A stretch of DNA of 64,000 nt from Oculatellaceae cyanobacterium bins.114 (GCA_033764315.1 JANRJA010000172.1:1-64000); one strand, 5' to 3'. Positions 1 through 64,000 are shown, counted from the stretch's first letter. The notes: generated by a model not told the origin, from the letters alone. A program made the numbers and translations.

Positions 1-37
1 GGGGTGCGACTCTCACAACCCATTTAGGATTGCTATA
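1..37. mobile_element. Right end of a TATAGCnnTCCTAAAT-type MITE, truncated by the window edge
   Basis: CTCTCACAACCCATTTAGGATTGCTATA closely matches the right end of the element at 14841-14933. Confidence 0.7.
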
Positions 38-215
38 TAAAAAATACAAATTTGGGTCAAAAACCTTCATAACTCACTAAAATATCGCTGTTATTCTAAA
101 CGATGTGGCTTCTATTCAATTTACTGTCTCCTCAGTTTCAGAGGAACTATTTTTCTCTCGATAACTTCAGTACTGATAGGGTTTATGACCGATTGATGGG
201 TCACCCCTTTAGGGA

Positions 216-1826
216 TTGGTAGTGTCTGAGAGTGCTTTGATTGTTCATGGTGCATTCTTGATAGTTGTGATCTCCAGATTTATCCCACTTGTACGACGAA
301 CTTTATCTCCATTCAGTGGCGTCCGAAAGGTGGCAGCCGTTTTCAGTCAGCCTCTCTTGGGGGCGGGTGCGATCGCCCTCCTGGTTTGTCTATTAACGGT
401 TCACCGATGGACACCCTTACTGCGATCGAGCTTATTGCTCGTTGCGACACTCGGCATTTTAGGAGGATGGCGATCGCTCCATGATGCCTTTCATGATCGC
501 CTGACAGGGTTGCCCAACCGGGCCTTGTTTTTGAAACATTTAGAGCGAGCGATTCGGCAACAGCGGCGGCGACAGAACCAACCGTTTGGAGTTTTTTATC
601 TTGATTTAGATGAATTTCGAGCCTTGAATGAAACGTTAGGTCGGGCTGGGGGTGATCAACTGTTAACGGCGATCGCTCGTCGGCTCAGCAGCTTTTTAGG
701 GTCTACAACGGTTTTAGCGCGAGTTGGGGGCAATGAATTTGTGGCTCTGACCGAGGGCGTGACCACCCCTGATGAAGCGATGCAGCTTGCTGATCGTTTG
801 CACGCTGAAATTATTGCTCCATTTCAAATCAATGACAGAGGCGTGGTGGCGACCGTTAGTATCGGCATTGCGCTCAGTTCAGATTATTTTTGGGCGCATG
901 ATTTGTTAAAGGATGCTCAACTGGCGATGTATCATGCAAAACGCCAGGGAAGAGCCTGTCATGCTGTGTTTCAGCCTCAAATGCGGGTACAGGTTGCCTC
1001 GTTTACTCAGTTGGGGGCTGATCTGCGCTGGGCGATTGAGCGGCAAGAATTGCGCTTGTTTTATCAAGCATTGGTCTCGCTACAAACAAAGCAGATTATT
1101 GGGTTTGAAGCCTTGGTGCGGTGGCAGCATCCAAAGCATGGCTTAATAACGCCTTCAGAGTTTATTCCTCTGGCAGAGAATACGGGCTTGATTGTGGCGA
1201 TTGGGCGATGGACGATTCGTCAGGCGTGTAGTCAACTGTGGCGGTGGCAGCAGGGTCTGCTGATGGAGTCGTCATTGTTGATGAGTGTCAATCTGTCGGC
1301 GCAGGAGTTTTCACAGCCTCATTTGAGCGACTACATTCAACAAGTTTTGCGAGATACCGGTATTGAAGGGCATCGGCTCAAGCTAGAAATTACGGAAAGC
1401 ACCTTAATGAGCGATTTAGAGACGGCGATCGCCACGCTTAACCAAATCAAATCACTGGGCATTCAGATTGGTATTGATGACTTTGGCACGGGCTACTCAT
1501 CTTTAAGCCATTTATATTACTTTCCAACCGATACCTTGAAAATTGATCAGTCATTTGTGCGTCGGTTAGGACATCGTAGCGAAAATGATGAAATTGTCCG
1601 TACCATTATTACCCTGGCTCATAATCTGGGTATGAATGTCATTGCTGAGGGCATTGAAACGCGCCGCCAACTTGATTTGTTGCGATCGCTCAAGTGTGAA
1701 TATGGACAAGGTTATTTGTTCTCGAAACCGCTCGATCGAGAGGCAGCAACCCTTCTTTTGACAGAACAACTTACCGAGCAATGGAATTCTGAGAATCTGT
1801 GCAACGATTTTTTGAGAAGCAGCTAG
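216..1826 (+). CDS. Membrane-anchored GGDEF-EAL protein, probable c-di-GMP phosphodiesterase; start uncertain
   Basis: HDRLTGLPNR, degenerate GGNEF, intact FEALVRW and DDFGTGYSSL, hydrophobic N-terminus. Confidence 0.9.
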   Translation: MVVSESALIVHGAFLIVVISRFIPLVRRTLSPFSGVRKVAAVFSQPLLGAGAIALLVCLLTVHRWTPLLRSSLLLVATLGILGGWRSLHDAFHDRLTGLPNRALFLKHLERAIRQQRRRQNQPFGVFYLDLDEFRALNETLGRAGGDQLLTAIARRLSSFLGSTTVLARVGGNEFVALTEGVTTPDEAMQLADRLHAEIIAPFQINDRGVVATVSIGIALSSDYFWAHDLLKDAQLAMYHAKRQGRACHAVFQPQMRVQVASFTQLGADLRWAIERQELRLFYQALVSLQTKQIIGFEALVRWQHPKHGLITPSEFIPLAENTGLIVAIGRWTIRQACSQLWRWQQGLLMESSLLMSVNLSAQEFSQPHLSDYIQQVLRDTGIEGHRLKLEITESTLMSDLETAIATLNQIKSLGIQIGIDDFGTGYSSLSHLYYFPTDTLKIDQSFVRRLGHRSENDEIVRTIITLAHNLGMNVIAEGIETRRQLDLLRSLKCEYGQGYLFSKPLDREAATLLLTEQLTEQWNSENLCNDFLRSS

Positions 1827-1946
1827 GAAATAGCTCTAAATCTGCTGAAAAAGCAACTATTTCACCGCTCAAGGCTGCAATTGAGCCTGTAGTGCAAGTT
1901 GACAAATTGACAGTGTTTGTGCGGTGAACTTTAATCGTGGTGAAAG

Positions 1947-1985
1947 GGCGTTAGCGTATCCCCGCCAAGAGACCTCGCCAACGCC
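1947..1985 (+). promoter_or_regulatory. Putative structured 5' leader hairpin upstream of a small ORF
   Basis: GGCGTTAGCG...CGCCAACGCC stem with one mismatch and CGCCAA in the apical region; preceded by TTGACA-N17-TTTAAT at 1907-1935. Confidence 0.5.
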
Positions 1986-2012
1986 TGATATCCTTACGGA
2001 TGAAAATTTATT

Positions 2013-2261
2013 ATGCCACAAAATCCCAATTTACAAGATTGGACAACGCCCCTGTCGGTGGAGCTGCCTGCTGCAAAACTTGCCTATCGTGAACGATTGA
2101 CTGTCTGGGCGATCGCCCGTCTTTTACCCAATCTTGAACCCCTTGTGGTTGCTCGTTTTCGCACTCGCTCTGATGCAGATGGCTATCTCAACTCTCTGCG
2201 AAATCGTATGCCCAATGCTCAATTTGTTGTGACTTTTGCCCCTCAGCCCTCTCAAAATTGA
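2013..2261 (+). CDS. Small hypothetical protein (82 aa) of a cyanobacterial family
   Basis: ATG after a GGA element; W-x-I-x-R-LLP...V-x-RFR-x-R-x-DA-x-x-YL-x-x-LR...F pattern that I recall from cyanobacterial small proteins. Confidence 0.7.
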   Translation: MPQNPNLQDWTTPLSVELPAAKLAYRERLTVWAIARLLPNLEPLVVARFRTRSDADGYLNSLRNRMPNAQFVVTFAPQPSQN

Positions 2262-2284
2262 TAGGCTGACGGTAGTTCTAAACA

Positions 2285-2322
2285 AGTAAGGATATGCTGC
2301 GTTCCGCAGGCATATCCTTACT
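2285..2322. terminator. Strong hairpin downstream of the small ORF
   Basis: AGTAAGGATATGC-TGCG-TTC-CGCA-G-GCATATCCTTACT, 13-bp perfect outer stem; no U-tract, so termination is uncertain. Confidence 0.5.
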
Positions 2323-2649
2323 CAAAATCATTACTTTTAGAAGACTACCAGGTTGACAATTACAGCAAAGCTTGGTTGGGTGTTGCAAGATAAACTATCC
2401 CTGGTTGAAACTGACTCGATTTGAAGTCATGCCTTTGACGTTACCTTTAACTTTATGTTAGAGATTGTGCAGTTTGTAAATCTATGGCAAACCTAGCTAG
2501 ATATAGAGGTGCATCTAACAGTGGGTTGTTATAGTAGCGATCGATCAGTGTTAATAAACTTCGATCCCTGTAGCAGTTGCTACTCAGAGAATTTTGACTC
2601 CACTTTAAGCTTTTAGCGGTGGAACTCCTATAACAGTCGAGGATGGTTA

Positions 2650-4002
2650 ATGGCTAAAACCACTGAACAACATCGAGTTGTTATTGTTGGAGGTGGCTTT
2701 GGTGGATTGTATGCCGCTAAAGCATTAGGTCGCGCTCCAGTAGATGTGACCCTGATCGATAAACGTAACTTCCATTTATTTCAACCGTTGCTCTATCAAG
2801 TAGCAACTGGAACCGTTTCTCCCGCTGATATTTCTTCACCGTTGCGTGCCATTTTGAGTCGGCACAAAAATACGCAGGTGTTGATGGAAGAAGTGGTTGA
2901 TATTGACCCAACGCAACAACAGGTGGTGGTCAAAGGCAAAACCGTGCCCTATGACACGCTGATTGTCGCCACTGGAGTCAGTCATCATTATTTTGGCAAT
3001 GACCAGTGGAAGGAGACGGCTCCTGGGCTAAAGACGGTTGAAGATGCACTAGAGATGCGGCGACGTATCTTTATGGCCTTTGAAGCCGCTGAGAAAGAAA
3101 CAGATGCTGAGAAGCGTCGCGCCTGGTTGACCTTTGTGATTGTTGGAGGTGGCCCTACAGGGGTTGAGTTGGCTGGGGCGATCGCTGAACTTGCATTTCA
3201 CACCTTAAAAGAAGATTTTCGGAGTATTGACACCACAGAAGCCCAGATTTTGCTGCTAGAGGGACTGGATCGAATATTGCCCCCCTATCCGGCTGACCTG
3301 TCAGCAGAAGCAGCCGCTTCATTGACTCGGTTGGGGGTAACAGTTAAGACTAAAACCTTAGTCACCAACATTACTGATACCGTCGTGACCACTCGCTGTG
3401 GAGAGCACGTTGAGCAGATCTCAGCACGCACCATTTTGTGGGCAGCAGGGGTCAAAGCCTCGGCTATGGGGCAAGTGTTAGCCGATCGCACAGGAGCACA
3501 GCTTGATCGAGCTGGGCGAGTCACCGTGAGTGCTGACCTGAGCATTCCTAACCATCCCAATATCTTTGTCATTGGGGATCTGGCTAACTTCATTCAAGCT
3601 GATGGTAAGCCGCTTCCGGGTGTGGCTCCGGTAGCCGTTCAAGAAGGTGAGTATGTCGCTAAACTGATTCAAAAGCGGCTCAAGGGACATACACTGCCAG
3701 AGTTTAGCTATGTCAACGCGGGTAGCCTAGCGGTCATTGGGCAAAATGAAGCTGTTGTCGATTTGGGCTTTATCAAATTCTCTGGCATTATTGCGTGGCT
3801 GATTTGGGTCTTTGCTCATATCTACTATTTGATTGAGTTCGACAATAAGCTGATTGTGATGTTGCAGTGGGGATGGAGTTACTTCACACGCAACCGAGGG
3901 GCTCGACTCATTACCGGGGAAGAAGATCTGCTGAAGGTCGAGATCAACGAGAATGGAGAGTTTCATGCGCCATCTCAACCAAAATCAACGGTCGAAGCCT
4001 AA
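2650..4002 (+). CDS. Type II NAD(P)H dehydrogenase (NDH-2 family FAD-dependent oxidoreductase)
   Basis: Two Rossmann motifs (GGGFGG, GGGPTGVELAG), FQPLLYQVATG, WAAGV. Confidence 0.92.
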   Translation: MAKTTEQHRVVIVGGGFGGLYAAKALGRAPVDVTLIDKRNFHLFQPLLYQVATGTVSPADISSPLRAILSRHKNTQVLMEEVVDIDPTQQQVVVKGKTVPYDTLIVATGVSHHYFGNDQWKETAPGLKTVEDALEMRRRIFMAFEAAEKETDAEKRRAWLTFVIVGGGPTGVELAGAIAELAFHTLKEDFRSIDTTEAQILLLEGLDRILPPYPADLSAEAAASLTRLGVTVKTKTLVTNITDTVVTTRCGEHVEQISARTILWAAGVKASAMGQVLADRTGAQLDRAGRVTVSADLSIPNHPNIFVIGDLANFIQADGKPLPGVAPVAVQEGEYVAKLIQKRLKGHTLPEFSYVNAGSLAVIGQNEAVVDLGFIKFSGIIAWLIWVFAHIYYLIEFDNKLIVMLQWGWSYFTRNRGARLITGEEDLLKVEINENGEFHAPSQPKSTVEA

Positions 4003-4064
4003 GCTTGCCCCGATTAAACCAGGTTGCGCGAAAATGGAGTTGATGTAAACGCACCTTCTCACCT

Positions 4065-5543
4065 TTGAGTCAGTCTCCTCGCAACAGTGAATCGTCTCAG
4101 GCATCGTCGCAGGTCAAGCCAACGATGGGTTTGACCTCCATGAGTTTGCAAGAGTCTCATTTTAATAGAGCGCGTCTCAGCCTTAAACAGGCACTGACTC
4201 GTTATGCTCAGCAGATTCGCTTGCCCAAGCGCAATGCCAACTCGGTGGAGTTGCAGTCAGCCCTTAAAAAAGACCTGGATCAACTCTCAAATGCGCTGGA
4301 TAAGTTGAATCACAGCATTTTGCGAATGGCAGTGTTTGGGTTAGTCAGTCGGGGCAAATCAGCCGTTATTAATGCGTTATTAGGGCAAAAGATTTTGCAA
4401 ACGGGTCCGTTAAACGGCGTGACTCAGTATCCACGTTCGGTTTATTGGTCGCCTCAGGTGTCGGGCAGTGCAATGCAGGTGGAATTGATTGATACCCCTG
4501 GACTGGATGAAGTGGATGGTCAACTGCGAGCTGAAATGGCGCGGGATGTGGCGCAACAGGCAGATTTAATCTTATTTGTTGTGGCGGGAGATATTACCCG
4601 TACTGAATATCGGGCTTTGGCAGAGTTGCAGTTAGCCCATAAGCCACTGATTTTGGTGTTTAACAAGACAGATCTGTATCCCAATCAAGATCGACAAGCG
4701 ATTTATCAACGGTTGCAAACGGTGTTTGCTCAAGCAGAGGCAGAGGCTTCTATGGCGCAGCAACTGGATGGAGGCACTCCGGTTCGTCGTCGTCCTTGGT
4801 TATTGCCCAGCGATATTGTGTTGATTGCGGCAGAGCCAACCCCTCTGCAAGTGCGGGTGGAATATCCAGATGGGCAGGTGGACTATGAGTGGGAGTCTCC
4901 TCCGGCTCAGATTGAAGAGTTGCAGCAGAAGTTATTAGCCATTCTGAGTACTGAGGGAAAATCGCTGTTGGCGTTGAATGCGCTGCGGCAAGCCCGTGAA
5001 ACGGAGGAGGCGATCGCCCATAAAACAGTGAGGTTGCATAAGACAGAAGCCGAGGATTTGATCTGGCAGTTTGCTAAATGGAAGGCGATCGCTGTGGCGG
5101 TAAATCCAATTGCAGTGTTGGATTTGGTGGGGGGCACAGCAACTGATTTGTTAATGATTCGGTCTTTAGCAAAGCTCTATGGCTTTCCGATGACCCATTA
5201 CGAAGCGGGCAAGGTGTTGAATTCGATTTTGTGGAGTTCGGGCAGTTTGCTGTTGGGTGAAGTGGGTAGTGGTGTGTTGTTGGGAATGGGTAAGAGTGCT
5301 TCGGCTGTGGCAACGGCCTTTGATAGTGTGGGTGGGGTAATGGCCTATGGCACAACGGCGATCGCCCAAGCAACACTGGCGGGTTATGGCTCCTATCGGG
5401 TGGGCAAAGCGGCGCAGACTTACTTAGAGCAGGGCTGCACTTGGGGACCGCAGGGAGCCAATACGGTGATTCAAGACATTCTCAGTCAGGTAGATGCCAA
5501 CACGATTCTCTATCGCATGCGGCGAGAACTGGGGCAAGATTAA
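4065..5543 (+). CDS. GTP-binding protein (HSR1/Era-like) with C-terminal DUF697; true start may be the ATG at 4125 or 4140
   Basis: G1 GLVSRGKS, G3 DTPG, G4 NKTD, hydrophobic C-terminal DUF697-like region. Confidence 0.85.
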   Translation: MSQSPRNSESSQASSQVKPTMGLTSMSLQESHFNRARLSLKQALTRYAQQIRLPKRNANSVELQSALKKDLDQLSNALDKLNHSILRMAVFGLVSRGKSAVINALLGQKILQTGPLNGVTQYPRSVYWSPQVSGSAMQVELIDTPGLDEVDGQLRAEMARDVAQQADLILFVVAGDITRTEYRALAELQLAHKPLILVFNKTDLYPNQDRQAIYQRLQTVFAQAEAEASMAQQLDGGTPVRRRPWLLPSDIVLIAAEPTPLQVRVEYPDGQVDYEWESPPAQIEELQQKLLAILSTEGKSLLALNALRQARETEEAIAHKTVRLHKTEAEDLIWQFAKWKAIAVAVNPIAVLDLVGGTATDLLMIRSLAKLYGFPMTHYEAGKVLNSILWSSGSLLLGEVGSGVLLGMGKSASAVATAFDSVGGVMAYGTTAIAQATLAGYGSYRVGKAAQTYLEQGCTWGPQGANTVIQDILSQVDANTILYRMRRELGQD

Positions 5544-5547
5544 TTTA

Positions 5548-5710
5548 TTGTCAGTTCGGTTTAAGCAGGCCAGCGAATAAATTCGCAGCTACCAGAGCGC
5601 AGTCCGCGAAGGCGGACTGCCAAAATCAAAGGTTTACTGAACCGACACAGGTCGGTTTTGCTTGTATAGCAGCGGTTTCAACCGCCAAAATCCTTATCCC
5701 GAACTTAGGT
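5548..5710. mobile_element. MITE with GTCAGTTCGG/CCGAACTTAGGT ends (IS982-like ends by inference) and four internal hairpins
   Basis: Homologous in reverse orientation to 33674-33930; hairpins GCGAATAAATTCGC, AGTCCGC-GAAG-GCGGACT, ACCGAC-ACAG-GTCGGT, GCGGTTTCAACCGC; TAATTTA on both flanks. Confidence 0.8.
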
Positions 5711-5726
5711 TAATTTATTGTCAGTT

Positions 5727-8534
5727 TTATTGCCAGTTGCCCACTAACACGACTGGACTCCAAAAATAGGGGCGGCGATATTGTGGATTTTGTAGCAGAG
5801 CTAGTTGTGCTTGACGTAGTGCCTCGGCTTTGGTGACTTTGGCACTTGCCAATTCTTGATAAAACCGATCCATGATCAGGGATGCCGCCTGGTCATCAAA
5901 CGACCACAAGGTGGCGACGGTGCTACGGGCACCTGCTCTGACCGCCACCCCGGCTAGCCCTAACGCCGCGCGATCGTCTCCTTCAGCCGTTTTGCAAGCA
6001 CTTAACACGAGCAACTCAATCGGGCGACGACGACTAACATCGGTGGCTTGCAGCAAACGACTCAACTGCTGAATGTTAATACGATTTTGCCAGGTGAGGA
6101 TGAAAGTATCTTCTGGTTGAGAGCTAAATTCGCCGTGCGTAGCCAGATGCACAATGGGATAGGGCACCTGATTAATGGCTGTTTGAAAATTGTCGGTGGT
6201 GAAGTCTTGGTTGAGTAGAACTTGAGATGTCGGGATTTTAGTGCGGATGGCTTGAAATTCGTTAATTACACCGGGTAACCCAGGAAAATTTTGTTGTGCC
6301 TGACTGACCCCTGCCATTAAGACTGTGAGCTGTTGAGTTTGGATCGATTGTGCCTCTAGAAGTTGCAAACCTGGTGTGAGAGCAACGGCATAATCTTCGA
6401 TCAAGAATCGCTCACCATCGTAGAGTGCTGACATGGGAATGTTTCGCAACACCCCATCTGGAACGAATACTAATGTTTTGGCACCACTCGCCTTGAGTTC
6501 ATCGGCAACGGGACGAATCAGCCAGTTATAAACCTCTTGGGCTAGGGGTTGGGCACGCCGCGCCGCGGTCGCTTGTCGCAAATATTGACGCAACTCACCC
6601 ACTTTCATTTCAACTTGGCTCTTAGAAATGGGTGTGCTGTAGTGACGTAGCGGAGTAGCGGGAATTTCCTCTGCTTGTTGCTTAGTCTGTGTTCTGACCA
6701 AGGCAGAAGCTTGAGTGTCTGCCCCTGCTGGCAGACTCAGAATGACTTCAATGCGATCGCTCAAAATAATCGGGTAAATCACCGCTGCTTGGCGATCAAC
6801 CTCATCGATCTCGACCTGTCGGGCATTGAGACAAGCTTCTCGAAAGAAATTATCTAACTCAGCTAATTGCAAAGATTCTATGGTCTTGCGGGCTTGTTCT
6901 AGTTCTACTTGCGTTGGTTCTACATCCGGTTGCAGCAAGAGTGAGACGAGTTCTCGGTGAATCGGTTCAATGGTTTCACGAAAGGAAAATTGCACCTCTA
7001 AGCTGACGGCAACCAAGTCACTTCGCAGGGTTTGCAACGTCCGAACGGCATCACTATAAGCCGCGATCGCCCCTTTACGGTCGCCTTGCGCTTTGAGAAT
7101 TCGTCCCAACTGCCACTGCCAGAGATAGGACACATCTGCCGCACTAGTTCGTTGTGAGAGGTCAAGTGCCTGAGCACTCAGGCGTTGCGCTTCGGTGAGT
7201 TGTCCGGTTTTTTCATACAAACTGCCTAAGTTGCCAATGGCAAATGCCTGTGCTCGTCGATCTTGTAGGGTTTGAGCTTGTTGAACGGCGATCGCCAACT
7301 GTTGAGCCGCCACAGTTGATACGGTTGGTGAGGTAGCTGCTTGGGGTGGACGCACCGCCGGGAGAACATCTGGCTCACGAATTACAGGAGACTCGCGATT
7401 GTCGAGTTGGGCCAAACTTTGGGCAAAGTTTACCCGTGCATAAATAGCTGTACGACTGGCGGGCAAGCGGTCAAGTTGTGTCGTAATTTGAGGCACCAAT
7501 GCCTCGGCTTCGCTCCATCGTTCTGCCTCAATCAGCAGCCGCAACTGGTTAAGCAATGCCTGGGTTTGCACGATCGGTGAAGCATTGGGGGCAACGTGTT
7601 GATAAAACGCCAGTGCCTCTGTTTGTCGTTGTTGCGCCAGGGCTATGGCTTGTTCTGCCTCTGTAGCATCACTGCGACGACGCGCATTGCGGGCCTGTTC
7701 ACTCTGTCGTTGGGCTTGAGCATAGGCCGTGTTGCCCAGGCTAAATTGGGTAGCTGCGATTGCTCTGGGTAACTGCAATCGTTCTGCCATTGCCAGACTT
7801 TGTTCGAGTGCCTGTTGTGAGGCTGTCAAATCTCCGGTAACGCGCAAAGCATCACCCAAACTGCGGAGTGCTACGACCTGTTCATCTGAGTCGGGTTGTT
7901 CTACAGAGGTGAGTTCTTCTAGAGTCGCGATCGCCCGTCGGTATAATCCCAGGGTTTGCAATGCCTCTGCCTGGTTAATGGTTGCTCGTGTTACTCCATT
8001 CAGGTTGCCAGCCCTTTGATAAAGTTCTTCTACCCGTTCCCAGGTGCTCAAGGCTGTCTCGGCTTGCCCCTGTGACAGTTGTAGACGTCCTTGCACATCC
8101 AAGATTTGCGCCTCAATGGCGGCTCGATTAGTTGAATTGCTCGTTTGTAATCGTTCTAGACTAGTGGCGATCGCCGTTTCTGCCTCGCTCCACCGCCCCA
8201 ATTGTTGATAGACCAGGGACAGGTTGCTGAGGGCGATCGCTTCTTGAAGGGCATTCCCTTGCGATCGATAGGTCTCAACGGCTTGTTCTAACACCTCAGC
8301 CGCCGCTACATATTGTTCTGCTTCGTAGAGCGATCGTCCTTGAGCCAACGCATCGGGAGGGGTTTGGGCGATCGCGTCCTCTCTGTTTTGAGAGGGGTGG
8401 GGTGCATCAGGAGCATTCATACTCCATCCCCCGGTGGCTGACACCAGCACACACAGCACTGCTGTTAAGACAGCCAGGGCTACATAGGCTTTGAGGGTAT
8501 AAACATGAGGCTTAGTCTGGGATTTGCGAGTCAT
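5727..8534 (-). CDS. TPR-repeat CHAT (caspase-like) domain protein with N-terminal signal/TM segment
   Basis: TPR repeats; HLATHG (His) and LVLSACKTA (Cys) dyad; C-terminal PYFWSPVVLVGNW. Confidence 0.92.
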   Translation of the reverse strand: MTRKSQTKPHVYTLKAYVALAVLTAVLCVLVSATGGWSMNAPDAPHPSQNREDAIAQTPPDALAQGRSLYEAEQYVAAAEVLEQAVETYRSQGNALQEAIALSNLSLVYQQLGRWSEAETAIATSLERLQTSNSTNRAAIEAQILDVQGRLQLSQGQAETALSTWERVEELYQRAGNLNGVTRATINQAEALQTLGLYRRAIATLEELTSVEQPDSDEQVVALRSLGDALRVTGDLTASQQALEQSLAMAERLQLPRAIAATQFSLGNTAYAQAQRQSEQARNARRRSDATEAEQAIALAQQRQTEALAFYQHVAPNASPIVQTQALLNQLRLLIEAERWSEAEALVPQITTQLDRLPASRTAIYARVNFAQSLAQLDNRESPVIREPDVLPAVRPPQAATSPTVSTVAAQQLAIAVQQAQTLQDRRAQAFAIGNLGSLYEKTGQLTEAQRLSAQALDLSQRTSAADVSYLWQWQLGRILKAQGDRKGAIAAYSDAVRTLQTLRSDLVAVSLEVQFSFRETIEPIHRELVSLLLQPDVEPTQVELEQARKTIESLQLAELDNFFREACLNARQVEIDEVDRQAAVIYPIILSDRIEVILSLPAGADTQASALVRTQTKQQAEEIPATPLRHYSTPISKSQVEMKVGELRQYLRQATAARRAQPLAQEVYNWLIRPVADELKASGAKTLVFVPDGVLRNIPMSALYDGERFLIEDYAVALTPGLQLLEAQSIQTQQLTVLMAGVSQAQQNFPGLPGVINEFQAIRTKIPTSQVLLNQDFTTDNFQTAINQVPYPIVHLATHGEFSSQPEDTFILTWQNRINIQQLSRLLQATDVSRRRPIELLVLSACKTAEGDDRAALGLAGVAVRAGARSTVATLWSFDDQAASLIMDRFYQELASAKVTKAEALRQAQLALLQNPQYRRPYFWSPVVLVGNWQ

Positions 8535-8544
8535 GGGGAGCTCC

Positions 8545-11500
8545 TCAGTGCTGGGTTACAGAGGTTTCACGAGCGTTGCTTTCAGGGGTATTGCTCTCAG
8601 GGGCATTGCTTTCACGAGCGTTACACAATGCTGGATTGAAGGTGGGGGAATGATTGGGGTTGGTGGCAACTAACACCACGTCTCCATTGGAATTCATCAT
8701 CCATTGTTGGGCTTCCACGATTGGCGTATGCAGATTAGATTGCGGTTCTCCCGATTCTGATGGGTGGTGAGGAGCCGCCTCATCAGTGGGATCGACCCAA
8801 TCGGTCAAGACATCTTCACTGCCCAAAATTTCGTTGGGGTTGGCGGGCAACCCCCCACGCCCTGTCACTACAAACTCACCTAACTCCTGCCCTCCTTCAC
8901 TGGGGCAGTTGCGGGCAATTAATTGTGAAGCATCGGGTAATGCCACAGGCAGGTTGGCAATGGCACGGGTGTCAAAGTCGGTGGCGTTAATTTCGACGAC
9001 CCCATTGAGAGAGGCATCGGACTGCGAAATCGCGGTGATGTCGTTGGTCTGCAACTGGCTGGTGGGATCGATTTGATCAAACGCATCTTCGCCCAGCAAT
9101 CGTTGAATATCTTCTCGGCTGCGATTGACAAAACTGATAATTCCTTGGGCATTAACCCTGACCACACCTCCTGCCCCGTTGAAGGCATCAGAGGAAATAT
9201 CGTTGTTGCCGAGAGATCCAGCGATCGCAAACCCCTCACCCAAATTAATGGTGATGTCACCCCCGTTTCCAGGGCGACGCTGGGTGCCTGCGGTGGTTGA
9301 GATGCGACTGGCACCACTCATTAACAACACGCCATTGTTTGTACCAACAATGACATTACCGCCGTTGCCCTGTCCAGTGCGAGCGACAACTCTGCCGTTG
9401 TTTTGCAATCGGAGAATATTGGACAGGACGGTAACGTCTCCTGCGGTTAGATCCGTTGGAGTCAAATCTCGACCACTCAGTTCACCTTGCCCAAAGGTGC
9501 TAACGGTAATCAGTCCGCCATCTTCCAACCTTAAAGAGTTAGCAGGTCGAAGCGATCGCACAGTGCCATTAGCGTTGAAAACAACTCCACCACCTACAAA
9601 AACACTGCCTCCCTGTCCGGTGCCACCGGAATCGACCCCGCTAAAGATGGCACTGGGAAAGGTAAACTCTCCTGACTCAAACGCCCCATCGAAGCGAATG
9701 TCTCTTGACAGAAGGGAGACGTTTCCAGCATTACCGCGTCCAGCGGTGCTGGCAATTAGCTGAGCACCATTCGTTGCCGCGAAAGAGCGAGTGGGTCTGA
9801 CAACGATCGCCCCACTCCGAAGCCGCCTGACATCTCCGACAAAAATATCTCCACCGTCGCCGATAGCTCCAGAGCCAATGCTGCTAAAGATGGCTGTGCC
9901 ACCCCCGTCGAGTGAGACATCACGGCTAACTCCAATAAAGACATCCCCTGCATTTCCAATGGCACCGGGGCGATCGTCAGCACGGGTTCGAGTCCCGTTC
10001 GTGTCAATGCCGTCAATCTGGGTTTGCAGTTGAGCACCATTGGACATTAAGAAATCGCGGGTTTGAATCGAGATAAATCCTCCGTTGCCGATCGCCCCAG
10101 AGTCAATATTGCTAAAAATGATGGTTCCTTGACCGTCGAGTGAGATCAGATCACGAACGTCGAGGGTCACGGTTCCGGCGTTGCCAATTCCGCCCCGTGT
10201 ACCGCTAGATGGATTTGAGCCGTTGACTTGAGTTTGCAGTTGAGCACCATTTGACATGGTGAGCGATCGCCCTGTCACCGTGATCGATCCCCCCTGGGCT
10301 GGATCACTCACGCTTCCTGCGCCAGCTTCAATAGTGCTAAACACCAGCGCATCGCTGAGCGCGATCCGATTGCCTGTAAACGTAATATTTCCTGGATCGC
10401 CAAATCCATAAGTACTCGTACTAATTTGAGCACCCCCATTCATGGAGATCAGTCTGGCATCGACATCAACCGTCCCAGCGTCACCCTCTACACCAATTGC
10501 CGTTCTGCTGCTGACAAACCCCCCTCTCAGCAACAATGAACCGCGCCGTACTGATAAATCTATATTTCCAGCAGACTGGTCGTTATAGGTTTCGCTAAAA
10601 ATGCCAAGTTGTGGAATTTCGCCCACCGGAGGACGGGGATTGATCAAAGTAATGCGGCGATTAGCCGTTATTTGAATGTTTCCGGCACGCCCAAAGGTTT
10701 CTTGTACACCATTTCGTTCAGTTTGATTGTCTGTTGTCAAGCGGGTGTTGCTAATACGAATGACGTTGGGTGACAAATTACTGTAATCTTCACTTGCCCC
10801 AATAAAAATTCGTCCAAAGCGACCGTTACTTGAAATTCCGCCCCTGATACCCAGTCCAAATTCCGTTTCGCTTTGTGGGGTGAAGTCTGGATTCGAGTTT
10901 GTGATGGATACCGAATCTCGAGCTGTGATGCTGATGTCTCCTGCTAATCCTTCACCAAAATTGGTAGAGTCGATCGCCGCTCGATCGATCAACACAGACC
11001 CCTCAGTGGCAGACATCTCGATCGAGCCAAAGCCCTCACTGATGTCATCTGTTTGACTGGTTGTCGTGATACTGCTGTTGCTAATGTTGATTAGATCAAG
11101 GGCATTGATGTTAATGCCACCCACTCGATCATTGTTGAGTAGATTATTTGTTCTAATGGAGGAGTTATTTCTAACCAAGACTTGCCGAGGGACAACATCC
11201 TCAGACCCAATCGTAATGCGTCCAAAATAGCCCTGGCTAAAGATACCGCTGCGATCGCTAATCTCGACACGATCGCGGGCATTGATAAAAATATCTCCTG
11301 AGGTTCCACTACCTCGATGGGTGGTGCTAATCAAAGAGCCGTCATCAATCAACACCGAACCCTGTAAAGATGACACGTTAATAATGCCGAAATTGTTTGC
11401 ATCGCGTGTGCTATCTGCTGGGTCTGTGACTCGACTGGTGATGCGGCTATTAGAAATTTGTAATGTGTTCTGTGCTCTGATTCGTACCTGTCCAGCAAAA

Positions 11501-14274
11501 CCATCAGCAATCAGTCCAAACTGATTATTTGCATTATCTGGATTGCTGTCTTGAGGGTTGTCGATGATATCGACGTTGGCAGGAGCAATGGTATCGCTAG
11601 TCGTACCGCCAATCAAAATTCGCCCAAATCTTCCCTGCGCTGAAACAGTGCTGTTATTGAGAATCGAGACGCGATCGCGGGCATTGATAAAAATGTCCCC
11701 TGCTACACCATTATCTGCAACTGCATTGGCATCTTGATCTATACCTGCATTGGTGGCACTTACTCGTGATCCATCTATCAAAACGAAGCTATTCGGTGCA
11801 CTTAACCGAATTTCACTATAGTTTTCGGGCGAAGTATCTTGATTGCTGTTGTTGCTACTCGCTAAAACAAAACTATCGGTAAGAGAGAGTTGTCCATTGG
11901 AGGCAATGGTGATGTCGCCTGCAAATCCGGTATTTCTATTCTGAGCTTGGATGGATGAGTTATTTCTTATCTCGACCGATCCTGCCTGAATCGAGACATC
12001 TCCGCTGTTACCCGTGCCGCCTCCCAATTCCACGCTGCTGAAGATTTGTCCGCTGTCAGCACTAAATAAACCCGTTAACGTGATGTTGACATCCGATGCA
12101 TCGCCCTGTCCTCCATTGCCTATCAGGGTTTGTAATTGAACACCGTTGGTCAGAAAAAGTGATCCTCCAGTCACGCGAATTTCACCTGCATCTCCGATCG
12201 CCCCGGTTTCTACAGTGCTGAGCAAAAGGGTTTGAGGAGTAGCCCCAGTGCCACGTCCGGCAATACGAATTTCACCTGTCCCTGCGTCAATTTGAATATC
12301 TCCCGCATTGCCCTGTCGTGTGGTCGATGCATTCAATTCAGCCCCATTGCTAATAGAAACCAACCCCGTTGCTCTGATACTTATATCGCCAGCGTTAAAA
12401 GACTCTGTACTTCCTGTGATTCCCTGATTTGAGGTCGCTAAGCGGCTATTGTCAATTGCAACAGTAATGGGAGCGGTAGGGTCATCTTGCGTCGTGGAGT
12501 TTCTACCAATAACAATCTGTCCTAAGTTGCCTTCAGCCTCAATCAAGCTGCCATTGACAATATCAATGCGATCGCGAGCATCAATTAAGACATCTCCTGC
12601 AAACCGAGTTCCTGTGTTCGTAGCATTAATTCGAGCATTATTGAGAAGGACAGAGCCATTAGTAGACTCAATTTGTACGGTGCTAAAGGGAATATTCAGA
12701 TCGTTGTTAATGCTACTGCTATCGATACGGCTTCCTGGATTAAGGGTAATGTTTCCGGCAGCTCGAAAGTTGACATCGCCACTTGAACCCAGGTTTAAAG
12801 CAGACGTAATAACAGTGCCATTTAGGGTAATACCGCTGCGGGCATCAACAGTTACAGACCCTCCGCCATCATTTCCACCTGTATCAATCGAGCCGATGAC
12901 AATGCCATTGGGAGCGGCCAAGGCATTAGGTTGATATTGGTTGGTGAGATAAACGACCCCACCCAGGTTGCTTCCAGTGAAGTTAATAGAGTTCACTCGA
13001 ATATCTGCTGTCGTTGCCCCAGCCAGAGGAGGAGTCGGGGCATTAATCACCGTGTTGCCTGGAAAGCCCGGAATGAGTGACCAATTGACGCCAGCCCGGA
13101 TATCTACAAAAAAGCGGTTGGCTCCATCCACAACTCCTGGAACAGGGGCTGTTGGTGTGCCACTATCGACGGAATCAGGAATGCCGTTGGTTGCTAACGC
13201 TGCCAAAAACGGGTCAGGGTTCGCAGGGTTAATGGTGTCATTGACGGTGCCGATGCTGGTTACATCAACATTGCCCAGCGTGACACTTCCACCTGCCAAA
13301 ATGTGCAGCGAGGCCGTGTTCAACACATCCCCCAACACGACATCTCCGATCGCTAAAATGATGGGGTCATAGGGACTGACTAAGTCGCCCCGTGCTCCCC
13401 CTAGCCGCTCAATCCGAAAATCACCACCACTCCAATAATGGGCATCACCGCTGACGGGATTGGCGGATCGCAGTGTCATGTTGCTGCCAGAGAAAAAGCC
13501 GCTACTAGGATGGTTGAGAGCAAAGATATCGACTGTGCGATCGCCCTGAATTAGCAACTCACCCCCGGCACTGGCAATAAAGGGAGCGGTAACACTGTCG
13601 CGAATCTGCACAGTATCTTGTGCCTGGAGGGTTAGATTGCGTCCGGCTTGCAATTGACCTTGCAAGTTTAGGGTGTTGCCTGAGAGAGTCAGGTCTTGCC
13701 CTGTCGTCAATTGCCCTTGATTGGTGATGATGCCCGTGCCATATTGCAAGCCAATCGGGACTCGCATGGTCAAAAGCGGAGCCGATTGGGGATTTGTGGC
13801 ACTAAAGTCGCTGCCATCGGGAAAGGTGAAGCGATCGCCCGTGCTAGCCACAAAAGAACCGCCGATATCAAGCCGAGCATTGGGGCCAAATAAAATGCCA
13901 TTGGGATTGAGCAGAAACAGGTTCGCGGCTCCATCGACTCCCAACGTGCCCATGATGTCAGACACATCTCTGCCTGTGACGCGACCTAAGATATTTTCAA
14001 CACCAGCGGGGTTGCTGAAATAAACCCGTTGTCCCTCGTTGACATTAAAGTCTTGAAAACTATGAAACAGATTGACGCCACGAAGAGCTCCCCCATCAAT
14101 CCGATCGCCCAACCGACCCCGAACGGTGACGCCTCGGTTAACACTTGATCGCTCTGCCCCTAAGGTGCTATCGGGAACAATCTGAGCCAGTGCTATTGGG
14201 CTATAAAGGGCGATCGTGCTAACCCCCAACACCACACCACTGACGAAAACACCATTGTGCCAGCTATGAGCCAT
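8545..14274 (-). CDS. Filamentous haemagglutinin-like (TpsA) exoprotein; likely start at ATG 14274
   Basis: Signal peptide ending ALA/QIVPD; TPS domain NLFHSF...NPNGI; G-x-AG-x-I-x-I beta-helix repeats; C-terminal VTGRGGLP. Confidence 0.92.
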   Translation of the reverse strand: MAHSWHNGVFVSGVVLGVSTIALYSPIALAQIVPDSTLGAERSSVNRGVTVRGRLGDRIDGGALRGVNLFHSFQDFNVNEGQRVYFSNPAGVENILGRVTGRDVSDIMGTLGVDGAANLFLLNPNGILFGPNARLDIGGSFVASTGDRFTFPDGSDFSATNPQSAPLLTMRVPIGLQYGTGIITNQGQLTTGQDLTLSGNTLNLQGQLQAGRNLTLQAQDTVQIRDSVTAPFIASAGGELLIQGDRTVDIFALNHPSSGFFSGSNMTLRSANPVSGDAHYWSGGDFRIERLGGARGDLVSPYDPIILAIGDVVLGDVLNTASLHILAGGSVTLGNVDVTSIGTVNDTINPANPDPFLAALATNGIPDSVDSGTPTAPVPGVVDGANRFFVDIRAGVNWSLIPGFPGNTVINAPTPPLAGATTADIRVNSINFTGSNLGGVVYLTNQYQPNALAAPNGIVIGSIDTGGNDGGGSVTVDARSGITLNGTVITSALNLGSSGDVNFRAAGNITLNPGSRIDSSSINNDLNIPFSTVQIESTNGSVLLNNARINATNTGTRFAGDVLIDARDRIDIVNGSLIEAEGNLGQIVIGRNSTTQDDPTAPITVAIDNSRLATSNQGITGSTESFNAGDISIRATGLVSISNGAELNASTTRQGNAGDIQIDAGTGEIRIAGRGTGATPQTLLLSTVETGAIGDAGEIRVTGGSLFLTNGVQLQTLIGNGGQGDASDVNITLTGLFSADSGQIFSSVELGGGTGNSGDVSIQAGSVEIRNNSSIQAQNRNTGFAGDITIASNGQLSLTDSFVLASSNNSNQDTSPENYSEIRLSAPNSFVLIDGSRVSATNAGIDQDANAVADNGVAGDIFINARDRVSILNNSTVSAQGRFGRILIGGTTSDTIAPANVDIIDNPQDSNPDNANNQFGLIADGFAGQVRIRAQNTLQISNSRITSRVTDPADSTRDANNFGIINVSSLQGSVLIDDGSLISTTHRGSGTSGDIFINARDRVEISDRSGIFSQGYFGRITIGSEDVVPRQVLVRNNSSIRTNNLLNNDRVGGININALDLINISNSSITTTSQTDDISEGFGSIEMSATEGSVLIDRAAIDSTNFGEGLAGDISITARDSVSITNSNPDFTPQSETEFGLGIRGGISSNGRFGRIFIGASEDYSNLSPNVIRISNTRLTTDNQTERNGVQETFGRAGNIQITANRRITLINPRPPVGEIPQLGIFSETYNDQSAGNIDLSVRRGSLLLRGGFVSSRTAIGVEGDAGTVDVDARLISMNGGAQISTSTYGFGDPGNITFTGNRIALSDALVFSTIEAGAGSVSDPAQGGSITVTGRSLTMSNGAQLQTQVNGSNPSSGTRGGIGNAGTVTLDVRDLISLDGQGTIIFSNIDSGAIGNGGFISIQTRDFLMSNGAQLQTQIDGIDTNGTRTRADDRPGAIGNAGDVFIGVSRDVSLDGGGTAIFSSIGSGAIGDGGDIFVGDVRRLRSGAIVVRPTRSFAATNGAQLIASTAGRGNAGNVSLLSRDIRFDGAFESGEFTFPSAIFSGVDSGGTGQGGSVFVGGGVVFNANGTVRSLRPANSLRLEDGGLITVSTFGQGELSGRDLTPTDLTAGDVTVLSNILRLQNNGRVVARTGQGNGGNVIVGTNNGVLLMSGASRISTTAGTQRRPGNGGDITINLGEGFAIAGSLGNNDISSDAFNGAGGVVRVNAQGIISFVNRSREDIQRLLGEDAFDQIDPTSQLQTNDITAISQSDASLNGVVEINATDFDTRAIANLPVALPDASQLIARNCPSEGGQELGEFVVTGRGGLPANPNEILGSEDVLTDWVDPTDEAAPHHPSESGEPQSNLHTPIVEAQQWMMNSNGDVVLVATNPNHSPTFNPALCNARESNAPESNTPESNARETSVTQH

Positions 14275-14733
14275 AGCAAACTTGTCTCCCGGAAAAAATA
14301 ACACAATTGCATTGTTTGTAACGGGCGATCGCACACCTGAATCTACATTCGTCAAAGCTCTATCGGTATAAAAGATAGAGGTTTACTAGGCAATGTCGTT
14401 TGAAAACCATTTCATGACTGACTTAGTTTCGCGTCAGCTTGCCCTGCTTAGATCAACCGATCACGTGATGCAACTCCGTTTAAAAATCGAGCCTTGAAGT
14501 CAGCAAGAACTGTTGATGTCAGAAGGATTCACTCTGTCAGTTTAATTAGGCTTCAGCAGGAGATTACCATAATTCATTTGGTGATTAAACAAAGCGATCT
14601 AAACACTTAATGCTTAATAGATTAGCTCCGTTGGTGGGGAAGAGATCTCCTGCGAAATTTTAAGCCGATTCGATCAGGTCATCCTCAGTTGTCAATCGTT
14701 AATCATCAGTCGCTGTTTGATCTTCTATCTTTT

Positions 14734-14945
14734 ACCCGTTAGCCTTAATCAATCACAAGCTGCCTCACATTATAAAAGACACATTTACCGTTTGCTCTTC
14801 ACCCATTAGCCTTAATCAATCACAAGCGGCTTCACCTTTATATAGCCGTCCTAAATCAGTTATGAGATGAGCGAATTGTAAGAGGCACACCCCTGAGGCG
14901 TACCCCTCTCACAACCCATTTGGGATTTCTATAAAAGATACATTT
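14734..14945. repeat. Imperfect tandem duplication of about 53 bp; the second copy is interrupted by a MITE
   Basis: ACCC(G/A)TTAGCCTTAATCAATCACAAGC...TAAAAGA(C/T)ACATTT starts at 14734 and again at 14801. Confidence 0.85.
14841..14933. mobile_element. MITE with TAGCCGTCCTAAAT/ATTTGGGATTTCTA termini inserted at a TA
   Basis: Imperfect TIRs, TA duplication, related copies at 1-37 and 61112-61204. Confidence 0.8.
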
Positions 14946-15130
14946 TTATAGAAATGCGGTTGAAACTCTAAATTCTCTGCTATAAATGCAATTGCATTAA
15001 TCAAAATGTGAATTAGTAGGAAAATTAAATTCGATCGCCTCTCTTGCTAAAGTCATCTTCAGCAAACGATCGCTCCCCAATGGTTACAGCCCACAGCTAC
15101 AAGAAACGACTGCTCTGACTTCAGGTTTCA

Positions 15131-15493
15131 ATGGATATTCAAGAGGAAATCAATCGACAACGAATAAAGCATATTATTAGCAGCTATCAGCTTGGCGGTA
15201 GCGAGGCTGACCAGATGGAGCTTTATCTCAACGAATTAGTTGAAAACTATCCGATGCCTTTAATTGAATTGGCATTGGTTGAAACATTAGTTGATCATTG
15301 GCTGACAGTGCCCTTGCTAAGAGGACGAGATTTTTTTAGTCAGGCACACGACAAGTTAAAAGACTGGGAAAGCCAACCCATTATCAGTACGATTACGCCA
15401 GAACAGTTCCAACAAATTACAGGGCTTGATCCATCCCCCGTGTTTGGCTCAACCGAAAAGCCTCCCACTCGACCCATTGTGCATCCCTCCTAA
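15131..15493 (+). CDS. Hypothetical protein (120 aa)
   Basis: Stand-alone ATG ORF with protein-like composition; resembles cyanobacterial conserved hypotheticals. Confidence 0.7.
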   Translation: MDIQEEINRQRIKHIISSYQLGGSEADQMELYLNELVENYPMPLIELALVETLVDHWLTVPLLRGRDFFSQAHDKLKDWESQPIISTITPEQFQQITGLDPSPVFGSTEKPPTRPIVHPS

Positions 15494-15529
15494 TGGATTG
15501 GACATTGAGTAGACATTGAGTGTCAGTGG

Positions 15530-16225
15530 TTATGAGGCCGCGTTGGAGTATGCTTTGTCAAATAAAGGTTTGGCGATCGCCACCACCCCATAAACCCGAA
15601 TCTGATGTCTTCTTAGCGTTTGTGCCGCTGCATTTACCGTTGCCCCAGTTGTATAAACGTCATCTAACAACAACACAGGGGAGTGAGGAGAGCGATGCCG
15701 AAACTCGCGTCCTAATTGAAAGGCTCCTAACAGGTTTTGCTGACGAGCCTCGGCAGATAGCTCAAACTGAGCCGTGGTAGCGCGAACCCGCTCTAACCCC
15801 TGGCGTCGCAGCAGCAAACCTGTTTTGTCGCAAAAGGCTTCAGCTAACAACTCAGCCTGATCAAATCCGCGTTTCTGCCGCTTTGCCGCATGCATTGGAA
15901 TGGGAACAACTGTCACTGGCGTCTGACTCAGGGGCGATGCTAACCAGGCATTAGCTAGCCAATGCCCTAATGGTCGAGCCAGTTGAGGCTGATTTTCGTA
16001 CTTTAAAGTGGCGATCGCTCGTTTTAATGCACCTCCATAGTCACCCCACGCAAAAACAGGGGATGGCGTTTGCCAACTTGCACCTGGGTCGGGGTGTTGA
16101 CAGCGTTGCACCTGCCGTTCACAGTCGAGGCACAAGTCTAAAGGGGTCGATCGCTGACACACTGGACAAAATGACTGTAAAAACAGGCCCAGTAAGGGTT
16201 TAAAGGATTGAGTCCAATGTTGCAT
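15530..16225 (-). CDS. comF: ComF family competence protein (Zn-ribbon plus PRTase); likely start at ATG 16225
   Basis: CPVC...CLDC, RGFDQAELLA, LLLDDVYTTGAT. Confidence 0.9.
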   Translation of the reverse strand: MQHWTQSFKPLLGLFLQSFCPVCQRSTPLDLCLDCERQVQRCQHPDPGASWQTPSPVFAWGDYGGALKRAIATLKYENQPQLARPLGHWLANAWLASPLSQTPVTVVPIPMHAAKRQKRGFDQAELLAEAFCDKTGLLLRRQGLERVRATTAQFELSAEARQQNLLGAFQLGREFRHRSPHSPVLLLDDVYTTGATVNAAAQTLRRHQIRVYGVVAIAKPLFDKAYSNAAS

Positions 16226-16479
16226 TGCCACCCATTGTGATGAAATGATGATGAAAAACAAAGTGTAAGATGCCAAAATAATTAACATCTGACGTAAAAA
16301 ACGGCAGAGTGGGTAAAATGGCATTTAATAAATCTATAGTTCCACTTCAACTAATGGGATTTAACATAGTTTCTATATCCCAGGCTCTATATCCCTGTTG
16401 TTAGCCTTTCTCAGTACAAACCAATCACCATAAACAACGTTCACAAATCTGCTGCTAACAGACATTTGATACTTTGCTC

Positions 16480-17010
16480 ATGCTGCCTATTACTAAACAG
16501 AATCGCGATTTACCGGCCATCAATGAACGAATCCGGTTTCCAAAGATTAGGGTAATTGATACAGATGGTGCTCAACTTGGCATTTTGACACCGCGTGAAG
16601 CTCTGAGACTTGCTGAAGAAAAAGAGCTTGATTTGGTGCTGGTGAGTGACAAGGCCGATCCGCCTGTTTGCCGGATTATGGACTATGGCAAGTTTAAGTT
16701 TGAGCAAGAAAAGAAAGCCCGCGAAGCCCGTAAGAAGCAACACACTTCAGATGTCAAAGAAGTGAAGATGCGTTACAAAATTGAAGAACACGATTACCGG
16801 GTTTGTATTAATCGGGCTGAGAAGTTTCTCAAAGATGGCGATAAAGTCAAAGCAACGATTATGTTTCGGGGTCGTGAGATTCAACATAGCGACTTGGCAG
16901 AGAGTCTGTTGCAACGCATGGCAAAAGATTTGCAAGAACTTGCTGAGGTACAACAGTCACCAAAACGCGAAGGACGCAATATGATGATGTTGCTGTCGCC
17001 TAAAAAGTGA
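16480..17010 (+). CDS. infC: Translation initiation factor IF-3
   Basis: [42 protein letters not shown]. Confidence 0.97.
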
Positions 17011-17033
17011 TGCTCAACTGATGAGCACAAATA

Positions 17034-17564
17034 ATGATCAAGCTTAATCCCTGGCAAATTGCGTTTTTTCTAGTTATTGCCGCAGGTTGCATCCCCTCTG
17101 GTCAGGTTTCGGGAGTCTCTCCCACCCCTGCCCCTGCCTCACCTGCAACAGTTGCAACAACCCCCTCTAACTCGACCCCCTCTAGTGCACCAAACTCTCC
17201 CTCTGATGCAGAGAGTGCTGGTGGAGATATTGTTGCTCAGGCTGCTGATTGCACCAATCCGCAAACTCAGCTAGAGATCAATGAATGTGCTGCTAAATCA
17301 GCAGATGTGGCTGATCAAAAGTTGAATGAGGTCTATCAACAGCTCAAAGCAACGTTGAGTTCTAGTGAAGAAAAGCTGCTGACTGATGCTCAGCGCGCGT
17401 GGATTGAGTTCCGCGACAAAAACTGTGCATTTTCAAGTGGCAGATTTGAGGGAGGATCGATCGCTCCTACGGTTTACAGCAGTTGCATTGAACGCATCAC
17501 GAAGCAGCGCACCGAAGAACTCCAGGGCTATGCCCAGAGCATGGAGGATGGGGGGCTGTTTTGA
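17034..17564 (+). CDS. LprI (DUF1311) family lipoprotein, putative lysozyme inhibitor
   Basis: Lipobox AAGC; TQLEINECA...LNEVYQQL...AQRAWIEFRDKNC. Confidence 0.85.
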   Translation: MIKLNPWQIAFFLVIAAGCIPSGQVSGVSPTPAPASPATVATTPSNSTPSSAPNSPSDAESAGGDIVAQAADCTNPQTQLEINECAAKSADVADQKLNEVYQQLKATLSSSEEKLLTDAQRAWIEFRDKNCAFSSGRFEGGSIAPTVYSSCIERITKQRTEELQGYAQSMEDGGLF

Positions 17565-17573
17565 AAAAACGCA

Positions 17574-17616
17574 AGAGACGCGATCAATGCAGAGACGCGA
17601 TTGATCGCGTCTCTGC
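17574..17616. repeat. REP-like palindrome AGAGACGCGATnnATCGCGTCTCT plus a partial copy, between convergent genes
   Basis: 13-bp perfect stem at 17589-17616; same family at 25499-25543. Confidence 0.8.
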
Positions 17617-17618
17617 GG

Positions 17619-18734
17619 CTACCTGTCTTCAAAATACTCTTTGACGATCGCCACAATACGTTCTGAGGAGTGCCCATCCCCAAAAGGATTCACGGCTGTT
17701 GCCATAGTGTTGTAAGCAACCGAGTTGCTTAACAATTCACTGGTTTCATTGAGGATGCGATCGGGGTTAGTGCCGATCAGTTTAGCCGTGCCTGCGGCGA
17801 TCGCCTCTGGTCGTTCGGTGGTTTCGCGCAGCACCAACACAGGCTTGCCAAGACTGGGGGCTTCTTCTTGTAACCCCCCTGAATCGGTGAGCAATAAATA
17901 GCATCGCTGCATGGCTCCGACCAACTCAGCGTAGTCGAGCGGTTCCGTTAAAAAAGCTCTGGGATGATTGCCCAATAATGCTTGCAGTGGTTCCCTCACG
18001 GTCGGATTGCGGTGCAGGGGCAGCAGCAGAGCCGCATCGGGAAACTTATCCAACACGTCGAGAAACCCCTGAGCGATATCTTGCAAGGGATCGCCCCAAT
18101 TTTCACGCCGATGCACCGTCGCTAACATCACCCGATATTGACTCCAGTCGAGATGAGGGATGGTGCAAGGGGGATGTTGTGCCGCCACGGTCAACAATGC
18201 ATCAATGACGGTATTACCTGTCTGGTAAATTTTGCCTACTACGCCCGATCGCTCTAAGTTTTCAACGGCCAATGGGGTAGGGGCAAAGTTGAGTTGAGTG
18301 ATCTGAGAGATCAGGCGACGGTTTGCTTCTTCAGGATAGGGGTTAAACAGGTCATCGGTGCGTAACCCTGCCTCGACATGCCCAACAGGAATGCGGTGAT
18401 AAAAAGCGGCGATCGCAGCGGCAAAGGCAGTGGTCGTATCTCCCTGCACGATCACTAACTGAGGTTTGATCTGCTGAAACAGAGTCTCTAATCCTTGCAA
18501 ACTACGACAGGTAATATCAGTCAAGGTTTGCTTATGCTGCATGATCGCCAAGTCTTGATCGGCAGTGAGGGCAAACAAATCCATCACTTGTTGCACCATT
18601 TCTCGATGTTGCCCCGTTAAAACAACATGGGTTTCAAAGTCAGGGCTTTGCTTGAATTGGCGAATTACGGGAGCCAGTTTAATGGCCTCAGGGCGTGTTC
18701 CTAGAATGATACAAATTGGAATTGGCGTCTGCAT
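17619..18734 (-). CDS. wecB: UDP-N-acetylglucosamine 2-epimerase (non-hydrolysing); start at ATG 18734
   Basis: GTRPEAIK, HVEAGLRT, PEEANR, TDSGGLQEEAP, NPFGDG. Confidence 0.95.
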   Translation of the reverse strand: MQTPIPICIILGTRPEAIKLAPVIRQFKQSPDFETHVVLTGQHREMVQQVMDLFALTADQDLAIMQHKQTLTDITCRSLQGLETLFQQIKPQLVIVQGDTTTAFAAAIAAFYHRIPVGHVEAGLRTDDLFNPYPEEANRRLISQITQLNFAPTPLAVENLERSGVVGKIYQTGNTVIDALLTVAAQHPPCTIPHLDWSQYRVMLATVHRRENWGDPLQDIAQGFLDVLDKFPDAALLLPLHRNPTVREPLQALLGNHPRAFLTEPLDYAELVGAMQRCYLLLTDSGGLQEEAPSLGKPVLVLRETTERPEAIAAGTAKLIGTNPDRILNETSELLSNSVAYNTMATAVNPFGDGHSSERIVAIVKEYFEDR

Positions 18735-18822
18735 AGAGTAGGGAATAGAGATGAGTAAGGATGAAGGCAGAGGGCATTTTTTGTAGGATGCCGTTGACAA
18801 ACGACAAACGACAGTCATTTCA

Positions 18823-19464
18823 TTAATTCTGCGGTGGTTCGTTCTGGGGTGACGGTTCGTTTTGTGGTGACGGTTCGTTTTCTGGTGGCTCACTGTTAGG
18901 TGATGCTTCGTTAGCTGGCTCTGCTTTCCACTCTGGAAGGGCACGATTAACAGCTGCATCAAAGTCAGCGGGAACCAACACAATATTGAGGGACTCGGCA
19001 GGCTCAGCAGGGGGATCAACCTGAGCATACAGGCGACTGCGATCGAAGTTATAGCCTCCCACAGTGAGGCGATGGCTTTTTTGATCGTCGAGGGTGAAGT
19101 CAATCACAGCGAGGGGTTGATGAAACCCAAAATCTGCTTGTTGGTCAGTAGGAGCAGTAAAGGAGCGATCGCTCTGACTGACTGCAATTAAGTTCAGCAA
19201 ATAGGCGATCGAGGCTTCGTTGGCAGCACCTGCATCCGGTTCTTTCATCTGCCAGGTGCCGTTCTCATCTTTGGTAAAGGAGAGCGATCGCAACTGGGTT
19301 TTGAGGGTAAATGATGTGATCTGCTGTTCCTCAACGGCAAATAGATCTTGGGTTGTTTCAGAGTCAATTGAGGGGGTGTCACCGTTAATTTGAGACAGAT
19401 AGACAGCACCCCCCAAAATGGCTGCAATGACAACTAGCACAATCGTCGTGGGTTTCAGTTTCAT
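18823..19464 (-). CDS. DUF4340 domain protein with C-terminal 18-bp tandem repeats (NEPSPQ)
   Basis: N-terminal TM segment; lies directly downstream of a GldG-type gene. Confidence 0.8.
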   Translation of the reverse strand: MKLKPTTIVLVVIAAILGGAVYLSQINGDTPSIDSETTQDLFAVEEQQITSFTLKTQLRSLSFTKDENGTWQMKEPDAGAANEASIAYLLNLIAVSQSDRSFTAPTDQQADFGFHQPLAVIDFTLDDQKSHRLTVGGYNFDRSRLYAQVDPPAEPAESLNIVLVPADFDAAVNRALPEWKAEPANEASPNSEPPENEPSPQNEPSPQNEPPQN

Positions 19465-19473
19465 GGCTCAATC

Positions 19474-21105
19474 CTAACGGCGGCTCCACCAGATGGCAAC
19501 GCCCATGCCAAAGCCCAACAACGGCAAAAACACGAGTGACAACAGCGCAAGCAAGATTTGTCGCTGCGGTTGCAACAAAATGCGGCGGTTAGTCATTTCT
19601 TTAGGGCGCACAGCTAGCACTTGATTGTTGTCTTGTTGGCTGACCCAACTCACCGAGTTGAGAAAGACATCGGCATTGAGTTGCTGGTTAAACAACCCGT
19701 CGGTGATAAAGCTAGAGTTGCCAATTACCACTAACCTTGCCTCAGATGGCGCGGCTGGAGACGCCTCTGGAGACGGACTGGGGGATGGAGACGCACCCGG
19801 ACTGGGAGATGCCTCTGGGCTGGGTGAAGCGGTAGGTGTATCGGCTTCAACTGGACGGCTCAGGGCTGCCCCAATCAACAGTTGCCCCGCTGGATCGGTC
19901 GCTGGATCAAAGGCTAACTGTCCATTTTCACCAATTCGTTGTGCTTGAACGCGATCGCTTGTTGCTAATAGGGGCACTGCTTCCACACCATCGACGGGTT
20001 TCAGGTCAATCGGACGGGCGATCGGGTAAAAAGAAATCCCATTCGCTAAATTTTGAGTAATGGGGTGATCGCCATACTGAGTGACTAGCGTGACCAGAGC
20101 TTCAGGACCCGATGCTTGACGGGTTGGGTCAACCACCACCCGATCAACCAAGCTAACTCCCCATTGATTGAGTAAATCTGTCAATTCAGGATTGACATTG
20201 GGGTCAATTAGCAATACCAACCCACTGCGCCGTTGGCTGAGATACTCCTCCAGGGCAGTCACTTCCTCTTCTAGCAGTGCCCGTTCTGGACCTGCCACCA
20301 CAACCGCTGTTGCATCCTCTGGCACCTCGCCCTGCTCTGCCAAATTCAGGGGTTCTGTGACATAGCTCTCTTCCTGCAATCGGGTGCTAGCTTCGGTGAC
20401 TCCTGCTTGACCCGCTTGCAGCGATCGCTCTCCGTGTCCCTGCAAAAAATAAACCTTTGCCTGACGATCAGTGGCGAGTTGAGCGATGCCATTGGTCAAG
20501 CGACGTTCTGACAATCGCTCTTGATCGCTGACTACCTGCAACAGACGACGGCGATCGCCTTGTTCCAAATACACCTCACCAGGGGCTTTGACCCCAAACT
20601 CTTGAGCTACTCCGGGTTGGGCATCCGGATTAACGTATTCATAACTAAACTTATTATTTTGCCGACGATAATTGTCGAGCAATTGTCGGTCTTGAGGATT
20701 TTCAGCCGGGTCAAACAGCCAAGCTTTAACAGGCTGTTCTAACTGTTGCATGACCTCTTGAGTCTGAGGTGCCAGGGTAAAGATTTGGTTCTCAGTCAGG
20801 TCAATGCGAGAGACATAGCGCACTGCCAAAAAATTGAGCAATCCCAAAATAATCACCACGGCCAGCGTTGACACCAAGGCATTGGTGCCTGCTTGGGTCG
20901 ATCGCTGCCCTAAAAAGCCGCGCACTGAGGTGCCTTCTGACACGAGCCATGCCACGATAATGGCGATGCCTGCCAACATCAACCCCAACGGCACAGCTCC
21001 CCATATGCCAGCGACAAACCCAGCCGTTAGCCCAATGATGATTAGCATTGGACCCAGCCATACCAGGTATTTCAGATATTTCCTTTGTAAAACCGACATT
21101 CTCAT
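19474..21105 (-). CDS. GldG family / ABC-type auxiliary component
   Basis: RIDLTENQIFTLAPQT, VYFLQGHGE, N- and C-terminal TM segments. Confidence 0.88.
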   Translation of the reverse strand: MRMSVLQRKYLKYLVWLGPMLIIIGLTAGFVAGIWGAVPLGLMLAGIAIIVAWLVSEGTSVRGFLGQRSTQAGTNALVSTLAVVIILGLLNFLAVRYVSRIDLTENQIFTLAPQTQEVMQQLEQPVKAWLFDPAENPQDRQLLDNYRRQNNKFSYEYVNPDAQPGVAQEFGVKAPGEVYLEQGDRRRLLQVVSDQERLSERRLTNGIAQLATDRQAKVYFLQGHGERSLQAGQAGVTEASTRLQEESYVTEPLNLAEQGEVPEDATAVVVAGPERALLEEEVTALEEYLSQRRSGLVLLIDPNVNPELTDLLNQWGVSLVDRVVVDPTRQASGPEALVTLVTQYGDHPITQNLANGISFYPIARPIDLKPVDGVEAVPLLATSDRVQAQRIGENGQLAFDPATDPAGQLLIGAALSRPVEADTPTASPSPEASPSPGASPSPSPSPEASPAAPSEARLVVIGNSSFITDGLFNQQLNADVFLNSVSWVSQQDNNQVLAVRPKEMTNRRILLQPQRQILLALLSLVFLPLLGFGMGVAIWWSRR

Positions 21106-21178
21106 GGCGTAACCGTTTCATGTAATGGCCCGTTAATGTTATACGCTTAAACGGACTAGCCTCGCAAAATTTCGTTAT

Positions 21179-21658
21179 TTAGGCATCTTGTGATTTCAAG
21201 GCTTGATCTAGCACCGATCGAGCTTGCACCGCTTGAGTCCGTGCTTCTCGATAGCGCAGATTGAGCTGAGCAAAGGTTTTCAAAACTTTGAAATTCTCCC
21301 GTAGTTGGGTCAGTTCTTCGTCATCCATCACTTCATCCGTAAACAGAGGGTCGATTTGAGCACGAATCTTCATAGCCTCTGTGCGGGATGCCTGCACCTT
21401 TTGCTTCAGCATGGCTAAATGGCTTAACACTTGTACGGCCTGAGTGACCGCATCTTCGTCATCGCTAGTGGCGATCGCCGGTTCTTTAACTTCAATGAAC
21501 TGATGAGGCCCGAACCCTTCTGACAGATCGGTGGGCAATTCCCCGGTTTCCATCAGTTCCAGCAACTGATCCATAGCCTTATCACGGGCTTTAGAGGAAT
21601 CTTTGCCAGGAACGGTTAAAACAATCTCTGGGCTTTGGGCGAGGGTATACTGAACCAT
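21179..21658 (-). CDS. Hypothetical protein (159 aa)
   Basis: Stand-alone ATG ORF with a helical C-terminal half. Confidence 0.75.
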   Translation of the reverse strand: MVQYTLAQSPEIVLTVPGKDSSKARDKAMDQLLELMETGELPTDLSEGFGPHQFIEVKEPAIATSDDEDAVTQAVQVLSHLAMLKQKVQASRTEAMKIRAQIDPLFTDEVMDDEELTQLRENFKVLKTFAQLNLRYREARTQAVQARSVLDQALKSQDA

Positions 21659-21760
21659 ATCTTTACCAATACTTTTGTACTATTATCTCCTAATCCTACG
21701 GGTCGAGTTGCCATCTCATCAACCCAGCGCAGAAAAATGATCATCCTACAGGAGTTACGG

Positions 21761-21796
21761 TAGAAGTCACATCATGACTAGAAGTCACGTCATGAC
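21761..21796. repeat. 18-bp tandem repeat x2 in a divergent intergenic region
   Basis: TAGAAGTCAC(A/G)TCATGAC occurs twice. Confidence 0.8.
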
Positions 21797-22021
21797 ATTA
21801 CCGTGATCTGCCAGAGTCTGGTTGAGTCGCAATGTCAGCTACATAATTCAACTGAAAATGTCTCTACCATAGAAACATAGAGTAACGCTCGATCAGCCGT
21901 AAGAATCTTTGAATTACAAGCCTTTCATTTTCATCAGGTGGGTGAACTTGAGGATTGGATGCTTGATTTGAACTAGGCTGGAGAGATCTATACAGAACTT
22001 AATGGTTGAGCTAGTGATCTG

Positions 22022-22750
22022 GTGAAAAATATTCTCGTTATTGTCCATCAAGCTACATCCGATCCGGGATTGGTAGGACAACTATTGCGATCGCACGGGT
22101 ATACCCTCGATATTCGCTGCCCCAATATTGGCGAAGACTTGCCCCCCACCCTGGCGCATCACGAAGCGGTGGTGGTGTTTGGAGGGCCGATGAGTGCTAA
22201 CGACAGTGAGACATTGCCTTGCATTCGCACTGAGCTAGATTGGATTGCAGGTGCTATTGAGTCGGGCAAACCCTATCTGGGCATCTGTTTAGGAGCGCAA
22301 TTACTGGCGCGGGTGCTGGGGGCAACGGTGGCTCCACACCCAGATGGAATGAATGAAATTGGTTACTTTCCGGTTAAACCTACCCCTTCAGGGCAGAGCT
22401 TTTTGCCTGTGCCAATGCAGGTTTATCAATGGCACCGAGAGGGGTTTGAGTTACCCACTGGCTCGGTTTTGTTAGCAACGGGTGATACATTTGCCAATCA
22501 AGCCTTTCGCTATGGCAAAAATGCCTATGGGGTGCAATTTCACCCAGAGATGACCCAGGAGATTATGGAACGGTGGCTCGACAAAGTGCCCGATCACTTG
22601 ACTTTGCCAGGTGCACAACCCTATGAGGAGCATCTCCGAGGACATAGCCTGTATGCCTCGACATTGAGGCAATGGCTAGAAGGCTTTTTGCAACATTGGC
22701 TGGTGGACGAACAACAGCATGATTACTCTAGTGATGTGCTGGTGGCTTAG
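22022..22750 (+). CDS. Type 1 glutamine amidotransferase
   Basis: GGPMSA, LGICLGAQ (catalytic Cys), QFHPE (His/Glu). Confidence 0.92.
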   Translation: MKNILVIVHQATSDPGLVGQLLRSHGYTLDIRCPNIGEDLPPTLAHHEAVVVFGGPMSANDSETLPCIRTELDWIAGAIESGKPYLGICLGAQLLARVLGATVAPHPDGMNEIGYFPVKPTPSGQSFLPVPMQVYQWHREGFELPTGSVLLATGDTFANQAFRYGKNAYGVQFHPEMTQEIMERWLDKVPDHLTLPGAQPYEEHLRGHSLYASTLRQWLEGFLQHWLVDEQQHDYSSDVLVA

Positions 22751-23019
22751 TCGAGTTTATTAGAGAGTGCTGAGGGGCAAGGGGCGATCGCACCTCACAA
22801 ATTTTGAAGAAATAACCTCGAAATCTGTTTAGGGCTTAGTCTGCTAAGCCCTTTTTAGGGTGCATGCCTGTGGCAAAAGCGGTGCACACAAAAACTGTGA
22901 AACATTACTTTCTAAGAATAAAAGATTTTTGCCCATAAAAAGTTTATAAAAAAAAGAATCAAAGAGCTAAATATTTTGAAAATAATTTTTTAACTCTATA
23001 AACCTGATAATCTAGGTTT

Positions 23020-23487
23020 ATGGAGCTAAATGAAGTTGATTTCAAAGTGATTCAGCACTTGATGGCTCAAGGGCGAATCACTTGGTCTGAGTTAGCAGGA
23101 ATTTTGGAGCTATCGGCTCCTGCAACTGCCGATCGCGTTCGTCGGCTAGAAGACCGTAGCGTTATTCGTGGCTATGCTGCGCTAGTGAACCCAGAGGCGA
23201 TTGGTCTGCATTTGACAGCATTTATTGCAGTCACGTTAGAGCGTCCTGAACATCGGGATGCTTTTCTAGACCGGGTAAATGCTTTGACAGAGGTTCAAGA
23301 CTGTCATCACGTCACGGGTGAAGACGACTATCTACTCAAAGTCCGGTGTCGTCACACCAAAGACCTAGAGCGATTGATCAGTGAGCAGTTAAAAGCTTTG
23401 CCTGGAATTCTCAAAACCCGCACGACGATCGCCCTATCAACGGTGAAAGAAACCCCGGTGTTGCCGCTTTATAAGAATGGGGAGTAG
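23020..23487 (+). CDS. Lrp/AsnC family transcriptional regulator
   Basis: N-terminal HTH with RVRRLE..VIRGY; RAM domain VTGEDDYLLKV. Confidence 0.95.
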   Translation: MELNEVDFKVIQHLMAQGRITWSELAGILELSAPATADRVRRLEDRSVIRGYAALVNPEAIGLHLTAFIAVTLERPEHRDAFLDRVNALTEVQDCHHVTGEDDYLLKVRCRHTKDLERLISEQLKALPGILKTRTTIALSTVKETPVLPLYKNGE

Positions 23488-23638
23488 GGAGCAAGGGGTA
23501 GAGAAAGTGACAGGGGGCTGAGTTCTGAGTCGGAGGATGTAAACGCTCTTGTCATTTCTACCCTTTCTTTTTTCTCTCTTCTTTCTTCTCTCTTCTTTCT
23601 TCCCCCCTCCTTTACCTCAATTTTTCTACAGGTAAAAT

Positions 23639-24256
23639 ATGGACATCACTTTGTTTGGTCGAGGTTTGTTGGTGGGGTTGGCGATCGCTGCTCCAGTTGG
23701 TCCTATCGGGGTGCTTTGCATTCAACGCACGTTGCGGTATGGTCAACGGATTGGGTTGAGCACTGGATTGGGGGCTGCTACGGCTGACGCTATATATGGT
23801 GTAATTGCCGGGTTTGGATTAACATTCATTTCTGGTATCCTGATTGGTCATGCGATCTGGTTTCGTTTTATCGGGGGAATTTTTTTGGTGTACCTCGGTG
23901 TCACCACCCTGATAGCTGAACCTGCTCATCAGGCAGCATCAACAAAGGGATATGGACTTTGGGGAGCGTACTTTTCAACGGTGGTGTTAACCATCACTAA
24001 CCCAGCCACAATTTTGTCGTTCACGGCAGTCTTTGCCGGGTTGGGGTTAGCCAGTACGGAAGGAGATTATTGGGCAGCGAGTAGTCTGGTTTTGGGTGTA
24101 TTTGGCGGATCGGCGTTATGGTGGGTACTGCTCAGCAGTGGTGTTAATTTGTTTCGCAAAAGGTTTAACCTCTACGGTTTACAGTGGCTAAACAAAATCT
24201 CAGGCACAATTCTTATTATTTTTGGCGTGGTTGCCCTCGTTTCTATCCGGGTTTGA
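23639..24256 (+). CDS. LysE/RhtB family amino acid exporter
   Basis: AAPVGPIG, LTITNP, multiple TM segments. Confidence 0.92.
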   Translation: MDITLFGRGLLVGLAIAAPVGPIGVLCIQRTLRYGQRIGLSTGLGAATADAIYGVIAGFGLTFISGILIGHAIWFRFIGGIFLVYLGVTTLIAEPAHQAASTKGYGLWGAYFSTVVLTITNPATILSFTAVFAGLGLASTEGDYWAASSLVLGVFGGSALWWVLLSSGVNLFRKRFNLYGLQWLNKISGTILIIFGVVALVSIRV

Positions 24257-24270
24257 CTTGGGGTGGGCTG

Positions 24271-25467
24271 ATGAAGGCTGTAGCCTCGTCTCGAGCGATC
24301 GCGACGTTGATGGTTGCCTTGATGGGTTTAGTTTTGCTGTCTACCTCGGTTCAACCTGCGCGATCGCTGCCGATATGGAGCACCCCTCAACTGGCCCAAA
24401 CGGCTGCTTCGGTTGAGCGATTGCGGCAACAACAGCAGCAAATAGAACGGCGGCGATCGCAACTCAATCGTGAACAAGATCGCCTGGAAAATTTGCAGGA
24501 GTCGGCGCAAGATCGCCTCGAAGGATTAGAAGACACCATTCAAACCACTGCCTCGCAAATTCGCGCCAATGAAAATCAGCTCAAGATTGCCAGCGATCGC
24601 TTGCAAAAGTTGGAAGCAGAGTTAGCAGTCGCCGAAAAAACCTATCAAGATCGGCAGTTTGCTACCGTCGCGCGGCTGCGATTTTTGCAACGTCAACAAA
24701 GCAGTCGAGGGTGGGCCGTGTTGCTCAATAGCCAAAGCCTCAACGATTTTCTCGATCGGCGGCGGCAGTTGTCACTGGTCTATGGGGCAGATCGCAAAAT
24801 CCTGGCAGAGCTAAAAGCCGAGGCTGACGACTTAAACCGTCGTCGCCGTACCATTGAGCGGCAAAAGAATGAAATTGCTTTGCTTACTCAAGAGTTGCAA
24901 GCCCAAAAGTCAGAGTATGAGGCACAGGCCAAAACTCAGGAAAGTCTGATTAATCGACTCAGGGCAGACCGACAAGCCCTTGAGGAGGCAGAATCACAAC
25001 TAGAAAAAGATTCTGCTAATATTGCTGTGTTAATTCGGCAACGCATTGCTGCTGCTGCCCGAAATGGCATTGTTGTGCATGGAACAGGGCAATTTAGCTT
25101 GCCTGTCAACGGACGGCTCACCAGCAACTTTGGTTATCGTGTTCACCCCATTTTGGGCTATCGCCGCTTTCATGCAGGCGTTGATTTTGGAGTCGGATAT
25201 GGCACAGTGATTCGGGCCGCAGACTCTGGCACGGTGATCTTTGCGGGTTGGTATGGCGGTTATGGTCGATCGGTGATCATTGACCACGGCAACAATCTCA
25301 CCACCCTCTATGCTCACACCAGCGAAGTGTATGTCTCAGAAGGGCAGGCCGTACAACGGGGACAGGCGATCGCGGCGGTTGGTTCTACCGGACTCTCTAC
25401 TGGGCCAAACCTGCACTTTGAAGTACGGCAAAACGGGACTCCTGTGAATCCCCTTAATTATCTGTAG
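24271..25467 (+). CDS. Coiled-coil plus M23 (LytM) protein with EnvC-like architecture
   Basis: Signal peptide, long coiled coil, FHAGVD, STGPNLHFEVR. Confidence 0.9.
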   Translation: MKAVASSRAIATLMVALMGLVLLSTSVQPARSLPIWSTPQLAQTAASVERLRQQQQQIERRRSQLNREQDRLENLQESAQDRLEGLEDTIQTTASQIRANENQLKIASDRLQKLEAELAVAEKTYQDRQFATVARLRFLQRQQSSRGWAVLLNSQSLNDFLDRRRQLSLVYGADRKILAELKAEADDLNRRRRTIERQKNEIALLTQELQAQKSEYEAQAKTQESLINRLRADRQALEEAESQLEKDSANIAVLIRQRIAAAARNGIVVHGTGQFSLPVNGRLTSNFGYRVHPILGYRRFHAGVDFGVGYGTVIRAADSGTVIFAGWYGGYGRSVIIDHGNNLTTLYAHTSEVYVSEGQAVQRGQAIAAVGSTGLSTGPNLHFEVRQNGTPVNPLNYL

Positions 25468-25498
25468 GACAGGGTGATGGGGTGATAGGACAACCGTA

Positions 25499-25602
25499 AA
25501 GACGCGATTAATCTCTCTAAGAGACGCGATTAATCGCGTCTCTCCAGATCTCAAAAATAATTCGGTTAGCGTCTCTCCAGATCCTCAAAAATAATTCGGT
25601 TA
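25499..25602. repeat. REP-like palindrome followed by a 33/34-bp tandem duplication
   Basis: AGAGACGCGAT-TA-ATCGCGTCTCT at 25520-25543; GCGTCTCTCCAGATC(C)TCAAAAATAATTCGGTTA at 25536 and 25569. Confidence 0.8.
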
Positions 25603-26537
25603 GCCATGTCTTCATTTGCCACAGGTTGGTGTTGATGCAAGGCGATCGCCCGATTGACGGCATTCATACGCCGTTCTTGGTCTTGGGTGATGCTGTGAAT
25701 ATTGTTGCCCAACCCAGGAGCACTCCATCGCCCAGAGTCGGGGTCAAGATAGGATCGGGTGCGTGCCCACAAGATCGCATCAGACCCGACTAACCCCATA
25801 TTATGAGCGGTTTTGAGCCATGCGATATAGCCGCGATCGAGGGCAGCAGCAGGGGATTGGTTGGCTAAATCGATGCCATTTAACTCTTCTTGCAAGGTCA
25901 TTGCCATCCCCTTTTCGGCGGCTTGATGGTGCAATTCCGCTGCCTGTTGTTGTAAGCGTCGCAGTTGTTTTACATCGGCTTCTTCGGGGGTTTTTGCCCC
26001 ATGTTGATACGAAAAACTCCCTAAATTCCATACGCCGTTGCCCGGATCAACATGTCCATAATATGCCCAAGTTCTGCCACCGTCTGGGGTACGGGTGCCC
26101 TCGGCACTGCCAACAGCTTTAGCGACCAGTGAGTCAGAACCCCCATCAAATACACTGGCGTTTGAGGTTGGTGGAGTGGGTTGGGGTAATCGTTGTGTAG
26201 TTTCTGCAAGGGGCGATCGCTCAGGGACAGGGCGTGCTGGCTCCTCAAGGGTGGGTAACTCAAAACTCACTTCAAGCGTTTGGTGCGAAGCCATTTCCTG
26301 GTTTGGAGCATCGCTAATAGATGATGTTGATGCAGGATGAGGGTTGGGTTGAGATGCTGTAGCAGATGCTTTAGGAGTTTGAGAAATGGCAGCTAGGGGT
26401 GCTTCTGCTACACGGTTTTGATCGGGTGAATGGGATGGCAGATCAAATTCCAAAAGCCCTTCGTCTGCTTGAGCCGCTTGAGCAGACCCTAAGACGACCG
26501 CTACCACCCCCCCCACAATCCATCCACATCGTTTCAT
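25566..26537 (-). CDS. Secreted hypothetical protein with a low-complexity linker and a possible lysozyme-like C-terminal domain; start at ATG 26537
   Basis: Signal peptide MKRCGWIVGG...AQA; AEG...YYGHVDPGNG..NLG motif; ATGA overlap with the upstream gene. Confidence 0.75.
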   Translation of the reverse strand: MKRCGWIVGGVVAVVLGSAQAAQADEGLLEFDLPSHSPDQNRVAEAPLAAISQTPKASATASQPNPHPASTSSISDAPNQEMASHQTLEVSFELPTLEEPARPVPERSPLAETTQRLPQPTPPTSNASVFDGGSDSLVAKAVGSAEGTRTPDGGRTWAYYGHVDPGNGVWNLGSFSYQHGAKTPEEADVKQLRRLQQQAAELHHQAAEKGMAMTLQEELNGIDLANQSPAAALDRGYIAWLKTAHNMGLVGSDAILWARTRSYLDPDSGRWSAPGLGNNIHSITQDQERRMNAVNRAIALHQHQPVANEDMANRIIFEDLERR

Positions 26538-27022
26538 TGCAGTTCCCCTGTTAAGGTGCGCTCTAGTATTTGAATTGAGGGTTCTACCATTGCCCAACGA
26601 CCGCTAGGTTGTTTACGGAGCGTGGCAAATTCAAGGGTATTGGCGATCGCCACCGAGTCTCCTTGCTGAACGCTACCCAATTTGGGTTGCGTGACTCCAC
26701 ACCAGCGAAATAGATAGGCTGGCAACTCTGGACTGGAGTAAAACACACAGTCTGCATTACCGCTAACGGGGCGCACACGACCGTCATAGGGGGCATACAC
26801 GGGTTGACCTGCTAGCTCGACCGAGATATCTCCTAACCCACCTTGAATGCGCCGACCTGCTACCTGGTCGCCGGGTTGCAGCACCCACTGTTGTTCTAGT
26901 TGGATTGTCATCTCTGGTTCCGTTGGGGATGCCTTACATCCGGTTAACAACAGTGGAGCCAAAACCAGTGGAAACAGAACTAACAGAGGCTTTATATCAA
27001 GCCACAAACGCTTTTTTAGCAT
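26534..27022 (-). CDS. Hypothetical lipoprotein with a degenerate M23-like beta domain
   Basis: Lipobox LLTGC; GQPVYAPYDGRV resembles M23 GTPVxAxxxGxV but no HxxxD or HxH. Confidence 0.7.
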   Translation of the reverse strand: MLKKRLWLDIKPLLVLFPLVLAPLLLTGCKASPTEPEMTIQLEQQWVLQPGDQVAGRRIQGGLGDISVELAGQPVYAPYDGRVRPVSGNADCVFYSSPELPAYLFRWCGVTQPKLGSVQQGDSVAIANTLEFATLRKQPSGRWAMVEPSIQILERTLTGELQ

Positions 27023-27162
27023 AGTGATGCCGCACGCGAGACTTTAAAGCTGAGAGTCGATCAATCAATACTTTGATCAGAGGAATTTAGGGTGAGGGCA
27101 AAAGAGAACGTTGCAGTGCGGGTTTCTAGCCCTGCCATAGAGAGTATTGGACTGTTGAACTA

Positions 27163-27190
27163 TTGATAAATAGTACATTAGTGCTATAAT
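27163..27190 (+). promoter_or_regulatory. Putative sigma70 promoter overlapping a LexA-like box
   Basis: TTGATA-N16-TATAAT; AGTACATTAGTGCT (27172-27185) is one mismatch from the cyanobacterial LexA consensus RGTACNNNDGTWCB. Confidence 0.45.
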
Positions 27191-27626
27191 TTCTGCAACC
27201 ATTGAGGTGACACAAGTGAGCGATCGCGTCGCCTTATGCCTTTGGGTAGATATAGCTAAGCAGGGCAGACGCTATAGAATCCAAAACAAAAGTAGTTTTA
27301 AACGCGCTTTAAGCTCCTGTTTCAAGATTGGCATCGTTCTCTTTAAGAGCTACTTTGCTGTCGAGGTAATCAGAGGTTGACCAGTTGGTTTGTGAACTCG
27401 GCACCTTATGGAACAAACCCATTCCTAATTTGCTGTCGTTTTAGGGGCAAGCTTTAGCCTATTCAATTGGTGGAAGAATAGACATAGACAGCTTTTTCTT
27501 TTGCGTTGCGACCTGTATCTGCTGTCTTAGTTCACTGGAGGCAGTTGTCTGTTTCAATTTGACAAGATGCAAATAAAAAGCCTAAAAGGTCAATGATCAG
27601 TGGTGTAAAAGTGGTGCAGGAAAAGC

Positions 27627-27662
27627 TGTATATCGCGTCAAACTTGTATATCGCGTCAAACT
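27627..27662. repeat. Perfect 18-bp tandem repeat x2
   Basis: TGTATATCGCGTCAAACT occurs twice, about 100 bp upstream of the kinase. Confidence 0.85.
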
Positions 27663-27758
27663 ATATGATCGGATCTTCTGATTCCTGACTGTCTATGTCC
27701 AGTCATTTGCTTCAGGTAAGACTGGTTTTTTAATCTCTGACAATTGGATATTTAAGTT

Positions 27759-30700
27759 ATGTCAACTCGCCGGACTGTTCTTGTTATCGCTGGCTCTGAG
27801 CAGAGCGTTGACCGCTATGAGCGTCAATTACAACAAGACGGGAGTTTTGCTTACCAAGTCTTGACTGAGCAATATGATACTCAGCTATCACTGCTGTCTC
27901 GATCGCAGCCGATTGATGGCATTCTCTTAGAACTTCATTCGCCCCATTCCACCAGTTTTGATATATTGAGGCAACTTAAAGAACAGATGAGCGATCGCTG
28001 TCCGCCGATTGTGGTTGTGGATGGTGAAGATGCTGAGATGGCTGTGCGAGCCTTTAAAAGTGGCGCAGTCGATTATTTGGTCAAAGACCGAATGACTCCT
28101 GATGACCTGCGGGGTGCCATGCGGAGTGCGATCGCCAATGCTGAGTTGCGACACCAACTCCAACGCAGTCAAGAACAGTTTCAAACATCGGTTGAGAACA
28201 TGTTGGACTGTTTTGGCATCTTTTCATCGATTCGAGATCAGTCAGGCCAGATTGTAGACTTTCGGATTGATTATCTCAACGAAGCCGCCTGTCAAAACAA
28301 CCAACTCCCCAAAGCAGTGCAGATCGGTCGAGGGTTGTGTGAAGTGTTGCCTGCCCATCGAGCCTCAGGACTGTTTGACGAATATCGTCAATTGGTTGAG
28401 ACGGGGAAACCGTTGATCAAAGACGCGCTCATTTACGATGACACCTATGGTGAACAGCGGCTGATCCGAGCGTTTGATATTCGGGCTACCCGGTTAAACG
28501 ATGGGTTTGTGGCCTCTTGGCGCGATGTGACCGATCGCAAACGCCTAGAACTAGAGTTGAGCAAAACCGCCACAGCACTTCACAGCAGTCAGCAACGCTA
28601 TCAAGACTTGGCAGAAGCCATGCCCCAAATTGTTTGGATGGCTGATGCAACGGGGGCGGCTAATTACTGGAATCAACGTTGGTATGACTACACAGGCTTG
28701 AGTGTAGCCGAATCAATGGGCTTAGCGGGAGCTAACACAGTTCACCCTGATGAGCGCGATCGCACCTTGGCTCATTGGAGCCAGTCGATTGTTACGGGTC
28801 AGCCGTTTGAGATCGAATATCGGATTCGTCGTTGGGATGGTGAATATCACTGGTTTATCTGTCGAGCACTGCCTACATTCACGGATCAGCAAGTCATTAC
28901 AGGTTGGATTGGCACCATTACTGATATTGATAACCAAAAGCAACTCGAAGCAAGACTGTTGAGTGCGATCGCTAACCATGAGCGCACCGAGCAAGTGTTG
29001 CGAGCCACAAATCAACAGGTCACTTGCATTTTAGAGAGCATGACCGATGCCTACGTCGCTCTCGATCGAGACTGGTGCATCACTTACGTTAACCAGATTA
29101 CGGCTCGCTTGAATCAAACGTCTCCAGAGGATCTCGTTGGCAAATCCCACTGGGATGTCTGGCCAGCGACCAAGGGAACGATTTGTGAAGAACAATATCG
29201 GTGGGCGATCGCCCATCAAACCCCAGCCCACTTTGACTATTTTTATGAAGCGAAACAGCGATGGTATGAAGTTCATGCCTATCCCTCAGCCGATGGGTTG
29301 GGCATCTATTATCGCGACATCCACGATCGCAAATGCACCGAACAGGCATTGCAAGATAGCGAAGAGCGGTTTCGGTTAGTCACCCATGCGGTCAATGGAC
29401 TGATTTTTGATTGGAATGTTCAGGCGGATGAAGTCTATCGGTCTGAAAAACTATTTGATCTGGTCGGAGTTGATCCTGCAGATGCTCCACCCACCGCAGT
29501 CTGGTGGCAAGAACGACTCCACCCGGATGATGCGGCACAATTGCAACTGCGCCTGCCTGAGGTGTTGAGTCAGTCTAATGGATTGTATGAAGAGGAGTAT
29601 CGTGTTCGTCATGCCGATGGACGCTGGATTGATGTATGGGAGCGGGGTTGCTTCATTCGAGATGAACAAGGGCAAATCGTTCGTGTGGTGGGTTCTACGG
29701 TAGATATTAGCGATCGCAAACGAACTGAGGCACGACTCCGCGACAGTCAAGCTCAACTGCAACAACAACTGGCAGAAATTGAAGCCATTTATCAATCTGC
29801 CCCGATTGGGTTGAGTATTCTAGATGCCGATCTTCGCTTTGTACGGATCAACCAGCGATTGGCAGACATGAATGGGCTTCCGGTTGAAGCCCACATTGGT
29901 CGCACTGTGCGAGAACTGTTGCCCGATTTGGCAGATGCGGCTGAACAGATTTTGCGCCCCATTCTAGAAACAGGGGAACCCCTGTTGAATGTCAAAATTC
30001 AGGGTGAAACCCCAGCCCAACCAGGGGTCAAACGCACCTGGTTAGAGCACTTTTTGCCCTTAAAAAGCGAGCAAAGCCAACGTGTCATTGGCATTAGCAC
30101 GGTGTGTGAAGAAATTACAGAGCGCATTCAGGTTGAGGCAGCCCTGCGCCAGAGTGAAGAACGCTTTCGCAACATGGCAGACAATGCCCCGATGATGGTT
30201 TGGGTGGTGGATGAAACGGGATATTGCACCTACCTGAGCCAGAGTTGGTACGAGTTTACTGGGCAAACCGAAGCAACTGGATTGGGGTTTGGTTGGCTAG
30301 AGGCAGTGCATCCGGGCGATCGCGACTTTTCTAAACAGATCTTTTTGGCAGCGAGTGAGCGTCACGAAGCTTTTCGCCTGGAATATCGCCTGCGCCATCA
30401 AAATGGGGATTATCGCTGGGCGATCGATGCAGCGGCTCCCTGGTTTGGGGAGGATGGCGAATTTAGAGGATACATCGGTTCAGTGGTTGATATTCACGAT
30501 CGCAAACAAACTGAGGATGCTCTGCGGCAGTCAGAAGAGCGTTATCGCACCCTGTTTGAGTCGATGAACGAAGGCTTTTGTGTGATTGAGATGCTATTTG
30601 ACGACCAGGACACCCCCCTTGATTACCGCTTTTTGGAACTCAATCCAGCCTTTGAACATCAAACTGGACTCAGCCAAGCAGAGGGTAAAACGGCACGACA

Positions 30701-33305
30701 ACTGATGCCTGACCTAGAACCCTACTGGTTTGAGACGTATGGCAAGGTGGCACTGACCGGAGAACCTGTCCGGTTTGAAAATGGGTCTGACACGTTGAAC
30801 CGATGGTTTGATGTGTCTGCTTTTAGAATTGGGGAGGCAGGGAGCCGAAAAGTTGCCATTTTGTTTAAGGACACCAGCGATCGCAAGCAGGCTGCACGAG
30901 AACTCAGCGAAAGTGAAGCTCGGTTTCGCACGCTGGCAGATAACATTTCGCAACTTGCTTGGATGACCAATGAGCTAGGCTGGATCTTCTGGTACAACCA
31001 GCGTTGGTTTGACTACACAGGCACTACGTTAGAAGAGATGCAGGGTTGGGGGTGGCAACAGGTTCAGCACCCCGATCATGTAGAGCGAGTGGTTAGCAAG
31101 TTCCGTCGCTGCATTGAAACGGGTGAAACCTGGGAAGATACCTTTCCCTTGCGAGGTCGGGATGGGCACTATCGCTGGTTTCTCTCCCGTGCGATTCCGA
31201 TTCGAGATGAGCAGGGTAAGGTGTTGCGTTGGTTTGGCACCAATACTGATATTACTGACCTGCGACAAACTGAAATGGCTTTGCAACAAGCCACTGAGCG
31301 ACTCAATATAGCCCTCAAGAGTGCTCCTCTGACTTTGTTTAATCAAGATCGAGAACTTCGCTATACCTGGATTTATAACCCGACTCAAAACTTTTTGGTA
31401 GAGGAGGTGATCGGTCAGCGTGATGAAGATCTGGTGTCTTTAGAGTCGGCTGCTCACCTGACCCGACTAAAGCAGCAGGTGTTAGACACGGGTGTAGGTT
31501 TGCGAGAAGAAGTTGAGATTACTAAGAATGGCAAAACGGCTTACTATGATTTGACGGTTGATCCTATTCGAGATAGCCAGGACAGGGTAGTTGGCATTAC
31601 CTGTGCAGCGGTGGACATTACCGATCGTAAGCAAGCTGAGGAAGCTCTGCGTCAGAGTGAAGATCGGTTCCGCATTGCGATCGAGTCGGCTCGGTTGGGC
31701 ACTTGGGACTTGAATCTCACTACCAACGAACTCGTTTGGGATGATGGGTGTAAAGCTATGTTTGGTCTGCCACCTCATGCCAAGAGCAGCATGGAGGTAT
31801 TTTTTAGCGGGCTGCATCCTGCCGATCGCGATCGCCTGGAGCAGATCGTCCAACGAGTTTTGAATCCTACTAGTGGTGGCTCCTATGACGAGGAATATCG
31901 CACTATTGGAGTTCAGGATGGTGTTGAACGGTGGATTCGAGCAAAAGGGCAAGCTTACTTTGACTCAAATGGCACACCCCGCCGTTTTATTGGCACTGTG
32001 CTGGATATTACGGAGCAGAAACGAGCTGAAGCCCAACGAGAGCAGCTTCTTCAACAAGAACAAGCCGCTAGAGAAGAAGCTGAACGGGCTAACCGCATCA
32101 AAGATGAATTTCTTGCCATTCTCTCGCATGAGTTGCGATCGCCCCTCAACCCCATCTTGGGGTGGTCAAAGTTGTTGCAAACACGCAAATTAGACGTGGC
32201 TAAAACCGCTGAAGCCCTCGCCACGATTGAGCGAAATGCTAAATTGCAGACTCAGTTAATTGATGATTTGCTGGATGTTGCCAAGATCTTGCGCGGCAAG
32301 TTGAGCCTGAGTGTAGCCTCTGTCAATTTGACGTCTGTGATTGAAGCCGCAATGGAAACGGTGAGAACGGCAACTCTGGCTAAAGGGATTTCACTCCATG
32401 CTGTGTTACCCCATGTTGGGGAAGTTGCTGGGGATGCGGCTCGTCTCCAACAAGTCGTCTGGAACTTACTCTCTAACGCCATCAAGTTTACGGCTGTGGG
32501 GGGTCGGGTAGAGGTGCGATTAGAACGGGTTGAAGGGAGGCGTGTGGATGAGAGAGGGGAGGGTGTCTCATTGCCCATTGACCCTTCCACCTCTCCACCC
32601 GTTTACGCCTATGCTCAAATCACCGTCACCGACACCGGAAAAGGCATTAATCCAGACTTTTTGCCCCACATTTTTGAGTCGTTTCGACAAGAGGATGCCT
32701 CGACCACTCGCAAGTATGGCGGCTTAGGGTTGGGGTTGGCGATTGTGCGTCAGTTGGTGGAGGCTCATGGCGGCACTATCACAGCCGAGAGTGCAGGTGA
32801 AGGGAAGGGAGCCACCTTTACGGTTCGCCTGCCTCTGCTCAGAAGCGAGACTATGAGAGATTATCCTGTCGCGATCGCCCCCCCTGATGCTCTTGCCCTG
32901 CCTTCTCTCCAGTTTCCTCTAGAGAGCATTCGAGTCCTTGCGGTAGACGATGAAGCCGATGCCCGTGAGCTATTAACCGTGTTGCTCACCCAATATGGAG
33001 CCGAGGTTTTGACAGTGACATCGGCGGCAGAGGTGTTGGCTAACCTGGAGTCGTTTCGCCCTGATGTGCTGGTTAGTGATATTGGTATGCCTGGTGTGGA
33101 TGGCTATACACTGATTCAACAAATTCGGGCATTACCGGCTGCACAAGGTGGAAAAACTCCAGCGATCGCCCTGACTGCCTATGCTAGAGAGGGCGATCAC
33201 CAGCGAGCGATTGCCAGTGGTTATCAGCGACATGTCACAAAACCGCTTGAGATAGAACAGTTGGTGGAAAGTGTAATGGCACTAGTTAAAAGTGGTACAA
33301 GTTAG
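27759..33305 (+). CDS. Hybrid sensor histidine kinase: degenerate REC, about 10 PAS/PAC, HisKA, HATPase, REC
   Basis: Repeated DITDRK PAC ends, SHELRSPLN, NLLSNAIKFT, GGLGLGL, C-terminal LVSDIGMP. Confidence 0.95.
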   Translation: MSTRRTVLVIAGSEQSVDRYERQLQQDGSFAYQVLTEQYDTQLSLLSRSQPIDGILLELHSPHSTSFDILRQLKEQMSDRCPPIVVVDGEDAEMAVRAFKSGAVDYLVKDRMTPDDLRGAMRSAIANAELRHQLQRSQEQFQTSVENMLDCFGIFSSIRDQSGQIVDFRIDYLNEAACQNNQLPKAVQIGRGLCEVLPAHRASGLFDEYRQLVETGKPLIKDALIYDDTYGEQRLIRAFDIRATRLNDGFVASWRDVTDRKRLELELSKTATALHSSQQRYQDLAEAMPQIVWMADATGAANYWNQRWYDYTGLSVAESMGLAGANTVHPDERDRTLAHWSQSIVTGQPFEIEYRIRRWDGEYHWFICRALPTFTDQQVITGWIGTITDIDNQKQLEARLLSAIANHERTEQVLRATNQQVTCILESMTDAYVALDRDWCITYVNQITARLNQTSPEDLVGKSHWDVWPATKGTICEEQYRWAIAHQTPAHFDYFYEAKQRWYEVHAYPSADGLGIYYRDIHDRKCTEQALQDSEERFRLVTHAVNGLIFDWNVQADEVYRSEKLFDLVGVDPADAPPTAVWWQERLHPDDAAQLQLRLPEVLSQSNGLYEEEYRVRHADGRWIDVWERGCFIRDEQGQIVRVVGSTVDISDRKRTEARLRDSQAQLQQQLAEIEAIYQSAPIGLSILDADLRFVRINQRLADMNGLPVEAHIGRTVRELLPDLADAAEQILRPILETGEPLLNVKIQGETPAQPGVKRTWLEHFLPLKSEQSQRVIGISTVCEEITERIQVEAALRQSEERFRNMADNAPMMVWVVDETGYCTYLSQSWYEFTGQTEATGLGFGWLEAVHPGDRDFSKQIFLAASERHEAFRLEYRLRHQNGDYRWAIDAAAPWFGEDGEFRGYIGSVVDIHDRKQTEDALRQSEERYRTLFESMNEGFCVIEMLFDDQDTPLDYRFLELNPAFEHQTGLSQAEGKTARQLMPDLEPYWFETYGKVALTGEPVRFENGSDTLNRWFDVSAFRIGEAGSRKVAILFKDTSDRKQAARELSESEARFRTLADNISQLAWMTNELGWIFWYNQRWFDYTGTTLEEMQGWGWQQVQHPDHVERVVSKFRRCIETGETWEDTFPLRGRDGHYRWFLSRAIPIRDEQGKVLRWFGTNTDITDLRQTEMALQQATERLNIALKSAPLTLFNQDRELRYTWIYNPTQNFLVEEVIGQRDEDLVSLESAAHLTRLKQQVLDTGVGLREEVEITKNGKTAYYDLTVDPIRDSQDRVVGITCAAVDITDRKQAEEALRQSEDRFRIAIESARLGTWDLNLTTNELVWDDGCKAMFGLPPHAKSSMEVFFSGLHPADRDRLEQIVQRVLNPTSGGSYDEEYRTIGVQDGVERWIRAKGQAYFDSNGTPRRFIGTVLDITEQKRAEAQREQLLQQEQAAREEAERANRIKDEFLAILSHELRSPLNPILGWSKLLQTRKLDVAKTAEALATIERNAKLQTQLIDDLLDVAKILRGKLSLSVASVNLTSVIEAAMETVRTATLAKGISLHAVLPHVGEVAGDAARLQQVVWNLLSNAIKFTAVGGRVEVRLERVEGRRVDERGEGVSLPIDPSTSPPVYAYAQITVTDTGKGINPDFLPHIFESFRQEDASTTRKYGGLGLGLAIVRQLVEAHGGTITAESAGEGKGATFTVRLPLLRSETMRDYPVAIAPPDALALPSLQFPLESIRVLAVDDEADARELLTVLLTQYGAEVLTVTSAAEVLANLESFRPDVLVSDIGMPGVDGYTLIQQIRALPAAQGGKTPAIALTAYAREGDHQRAIASGYQRHVTKPLEIEQLVESVMALVKSGTS

Positions 33306-33334
33306 AAATAGAACGCGATCTACAACTTAAAGGG

Positions 33335-33404
33335 CTAGATCCCCGGCTTCTTGTTGAGCATCTTCAAAGGGGTTGGGTAAATGTCACTAGAAACCGGGGA
33401 TCTA
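33335..33404. repeat. Inverted repeat of the GATCCCCGG family
   Basis: CTAGATCCCCGGCTTCT...AGAAACCGGGGATCTAG; related to 46627-46654. Confidence 0.65.
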
Positions 33405-33430
33405 GAGAAAGTCGCATATGAGGTAAATAG

Positions 33431-33640
<210 letters not shown>

Positions 33641-33673
33641 TAGGGTTGGATAGTTATGCTGAATTCCTGCTTA

Positions 33674-33930
33674 ACGTGAATTCGGGATAAGGATTTTGGC
33701 GGTTGAAACCGCAGCTACAGGAGCAAAACCGACCTGATATGAAATCTGGCTGCTTCCCTGTTGTAAGGCTACGGCTAAAACCTTTGCCTGTAGAAAAGTA
33801 ATTAGTAAGCAACTAGCCGGATTTTGTATGAGTCGGTTCACTCAACCCGTGATTCTCCATAGTTCGCGAAGGCGAACTTCGCTCTGATAGCCGCGAATTT
33901 ATTCGCTAGGCTCTTAAACCGAACTGACGT
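33674..33930. mobile_element. MITE of the same family as 5548-5710, with 6-bp target duplication TGCTTA
   Basis: Termini ACGTGAATTCGG...CCGAACTGACGT; TGCTTA at 33668-33673 and 33931-33936. Confidence 0.88.
33738..33828. mobile_element. 91-bp MITE nested inside the previous MITE, with 3-bp target duplication TGA
   Basis: Imperfect TIRs TATGAAATCTGGCT/AGCCGGATTTTGTA; absent from the 5548-5710 copy; TGA on both sides. Confidence 0.85.
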
Positions 33931-33997
33931 TGCTTACAGCGAGACGTCCGCCACGTTATCTGCTCTCTAACAAGCTTGACATTTAAGATAATCGCTT

Positions 33998-34249
33998 TTT
34001 TCACGCGTCCAATCTCTCACCTTCTACATCTGCGATAATGGGATTGGTATTTCACCCGACCATCTCGACAAAATCTTTCAAATTTTCCGCCGCTTACATG
34101 GACGAGATGACTTTGGGAGTGGAACGGGGGTTGGGTTAACCATTGCCCGCAAAATCGTCGAAAGGCACGGTGGTAGAATCTGGGTGACATCCACCCCCTC
34201 TCAAGGCAGTACTTTTTACTTCACTCTGTCCACAGAGGCAACCGTATGA
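33998..34249 (+). pseudogene. 3' fragment of a histidine kinase HATPase, phytochrome (Cph1/CphB)-like; not in the ORF track
   Basis: Reads [70 protein letters not shown]; no start codon; its TGA overlaps the next ATG. Confidence 0.85.
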
Positions 34250-34719
34250 CGCTTACTTCAGCTTTTCCGAGCAGGCAAACACGGCTGATGTTAGTTGTGG
34301 AAGATAGCAACGAAGACTTTGAGGTGTTGCACCGTTTTTTGCAGCGATCGCCCCTGACTATTACGATTCAACGGTGTATCACTGGAGAACAAGCCCTCGC
34401 GTTTCTCTATCGCACAGACAGTTATAGCGATCGCCAGAGTGCCCCCCGACCGGGTTTAATTGTGCTAGACCTGAACCTACCTGGAACGGATGGGCGAGAG
34501 GTGTTGCGCCGGATTAAGCAAGATGATACTTTGAAATCCATTCCAGTAATTGTCTTCACGACCTCTAATAACCCCGAAGACATCAACGACTGCTATCAGT
34601 ACGGAGTTAACAGCTACATCGTCAAGCCAATCAATTTTGCTCAGCTTAAACGCGACATTCAGACACTAATTGATTACTGGTTTGACGTTATTACTCTTCC
34701 TGACATATTAGAGGACTGA
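34246..34719 (+). CDS. Single-domain response regulator, Rcp1/RcpB type
   Basis: [35 protein letters not shown]-terminus. Confidence 0.92.
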
Positions 34720-34901
34720 CAATGAATCAAGTCCCTTGTACCCTGTTAATCGTCTTAGAGCGTGTCTTAACAGTCTAGATTGAGAGAGCATTGGCGATTA
34801 AAGTCGCAGACTTCGGCGTGAGTTCAGACTTCCTACGACACCTTCCGTTGGCAAGGGAGGCGAGAGGGGTCGCATTTGCACCTGACGTTAGTAGTCCTAA
34901 A

Positions 34902-35906
34902 CTACCCCTCATTGGGGGCAGTCACTTCTGTCTGATCTACCCAATTTAAGTCAACAGCTTGCTCACACACGACTTGGGTAGTGGTAGCTGCTGGAATCAC
35001 AGTCGGGTTTTGTCCGGGGTTTGCGGTGACTCGGTTGGGGCGTTGCACAATGGAGCATACCTTTTGAACGTAATAACCGCCTGGGCGAGAACTGGGACCT
35101 CGCCAAACGGCTCTCAACGTCAGGACATAGCCTGGATTGCCTGCCGACACCTCTCCTTGCAGTTTCCAGAGCCGATCTTCGTCGGTTTTGGGAATTCGTT
35201 TTTTGACTTCTAATTCTAATTGGGCAATTTCAATGTCTGCCTCAAATAACCATCGCTCAACTTCGCTCCAGGGAGAACTTTCAAGTTGTTCTCGCACGGC
35301 TGTTTCTGCAAGATTCAAAAATGTCACTCCCCGTGAGTTTTGGTCAGATGGGTCAACCTTGATCACAAAGGCACTCCGGGTAAATTCGTCGGCGACTAAG
35401 CTGGGATATTGTTGCAACCAATCTTGCAGTAAAAAAAAGAACTGTAACCAGCAACTAAAAATCGTGCTGAGAAGCAATAACAAAACAATTTCTTGGCGAT
35501 CGATCGCATACTTTTTGCCATCTAATGTGGGGTTAACAACATCCAACCCATGTTTTAAGAATTTAGGAATGATGGCAATCAGAGCAGAGATAACGGGCCA
35601 GCTGATAACGGCTAAAGAGATGTCACTCCATCCATAAAACAAAAAGCTACAGGCTAATGCTCCTGTAATCCACGGGCCAGGATATATATCAATCCCTAAA
35701 ATATTTTGTTTGACTTTGGCTAAAACCCAACCCACGCCAATTGTTAAAAACAGCCAGCCCAGCCATGCTAAAAAGTCTCGAACGATGTCATTATCAACTA
35801 ACAAAGACATCACCCAAGAAAACAGACTTAGTAAGATGAACGTCTGTCCTGAAAAAGGTTTGACATCTTTAAAGTATTTAAGAATAAAGTCGATGACTTC
35901 TTTCAC
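34902..35906 (-). CDS. fraD: Septal junction protein FraD (DUF5357)
   Basis: N-terminal TM helices plus periplasmic domain; QYPSL..D.F..SAFV motif; directly downstream of fraC. Confidence 0.8.
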   Translation of the reverse strand: MKEVIDFILKYFKDVKPFSGQTFILLSLFSWVMSLLVDNDIVRDFLAWLGWLFLTIGVGWVLAKVKQNILGIDIYPGPWITGALACSFLFYGWSDISLAVISWPVISALIAIIPKFLKHGLDVVNPTLDGKKYAIDRQEIVLLLLLSTIFSCWLQFFFLLQDWLQQYPSLVADEFTRSAFVIKVDPSDQNSRGVTFLNLAETAVREQLESSPWSEVERWLFEADIEIAQLELEVKKRIPKTDEDRLWKLQGEVSAGNPGYVLTLRAVWRGPSSRPGGYYVQKVCSIVQRPNRVTANPGQNPTVIPAATTTQVVCEQAVDLNWVDQTEVTAPNEG

Positions 35907-35919
35907 TGAATTGCTTTTA

Positions 35920-36471
35920 CTAAATGAGTAAATCTAAACTGCCTTGCGTAATTAAGCGAATAATCAGAATCAAAGAGATGGCACTATAGCTCATAGCGTT
36001 GGCGGCTAAAATAGTGTTACCTAGCCCTGGAGAAATAATACTTCTTGTTGTCCGTCGAGATGCTCCAAATTTAGTGGCTTTGGCTTTTTGAGCCTCTGTT
36101 TCAGGAGGTTTGATGTCTCCTATAAACAATCGCAGATACGTTAATCCAAATAGCTTGACAAAGAAACTGGCAAAAAAGGTGACTGGGGCTGACAACATCA
36201 CCCACAAAATAAATCCCTGTTGCCAGTGATCAAAAAAAATGCAGTCGATCAGTTGCAGTTTGAGACCGGGAGGAATCAGCGGTTGAATAATTAGAAATAA
36301 CAGCCAGCCGACGGTTGTAGACAAAAAATTAATGGATGTGGCGTAGTGAATACTTCGCTTTTGGGTGAGATTGAGACGATAGCGCAAGACGTATGCCTCG
36401 ATGGCGATCGCCATCAGCAGCAGCAAGCTCTGAAACACAACCATCTTTAGCGGCAGAACCGAAACAAACAT
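35920..36471 (-). CDS. fraC: Filament integrity protein FraC
   Basis: VLPL..VFQ.L.LL.AIAIEA...S.HYA.SIN.LST..GW, TM segments, ILAANAMS. Confidence 0.85.
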   Translation of the reverse strand: MFVSVLPLKMVVFQSLLLLMAIAIEAYVLRYRLNLTQKRSIHYATSINFLSTTVGWLLFLIIQPLIPPGLKLQLIDCIFFDHWQQGFILWVMLSAPVTFFASFFVKLFGLTYLRLFIGDIKPPETEAQKAKATKFGASRRTTRSIISPGLGNTILAANAMSYSAISLILIIRLITQGSLDLLI

Positions 36472-36700
36472 GAGGGAATTTTGATCTCAACAGGGCAGCA
36501 GTCATGCTTGATTTAAACCTACTGCATTGCTGTGGGGATGCCTGAACCGCCATAATAGATATAAGCTCTATCGGTAGCATTAATGATCTAAACCAGGGAT
36601 TGACAACACTACTAATAGCGGTAATCTTTTGTAGGCGACTGTTTTCCTCACGCTCAACGCTGACCTAAATCACGCAACGTTTATTCATCATCTTAAAACC

Positions 36701-37834
36701 ATGACACGAACCGGAGTCGGTATTCGCACAGCCCAAACCCGCAGCGATCGCCTGATTGGTCAAATTCATGTGTATGACGGTGCCGGAAAAGGCAAGTCAC
36801 AAGCGGCGTTGGGGGTTGTTTTGCGGTCGATTGGGTTAGGCATTCGTACCTCGTGGCAGACGCGGGTGTTATTGTTGCGATTTTTAAAAGGGCCGGGGCG
36901 CACCTATGACGAAGATGCCGCGATCGAAGCTCTGCAACGTGGGTTTCCCCACCTAATTGACCAGGTTCGCACGGGCAGAGCTGAATATTTTGGCACTGAA
37001 GATGTCACCCGATTTGATCGGTTAGAGGCTCAGCGAGGCTGGGATGTGGCAAAAGGGGCGATCGCCTCTGGGCTATATTCTGTTGTGGTGCTGGATGAAA
37101 TCAATCCGGTTCTCGATCTGGGTTTGCTGCCCATTGAAGACGTTGTCAAAACCCTGAAAAACAAACACGAAGACTTAGAGATCATTGCTACTGGCCGAGG
37201 CGCACCCCAACCGTTGCTCGACATCGCCGATCTGCACTCTGAGATGAAGGCACACCATCATGCCCACGCTGCCCTGCATGGGATGGAAGGCATTGAAATT
37301 TACACCGGGTCGGGCAAAGGCAAATCTACCAGTGCACTGGGCAAAGCGTTGCAGGCGATTGGCAAGGGCATTAGCCAAGATAAATCGCACCGCGTGTTGA
37401 TCATGCAATGGCTCAAGGGTGGGTCAGGCTATACCGAAGATGCGGCGATCGCGGCTTTGCACCAGAGTTATCCCAATTTAGTGGATCACCAACGTTGTGG
37501 ACGAGATGCGATCGTTTGGCGGGGTCAGCAACAAGAACTCGACTATGTTGAGGCAGAACGAGGCTGGGAAATTGCCCGTGCGGCGATCGCCTCTGGGCTT
37601 TACAAAACCATCATTTTAGATGAACTCAACCCCACCGTCGATTTAGAGCTATTGCCCCAAGAACCGATTATTCAAGCCTTGCTTCGCAAACCTCGTGACA
37701 CCGAAGTTATCATCACCGGACGCTGCAAAAACCCTCCCGCTTACTTTGATCTGGCTAGTGTTCACTCGGAGGTCTTTTGCCACAAACACTATGCCGAAAA
37801 GGGCGTCGATTTGAAACGAGGCGTCGATTTTTAG
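36701..37834 (+). CDS. cobO: Cob(I)yrinic acid a,c-diamide adenosyltransferase with two tandem CobA/BtuR domains
   Basis: GAGKGKS and GSGKGKST P-loops, two LDE(I/L)N motifs, C-terminal GVDF. Confidence 0.88.
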   Translation: MTRTGVGIRTAQTRSDRLIGQIHVYDGAGKGKSQAALGVVLRSIGLGIRTSWQTRVLLLRFLKGPGRTYDEDAAIEALQRGFPHLIDQVRTGRAEYFGTEDVTRFDRLEAQRGWDVAKGAIASGLYSVVVLDEINPVLDLGLLPIEDVVKTLKNKHEDLEIIATGRGAPQPLLDIADLHSEMKAHHHAHAALHGMEGIEIYTGSGKGKSTSALGKALQAIGKGISQDKSHRVLIMQWLKGGSGYTEDAAIAALHQSYPNLVDHQRCGRDAIVWRGQQQELDYVEAERGWEIARAAIASGLYKTIILDELNPTVDLELLPQEPIIQALLRKPRDTEVIITGRCKNPPAYFDLASVHSEVFCHKHYAEKGVDLKRGVDF

Positions 37835-37898
37835 AAGACGATCGTCGATTCACAATTACGTTAGGATTGGGGCAAGCTGAGAACTTGCTCTGAGTTGT

Positions 37899-38777
37899 AT
37901 GCCTAGCGTTTTTATCAACCCCAAAACTGATTTTGCGTTCAAGAAAATCTTTGGCTCTAAACAGAGCAAGGATATTTTGATCAGTTTTCTCAACGCGATC
38001 GTTTACAACGAACAAGACACCATTCAAGATCTGGTGATTCTCGATCCCTATCAGGCTCCACGCATTGCGGGAATGAAGGACTCTTACCTGGATGTCAAAG
38101 CTACCCTGGTGGATGGCACCACGGTCATTATTGAAATGCAGGTGCTGAATGTTTTGGGCTTTGAAAAGCGGGTACTCTACAACGCGGCTAAAGCCTTTTC
38201 AATTCAGTTAGGGGTTGGTGAAGATTACACGTTACTGAATCCGGTGATTGCGTTAACTATTACCGATTTTGAGATGTTCCCTAGCAATCCTCGAATCATC
38301 TCGCGCTATCGCCTCAAAGAAAAAGAGGACTTGACTGACTATAGCGATGACATTGAACTGGTATTTGTGGAGTTGCCGAAGTTCAAGAAAGATCTCGATC
38401 ACTTAGAAACATTAGTAGACAAATGGCTATATTTTTTGAAGTCAGCCAGCCAACTTGAATCTGTGCCTTCTACGATGAGTGATGTGCCTGCGATTCAACA
38501 TGCCTTTACCGTTGCCCAACAGAGTAAACTCAGCCGTAAAGAGTTAGAACTGCTGGAGAAGCGAGAAATCTTCTTGCATGATAGCCGCAATGCTATTCTC
38601 AAGGCTCGACAGGAAGGACGGCAGGAAGGTGGACAGGTGGGTCGTAAAGCAAAAGCAATGGAGATTGCTCGTCAGTTGTTAGATGTGTTGGATATGGAGA
38701 CGATTAGCCAAAAAACAGGCTTGAGTGTGGCAGAGATTCAACAGATTTCTAACGGCTCTAAAAAGCTGGAGATCTAA
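37899..38777 (+). CDS. Rpn family (PD-(D/E)XK) recombination-promoting nuclease / putative transposase
   Basis: NPKTDFAFKKIFG, LDVKA, IIEMQ, C-terminal EGRQEG repeats and KTGLS helix. Confidence 0.92.
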   Translation: MPSVFINPKTDFAFKKIFGSKQSKDILISFLNAIVYNEQDTIQDLVILDPYQAPRIAGMKDSYLDVKATLVDGTTVIIEMQVLNVLGFEKRVLYNAAKAFSIQLGVGEDYTLLNPVIALTITDFEMFPSNPRIISRYRLKEKEDLTDYSDDIELVFVELPKFKKDLDHLETLVDKWLYFLKSASQLESVPSTMSDVPAIQHAFTVAQQSKLSRKELELLEKREIFLHDSRNAILKARQEGRQEGGQVGRKAKAMEIARQLLDVLDMETISQKTGLSVAEIQQISNGSKKLEI

Positions 38778-38829
38778 GCGGATATCTGACTAGATTCCTT
38801 CTTTTTCGCGTTCTCTTGTCTTGCTTAGA

Positions 38830-40176
38830 CTAGGGCATTGCATCTTTTGCCCGATACAACAGATAGGCACCCCGCAGATACCACATCCGCAATGCGGGCA
38901 AAGGAAACGCTTTGAGGGGTTGTCTCACCACGGCACAAAGACTTTGAATCTGGCTTTGACCTGCCACAATTTGGGCGATCGCCCGACCACTCCAGGTGCC
39001 TGTGGCAACACCATTGCCGTGATAGGCGAGGGCATAAAACACGCTTGTATCCTCTGCTAGAGCCCCTATATGAGGCACTAACGCGGCTGAGAGACACACT
39101 AGCCCATTCCAAAAATGGGTGATCTCAACCTCTTTCCAGGCAGGAAACATCTCGCCCAAGCGACGGGTCATCCAACGACGACGGCGATCGCCCTCAGCAA
39201 CATCTCCCACCGTGCCTCCCCGACTGCCCAATAAAAATCGGCCATCTTTTAACAAGCGATAATAAAACAACAAATTGCGCGTGTCATAAATGGGAGTTTC
39301 GGTGCGCCACCCTTGCGCCTCTAGTTCCGTCTGGGTTAACGGGCGAGTCGTAATAATATTGGACAGGGCAGGCAAGAAGCGATCGCGAAATCCTGGATAT
39401 AGCCCATCTTGAGTGTAGCCATTGGTGGCGACAATCACCTGCTTTGCTCTCACGGTACCTTGAGGAGTGTGCAGCAGATGCCACTCTCCTGACTTTTCCC
39501 AGACCGTTACCGGACTGTGAGGAAACAACATAGCTCCGTGTCGTCGGGCAGATTGACCCAACCCCACTGTGTACTTAAAGGGATTTAAACCAAACCCCAC
39601 CCCAACCCGCAAGGCACCCTTTGCCTCTGGGCTGCGAAAACCATATTCTGACAGATCTTTTTGTGACCAGAGTTGACAGGGGTAGTCTGCGACTTCAGTA
39701 AAAAATTCATACTCTTCTTCTAACTCAGCCCACCGCGATATCGTGTGAGCTGAGACAATTTCGCCATCGCCCTGAGCGTCAATCTCAATCGCTTCAGCGA
39801 TCGCCAGTTGTCGCACCAGATGTGTGGCTTCCTGCTGGTCTTGAAAATAGCGATGCGTTTGATCTCGCCCAAACTGCTTTAGCAACTCCTCATTGGATAG
39901 ACGAGTAGAACCGATGCAACAAAAACCTCCGTTACGCCCAGAGGCACCCCAGGCGATCGCTCCGGCTTCTAACACGCACGCTTGAATCTGATGATCACGA
40001 GCCAAGTGGAGTGCAGCGGAGAGTCCCGTAATGCCACCCCCAATAATGGCAACCTCGCAAGTGTGATCGCACTGGAGCGGTAGATTGTAAATTTGATCGG
40101 GATCAACCGTCGTCTCCCAATAGCTTTGAACTGGACGAGAGCGATCGTAAACGAGTGAATTGTAGAGCGTCGTCAT
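38830..40176 (-). CDS. FAD-dependent oxidoreductase (DAO/PuuB-like)
   Basis: IIGGGITGLSAA, GASGRNGG, ATNGY, YHGNGV. Confidence 0.9.
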   Translation of the reverse strand: MTTLYNSLVYDRSRPVQSYWETTVDPDQIYNLPLQCDHTCEVAIIGGGITGLSAALHLARDHQIQACVLEAGAIAWGASGRNGGFCCIGSTRLSNEELLKQFGRDQTHRYFQDQQEATHLVRQLAIAEAIEIDAQGDGEIVSAHTISRWAELEEEYEFFTEVADYPCQLWSQKDLSEYGFRSPEAKGALRVGVGFGLNPFKYTVGLGQSARRHGAMLFPHSPVTVWEKSGEWHLLHTPQGTVRAKQVIVATNGYTQDGLYPGFRDRFLPALSNIITTRPLTQTELEAQGWRTETPIYDTRNLLFYYRLLKDGRFLLGSRGGTVGDVAEGDRRRRWMTRRLGEMFPAWKEVEITHFWNGLVCLSAALVPHIGALAEDTSVFYALAYHGNGVATGTWSGRAIAQIVAGQSQIQSLCAVVRQPLKAFPLPALRMWYLRGAYLLYRAKDAMP

Positions 40177-40285
40177 GCTATCAAAAGCGCGTTTTCATAT
40201 CCTACAAGACTTTAGGAAATAGGAAGTGGTTCATCAGGAGTGAAATGCGGGATGACGAAGCGATCGCCTGAAGGTAATGCCAAGG

Positions 40286-42274
40286 CTATGGGTCAAGTGC
40301 CGTCTCGCTCTTAAACAGAGGCAGTCTTACGGTAAACGTAGCTCCCTGACCTTCTCCCAAACTCTCTGCTTGAACTGTTCCACCATGCAATTCCACCAAA
40401 TGCCGCACGATCGCCAACCCTAGCCCCAAGCCACCAAATTTACGAGTAGTCTTGCCATCCTCTTGCCGGAAATACTCAAATACATGAGGCAAAAAATTGG
40501 GATCAATGCCTTTGCCAGTGTCGCTGACAGTGATTTGAGCATAGGAGTAGAGAGGCGCATGGGTTGATGGGTCAATCGGCAATAGGACGCCCTCCCCCCT
40601 CTCCTCTGCACATGTACCCTCAACCCATTCCAATCGCACCTCTATCTGACCCTCTACCGCCGTAAACTTAACGGCATTACTGAGTAGATTCCAGACCACT
40701 TGTTGAAGACGAGCAGAATCTCCCAAGGCATGCCCAACGATAGGATCAAACCTGGTTTGAATTTGAATAGACTTAACTTCCGCCGCTAAGCGCATCGTTT
40801 CTATTGCAGATTCAATGACAAACACCAAATTAACAGGAGCCATGTGGAGGATCAGTTTGCCTTTTAGGATGCGAGAGACATCTAACAAATCCTCAATCAG
40901 TTGAGTTTGCAGTTTGGCGTTACGCTCGATAGTCTCTAGAGCAAAAGCCGTTCTTTCGGCATCTAATCTGCCAGTGCGGAGCAAAGTTGACCAACCGAGA
41001 ATGGGGTTGAGGGGAGTACGCAACTCATGCGATAGCACCGCTAAAAACTCATCTTTGATTCGGTTTGCTGCCTCTGCTTCCTCTCTTGCCGATTCAACTC
41101 GCATCAGGTTTTCACTGCGCTCTTGCTCTTGTTGCGCTAACAAGTTTGCAGCAAATTCTAGAGATTGTCCTAATAAGACCACCTCTTTAATAGAGAGCGG
41201 GCTGATTTGAGGATATTCACCGTTTGCTAACGCTGCTGCGGCTGCTGCGGCTGAGGTGATGCTGCGAGAAATTTGTCGCGAGAGAATGAATGCACCAATA
41301 CCGCTGACTAATAGCAAGACTAGCCCAGTGCTGATCACCAGCCAAATGGCTTGACGGGCTGGCTGTTGAATGACGTTGACGGGCACCGTGACAGCAACCG
41401 TCCAGGAGGAGTTCTCGACCCGGCAAAAGGCGACGTAAACTTTCATGCCTTCTAGGGTTGTATCTTGATAGACTCCCTCAGGGGCTTCTCCAATTCGCTT
41501 TAAAAAAGAGGGTGTCCCTCGTTGCCCAATAAACCGTTCTGGGTTGCGGGTGCGAGCCACCACCACCCCTTGACCATCAACCACGGTGCGAGTCCATTCG
41601 CCATCAATCCGGGTCTGCTCAGCCACGACATTGGCCAGTGCTTTTTGGGTGATGATTGCTGTGAGAACGTATTGCAGATTGCCATCGCGTATTACCGGAA
41701 CCCGCACTGGAATAGCAATCAGATCTGGCTCAAGCTTTACCTGCGCTAAATTGCCGAGAGTTGGTTGGCGCGTTTCAACGACTCGTCGTAAACTTTCTGG
41801 TTCGATAACAGGGGGCAATTGCCGACTAAACGGTTGTCGAGTATTCAAAAGCTGCTGACCGTTGGGTGTTAAGAGAATCACAGATACCCACGTAGCTTGG
41901 GTTTGTGTCACCTGTTTTGCTTGGCTGTAAAAGGTGCTCAAATCTCCCTGGTTAAGTTGTTCGGATGCGGCTAGAGCTTGGAGGGTTCGGGTTGTGCTAG
42001 AAAACTCGTGCTCTACGGTCTCTGCTAGATTGCGAGCAGCCATCAAGATGCGTCGCTCTGATGCGGCTTGTTCCTGGCTAGAGAGCCGATAGACCACTGC
42101 AATAGCAAATAACACGACTGGCAATAAAGTTCCTGCTACTAGCAGAACTAGATACCACCTCAACGAAAGCGTTTCGTGGATAGAAGCGGTCGGATAGGGA
42201 TAGACCTTGGTTGAGGCAATCCGCTGAATGAGCGGGCTTAGAAATCCAGTACTAGTAGACTTTTCTTCCGCCAT
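40286..42274 (-). CDS. Membrane sensor histidine kinase with an extracytoplasmic Cache-like domain
   Basis: Two TM segments flanking the sensor; SHELRTPLN; HATPase boxes; no C-terminal REC. Confidence 0.92.
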   Translation of the reverse strand: MAEEKSTSTGFLSPLIQRIASTKVYPYPTASIHETLSLRWYLVLLVAGTLLPVVLFAIAVVYRLSSQEQAASERRILMAARNLAETVEHEFSSTTRTLQALAASEQLNQGDLSTFYSQAKQVTQTQATWVSVILLTPNGQQLLNTRQPFSRQLPPVIEPESLRRVVETRQPTLGNLAQVKLEPDLIAIPVRVPVIRDGNLQYVLTAIITQKALANVVAEQTRIDGEWTRTVVDGQGVVVARTRNPERFIGQRGTPSFLKRIGEAPEGVYQDTTLEGMKVYVAFCRVENSSWTVAVTVPVNVIQQPARQAIWLVISTGLVLLLVSGIGAFILSRQISRSITSAAAAAAALANGEYPQISPLSIKEVVLLGQSLEFAANLLAQQEQERSENLMRVESAREEAEAANRIKDEFLAVLSHELRTPLNPILGWSTLLRTGRLDAERTAFALETIERNAKLQTQLIEDLLDVSRILKGKLILHMAPVNLVFVIESAIETMRLAAEVKSIQIQTRFDPIVGHALGDSARLQQVVWNLLSNAVKFTAVEGQIEVRLEWVEGTCAEERGEGVLLPIDPSTHAPLYSYAQITVSDTGKGIDPNFLPHVFEYFRQEDGKTTRKFGGLGLGLAIVRHLVELHGGTVQAESLGEGQGATFTVRLPLFKSETALDP

Positions 42275-42577
42275 TTATTTCTTATGTTGTCAGCTATAAG
42301 GGGAGGTTGTGCGAAAAGGCTACGATGATGTCGCCTAAAAGAACGCAATCATCACGTTTGGCTCTTGTTAGAGCAATGTTATAGCACCTGAAGAGTTAGT
42401 AAGAACGGGGTATAGGGGTTTCGGCATAAGCATTCAGCGTTCGGCGAAGCTTTACCAAACGTCTGAGTTCACACCAAAGTTTGGACGGAACCTCTGAATC
42501 CCCCTTCACCCACTTGGATTGACTATCTTGACAGTTGTCATAGGGAAATTGAGTCAGGTCAATAAACCGTGTTTGCG

Positions 42578-42629
42578 ATCGCCATACTGAATTGCCATAC
42601 TGAATCGCCATACTAAATCGCCATACTTA
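42578..42629. repeat. 13-bp tandem repeat x4
   Basis: ATCGCCATACTGA, ATTGCCATACTGA, ATCGCCATACTAA, ATCGCCATACTTA. Confidence 0.88.
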
Positions 42630-42872
42630 ATGTGTATCCCTTGTCTGTGGTAGTTTCACATCTCTCAGTGTAGGTATGTTCAACCATTTGATGCTTTTCT
42701 TTTACTCTTTACTCCACAAAAACCTTCCCTAAGCTATAGCAACAGTTCCCACTTCTGAGCGATGAGCACAAGCGCGATCTCCGCGATGGTAACTACAGAA
42801 GGATTATGTCTCATTGCAGAGTTACGCTCCGCAGGAAACTACGTGAGATTTAGTGTTTAAAGAGGGAAAATC

Positions 42873-45800
42873 ATGCTTCATTGGCTAGCTGGGGTAACGC
42901 TCAGAACCTGGCACCTGTGGATGGTTCAGGTTCCAGTCGCTCCGCCGATTTCAACTCCTGAAGAGGTATCACAACTTCCTTCAGGGCCACAGTTCTTCAT
43001 AACATTAGTTGCAGGGTTATTGTTGGCTTTTGCGATTCAACTGCTGTTGACTAACTTGTCAGTAGCAGCGGGAATCTCTTACTTGGGTCGTTCATCCGAT
43101 GACGACGATCGCGATCGCAGCAAATCAGATCGTGATGGAGTCGGCTCTACCATTCGCAAGATCGGCTTTGGCGTCGGCTTGTGGACTCTCATCACCGTCA
43201 GCATCGCCTTGTTTGTAGCGTGTTATCTGGCAGTACAGTTGATCTTGCTAGAGAGTGCGGGTTTAGGGGCGATCATGGGTTTGGTTATTTGGGCTGCCTA
43301 CTTTTCGTTGTTAGTGTGGGTTAGCTCCACCACCGTTGGATCGCTGATTGGCTCAATTGTCAACAGTGCTACGAGTGGCTTTCAGGCGATCGTTGGCACG
43401 GCTGCGGCGGCGTTGGGTGCTAAGACGGTCAATCAACAAGTGGTCGCAACGGCTGAGGCAGCGGCAGCAGCAGTACGACGTGAGTTGGGTACTGGCATTG
43501 ACCCTGCGAGCATTCGTGAAAATATTGAAGATTACCTTGAGCGGTTGCGTCCGGCAGAATTTGACTTCTCTAGTGTGCGTAATGAGTTTGAGCGATTGTT
43601 AAATACGCCCGAAGCTAAATCGTTGGTGGGTAGCGATCGCGCTCGTGATGTCACTCGTCAAACCTTTGTAGACCTGATTGGCAGTCGATCTGATTTGTCA
43701 AAGCGTGAAGTCAACCGCTTAGCCGATGAGCTAGAGAGTATATGGCGACGGAGCGTTCAAGATCAGCAACCCGATCGCCTGACAGAATTGCTTGATCAAC
43801 TGCGATCGGCTCAACCCGGTCAACTCAAAAGCGATGAGATCACCGCTAAGCTTGACCAGTTGATTGAAGAAACTCGGCGATCGCGTCAGTCTTCTTCAGA
43901 GGCAACCAAGGCGACTCCTGGTGGGTTGCAGCAAATGATTCCCGCTAGTCTTGCCCCATTGGTGGGCATGGTGATGGGGCGCAGCGATCTCTCTGATCTC
44001 AATATTGAGAAAATTCTCAATCGGGTTAAGTCAACTCAAGATCGAGTCGGTGAGTTGGCAGGTCAAGTCGGCATTAACACCTCAAATGAGCCGTTTAATA
44101 CGATTAAGGCCGATGTTGAGAACTACCTGCTGCATGTCTATGTCTGGCAGTTGAGTCCAGAGACGGTCGAGCTAGAGTTCCGCAATTTGCTCTATGATCC
44201 GGCTGCCGACCCAGGTACCGTGCGCCGTCAAATTGAGCAGATTCGTCGCTCTGACTTTGTGAATATCTTGAACTCTCGTGGTTTGCTGACGCAAAACCAG
44301 ATTCAAGAGAAAGCTGATCAGCTAGAGCGGATTCGGCTAGATGTGTTGAATACCGTTCGAGCCGCCGAAGAGCAAGAAATTGTCTCTGATTTGCATCAAC
44401 GCATCGAAACGTATCTCACCTTTACGCCCCGTGAGCAATTGCTGTCGCCCCAAGACAATGAACGGGCGTTTAGAGCCATTCTGGAGAACTCAGAGGCAGA
44501 TTACGAGACCATGAACACTCGTTTGATGCCATATGATCGCTCCCGCTTTGCTCAGGTGTTGTTCCAGCGTCAAGATATCAGCCCTGCTGAAGCAGAAGCA
44601 TTGGCGCAACAGTTTCAAGAGGTGCGCGATCGCGTCGTAGCCGATTCTCGCAGCAGAACTGAGCAGGCTCAACAACGACTCCAAGCGGCTCAGCAGCGGG
44701 TCGAGAGCTATCTGCAAAACACGGGCCGAGATGAACTCAACCCAGAGAGCATTAAACGGGAATTGCGAATTTTGTTCAACGACCCTCAGCTAGGGTTAGA
44801 TCTGTTGCGCAATCGTGCCTCTCGGTTTGATCGCGATACCCTTGTGCAGTTGCTCAGCCAACGTCAGGATGTCACCCCTGAAGATGCTAACCACATCCTC
44901 GATCAAGTGGAGTCAAACTGGTACAACTTTATTCACGCCCCACAACTGTTGTCGGGCAAAGCTAAAGAGCAATATGACCAGACAACTCAAACCCTGGCTC
45001 AATATCTGCGCAACACCAACTTAGAAGAACTTGACCCCGATGGCATTCAACGAGATGTCAAACGGTTGTTTGAGAACCCCAAAGAAGGATCGTTGGCACT
45101 GCGCGATCGCCTCTCTCGGATGGATCGCGAAACTTTGGTAAGATTGCTCAGCCAGCGTCAAGACCTGAGTGAAGAGCAGGTCAATCAGACGATTGATCGA
45201 GTTCAAGAAGCCATTCGTGATGTCACTCGTGCACCTAAACGGTTGGCACTGCGGACTCAACAGCGAGCCCTTGATTTTGAGGCTAGCATTGAAGAGTATC
45301 TGCGGAATACAGGCAAAGATGAACTGAACCCAGAGGGCATCAAGCGAGATTTGCAATTGTTGTTGCAAGACCCCCGTTTGGGTGCCAGCAGCTTGGGCGA
45401 TCGCCTGTCTCGGTTTGACCGCAATACCATTATTGCGTTGCTATCTCAGCGCAAAGACATGACCCCCGAAGAGGCAGAGCGCATTGTCGCCAATGTTGAA
45501 TCTGTGCGCGACCAAATGCTAGATCAAATCCGTAGCATTCAATATCGCCTACAGTCGGTGATTGATAATATCTTTGCTCGCATTCGGGGTTATCTCAACT
45601 CCCTCAACCGTCCTGAGTTGAACTATGACGATATTAAACGCGACGTTCGGACGCTGTTTAATGATCCTCAGGCTGGGTTTGATGCTCTGCGCGATCGCTT
45701 GGGCCATTTTGACCGTGGTACTCTCGTCGCCCTGATGAGCTCCCGTGAGGATATCTCTGAAGCAGACGCAAACCGCATCATTGACCAAATTGAGTCGGCT

Positions 45801-45995
45801 CGCAATAGTGTCTTGCGTCGTGCTGAGCGGCTGCAACAAGAGGCACAGCGTTACATGGATGAAGTCAAGCGGCAGGCCCAACGGCAAGCCGAGGAAACTC
45901 GCAAAGCGGCTGCCTCTGCTGCCTGGTGGTTGTTTGCAACGGCATTTGTGTCGGCGGCTACCTCGGCTATTGCAGGAGTGCTCGCAGTTCAATAA
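42873..45995 (+). CDS. Large membrane-anchored helical repeat protein of unknown function
   Basis: N-terminal TM segments, C-terminal TM segment, about 95-aa repeats YL..T...ELNP.GIKRD...DP..G...L.DRL..FDR.TL..LLSQR.D. Confidence 0.85.
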   Translation: MLHWLAGVTLRTWHLWMVQVPVAPPISTPEEVSQLPSGPQFFITLVAGLLLAFAIQLLLTNLSVAAGISYLGRSSDDDDRDRSKSDRDGVGSTIRKIGFGVGLWTLITVSIALFVACYLAVQLILLESAGLGAIMGLVIWAAYFSLLVWVSSTTVGSLIGSIVNSATSGFQAIVGTAAAALGAKTVNQQVVATAEAAAAAVRRELGTGIDPASIRENIEDYLERLRPAEFDFSSVRNEFERLLNTPEAKSLVGSDRARDVTRQTFVDLIGSRSDLSKREVNRLADELESIWRRSVQDQQPDRLTELLDQLRSAQPGQLKSDEITAKLDQLIEETRRSRQSSSEATKATPGGLQQMIPASLAPLVGMVMGRSDLSDLNIEKILNRVKSTQDRVGELAGQVGINTSNEPFNTIKADVENYLLHVYVWQLSPETVELEFRNLLYDPAADPGTVRRQIEQIRRSDFVNILNSRGLLTQNQIQEKADQLERIRLDVLNTVRAAEEQEIVSDLHQRIETYLTFTPREQLLSPQDNERAFRAILENSEADYETMNTRLMPYDRSRFAQVLFQRQDISPAEAEALAQQFQEVRDRVVADSRSRTEQAQQRLQAAQQRVESYLQNTGRDELNPESIKRELRILFNDPQLGLDLLRNRASRFDRDTLVQLLSQRQDVTPEDANHILDQVESNWYNFIHAPQLLSGKAKEQYDQTTQTLAQYLRNTNLEELDPDGIQRDVKRLFENPKEGSLALRDRLSRMDRETLVRLLSQRQDLSEEQVNQTIDRVQEAIRDVTRAPKRLALRTQQRALDFEASIEEYLRNTGKDELNPEGIKRDLQLLLQDPRLGASSLGDRLSRFDRNTIIALLSQRKDMTPEEAERIVANVESVRDQMLDQIRSIQYRLQSVIDNIFARIRGYLNSLNRPELNYDDIKRDVRTLFNDPQAGFDALRDRLGHFDRGTLVALMSSREDISEADANRIIDQIESARNSVLRRAERLQQEAQRYMDEVKRQAQRQAEETRKAAASAAWWLFATAFVSAATSAIAGVLAVQ

Positions 45996-46044
45996 GTCTG
46001 TTGTCTATTAACAGCGTTGCATTAGCCAGTCATCCTCTCAAGCT

Positions 46045-46069
46045 AACCTCCCAATCTGGGAGGTTTTTT
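46045..46069 (+). terminator. Rho-independent terminator
   Basis: AACCTCCCA-ATC-TGGGAGGTT followed by a T-run. Confidence 0.8.
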
Positions 46070-46280
46070 ATTAGCCCGTCTATTAGCCCATCACTTGGCG
46101 CAGCGGTTTTTGGAATTGATATGAGGTGATCCCTCACACGGTTCGTTCTAATGGCAGAATAAGTGGGATGGTTTCTCTATGAAAATGTCTTTCTTGCTAC
46201 AAAACCTCTCTTCTTGACGGTGATAGAACGAGTCATGCTGGTGTGAGGAATTAACCCTAACGTAAGGAGTGCTGAAATAA

Positions 46281-46619
<339 letters not shown>

Positions 46620-46626
46620 CCTTCAA

Positions 46627-46654
46627 TCCCCGGTCTTTTAAGGAGACCGGGGAT
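46627..46654. terminator. Hairpin between convergent glnB and rdgB
   Basis: ATCCCCGGTCT...AGACCGGGGAT. Confidence 0.65.
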
Positions 46655-46664
46655 CTTATGTGCT

Positions 46665-47243
46665 CTAAGACGATAAAAGTGGCTTGAGTTGAGGCAATAA
46701 CGTTTGAAATGCCCGTCCTCGATGGCTGATTTTATGTTTCACCTCTGGTGACATTTCAGCAAACGTCATCTGCTGCTCAGGGACATAAAAGATGGGATCA
46801 TACCCAAACCCGCCCGTGCCACGGGCAGCGTGCAAAATTTCACCGGGACAAATGCCCTCGGCTTGCAATACGATCGCCCCATCAGGACGAGCGATCGCCA
46901 CGACACAAACAAACTGCGCTTGCCGATCTAATTCGTTGCCTAGCTCTAATAGCAGCCGTTCGATGCGATCTCGGTCAGAGCTGCCATAGCGAGCCGAATA
47001 CACCCCCGGTGCCCCATCTAGCGCATCCACCATTAACCCCGAATCATCCGCGATCGCCCATTCTCCTGTTGCGATCGCCACTTCCGCGGCTTTGAGACAA
47101 GCATTTTCAGCAAACGTATCTCCTGTCTCTTCGATCTCTAGCTCGTCTGGTTTGAGCACCAGTTCCACATCTAGATCGGTCAGATAAGCTTGCATCTCCC
47201 GAACTTTACCGGGGTTTCCGGTCGCCACAATCAAACGAACCAT
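46665..47243 (-). CDS. rdgB: Non-canonical purine NTP pyrophosphatase (Ham1 family); start at ATG 47243
   Basis: ATGNPGK, ADDSGL, GFGYDPIF, SHRGRA. Confidence 0.95.
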   Translation of the reverse strand: MVRLIVATGNPGKVREMQAYLTDLDVELVLKPDELEIEETGDTFAENACLKAAEVAIATGEWAIADDSGLMVDALDGAPGVYSARYGSSDRDRIERLLLELGNELDRQAQFVCVVAIARPDGAIVLQAEGICPGEILHAARGTGGFGYDPIFYVPEQQMTFAEMSPEVKHKISHRGRAFQTLLPQLKPLLSS

Positions 47244-47391
47244 AGGAAAAAAGAAGAGAAAAAAAAGAAGAAAAGCCCTATGCCATGAATCGTTGGATAG
47301 AATCACTCAATTCAGATAGAGAGTGTAGCAGGTTTCTCCCCAATAAACGACCTCTATCTACCGCGATTCTCTCTTCTTTTTTCTTTTTTCC

Positions 47392-48858
47392 TCAGCTTGC
47401 CCACTCCTTCGCCCAAGCGAGAATCTCATGGACTCGATCGAGGGTTGCCGCTTCAGAATAAAGGCGCAGGACGGGTTCAGTGCCGCTAAAGCGAATGAGG
47501 AGCCAGCTTTGATCGGCTAACTGAAACTTGTAACCGTCGATCGCCAGACAATCGATCACATCCACTCCAGCAATGTTGGCTGGAGGTTGGGTTTGCAGTT
47601 GCTCTAATAGGCGCGATCGCACGTCCATACTGGCGAGGGGCAAGTCGATGCGATCGTAAGCAGCCGTAAAGCCCGTTTGCTCTTGCAACTGACGATATTG
47701 CTCACTCAGATCAAGCCCCGATTGCACAACTGCCTCCAACACATAAAGAGCCGACAATAGGGCATCGCGTTCTGGAATGTGGCTGCCGTAGCCGATACCG
47801 CCCGATTCTTCACCCCCTAGAAAGACTTGTGCCTCTAACATGCGATCGGCGATGTATTTATAGCCAATCGGCGTTTCATGAACAGGCAAGTTGTGAAGTT
47901 TTGCCACCAGGGGAATCAAGTTAGAACCGCTGATAGTTTTGACGATTTCTCCGGTAAAGCCCCGCCGAGTTGCCAGGTGGTGAATCAGAATTGGAATAAG
48001 GATTTGGGAACTGAGGAAGTTGCCCTGCCCGTCAACGGCGGCAATGCGATCGCTGTCTCCATCAAACACTAAACTAACCGACAAGCCCTCTGCTGTTTGC
48101 TGACGGTGGGTTTTAACCTGATCAAATAATTTAGACAGATAACGGGGCAGAGGTTCGGGTGCGCCTCCTTCAAAGAGAGGGTCTGCCTCGCTGTTAATCT
48201 CGCGAATGGGTAAGCCCAAAATTTGCTCTAACCCGCTTGCTGCGGCTCCATGCATGACATCTGCAAACACGGTCAATTTGCCACTGGCGATCGCCTCTTT
48301 GATCGCGGCTAAATCGACCTTTGCCTTGAGCGCATCACAATAGCTCGTCCAGGGGTTAAAGGTCGTGATGGATGCGGTGTTGCCACTATCTGTACTTTGA
48401 GAAGGAGGCTCTTGCAGCATTGCCTCAATTTTTTTTGTCACCTCAGGGGGCACTGATCCACCAAACCCACCTTTAACTTTTAAACCTGAATAAGCGGCTG
48501 GGTTGTGGCTAGCTGTAATCACCAGAGCACCCAAAGCATTGTGTTGCTTAGCTGCCCAACTAAATGCCGGAGTAGGGGCGTAGCACTCTGAGAGCAAAAC
48601 ATCAAACCCCGCTGCTTTCACTGATTCTGCGGTCGCTTGAGCAAACTCAGCCGAGAGAAAACGGCGATCGTAGCCGACGATGATGGTGCGAGTCGGGGTT
48701 TGGTCTCCATAAATGTGCTCTAGGGCTTTTGCTGCCAATGGAGCGACGCGCATCACTCGCTCAAAGGTAAAGTCGGCGGCAATGACACCTCGCCAACCAT
48801 CGGTGCCAAAGGTGATGGGCTTATTAGCAAGGGATGCTGGAGAAAGAGAACCTGCCAT
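47392..48858 (-). CDS. Phosphoglucomutase/phosphomannomutase family protein
   Basis: FGTDGWRG, TASHNP, DGDSDR, GEESGG, RFSGTEP. Confidence 0.95.
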   Translation of the reverse strand: MAGSLSPASLANKPITFGTDGWRGVIAADFTFERVMRVAPLAAKALEHIYGDQTPTRTIIVGYDRRFLSAEFAQATAESVKAAGFDVLLSECYAPTPAFSWAAKQHNALGALVITASHNPAAYSGLKVKGGFGGSVPPEVTKKIEAMLQEPPSQSTDSGNTASITTFNPWTSYCDALKAKVDLAAIKEAIASGKLTVFADVMHGAAASGLEQILGLPIREINSEADPLFEGGAPEPLPRYLSKLFDQVKTHRQQTAEGLSVSLVFDGDSDRIAAVDGQGNFLSSQILIPILIHHLATRRGFTGEIVKTISGSNLIPLVAKLHNLPVHETPIGYKYIADRMLEAQVFLGGEESGGIGYGSHIPERDALLSALYVLEAVVQSGLDLSEQYRQLQEQTGFTAAYDRIDLPLASMDVRSRLLEQLQTQPPANIAGVDVIDCLAIDGYKFQLADQSWLLIRFSGTEPVLRLYSEAATLDRVHEILAWAKEWAS

Positions 48859-49170
48859 ACAACTCTAATACCTCAATGGAATGTGTGGAATCTATAGTGG
48901 CGGTAGATGGGGATGATTTTAGTCAAAAATACTGCTCAATTTTAAGCCGTTCTTTATTCAAGTGGTGTATTTCTTCAATGAAGAGGTAGTTTAATTTCTT
49001 CAAAACGACTGCCCTTAGGAAGGGTATGTAGCAACATTTCCATAGAACAGGAATCACCCCCTTGAAAACGGATTGTGAATTTAATTATTTCGCTTGAAAT
49101 CACACCTGCCTTTAGATAGGTTTTAAGGGCTTAATAGTGGAAAATTCCAATATGTAGGAATTACAGTACA

Positions 49171-49788
49171 GTGGGAATCACAGTCAACTATCAACGCATA
49201 TCACTGGAAAGACTGACTGAGTTGCAAAGCAATTCTGAACGCATCGAACAATTCTTTTGTCCTGAAAATTTAAGGTTAGATGAGCTAATGGATAGCCTCA
49301 AACAAGCTCAAACTCAAAACAACAATAAACTCGTAAAACAGCTAGGGGCAGAATTGAGAGAAGCATTATCCCAAGATAAAGCGAGTGTCTATCGCAACCA
49401 TCTTTTATCTCAAACTCAGCTTTCTATTGAAAAAGAATGGCAAGCCATCCACTATTTACTAACAGGCGAGATTGTGTTTGACAAAAGCCAAATTAAATCA
49501 CCTTTGGGTTCTATAGTGATGGGTGGTGAACGAGCTTTTTCTGAACCTGGCTATGAACATATTCGTTACTTAAACAGCATTGAAGTCAAGGAAATTACCC
49601 AGGCTTTAAATCGATTACCCATGCCTGAGATTCGTCTTAGATTTGAACAGCGGAGGAGCACAAAAATTTATGCTCAGAGGGACGAGTGGAATGAGGAAGC
49701 ATGGGAGTTTTTCCAACAGATTTTTGATTCTTTAACTCGTTTCTTTCATCAAGCGGCTGTCAATAGCGAAGTCATTTTAATATACTAG
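49171..49788 (+). CDS. YfbM/DUF1877 family protein
   Basis: LSIEKEWQAIHYLLTG, RYLNSIEVKEI..AL. Confidence 0.75.
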   Translation: MGITVNYQRISLERLTELQSNSERIEQFFCPENLRLDELMDSLKQAQTQNNNKLVKQLGAELREALSQDKASVYRNHLLSQTQLSIEKEWQAIHYLLTGEIVFDKSQIKSPLGSIVMGGERAFSEPGYEHIRYLNSIEVKEITQALNRLPMPEIRLRFEQRRSTKIYAQRDEWNEEAWEFFQQIFDSLTRFFHQAAVNSEVILIY

Positions 49789-50180
49789 TCTGCTTCACTT
49801 TGCTTAATGTACTCTATGCCCCATTGGTGCATTAGATCAATCACAGGATGGAGCGATCGCCCCAAGGGAGTTAGCGAATACTCTACCTTTGGAGAAGCTT
49901 CCTGATAGGTTTCTCGATGCACGATTCCATCTTTTTCCATTTCGCGTAGCTGCTGAGTTAAAACCTTGTGAGTGACTCCAAATAAAGAACGGTGTAACTC
50001 ATTAAAGCGTTTTGAACTTTGTAATAACTCTCTAATAATTAACACTTTCCAGCGTCCACTGGTGACTCTAATCGTAGACTCAACCGCACAGGTTAAGCGG
50101 TTGTCCTCAATATAGGTTTCGTAATCAAAGGAAAGTTCCTTACTGAAATAATTTGGTTGTTCGGGTTCCGAGCTTGTCAT
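49785..50180 (-). CDS. HxlR family winged-helix transcriptional regulator
   Basis: CAVE, GRWK, KVLTQQLREME.DG, KVEYSLT. Confidence 0.93.
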   Translation of the reverse strand: MTSSEPEQPNYFSKELSFDYETYIEDNRLTCAVESTIRVTSGRWKVLIIRELLQSSKRFNELHRSLFGVTHKVLTQQLREMEKDGIVHRETYQEASPKVEYSLTPLGRSLHPVIDLMHQWGIEYIKQSEAD

Positions 50181-50187
50181 GGGATAG

Positions 50188-50210
50188 ACTTACCAAAAAG
50201 TGCGTACTTC
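50188..50210. promoter_or_regulatory. Putative HxlR-family operator in the divergent gap
   Basis: ACTTACCAAAAAGTGCGTACTTC contains the quasi-palindrome AAGTGCGTACTT. Confidence 0.5.
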
Positions 50211-50267
50211 ACAGTTCTATTAGAGGCATTGTAGTCTTGACTCGTCTTTATTTGACAGGTCACTCTC

Positions 50268-50930
50268 ATGTCTATCCACGAGTTACTTACGCCTCAAAAC
50301 TGTACCGTTATTTTGATCGACTATCAGCCTCAAATGTTTTTTGGTGTCAACTCGATCGATCGCCAGTTGCTGGTAAACAACGTTGTTGGGTTGGCAAAAG
50401 CGGCCAAGGTGTTTAGTGCCCCAGTTGTGCTCTCAACGGTTGAGACAAAAAGCTTTAGTGGCTATACCATTCCTGCTTTAACCGAGCAGTTCCCTGACTA
50501 TGCTCCGATCGAGCGCACCAGCATGAACTCCTGGGAAGATCCGGGGTTTCGTGCCGAAGTCGAGCGAATCGGGCGCAAAAAACTGGTGATGGCGGCCCTG
50601 TGGACAGAAGTTTGTTTGACCTTTCCGGCGATCGAAGCGATTCGAGATGGCTATGAAGTCTATATTGTGGTGGACGCATCGGGTGGTACATCCACAGTGG
50701 CTCACGATACATCGATTCAACGAATGGTGCAGGCGGGGGCAGTTCCTGTTACCTGGCAACAAGTGTTGCTTGAGTTTCAGCGAGATTGGGCACGCAAAGA
50801 GACTTATTATCCAACGTTGGATGTGGTTAAAGCCCATTCAGGTGGCTATGGCATTGGAGTGGAATATGCTTTTACGCTAGTTCATGGTCAACCGGCCAGT
50901 GTACCCACTCCCGAACCTGTCAAACGATAG
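50268..50930 (+). CDS. YcaC-like isochorismatase family hydrolase
   Basis: LIDYQPQM, RTSMNSWED, LWTEVC, ELQRDW-like EFQRDW. Confidence 0.92.
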   Translation: MSIHELLTPQNCTVILIDYQPQMFFGVNSIDRQLLVNNVVGLAKAAKVFSAPVVLSTVETKSFSGYTIPALTEQFPDYAPIERTSMNSWEDPGFRAEVERIGRKKLVMAALWTEVCLTFPAIEAIRDGYEVYIVVDASGGTSTVAHDTSIQRMVQAGAVPVTWQQVLLEFQRDWARKETYYPTLDVVKAHSGGYGIGVEYAFTLVHGQPASVPTPEPVKR

Positions 50931-50931
50931 T

Positions 50932-51507
50932 ATGACTTATTCTCCATTGCCTCAAAACCATCACGTCACCGCTGTGATTACGCATCTAGTCAAACCCGGT
51001 CGAGAGGAAGGGTATGAGGAGTGGTTGCGGGGCATTGTGCCAGTTGCCAAGCGGTTTGAGGGGCATTTAGGAGTCCAGATTTTGCGTCCTCGATCTGGAG
51101 AACCAGCGGAATATACGATCGTTCTTCATTTTGATCAGCATCCCCACCTACAAGCATGGCTAGAGTCAGAGGAGCGACGCGATTGGATCGGTCGAGTTCA
51201 ACCGCTGATTCAACAGTCTGAAAATGTTCAGGTTTTGACCGGATTAGAAACCTGGTTTCAACTACCCGAACGCCCTCAAAAAACTCCCCCCAAACGCTAT
51301 AAAGTGGCGATCGTCACTTGGCTGGGGGTGTTGATATTGTCGTCACTGATTGGATATCTGCTTGCCCCTTATTTGGCGTGGATGCCGTGGGTGGTGCGAC
51401 AAATGGTGACATCGGCGTTAGTCGTCTGGGCGTTGGCTTATTTTGTGATGCCGCAACTGACCCGTCTATTTTATGGTTGGCTTTATCCACAACCTAAGAG
51501 GCGTTAA
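50932..51507 (+). CDS. Antibiotic biosynthesis monooxygenase (ABM) domain membrane protein; start at ATG 50932
   Basis: VKPGRE..YE.W, WL.S.ER..W, TGLETWF...PPKRYK, two C-terminal TM segments. Confidence 0.85.
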   Translation: MTYSPLPQNHHVTAVITHLVKPGREEGYEEWLRGIVPVAKRFEGHLGVQILRPRSGEPAEYTIVLHFDQHPHLQAWLESEERRDWIGRVQPLIQQSENVQVLTGLETWFQLPERPQKTPPKRYKVAIVTWLGVLILSSLIGYLLAPYLAWMPWVVRQMVTSALVVWALAYFVMPQLTRLFYGWLYPQPKRR

Positions 51508-51582
51508 CTGGAGACTCTGATCGAGGTGGGTGGGTTTGCCATCGATCTACCTCGATCAAAGCCCTAATTTGATTGAGGTAGA

Positions 51583-53319
51583 TTAAATCGCTTTGACGCG
51601 ATCGCGCCCTTCCCGTTTCGCTTCATACATCGCTTGATCAGCCCGATGCAGCACATCCCATGCCTGATGATCTTGAATCGGATTTTGCTGTGCTACTCCA
51701 AAACTGGCGGTAATGTCTAATCCTCCCACAGTGGTTTGAATGGGTTGATCTCGAACCGCTTGTCGCAGTCGTTCAGCTACATCAACGGCTTTGGTTAGTT
51801 CAGTTTCCATCAAAATTACAACAAACTCTTCGCCACCATATCGATAAACCGGAGTCTCTCGTCGTAATTGTCGCTGTAACCGTTGCGCTAAGATTTGCAA
51901 GACCTCGTCACCCACAAGATGCCCGTGAGTATCGTTGACCAACTTAAAGTAATCGATATCACACACGATAACACTGAAGATCGATTGTGTTGCCCAGGCA
52001 GAACGAGTACTCAACTGTTCTAGCTCACGCTCTAGAGAGCGACGGTTCATGAGGTGAGTCAACTCATCTTGCACAATTTCCCGTTGCAGGGATTTATTTT
52101 GCAATCTCAATGCTTCTTGCTTGTGCCACAGGCTTTGATAATGTTGGGCATTGGTGAGAGCGATCGCCGCCTGGTCAGCAACCTGCCTCAGAGTTTGCAG
52201 TTCATCAAGTTGATAAACCCGCTCTTGTTGATAAGACAACAGTGCCACTGCTCCAAAAAACTCTTCCTGAATGAATAAGGGCACCATCAACACCGAGACT
52301 GCCCCAATCTCATGTAACCACTCAAATAGTGGATCCACATCGTCGTCTGCTATTTTGAGTTCAAGATAGGAGGCACCCCCCTGCAAGAACATATCGACCA
52401 CATTGCGCCACAATGCTGGGTCAATTTGTCGGTGTTGTAGGGGTTTGAGGTTGTAATCTGGGTGATCCCAAATGGACAAAATGTTGATGGGTGTGTCGCG
52501 CAGATCTACCAAGAGAGAGCGATCGCATTGGAGTCCTTGCCCTAACTCTGCAACGATGCGTCCTACGATTTCATCGGGGTTAAGACTAGAGTTTAACAAG
52601 CGAGCGATGCGCCCAATTAAAGCCGCTTGCAATCGGGATTGTTCTAATCGTTGTCGCCAGTACAGCGCGCTATAGGCAAACCCCAACTGCCCACAGACAA
52701 CATCAATGGCTTCTAACTCTTGATCACTCCACCCTACAACATTGTGTTTGGTTTGAGTGGAGGTCGCTTGAGCCACAATTCCATCAGACAAAGCTGACAA
52801 CAGTGATTCTTGGGCGTCAAGTGAGGTCTCAACCAGGGGTAATTGTCCCTGAGGGCGGTATAGTTGCAGCACAAATTGTAGCGGCGTGGGAACCGGCACA
52901 ATGCCCATAAAGCTAGCCTGCTCAAGCTTGCCCCGGTTAGTGATGGGTACGATTAAATCACCTGTTTCAAGTTGGGTGACTTGGGGCGATTGTTGTTGCT
53001 CTAGCAACCAAGATGGCAACACCCGTGGATAAAATTGCCAGATTCCCTGTTCTGGATCAGGAATTTCAGGTTGTAGCGGCAATGAAACCGAGTCTGGCTC
53101 AAAATCAATACTATCTTTAAAGGTCTGCAATGCTCCTGCAGTCGCATAAACTTGCAAGGTGTCTGACATGCCAGTGGCTAGACCTGCCCACAATAAAACC
53201 TCTGCTTGATAGGTAGCAGCAATCATCCCGATTACCTGCCGCAATAGTGAGTCTACAGAATCTAAATTACTCACTGCCGCAGCCATCCAAGGATAGATTT
53301 GTTTCCAGGTTGGCTTCAT
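51583..53319 (-). CDS. GAF-sensor diguanylate cyclase
   Basis: DELTHLMNRR, DIDYFKLVNDTHGH, RYGGEEF. Confidence 0.92.
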   Translation of the reverse strand: MKPTWKQIYPWMAAAVSNLDSVDSLLRQVIGMIAATYQAEVLLWAGLATGMSDTLQVYATAGALQTFKDSIDFEPDSVSLPLQPEIPDPEQGIWQFYPRVLPSWLLEQQQSPQVTQLETGDLIVPITNRGKLEQASFMGIVPVPTPLQFVLQLYRPQGQLPLVETSLDAQESLLSALSDGIVAQATSTQTKHNVVGWSDQELEAIDVVCGQLGFAYSALYWRQRLEQSRLQAALIGRIARLLNSSLNPDEIVGRIVAELGQGLQCDRSLLVDLRDTPINILSIWDHPDYNLKPLQHRQIDPALWRNVVDMFLQGGASYLELKIADDDVDPLFEWLHEIGAVSVLMVPLFIQEEFFGAVALLSYQQERVYQLDELQTLRQVADQAAIALTNAQHYQSLWHKQEALRLQNKSLQREIVQDELTHLMNRRSLERELEQLSTRSAWATQSIFSVIVCDIDYFKLVNDTHGHLVGDEVLQILAQRLQRQLRRETPVYRYGGEEFVVILMETELTKAVDVAERLRQAVRDQPIQTTVGGLDITASFGVAQQNPIQDHQAWDVLHRADQAMYEAKREGRDRVKAI

Positions 53320-54362
53320 GGATTGGATTGGAGTCTGCTTCCGTATAAGTTAAATGTTGCTAAACACCCTGCTTTGATATCAGTCTTAAAAGTTACTTCA
53401 AAAATAAACCTGAATCAACAATCTTAATATCAAGATCACTGTGTTTTGAAATAACTTGTAACTCATGTTGAGTAACGATTTGACACAGAATGATTGAATT
53501 TATGAGTCAAGTTTTTTTAACCACCACTGAATATTAAATACCTAAATCGTTCTGTATGTTTATTCTTTGAAAATCCATTCAAAAAATATCAGATCCCACA
53601 AAAAAACATCTTTATGCTGTCTTAATTCTAACGATTCGTTCTGAAATAACCGTAGACTCAAAAATCAATACCAGTTTTGTGCCAGGGAGTTAACTGTTTA
53701 GGAAACTATCTTTGTAACATAAAATCACCCCTACACGCTTGCATAAATCCGTAGTTTTACATCGGCCTTTGAGCAAATCGTACCTGAACGGGGTAGGGGC
53801 GTTTGAGGGAGAAACAGGAGGACTGGAGGGGCGATCGCCCATTGTGGCTAACGTTGTTTTCGTAGGTAGAGGTATCTGAATACGCTAAAGAGGCTGACCC
53901 AAAATTGTTACTAAGGCTGGATATTACCTATATCTGACGGTAGAGTATTAAGATAAGTTATGAGGATTACACTGATTAGCAGTGGTAATTAACTAAACTT
54001 AACTAAGTAGAAAGGGTTTGTTGACTAGGGTTATCTAAATTTCTTTTTTAAGAGCATAAATCACCCAGTCTGGTTTAACCGTGCTGATCAGGGTCTTCTC
54101 TTCCAGAAACAAGCAATTGAGGACTGTAATCACGCAACTCAGCGTTGGTCTTGGCTATGAATTGACTTTTGTAGAGTAAAAAGCCTGACCCTTTAAAGCT
54201 GATTTGTCTATTGGTAAGTAGTTCTAACAGTTGCTGAGTGGCTAGTTATGTCTGTTTTCTGTGACTGATTTGAAACAACGGTGCCTCTCGAATATGCCCA
54301 GTTGTGAGTAAACTCACTTACTAGTTTGCCCCTCTAAGGTAGACAGTTCTCTGTTTGACATA

Positions 54363-56336
54363 ATGCAAAAAGCAATTGAACCAAACCCTACACTACAGCT
54401 TCAGCAACGGTTATTGATTGCAAGTGTCGTCAATCAAATCAACCAGATGATTCGTAGTGCCGCTCACTTGGGTGAGATTTTAAGATTTTCCTGCCAGCTA
54501 CTCGCTCAAACCCTTGCTTGCAAAAGCGTTCGAGTTTTGCTACCCCAAGACGATGATCAGCAAACCTTGGTGATTTGGGGAGAATATAGCCAATCGACCT
54601 GTGCCATTGATTTAGGAGATGCGCTTTTACCCCAAGACCATCCCTATTTACAGCAGGTGTTGCTTCAGTCAACTCCACTTGCCTCGACTCAAGCCCACGT
54701 TGCTCGAGATGGACGAGAGTTAACTTGTTCTGTGCTGGCGATCGCCACTCAGTATGGAGGTCAAGTTAATAGCGTGATTGAGGTACAGCAGTGTGATGAC
54801 CCCACTGGAGAAACGGCTTCTCATCGCCCTCGTCAATGGCTTGATTGGGAGTCTCAACTCTTGCAAGAGGTGGCTGGACAGTTGGCGATCGTGATTCACC
54901 AAAACATGCTGCACACCGAAATGAAACATCGGATTGTGCGGGAGTCTTTATTGCGCCTGATCACAAACCAGATTCGTAGTAGTCTCGACCTCAATGTCAT
55001 TCTCAATACGGTTGTGCAACAGGTGCGGGAGTTGCTCAATACCGATCGCGTTGTGATTTATCAATTTCAGCAAGACTGGCAAGGGACAGTAGTCGTTGAA
55101 AACGTCTTGCCAGCATGGACTTCTGTTTTAGGGGAAATGGGTCAAGACAACTGCTTTTCCTCTCAATATGCTGAGCTTTATCGAGGTGGGCGAGTTCGCG
55201 GTATTCACAATGTGTGCGAGGCGGGGTTAGACGAATGCCATGTCAACTTTTTGCAACGATTGCAGGTACAAGCCAACCTGATTGTGCCAATTCTGCAAAA
55301 CACGACAGCTGATGAGTTAGACCCAACGGCTGAAGAGCAGAAATCTCCTAAGTTGTGGGGTTTGTTAATTGCTCATGAATGTCGTAGCCCACGCCATTGG
55401 CAAGCCTGGGAAAAGGAATTGATGCAGCAATTAGGAGATCAAATTGCGATCGCCATTCAGCAGGCTGAGCTATATACACAAGTGCGTATCAATGCTGCTC
55501 GGTCTCAGGCTCAGGCGGAGCAACTGCAAAACACCTTAGAAGAATTGCGCTCCACCCAAATTCAACTGATCCAAAGCGAAAAGCTCTCTAGCTTGGGACA
55601 GATGGTTGCAGGCATTGCCCATGAGATTAACAACGCTACCAATTTTATTCATGCCAATTTACCTTACGTCCAGCAATATGCAGCGGTTTTAGAGCAAGCG
55701 ATCGCCCTTTGTACTGATTGTTATCCTGAGGCAAAAGAGGCGATCGCCGCTCGATTTGCAACTTTAGAAGTTGATTTTGTGCGGCAAGATTTTCCTCAAT
55801 TAATTCAATCAATGCAAACGGGAACAGGACGTATTCGAGATATCGTTTCAACCCTACGCAATTTTTCACGCCTAGATGAAACGGATTGCAAAGCAGTCGA
55901 TGTGCATGAAGGCATTGATAGCAGCCTGGTGATTCTCAGACATCGCATTGATCCCCAGGTCAAGATTCACAAAGATTACGGGTCGCTGCCCCCGGTCGAG
56001 TGCAACGCCGGACAGATCAATCAAGTTTTCTTAAATTTGTTGAGCAATGCTCTAGATGCAGGTGGAAACTCAGCCGAAATCACCATTCGCACCTGGCAAC
56101 CTCATCCCGATGCAGTCATTATTTCTATTCGAGATAATGGCTCTGGTGTTCCCGAAGAGATTGTAAATCGGATCTTTGATCCCTTTTTCACTACAAAACC
56201 AGTTGGACAGGGAACAGGATTGGGGCTTTCAATTTGTCATCAAATCATTGTCAAACAGCATCGAGGTGCCATCCGGTGTATCAATCACCCCAATCAAGGG
56301 GCGGAGTTTCAGATTGAGTTGCCTATCTCACGCTAG
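54363..56336 (+). CDS. GAF-GAF histidine kinase with a DXCF-type cyanobacteriochrome GAF
   Basis: TDRVVIYQF, DNCF, CH, LWGLLIAHEC; AGIAHEINN and HATPase boxes. Confidence 0.9.
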   Translation: MQKAIEPNPTLQLQQRLLIASVVNQINQMIRSAAHLGEILRFSCQLLAQTLACKSVRVLLPQDDDQQTLVIWGEYSQSTCAIDLGDALLPQDHPYLQQVLLQSTPLASTQAHVARDGRELTCSVLAIATQYGGQVNSVIEVQQCDDPTGETASHRPRQWLDWESQLLQEVAGQLAIVIHQNMLHTEMKHRIVRESLLRLITNQIRSSLDLNVILNTVVQQVRELLNTDRVVIYQFQQDWQGTVVVENVLPAWTSVLGEMGQDNCFSSQYAELYRGGRVRGIHNVCEAGLDECHVNFLQRLQVQANLIVPILQNTTADELDPTAEEQKSPKLWGLLIAHECRSPRHWQAWEKELMQQLGDQIAIAIQQAELYTQVRINAARSQAQAEQLQNTLEELRSTQIQLIQSEKLSSLGQMVAGIAHEINNATNFIHANLPYVQQYAAVLEQAIALCTDCYPEAKEAIAARFATLEVDFVRQDFPQLIQSMQTGTGRIRDIVSTLRNFSRLDETDCKAVDVHEGIDSSLVILRHRIDPQVKIHKDYGSLPPVECNAGQINQVFLNLLSNALDAGGNSAEITIRTWQPHPDAVIISIRDNGSGVPEEIVNRIFDPFFTTKPVGQGTGLGLSICHQIIVKQHRGAIRCINHPNQGAEFQIELPISR

Positions 56337-56361
56337 AGACTGATTGCAATAGGACGCCCAA

Positions 56362-56387
56362 TAAAAAGCACCCCTAAAGGAGTGCTT
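56362..56387. terminator. Hairpin between convergent genes; the A-run gives a U-tract on the minus strand
   Basis: AAAAAGCACCCC-TAAA-GGAGTGCTT. Confidence 0.55.
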
Positions 56388-56585
56388 GCAAACCAACTCA
56401 CTTGAGCCTTGTGTAGCTGATGGCGGAATGAACGCCCTTTGATCAGCGATATCAAAATCAAAGCTGAGGAATGAAGATCAACGAAACTGTAATCTTTGTG
56501 GGATGGCTATCATTTGACTGAGCTAACGTCACAGTTTTGCCCGTTTGTCAGTGAGACATCCCACCAGTGATTGAACTCATGATCC

Positions 56586-57032
56586 TTAGCTAAATGCAAC
56601 ACGGCTGCGATCGTAGGTTTCTGTTACAGCTGTATTGATCTTGCCTTGAATAGGATTCCAATACTCGTAAGCGTATTGAGTAGGTAAACCGACTTGCACT
56701 GCAACACGGCTCAACATGGCTTGTTCACGTTGTTTGACGCTGCGGTGATGGTTGAGCATCAATGAGCGTAGCCGATCATCCACGGAAACACGGGTTGAAG
56801 TTGCAACGACAACAGGCTCAACTGCAACAGGAACTGACACGGCTTCAGGCGTTGCTGTGCTGTAAGCCACACCCCGATATTTCAGATCGAGACTGGGCTG
56901 TTGCGCTAATTCTTTTTGCGCTTTGCGAAATCTCAAGCCAGAACCGCGATATTTGCCAGCGGCAACAACTTCAGTTGCTTGAGCTTGAGGAGGATTGTAA
57001 TCGTAACTGATGCCACGGTAAGTAAGTTTCAT
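56586..57032 (-). CDS. gifB: Glutamine synthetase inactivating factor IF17 (DUF4278 repeats plus IF7-like C-terminus); start at ATG 57032
   Basis: MKLTYRGISYDYNPP, three YRG motifs, IF7-like RSLMLNHH..KQREQAMLSR...IQGK...YDRS. Confidence 0.88.
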   Translation of the reverse strand: MKLTYRGISYDYNPPQAQATEVVAAGKYRGSGLRFRKAQKELAQQPSLDLKYRGVAYSTATPEAVSVPVAVEPVVVATSTRVSVDDRLRSLMLNHHRSVKQREQAMLSRVAVQVGLPTQYAYEYWNPIQGKINTAVTETYDRSRVAFS

Positions 57033-57066
57033 AGAATTCGCCTCTTTGAAATATGTAACGGGTTGA

Positions 57067-57144
57067 GGCGCGTTCCTTCGGGATGTCTCCCTACTTCCGT
57101 CTCTTGAACTTGACGATTCAATGATCAAGAAAGAGATGAACGAT
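57067..57144 (-). ncRNA. Glutamine riboswitch (glnA motif, class I)
   Basis: Minus strand reads ATCGTTCATCTC...GAGACGGAAGTAGGGA-GACA-TCCCGAAGGAACGCGCC, upstream of gifB. Confidence 0.92.
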
Positions 57145-57152
57145 TTGTTTCT

Positions 57153-57187
57153 GTATCTATTGTTACCGTTTTGACTTTTATTGTCAA
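57153..57187 (-). promoter_or_regulatory. gifB promoter with an NtcA site overlapping the -10 element
   Basis: Perfect GTA-N8-TAC at 57153-57166; TTGACA-N17-AACAAT on the minus strand. Confidence 0.8.
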
Positions 57188-57253
57188 TCTATCCCCTCGA
57201 AATGTTAATGAACTGTGACATTTAATCTAAAGGTCGTGATCCTCTTTTGCTCT

Positions 57254-58045
57254 TTATGGAGGTGATATTAGGGCTTTGGTTACAGAGCCAAACGCCACAA
57301 CGAGAATAATAACGACTGCGCCAATGCCGATCGGACTGGGTACCCAAAAAGTTGCCTCAATATGGTTTATGTCTCCAGATTTGAGGGTCCAAACTAGGTG
57401 TTTATCAGGCGATTGGTCGGGGATAGAGCTAGGGGTGGGTTGCAATTGGGGGCTTTGGGCACCCCAGGGGGTGTCGAGGCTAAATTCGAGGTCGAGCAGG
57501 CTGCCCGGACTAATCAAGACATTGCCCTCAGAGGAGAGAACACCGAGCGATCGCAGGTCAATGTCAAACGTCAGGTAGTTTTTTTCGACTAAGAAGAAGT
57601 TGCGTTGAAAGACGGTGAGGTGAGAAGCGATCGCAGGTAGATCGGGCGTTTTAGCTTGGGCGGGAAGCTCTTGGGGGGTGGGATTAAAAAATTGATTAAA
57701 CTTCTCTTGCAACTCAACTCCATTGTTGAAGGGAATGGTAGCAACGATTTCTTGTTTCGAGAGGTGACGAACTCGTCCACCTAAATAGCGGGTTCGCTGT
57801 TCTAGCTTTTTGAGCCATTCCTGAGCGATCGCCCCGTTAAAGTTGGTGAGTTGTTCTCCTAGGTGAATGTGTTGGATGATTTCACCTTTATTTTGACCTG
57901 CAAAGTTGATTCCTACGTCATAGCGAATGCAGCCTGACAGCAGCACCGACAGAACTAGGAGCAACAAAACAGTTCGCACTGCTTTGAACCCATTTGCGAT
58001 CGCCCCAAAACTGGCTTGAAATCTTGTCATGCTTTCATGTCTCAC
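57254..58045 (-). CDS. DUF3153 domain lipoprotein/membrane protein
   Basis: LLSGC lipobox, C-terminal FWVPSPIGIG plus TM segment. Confidence 0.8.
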   Translation of the reverse strand: MRHESMTRFQASFGAIANGFKAVRTVLLLLVLSVLLSGCIRYDVGINFAGQNKGEIIQHIHLGEQLTNFNGAIAQEWLKKLEQRTRYLGGRVRHLSKQEIVATIPFNNGVELQEKFNQFFNPTPQELPAQAKTPDLPAIASHLTVFQRNFFLVEKNYLTFDIDLRSLGVLSSEGNVLISPGSLLDLEFSLDTPWGAQSPQLQPTPSSIPDQSPDKHLVWTLKSGDINHIEATFWVPSPIGIGAVVIILVVAFGSVTKALISPP

Positions 58046-58078
58046 ACCTCACCCTTTCACTCTCTCACTCTTCGCTCT

Positions 58079-58657
58079 TTAGCTCAACCAGAGTAAACTG
58101 CCAAAAATGAGGGCGATCGCGATTAGAGCAACCCAAATAAAGCGATTGTCTTTAGTGTTGACCTGGCTGAGATCAATCGGTTCTAAATTAGGTTCAACCG
58201 AGGGGCGTGGACGAGGAGGACGTTTAGCTGGAGTATAGGCTCCTTTGGTGTCGCGCTCAGAAATGTCGAGTGCTGCCAGGTCTGGAATTTGGGTCAGCCA
58301 TTCTGGACGGGTTTTGAGCCGGGGTGCTTTGAGAATATAGAGTAAACGGCTTCCCTGTTTGCGAGTGTCATGATCTGGGTGGCGAGTGAGTTTTTCGCAG
58401 AGAGCGATCGCCTCTTCGCGTTGTTCTGCTGCCTCATAAGCAGTCACCAACCAGATTTGAATTTCGCCCCCCAAGCGCGAGGTACGATTGACCAAACTCG
58501 CTGCTTTTTCCAAAGCCTGCACTGATTGACGATAAGCACCTCGCTCAAAGGCAGCTTTGCCAGATTGATAATGTGCTTTAACAAGTTCTAAGGTTTCAGT
58601 GCTACTGTCTGGGTTCACCCACTTTGCTCCCTTCGATGGACTGTAATTGTGAATCAT
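58079..58657 (-). CDS. TPR-like protein with a C-terminal TM anchor
   Basis: GKAAFERGAY, QIWLVTAYEA, terminal hydrophobic helix. Confidence 0.8.
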   Translation of the reverse strand: MIHNYSPSKGAKWVNPDSSTETLELVKAHYQSGKAAFERGAYRQSVQALEKAASLVNRTSRLGGEIQIWLVTAYEAAEQREEAIALCEKLTRHPDHDTRKQGSRLLYILKAPRLKTRPEWLTQIPDLAALDISERDTKGAYTPAKRPPRPRPSVEPNLEPIDLSQVNTKDNRFIWVALIAIALIFGSLLWLS

Positions 58658-58930
58658 GGTAGATCAGTAAACGATTCACGGTCTTAAAAGATGATTTGTG
58701 CAGACGGTCTGATGGTATGAGACACGGGGTTCTATGCAACGGTGCAATGCAGAAACTTATGCCTCGGTTCACCCGTCTATTGGTTTAGGTCTGTTTGTTT
58801 AGATTAGTCGCCTAATCTAACGGTCTCCTCAAATTCTAACGAAGCGCGTTAGGCTAGAGGGTAGGCGATCGCTACTTCCTAAGATTTATTTATGCGGTTA
58901 CTACACGCTCAACATCAAGGTTTTAGTGGT

Positions 58931-59326
58931 ATGAAGCAATCCGTTTCTCTGTTGCTGTCAGGGGTTGTCATTAGTGCAGTTGGCATGACCAGTGCCTTAC
59001 CTGTCTGGGCAGATGGGGTTGTGGTGCGTGGGGGTGCTGTCACGGTGCAAGTGGGAGACTATGGGCAACCTAGAGCTGTGTATAGCCGTGACTCTGAGCG
59101 AGACTATCGCGATCGCTGGTCAAGAGATAGATATGACAACGAGATTGAAGACTCTATTTTGATTAATCCCGTCGTGATTGACTCCTCTATTGAAGATTCG
59201 GTGTTGATTGACCCAGTGATTGTCAACACCTCTGGCTATGACTATGATAATGTCCGGGTTTATTCCACTGGAAGCACTCGCCCCACTTGCCAGGTGTTGT
59301 CAAACTTTAGAGCCGCCTGTAATTGA
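58931..59326 (+). CDS. Secreted hypothetical protein with IEDS(I/V)LI(N/D)PV repeats
   Basis: Signal peptide ending VWA, two internal repeats, C-terminal Cys pair. Confidence 0.65.
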   Translation: MKQSVSLLLSGVVISAVGMTSALPVWADGVVVRGGAVTVQVGDYGQPRAVYSRDSERDYRDRWSRDRYDNEIEDSILINPVVIDSSIEDSVLIDPVIVNTSGYDYDNVRVYSTGSTRPTCQVLSNFRAACN

Positions 59327-59356
59327 AAGACGGTTGGGGTGATCACGTTGAGGTGA

Positions 59357-60034
59357 TTACAAAGATGGGCAGGTTACTACTGCTTGAGGCAAGGTTGTCC
59401 CCCGCAAGTCGGCTCCATCCAACACGACACTTTGGATACTGGCTGTACTCAGATCGGCTCCTCTTAAGTCAGCCTCACTCAGATTGGCGTAGTCTAAAAT
59501 TGCCCGATTGAGTACGACCTCAATTAAATTTGCCTGACACAGTGTGGCTTCGCGAAAATTCACTGAGATGAGAATGGTGCGATAAAGGTCAGCCAAGGTG
59601 AGATTGGCTTGAATCATGCTGGCTTCACGTAAATTAGCACTTTTAAGAACAGCCCTGATCAGATAAGCACTATAAAAATTGACCCCGGTTAAGGTTGAAT
59701 CAATTAAATCGGTTTGATTGAGGTTGGCATAACTTAAGTCAGCCTCAGCCATGTCGGTGCCCCGCATAATAGCACTCATTAAGTTTGCCCCACGCAGATC
59801 AGCCCCCATGAGCTTGGTTTTGATCATATAGGCTTTGCTAAGATTGGCCCCACGCAGATCTGCACCGATGAGATTTGCACCAATTAAATTGCTGCCATTG
59901 AAATCTATGCCGTTGAGATCGGCCAAAATAAGATTTGCCCCACTCAAGTCAGGTCTAATAGAGGACGTTCGTCGCCATTTGTTCCAAATTTCAACTCCCG
60001 ATTGCAATAAAGCAACGTGATTATGGTTTGCCAT
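59357..60034 (-). CDS. Pentapeptide repeat protein
   Basis: GVEIWNKWR lead-in followed by A(D/N)Lxx repeats. Confidence 0.93.
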   Translation of the reverse strand: MANHNHVALLQSGVEIWNKWRRTSSIRPDLSGANLILADLNGIDFNGSNLIGANLIGADLRGANLSKAYMIKTKLMGADLRGANLMSAIMRGTDMAEADLSYANLNQTDLIDSTLTGVNFYSAYLIRAVLKSANLREASMIQANLTLADLYRTILISVNFREATLCQANLIEVVLNRAILDYANLSEADLRGADLSTASIQSVVLDGADLRGTTLPQAVVTCPSL

Positions 60035-60594
60035 AGGGTGCGGTGTGACAGGGATGAAGTTTAAGCAATGCCCATTCGTGAGTTCAGGAAAAATTGATAC
60101 ATCTAGACCATTTTTCTAAGAGGGCGATCGCTAACCGAGACTCTTGGATAAAGAGTCGTTGAGAGGTTATAAAGTTACAACAAAAAAATCGAATTGAAGC
60201 CCTAAATTGGGTCAAATGAACTCATCTCACTTGAATTCGGCAATGGTTAGGGGGTGTGAGTATCGGGTTGACGGGGACAGGGGCTATCTTAAAGAGCGCA
60301 CTGAGGAAAGCCAAGCACTGAACCTGTGCTAGCCAAATGATCTCCACTGGGTCAACTATTGCAACCCACTCATCTCACAACTGATTTAGAACTGCTATAT
60401 GTCTCTAATTGAGTAGTCCTCTAAAAGTAATAATTTTTGAGTAAGGACTACCCTCCAATTGTTCAGAGAAAATAGAGCCTGAGATAGAGGAAGTTAAATG
60501 GATTACTTTGTAAATTTAAATTGTCAGCAATAAGACTTGATTTTGAAATCAATTATTGCTTTTTAAAACAAAGAAAATTACGGGAGAAAATATC

Positions 60595-60777
60595 ATGAGT
60601 ATTGATGATAGAGCCAAAGCAACTGCTAAGAATGTTGAAGGCAAGCTTCAAGAAGCTGTGGGTGAAGTAACAGGTAGCCCCAGAGACAAAGCTGAAGGCA
60701 AAGCCAAGCAAGCTGAAGCTGAAGGTCGTCATGCTGTTGAAGACATGAAAGATGCAGTTAAGCGTACGATTGATTAA
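60595..60777 (+). CDS. CsbD family stress protein; start at ATG 60595
   Basis: GKLQEAVGEVTG....AEGKAKQ. Confidence 0.9.
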   Translation: MSIDDRAKATAKNVEGKLQEAVGEVTGSPRDKAEGKAKQAEAEGRHAVEDMKDAVKRTID

Positions 60778-60797
60778 TCGTTTAATCTAAACTTCTA

Positions 60798-60866
60798 GCT
60801 TCCTTGGTTAAGTAAGGAAGCGGGTCATCTGCGAAGGCATGCTTATGTTTTTGCAGATGATTTTTT
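60798..60866 (+). terminator. Double hairpin ending in a U-tract after csbD
   Basis: GCTTCCTT/AAGGAAGC, then TCATCTGC...GCAGATGA followed by TTTTTT. Confidence 0.7.
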
Positions 60867-61111
60867 GTAATAAGAACTATTTAAAAGATACAGGTACTAT
60901 CTTCTAATTTAATGATTCAAGATGTTAATCCAGAAGGAATAGGTTTGAGGTTAAAGGTTGATTGTATGGCGTGTTTAAACGTTTATTGACTTGGGGATAT
61001 TGGAATTGAAGAACTGGCAAGCCAAACTGCTTGTAAACAATTAGAGCAGTTTGTAGAAAGCGGGCGATCGCTTTGAAGAAAGAAGCCTTTTATTTCATCA
61101 AATTACTGTAC

Positions 61112-61204
61112 GGAGCAATCCTATTTGATTTGTGGAGAAAGGCTATTTGTGAAAGTGTTTGTCCAAAAGGCAGGCACTTTCACAAACGGTTTAGGATCGC
61201 CATA
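61112..61204. mobile_element. Degenerate MITE related to 14841-14933
   Basis: AGCAATCCTATTTGATTTGTG...CACAAACGGTTTAGGATCGCCATA; internal TTTGTGAAAGTG/CACTTTCACAAA stem. Confidence 0.6.
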
Positions 61205-61256
61205 GCACTATATTGAATGAGATAAGATTAAGGCACTCGTCATTCCCCGATCCGTC

Positions 61257-61613
61257 ATGTTACAAGCTTCACCTGCTACCCTGGCTCCTGTTGCGGATTA
61301 CTTTAAAGTTTTGTCCGAGGTGAGCCGACTTCAAGTTTTATGTTGTCTAAAGTCAGGGTCTAAAAATGTCACAGAAGTGATGGAAGAAACTGGATTGGGA
61401 CAGGCCAATGTGTCTAAGCACCTAAAAATTTTGGCTCAAGCAGGAATCGTAGTGCGCCGCCCTCAAGGAATTAGTGTGTACTATGAAATCGTAGATCCAC
61501 TGATCTTTAAACTGTGTGACTTAGTGTGCGATCGCCTTGCATTACTGTTAGAAGAACAATCCCATCAGTTGCAACAGTTGAATGGACTGCGCGATCGCGT
61601 TAGTCAGAAATAG
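61257..61613 (+). CDS. ArsR/SmtB family transcriptional regulator
   Basis: FKVLSEVSRLQVL, QANVSKHLKIL..AG. Confidence 0.92.
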   Translation: MLQASPATLAPVADYFKVLSEVSRLQVLCCLKSGSKNVTEVMEETGLGQANVSKHLKILAQAGIVVRRPQGISVYYEIVDPLIFKLCDLVCDRLALLLEEQSHQLQQLNGLRDRVSQK

Positions 61614-61641
61614 AAGATGAGGATCCGGATCGGTGTCTTGA

Positions 61642-63585
61642 TTAACCTCCTACATGAATAGAAGGGCGCAAATTAGGTCTTTTTTCAGCTTTACGCAACA
61701 CCTCTCGCGTCACAACTGCGATATCTCCTTCTCCAAACAAAATGAAGCGCAGCAGATATTGAATAGGATTGCCCTCGACCCAGCCAAAATAGGCATGGGG
61801 TATCTTGCCTGTCTGGTCACGGATAGATAACAAAATAGCGGCGATCGCATTTGGCACTGCCGCACTTTCGGCTCTCAAAATACGATAATCACCAACCATC
61901 ACTCCTTTGACCCGAACGATATCAGCAAATTCTGATGCATCCGAAATTTGAACTTCTAAAAACACAACAGAGTCTGTATCGGGGATATGATTGTCTTCTC
62001 GAACTTCCCTCTCTTTTAAGAAATATTCCTCTACATCTCCTGTGTTAAGTCGGTTAGCGATCAAGCGTATTTTATCTCGTTTGTTTTCTGTGATAAAACG
62101 ACGGGCCGTTTCATCCATCTCAACCTGCTCGACTCGTAACTCGGTCGATCGCCATACTCTAGAGATCAGAGAGGTTAAGACGATCACACTGATAAAGAAA
62201 ATCGCAATTCTGATCCCTTCAGGTCTTTCAATAATATTGGCAATAGTAGTGTAGATAAATACCAGCGTAATCACACCAAATGTCAAGGTTTCATGTTTGA
62301 TGCGATGGTGACGAGACGATAGGGTAACGGCTAACGCGGCAGAGGTCATGAGGACTAAAACCCCAGTTGCATAAGCACCCCCTTGAGCTTCTACGTTTGC
62401 CTTAAAGAGAATTGTCACTGTAAAGGCAATGATTGTATAAACCAGGACTAGCGGACGGGTGGTTCGTGCCCAGTTGGGTGCCATGCCATAGCGCGGCAAA
62501 TAGCGCGGCACAACATTGAGTAACCCTGCCATAGCAGAGGCACCCGCAAACCACAAAATGGCGATTGTGCTTAAGTCGTAGATCGTTCCAAAACCGTTAC
62601 CTAAATAACGATGGGCGATATAGGCGAGAGCCCGTCCACTGGCTTTGCCACCTGTCTCAAACTCTGCTGCCGGAATCAGTAATGTGGTGACTAGACTGCT
62701 GGTCAGCAGAAAAAAGCTCATGATTATTGCTGCCGTGGTCAACAGTTTACGGGTATTGCGAATGCGCCCAGTGGGATAGTCTTCGGTGTCGCTGCCGCTG
62801 CCTTGAACCAGTGGCATAACCACAACCCCAGTCTCAAATCCTGATAGACCCAATGCCAACTTTGGAAATAGCAGAACGGCGATCGCTATCATGACTAGAG
62901 GGTTACCGTGATTAGCAAACAAGGCATGGTGCCAATCAGCGATCGCTGAGGGATGATGCCAAACCTGCCATGTGCCCACCCCAATCGTAATTAGATTGAG
63001 AAATAGATAAATACTGACTAGAAACACCGCAAGCCCAATCGCTTCCTGAAATCCTCTTAAAAATACAATCCCTAGCAAGGCTACAAGCAGCAGGGTAATG
63101 ATCACCTCTTGACCCTGCAAAAAACTTGGAATCAAAGGGTTTTCAACGATGTGGGCAGTGGCATCTGCCGCTGAAAGAGTAATGGTGATAATGAAGTCAG
63201 TTGCAACAAACCCCAACAAACAAAGCACCAGAAACTTACCCTGCCACCAGGGCAGGAGATGTTCGAGCATCGCGATCGACCCTTCTCCATGAGGGCTTTT
63301 TGCCGCAATGCGGCGGTAAATCGGCAAGGCCCCGAACAGCGTTAATAACACTAGAATCAGGGTTGCTAATGGAGAAAGAGCACCTGCGGCTAAAGCCGCA
63401 ATGCCGGGTTGATAGCCTAGAGTTGAGAAGTAATCAACCCCTGTTAGACACATGACCTGCCACCAAGTGTGCTTACGGTGTGCCTTTCCCTTATCATAGG
63501 GGCCTTCCTTGGTTTGCCGATCTTCCTCTAGCAACCAATGCATGAATCTGTGGTAGTACCCAGGTGAGTTGATTGCGCGAGACAT
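61642..63585 (-). CDS. APC-superfamily transporter (amino acid permease-like) with a cytoplasmic C-terminal domain
   Basis: [24 protein letters not shown], many TM segments. Confidence 0.88.
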
Positions 63586-64000
63586 TAATGCTGTTCCTTG
63601 CTGCTTAGAGCTAAGTTATGAAGTCAATCTTAAACCTTGAAACGGTTACTATTGCTTGATTTCTCTTGCTCATTGAAAAAGGGAAACCCAAACAAAAAAC
63701 TGAAGTTTTCCTTTTACAAGTTACAAGGGGGTTTAGGGGCTCAAACCTTTCGTTTATGGATCGGCTCTAAAATCCAAGAATTTAGGATGATAGTAATACT
63801 GCGATGGACAACTAACATTTCCCTCATTTCCTGGCTCCTAATCTCACACGGAGAAGGGGAAACCTGCTTCTGGTTTTAGTTCTCTCCTCTAGAACAGGAG
63901 ATGAGGGCGGTTTAATAGGGTTGTACATAGGGTAGTAATACATTAATCAGGCATACTCTAACTTAAAATTTTGCCCTTATTTTGGGGAGCTAATGTGACT

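Follow-up and report, generated by a model that had tools for sequence, protein, structure and literature searches.

A putative cis-acting 5'-UTR hairpin tied to a widespread family of small cyanobacterial proteins, and a MITE inserted behind the gene

Type I toxin-antitoxin mRNAs of the hok/sok type combine fold-back inhibition with a small hydrophobic, membrane-active toxin and an antisense RNA antitoxin. Autoregulatory mRNA operators and 5' stabiliser hairpins form another group of structured leaders, with ribosomal-protein leaders, the thrS operator and the ompA 5' stem-loop as examples. Among mobile elements, 'Nezha' is a cyanobacterial MITE. Prokaryotic MITEs are a known class that has been reviewed (PMC10969869, PMC3184786). 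[quoted passage not shown]

The window analysed here is a 64,000-nt stretch of DNA, contig C71 of a cyanobacterial genome (G000) of 6.64 Mb in 251 contigs. An initial annotation had described part of it as a self-contained cassette resembling a type I toxin mRNA and consisting of a promoter, a leader with a CGCCAA loop, a small ORF and a 3' hairpin able to pair with the leader. Direct reading of the sequence placed every one of these features at its coordinates (Table 1). The promoter, the structured CGCCAA-loop leader and the small gene, which is real, stand as one unit, but the 3' hairpin does not belong to it: it lies in a MITE with a target duplication. The segment from 1899 to 2357 would hold three neighbours with separate origins, namely the gene, its promoter and leader, and the inserted MITE. 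We consider it likely that the locus is explained by a gene with its leader hairpin as a putative mRNA cis-element, plus a MITE insertion whose complementarity to the leader is coincidental.

Table 1. Features of the small-gene locus, in positions of the window
Feature	Position	Strand	Evidence or remark
Upstream neighbour, GGDEF-EAL protein	216-1826		
Tandem TTGACA hexamers	1899-1904 and 1907-1912	+	Sequence; second is the likely -35
TTTAAT, likely -10	1930-1935	+	17-nt spacer after the second TTGACA
5'-UTR stem-loop (predicted)	1947-1985	+	Covariance model, covariation, conservation
Conserved box CCTTACGGAT with A/T-rich spacer to the start codon	1992-2012	+	Alignments
Gene for the 82-aa protein	2013-2261	+	ATG 2013, TGA 2259-2261; homologues, AF2 model
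Left target-site duplication AGGCTGAC	2263-2270	.	7 of 8 positions equal AGGTTGAC
MITE, 79 nt	2271-2349	.	Terminal inverted repeats GGTAGTTCT / AGAAGACTACC; copies in G000
Right target-site duplication AGGTTGAC	2350-2357	.	Flanks of the MITE
Downstream neighbour, NDH-2-type oxidoreductase	2650-4002		

The small ORF proved to be a real gene with many homologues. Eight close homologues were found, all with the public name 'hypothetical protein'. Close homologues have Y25, R28, L29, W32, RLLPN, RFRxRSDA, G57, P67, F71 and F75 in common, and the conserved core covers residues 25-76 with the motif RFRxRSDA[DE]G. A motif scan of species genomes yielded 431 tblastn-confirmed loci, and a profile search of 1.84 billion representatives returned 662 clusters at E<=0.001 (310 at E<=1e-10). 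Family matches were present in 32 of 41 related genomes, usually several in each. The suggestion that such proteins are multi-copy unknowns in filamentous cyanobacteria was borne out, since up to 14 matches were counted in one genome (G021); another, G008, has 11, four of which lie within 4 kb of one contig. G000 itself carries one paralogue, on C166, and its leader-bearing gene is single-copy. In a genome of the same genus (G001) the ortholog, L084, shares 74% protein identity and has identical neighbours, GGDEF-EAL upstream and NDH-2 downstream. No neighbour of the leader loci is conserved across orders. A divergent RimK-like ATP-grasp gene adjoins 21 of 67 leader loci.

The 82-aa protein belongs to a large cyanobacterial family named by no curated library. 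None of 68 family members matched Pfam at E<=0.01, and the best Pfam row for the window protein was DUF7697, whose 13.2 bits fall short of the cut-off of 27. Below E 0.05, neither the window protein nor the members tested had a match in NCBIfam, PADLOC or PHROGs. ESM Atlas and cluster names read only 'hypothetical protein', and the ESM Atlas clusters were cyanobacterial. One longer form, a 222-aa protein without a Pfam domain, is a probable gene-calling fusion. In the AF2 model the mean pLDDT was 76.7, with residues 30-75 above 90, and the core runs helix-strand-strand-helix-strand in a soluble alpha/beta fold. We left this fold unassigned because no structural match stands out: a PDB sequence profile search returned only eL31 (E 0.47), the best Foldseek hit, at E 0.22, was a de novo design, followed by RbcS chains, and the best Z of VIA-align was 4.7 (ClpS). 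The monocistronic gene would encode a basic, soluble alpha/beta protein. Its pI is 10.2, its GRAVY -0.35 and its maximum Kyte-Doolittle 19-residue window 1.33, and no transmembrane or hydrophobic segment was found by hydropathy. The analogy with type I toxins fails on these testable features, because the protein is basic and soluble and is devoid of a hydrophobic segment.

The promoter proposed upstream of the gene, TTGACA-N17-TTTAAT (1907-1935), is present in the sequence, and its -35 TTGACA was invariant across 39 aligned homologous upstream regions. The tandem TTGACA region, TTGACAATTGACA, was found again at L006, L032, L085, L087 and L088, while the -10 box CTTTAATC is kept in one group of homologues. 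The distance from TTGACA to the -10 box is 17-18 nt, the latter being TTTAAT in one homologue group and TAACAA in another. A sigma-70 scan did not have the promoter at 1907-1935 among its calls, because TTTAAT has no A at position 2. Taking TTTAAT as the -10, we predict that transcription would start near 1942-1944, so that the leader hairpin would begin 3-5 nt from the 5' end of the mRNA. The GGA of CCTTACGGAT is the likely Shine-Dalgarno sequence, and within the same box (1992-2012) CCTTAYGGATAA and AATCATGCCACAAAA are kept in the homologue alignments. The predicted fold of the window has a mini-hairpin, AUCC/GGAU (1989-2001, five pairs), which showed no conservation among homologues when the alignment was read by eye. 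A scan found no antisense promoter-like sites within 1750-2700, which is weak evidence on antisense RNA.

The strong 3' hairpin (2285-2322) is present with 13-nt perfect arms, but its place in the cassette was not upheld. It is the core of a recently inserted MITE and is foreign to the cassette. Copies of this element end in GGTAGTCCT and AGGACTACC and form a unit of 79-81 nt; near-full copies, with 69 or more of the 79 nt covered at 85-100% identity, stand at 35 places in G000. When the flanks were read by eye, direct repeats of 7-8 bp were seen at 9 of the 11 copies listed, the window included. Target duplications such as CAAATTTA, CCCAATTT, CATGACTT and CGTTATCT were found at the MITE copies; they are clear on C125, C76, C85, C219, C174, C55, C8 and C33, and ambiguous on C250 and C113. 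Paired changes keep the hairpin, as GTCAGG/CCTGAC (C55, C33) and GCAAGG/CCTTGC (C8), and the MITE folds at -31.7 kcal/mol (z -7.1). The element would have landed two bases past the stop codon, duplicating 8 bp. Among 25 other genomes, G012 has one copy, G001 has none, and G028 and G031 gave weak partial matches. No MITE-like element follows the stop codon of the G001 ortholog, where a different hairpin with a U-rich tail occupies a comparable place.

In its length of 79 nt, its lack of coding capacity, its inverted repeats, its 7-8-bp duplications and its dozens of dispersed copies, the element is like other prokaryotic MITEs; likewise, the whole of it folds into a long hairpin and the window copy lies just after a stop codon (PMC10969869, PMC3184786). 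It differs from them in that draft G000 yielded no autonomous IS sharing its ends, and in that, among 26 genomes, near-full copies are limited to G000 and a single one in G012. The search for an autonomous IS in the 251-contig draft was for MITE ends, and it revealed no enriched end spacing beyond 50-100 nt. The missing partner means little, because IS copies are often unassembled in drafts.

The 10-mer ATATCCTTAC (1988-1997) is, as first described, identical to 2312-2321 and complementary to 2286-2295; over 18 nt the match holds at 15 positions. It overlaps the conserved box before the start codon, and its CCTTAC half is part of the conserved CCTTAYGGATAA. The initial annotation had proposed that the transcript could alternate between local and long-range pairing. 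In the manner of a type I toxin-like mRNA, pairing of 1988-1997 with 2286-2295 would then switch translation. The match is real and immediately precedes the ribosome-binding region, and many genomes carry several members of the protein family. As in hok/sok, a small ORF here has a promoter to itself and a leader with structure and, in one genome, 5'-3' complementarity by the ribosome-binding region. However, several observations make this switch scarcely credible. The 3' partner is a transposon with a target duplication, of which G001 has no copy, and in G001 the 10-mer reads ATGTCCTTAC. The protein is not hydrophobic and has no membrane segment, and the leader-bearing gene is single-copy in G000. 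In the predicted whole-transcript fold the 3' hairpin stays closed locally, its 17 bp winning in both the MFE and the centroid structures.

The complementarity was compared among 69 loci that bear the leader, taking 150 nt of 3' flank from each, and controls were made by exchanging these flanks between loci. The longest perfect complement between 5' UTR and 3' flank was 10 nt in the window only and 5-8 nt in the 68 other loci. The mean was 6.52 as observed against 6.56 in the swapped controls, of which 7 of 1352 pairs reached at least 10 nt. Conservation of the 5'-3' complementarity is thus not found: a complement of at least 9 nt occurs in 1 of 69 loci, the level of the controls. The initial annotation had itself named this outcome as one that would speak against the cassette. 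Across G000 the 10-mer occurs 67 times where about 15 are expected, as 25 perfect-arm pairs and 17 singles, and 10 of these singles lie in degenerate MITE copies. Seven occurrences, that at 1988-1997 included, are outside the MITE family, which is the background frequency. The 10-nt complementarity between leader and MITE is a coincidence; the initial annotation had noted that a 10-bp match could be chance.

The MITE hairpin may now serve as a 3' end or stabiliser of the transcript in this strain. An extended form of this idea is that its pairing with the leader was co-opted in one species, the hairpin acting as a terminator or 3' stabiliser while its 5' arm occasionally sequesters the CCUUAC box. 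The hairpin is very stable and lies 24 nt past the stop codon, no other terminator-like site was found downstream of the stop within 1750-2700, and the G001 ortholog has its own U-tailed hairpin at the comparable place. As an intrinsic terminator, however, the MITE hairpin has the G+C-rich stem but is followed by the tail UCAAAAUCAUUACUUUU, which is not a U-run, and the terminator scan made no call there. Opening 17 bp for a 10-bp duplex would also be energetically unfavourable, and we regard the co-option as rather unlikely.

The leader hairpin behaved quite differently from the 3' hairpin in comparisons among genomes. The 16-mer ATCCCCGCCAAGAGAC (1958-1973) is unique in G000. In the 260 nt upstream of Tyr25 of 114 tblastn hits its distribution was bimodal, with at most 3 mismatches in 42 hits and at least 5 in the other 72. 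A covariance model of the hairpin, R1, scored 54.9 bits on the window and matched 68 of the 80 loci ranking best on the protein profile among the 431 tblastn-confirmed loci, so that the leader spans cyanobacterial orders. R1 also found a second loop variant in Nostoc, AUUCCUACCUAGAAAC. Among the window's nearer relatives it matched 4 of 29 best-per-genome loci (L084, L085, L087 and L088), those without a match being mostly leaderless paralogues. The G001 leader is 93% identical to that of the window over 109 nt.

Searches that began from the RNA gave matches in 27 of the 41 family f32 genomes, each having one match or two, and, class-wide, in 6 of 151 evenly sampled genomes including G000, which has one match. 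Two of the class-wide matches, L121 and L122, were false and are unrelated terminator-like hairpins. A family ORF lies no more than 420 nt downstream in 66 of 67 R1 matches; at the sole exception, L245, an MPQN start is followed by an IS insertion. When the 16-mer was used to scan metagenomes, reading by eye of the 80 loci returned left two true leaders (L171 and L183) with the rest chance; an automatic filter had flagged L183 alone. We also tried an integron attC-like reading of the leader inverted repeat and dropped it, because the leader is single-copy in G000, always lies 5' of the gene and does not match the attC core-site consensus.

The GC-rich stem with its CGCCAA loop had been noticed at the outset, and it is both conserved and covarying. 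In the window the outer stem is formed by 9 bp of GGCGTTAGC (1947-1955) with GCCAACGCC (1977-1985), with a mismatch at A1953.C1979. An inner helix of four positions (1959-1962 with 1969-1972; U-A, C-G, a C.A mismatch and C-G) closes the apical hexaloop CGCCAA at 1963-1968. Among 78 distinct leaders, gathered in part with R1 itself, 9 of 13 pairs had changes on both sides, in 33 cells that are not independent events; none of 500 shuffles reached this, and slid controls gave 2-9 cells. Pairing in the outer stem was 90.9%, and all but one of its 9 pairs had changes on both sides. In the inner helix the first pair is U-A, the second is C-G in 55 leaders, U-A in 16 and U.G in 3, the third position is C.A in most leaders (71 unpaired, 7 U-A), and the fourth pair is C-G or U.G. 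The 16 U-A cells, at pair 25/37, are probably one event in one Nostoc clade. The covariation rests on a minority of sequences, because most stem positions are nearly invariant. Smaller samples showed little covariation: an early count on 31 distinct sequences found 2 such pairs, and 9 of 500 shuffles had at least as many cells changed on both sides, and RNAalifold alone on 35 sequences gave 8 pairs, all invariant. Applied to the full 5' region, RNAalifold found no structure other than the hairpin. The folding energy of the leader is unremarkable (z -1.7; 13 of 200 shuffles fold as well). Nucleotide identity was 0.78 in the hairpin against 0.63 in the core CDS, and the hairpin was the higher in 56 of 59 comparisons. 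The absence of a covarying leader among homologues had been named beforehand as an outcome that would speak against the cassette; the leader does covary.

These data also bear on whether the repeat acts as DNA, that is, as a transcription-factor operator of GCGTTA half-sites made up of the inverted pair 1949-1954/1980-1985 and a box upstream of the -35. The nearly invariant arms, GGCGTTA / TAACGCC, are what such an operator would have. Some homologues have GCGTTA-like boxes ahead of the -35, many have a TAGCGCTAAGT-like palindrome or CGTTAAGTAT repeats immediately before TTGACA, and divergent HTH genes adjoin some paralogues. The changes, however, compensate from arm to arm (C-G to U-A, G-C to A-U, U-A to C-G, A-U to G-C) and not toward a fixed half-site. 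On the sense strand G.U pairing is common, with 17, 14 and 6 cells at three of the pairs; the opposite strand would have A.C there. R1 scored 21-25 bits on the antisense strand against 50-78 on the sense strand, and half-sites would not be expected to enclose an asymmetric, strongly conserved loop of some 20 nt that has a covarying inner helix of its own. A DNA operator is therefore an unlikely reading of the leader, and the data argue instead for an element that acts as RNA.

A search of Rfam 15 with 1700-2750 of the window gave just two rows, both put down to chance (E 2.3 and 6.2), and a Nostocales homologue (L017, 2800-3350) had no match at E<=10. Absence from Rfam, an extremely conserved loop and the conserved non-canonical C.A would all suit a small metabolite or ion riboswitch, and a U-rich run after the hairpin in L026 and L058 would suit a transcription attenuator. 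Nonetheless, the leader is a single hairpin to which RNAalifold adds nothing and in which a conserved junction or pseudoknot is lacking, homologues do not generally have the U-run, and the downstream gene offers no clue to a ligand. We consider a riboswitch or attenuator very unlikely.

The leader loop sequence is in no searchable paper, and a literature search that combined a 5' UTR with small or hypothetical proteins, multicopy in Nostoc, brought up none. Because no description of the motif was found, we read the leader as a new candidate cis-acting 5'-UTR RNA element. Like the structures of the 2026 screen, it is a conserved structured RNA next to a cyanobacterial gene with orthologues; that screen covered KEGG-defined groups only, and overlap by way of a neighbouring KEGG gene is possible (PMC12873609).

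Judged from alignments and predicted position, this element is probably a protein-binding operator, a 5' stabiliser or both. The hairpin would be sense-strand RNA serving as a sequence-specific protein-binding operator, a function that fits because of its position at the 5' end, its invariant asymmetric loop, its conserved mismatch, its link to one gene and the basic product of that gene. Placed near the 5' end, it would also shield the mRNA from ribonucleases. The locus thereby resembles autoregulatory operators and 5' stabilisers, which share a hairpin near the (here predicted) 5' end, a conserved loop, one linked gene and a basic product; it differs from them in that the protein has no recognised RNA-binding domain and the leader is unlike any Rfam leader. 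If its loop is a site for protein binding, the leader would act as they do. The simplest candidate for the bound protein is the gene's own basic product, which may bind the leader and so exert feedback control. A more ambitious proposal, which we hold to be possible but doubtful, is that the CGCCAA hairpin represents a new class of mRNA operator and the small protein a new kind of RNA-binding protein, together forming a self-contained feedback module. Such a module would have been inherited across filamentous cyanobacteria while leaderless paralogues diversified.

The analysis distinguishes a feature under constraint from one that is due to chance and derived from a transposon, and it illustrates that MITE hairpins beside genes can mimic regulatory architecture. 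The constrained feature is a leader stem-loop whose loop hardly varies and which accompanies, one-to-one, a widespread gene for an unnamed small protein. At about 40 nt, the leader is a compact candidate regulatory RNA suited to reporter fusions in model Nostoc, and it offers an entry point to several hundred sequence clusters of unassigned role.

Two sequence elements lie at or next to the -35 of the leader's promoter, and both recur among homologous loci. The first is a tandem pair of -35-like hexamers, which in the form TTGACAATTGACA is also present 5' of the homologues L006, L032, L085, L087 and L088. This pair could provide an alternative -35 or a binding site for a regulator. The second is a palindromic box that reads TAGTGCAAGT in the window, ACTTAGCGCTAAGT at the homologous locus L026 and TAGCGCTAAGT in many Nostoc loci, while at loci L017 and L019 CGTTAAGTAT-like direct repeats stand in its place 5' of TTGACA. 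The box is similar to GCGTTAG of the leader stem. A putative 50-aa ORF runs antisense across the leader and its promoter; the reading frame is open in the congeneric genome G001 too, where it extends to 67 aa. Conservation of this DNA on account of the leader would most simply explain why the frame is open in both genomes. Within the gene, the sole terminator-like call of the region falls on the palindrome GCGATCGC. This is HIP1, a typical cyanobacterial repeat and not a terminator.

Features of the window and of homologous loci
Feature	Position	Strand	Details
Palindromic box abutting -35	window 1890-1899		also at L026, L062 and others, immediately 5' of TTGACA
Tandem -35-like hexamers	window 1899-1912		TTGACAAATTGACA
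Putative antisense ORF	window 1869-2021	minus	50 aa
HIP1 palindrome	window 2106-2119		within ORF
First leader	L058 2903-2955	plus	
Second leader	L058 3562-3614	minus	
Interrupted leader-bearing copy	L245 (G182:C123), about 1577-1930		
RimK-like ATP-grasp gene (example)	L262 159-1199	minus	PF08443, E 1.8e-14; leader-bearing homologue, Nostocales
HTH (HTH_31/HTH_3) + DUF4351 protein (example)	L013 2106-2801	minus	
Tandem family paralogues	G008:C165:5191-8851		four matches within 4 kb
Tandem family paralogues	G007:C218:2956-4721		two matches within 2 kb

Locus L058 has a pair of leader-plus-gene cassettes that point towards one another in a span of about 700 nt, and the stem of the second leader carries a compensation from G-C to A-U. 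In the leader-bearing copy L245 the ORF breaks off after 18 codons at an insertion, which by our reading of the translation encodes a transposase-like protein; a second leader match (L270) is found in the same genome. Family paralogues also occur in tandem arrays in two genomes, some of them with in-frame stop codons. Partial matches to the MITE that follows the 82-aa gene are present on contigs C134, C35, C251, C97, C158 and others of the window's own genome, G000. These begin internally, at the equivalent of window positions 2309-2315, and extend to the right end. They could represent either half-elements or another repeat family that has the right end in common with the MITE.

The neighbours of the family genes differ among loci. 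At loci of leader-bearing homologues in Nostocales, a RimK-like ATP-grasp gene is divergent and upstream, in 21 of the 67 leader loci; five leader loci have, upstream and pointing the same way as the family gene, a 116-aa ORF that matches no Pfam family. An HTH plus DUF4351 protein is encoded divergently upstream in 12 of the 72 tblastn loci whose upstream copy of the leader 16-mer has at least five mismatches, a set that takes in loci later shown to have a variant leader. This divergent neighbour hints at two-gene modules for some family members.
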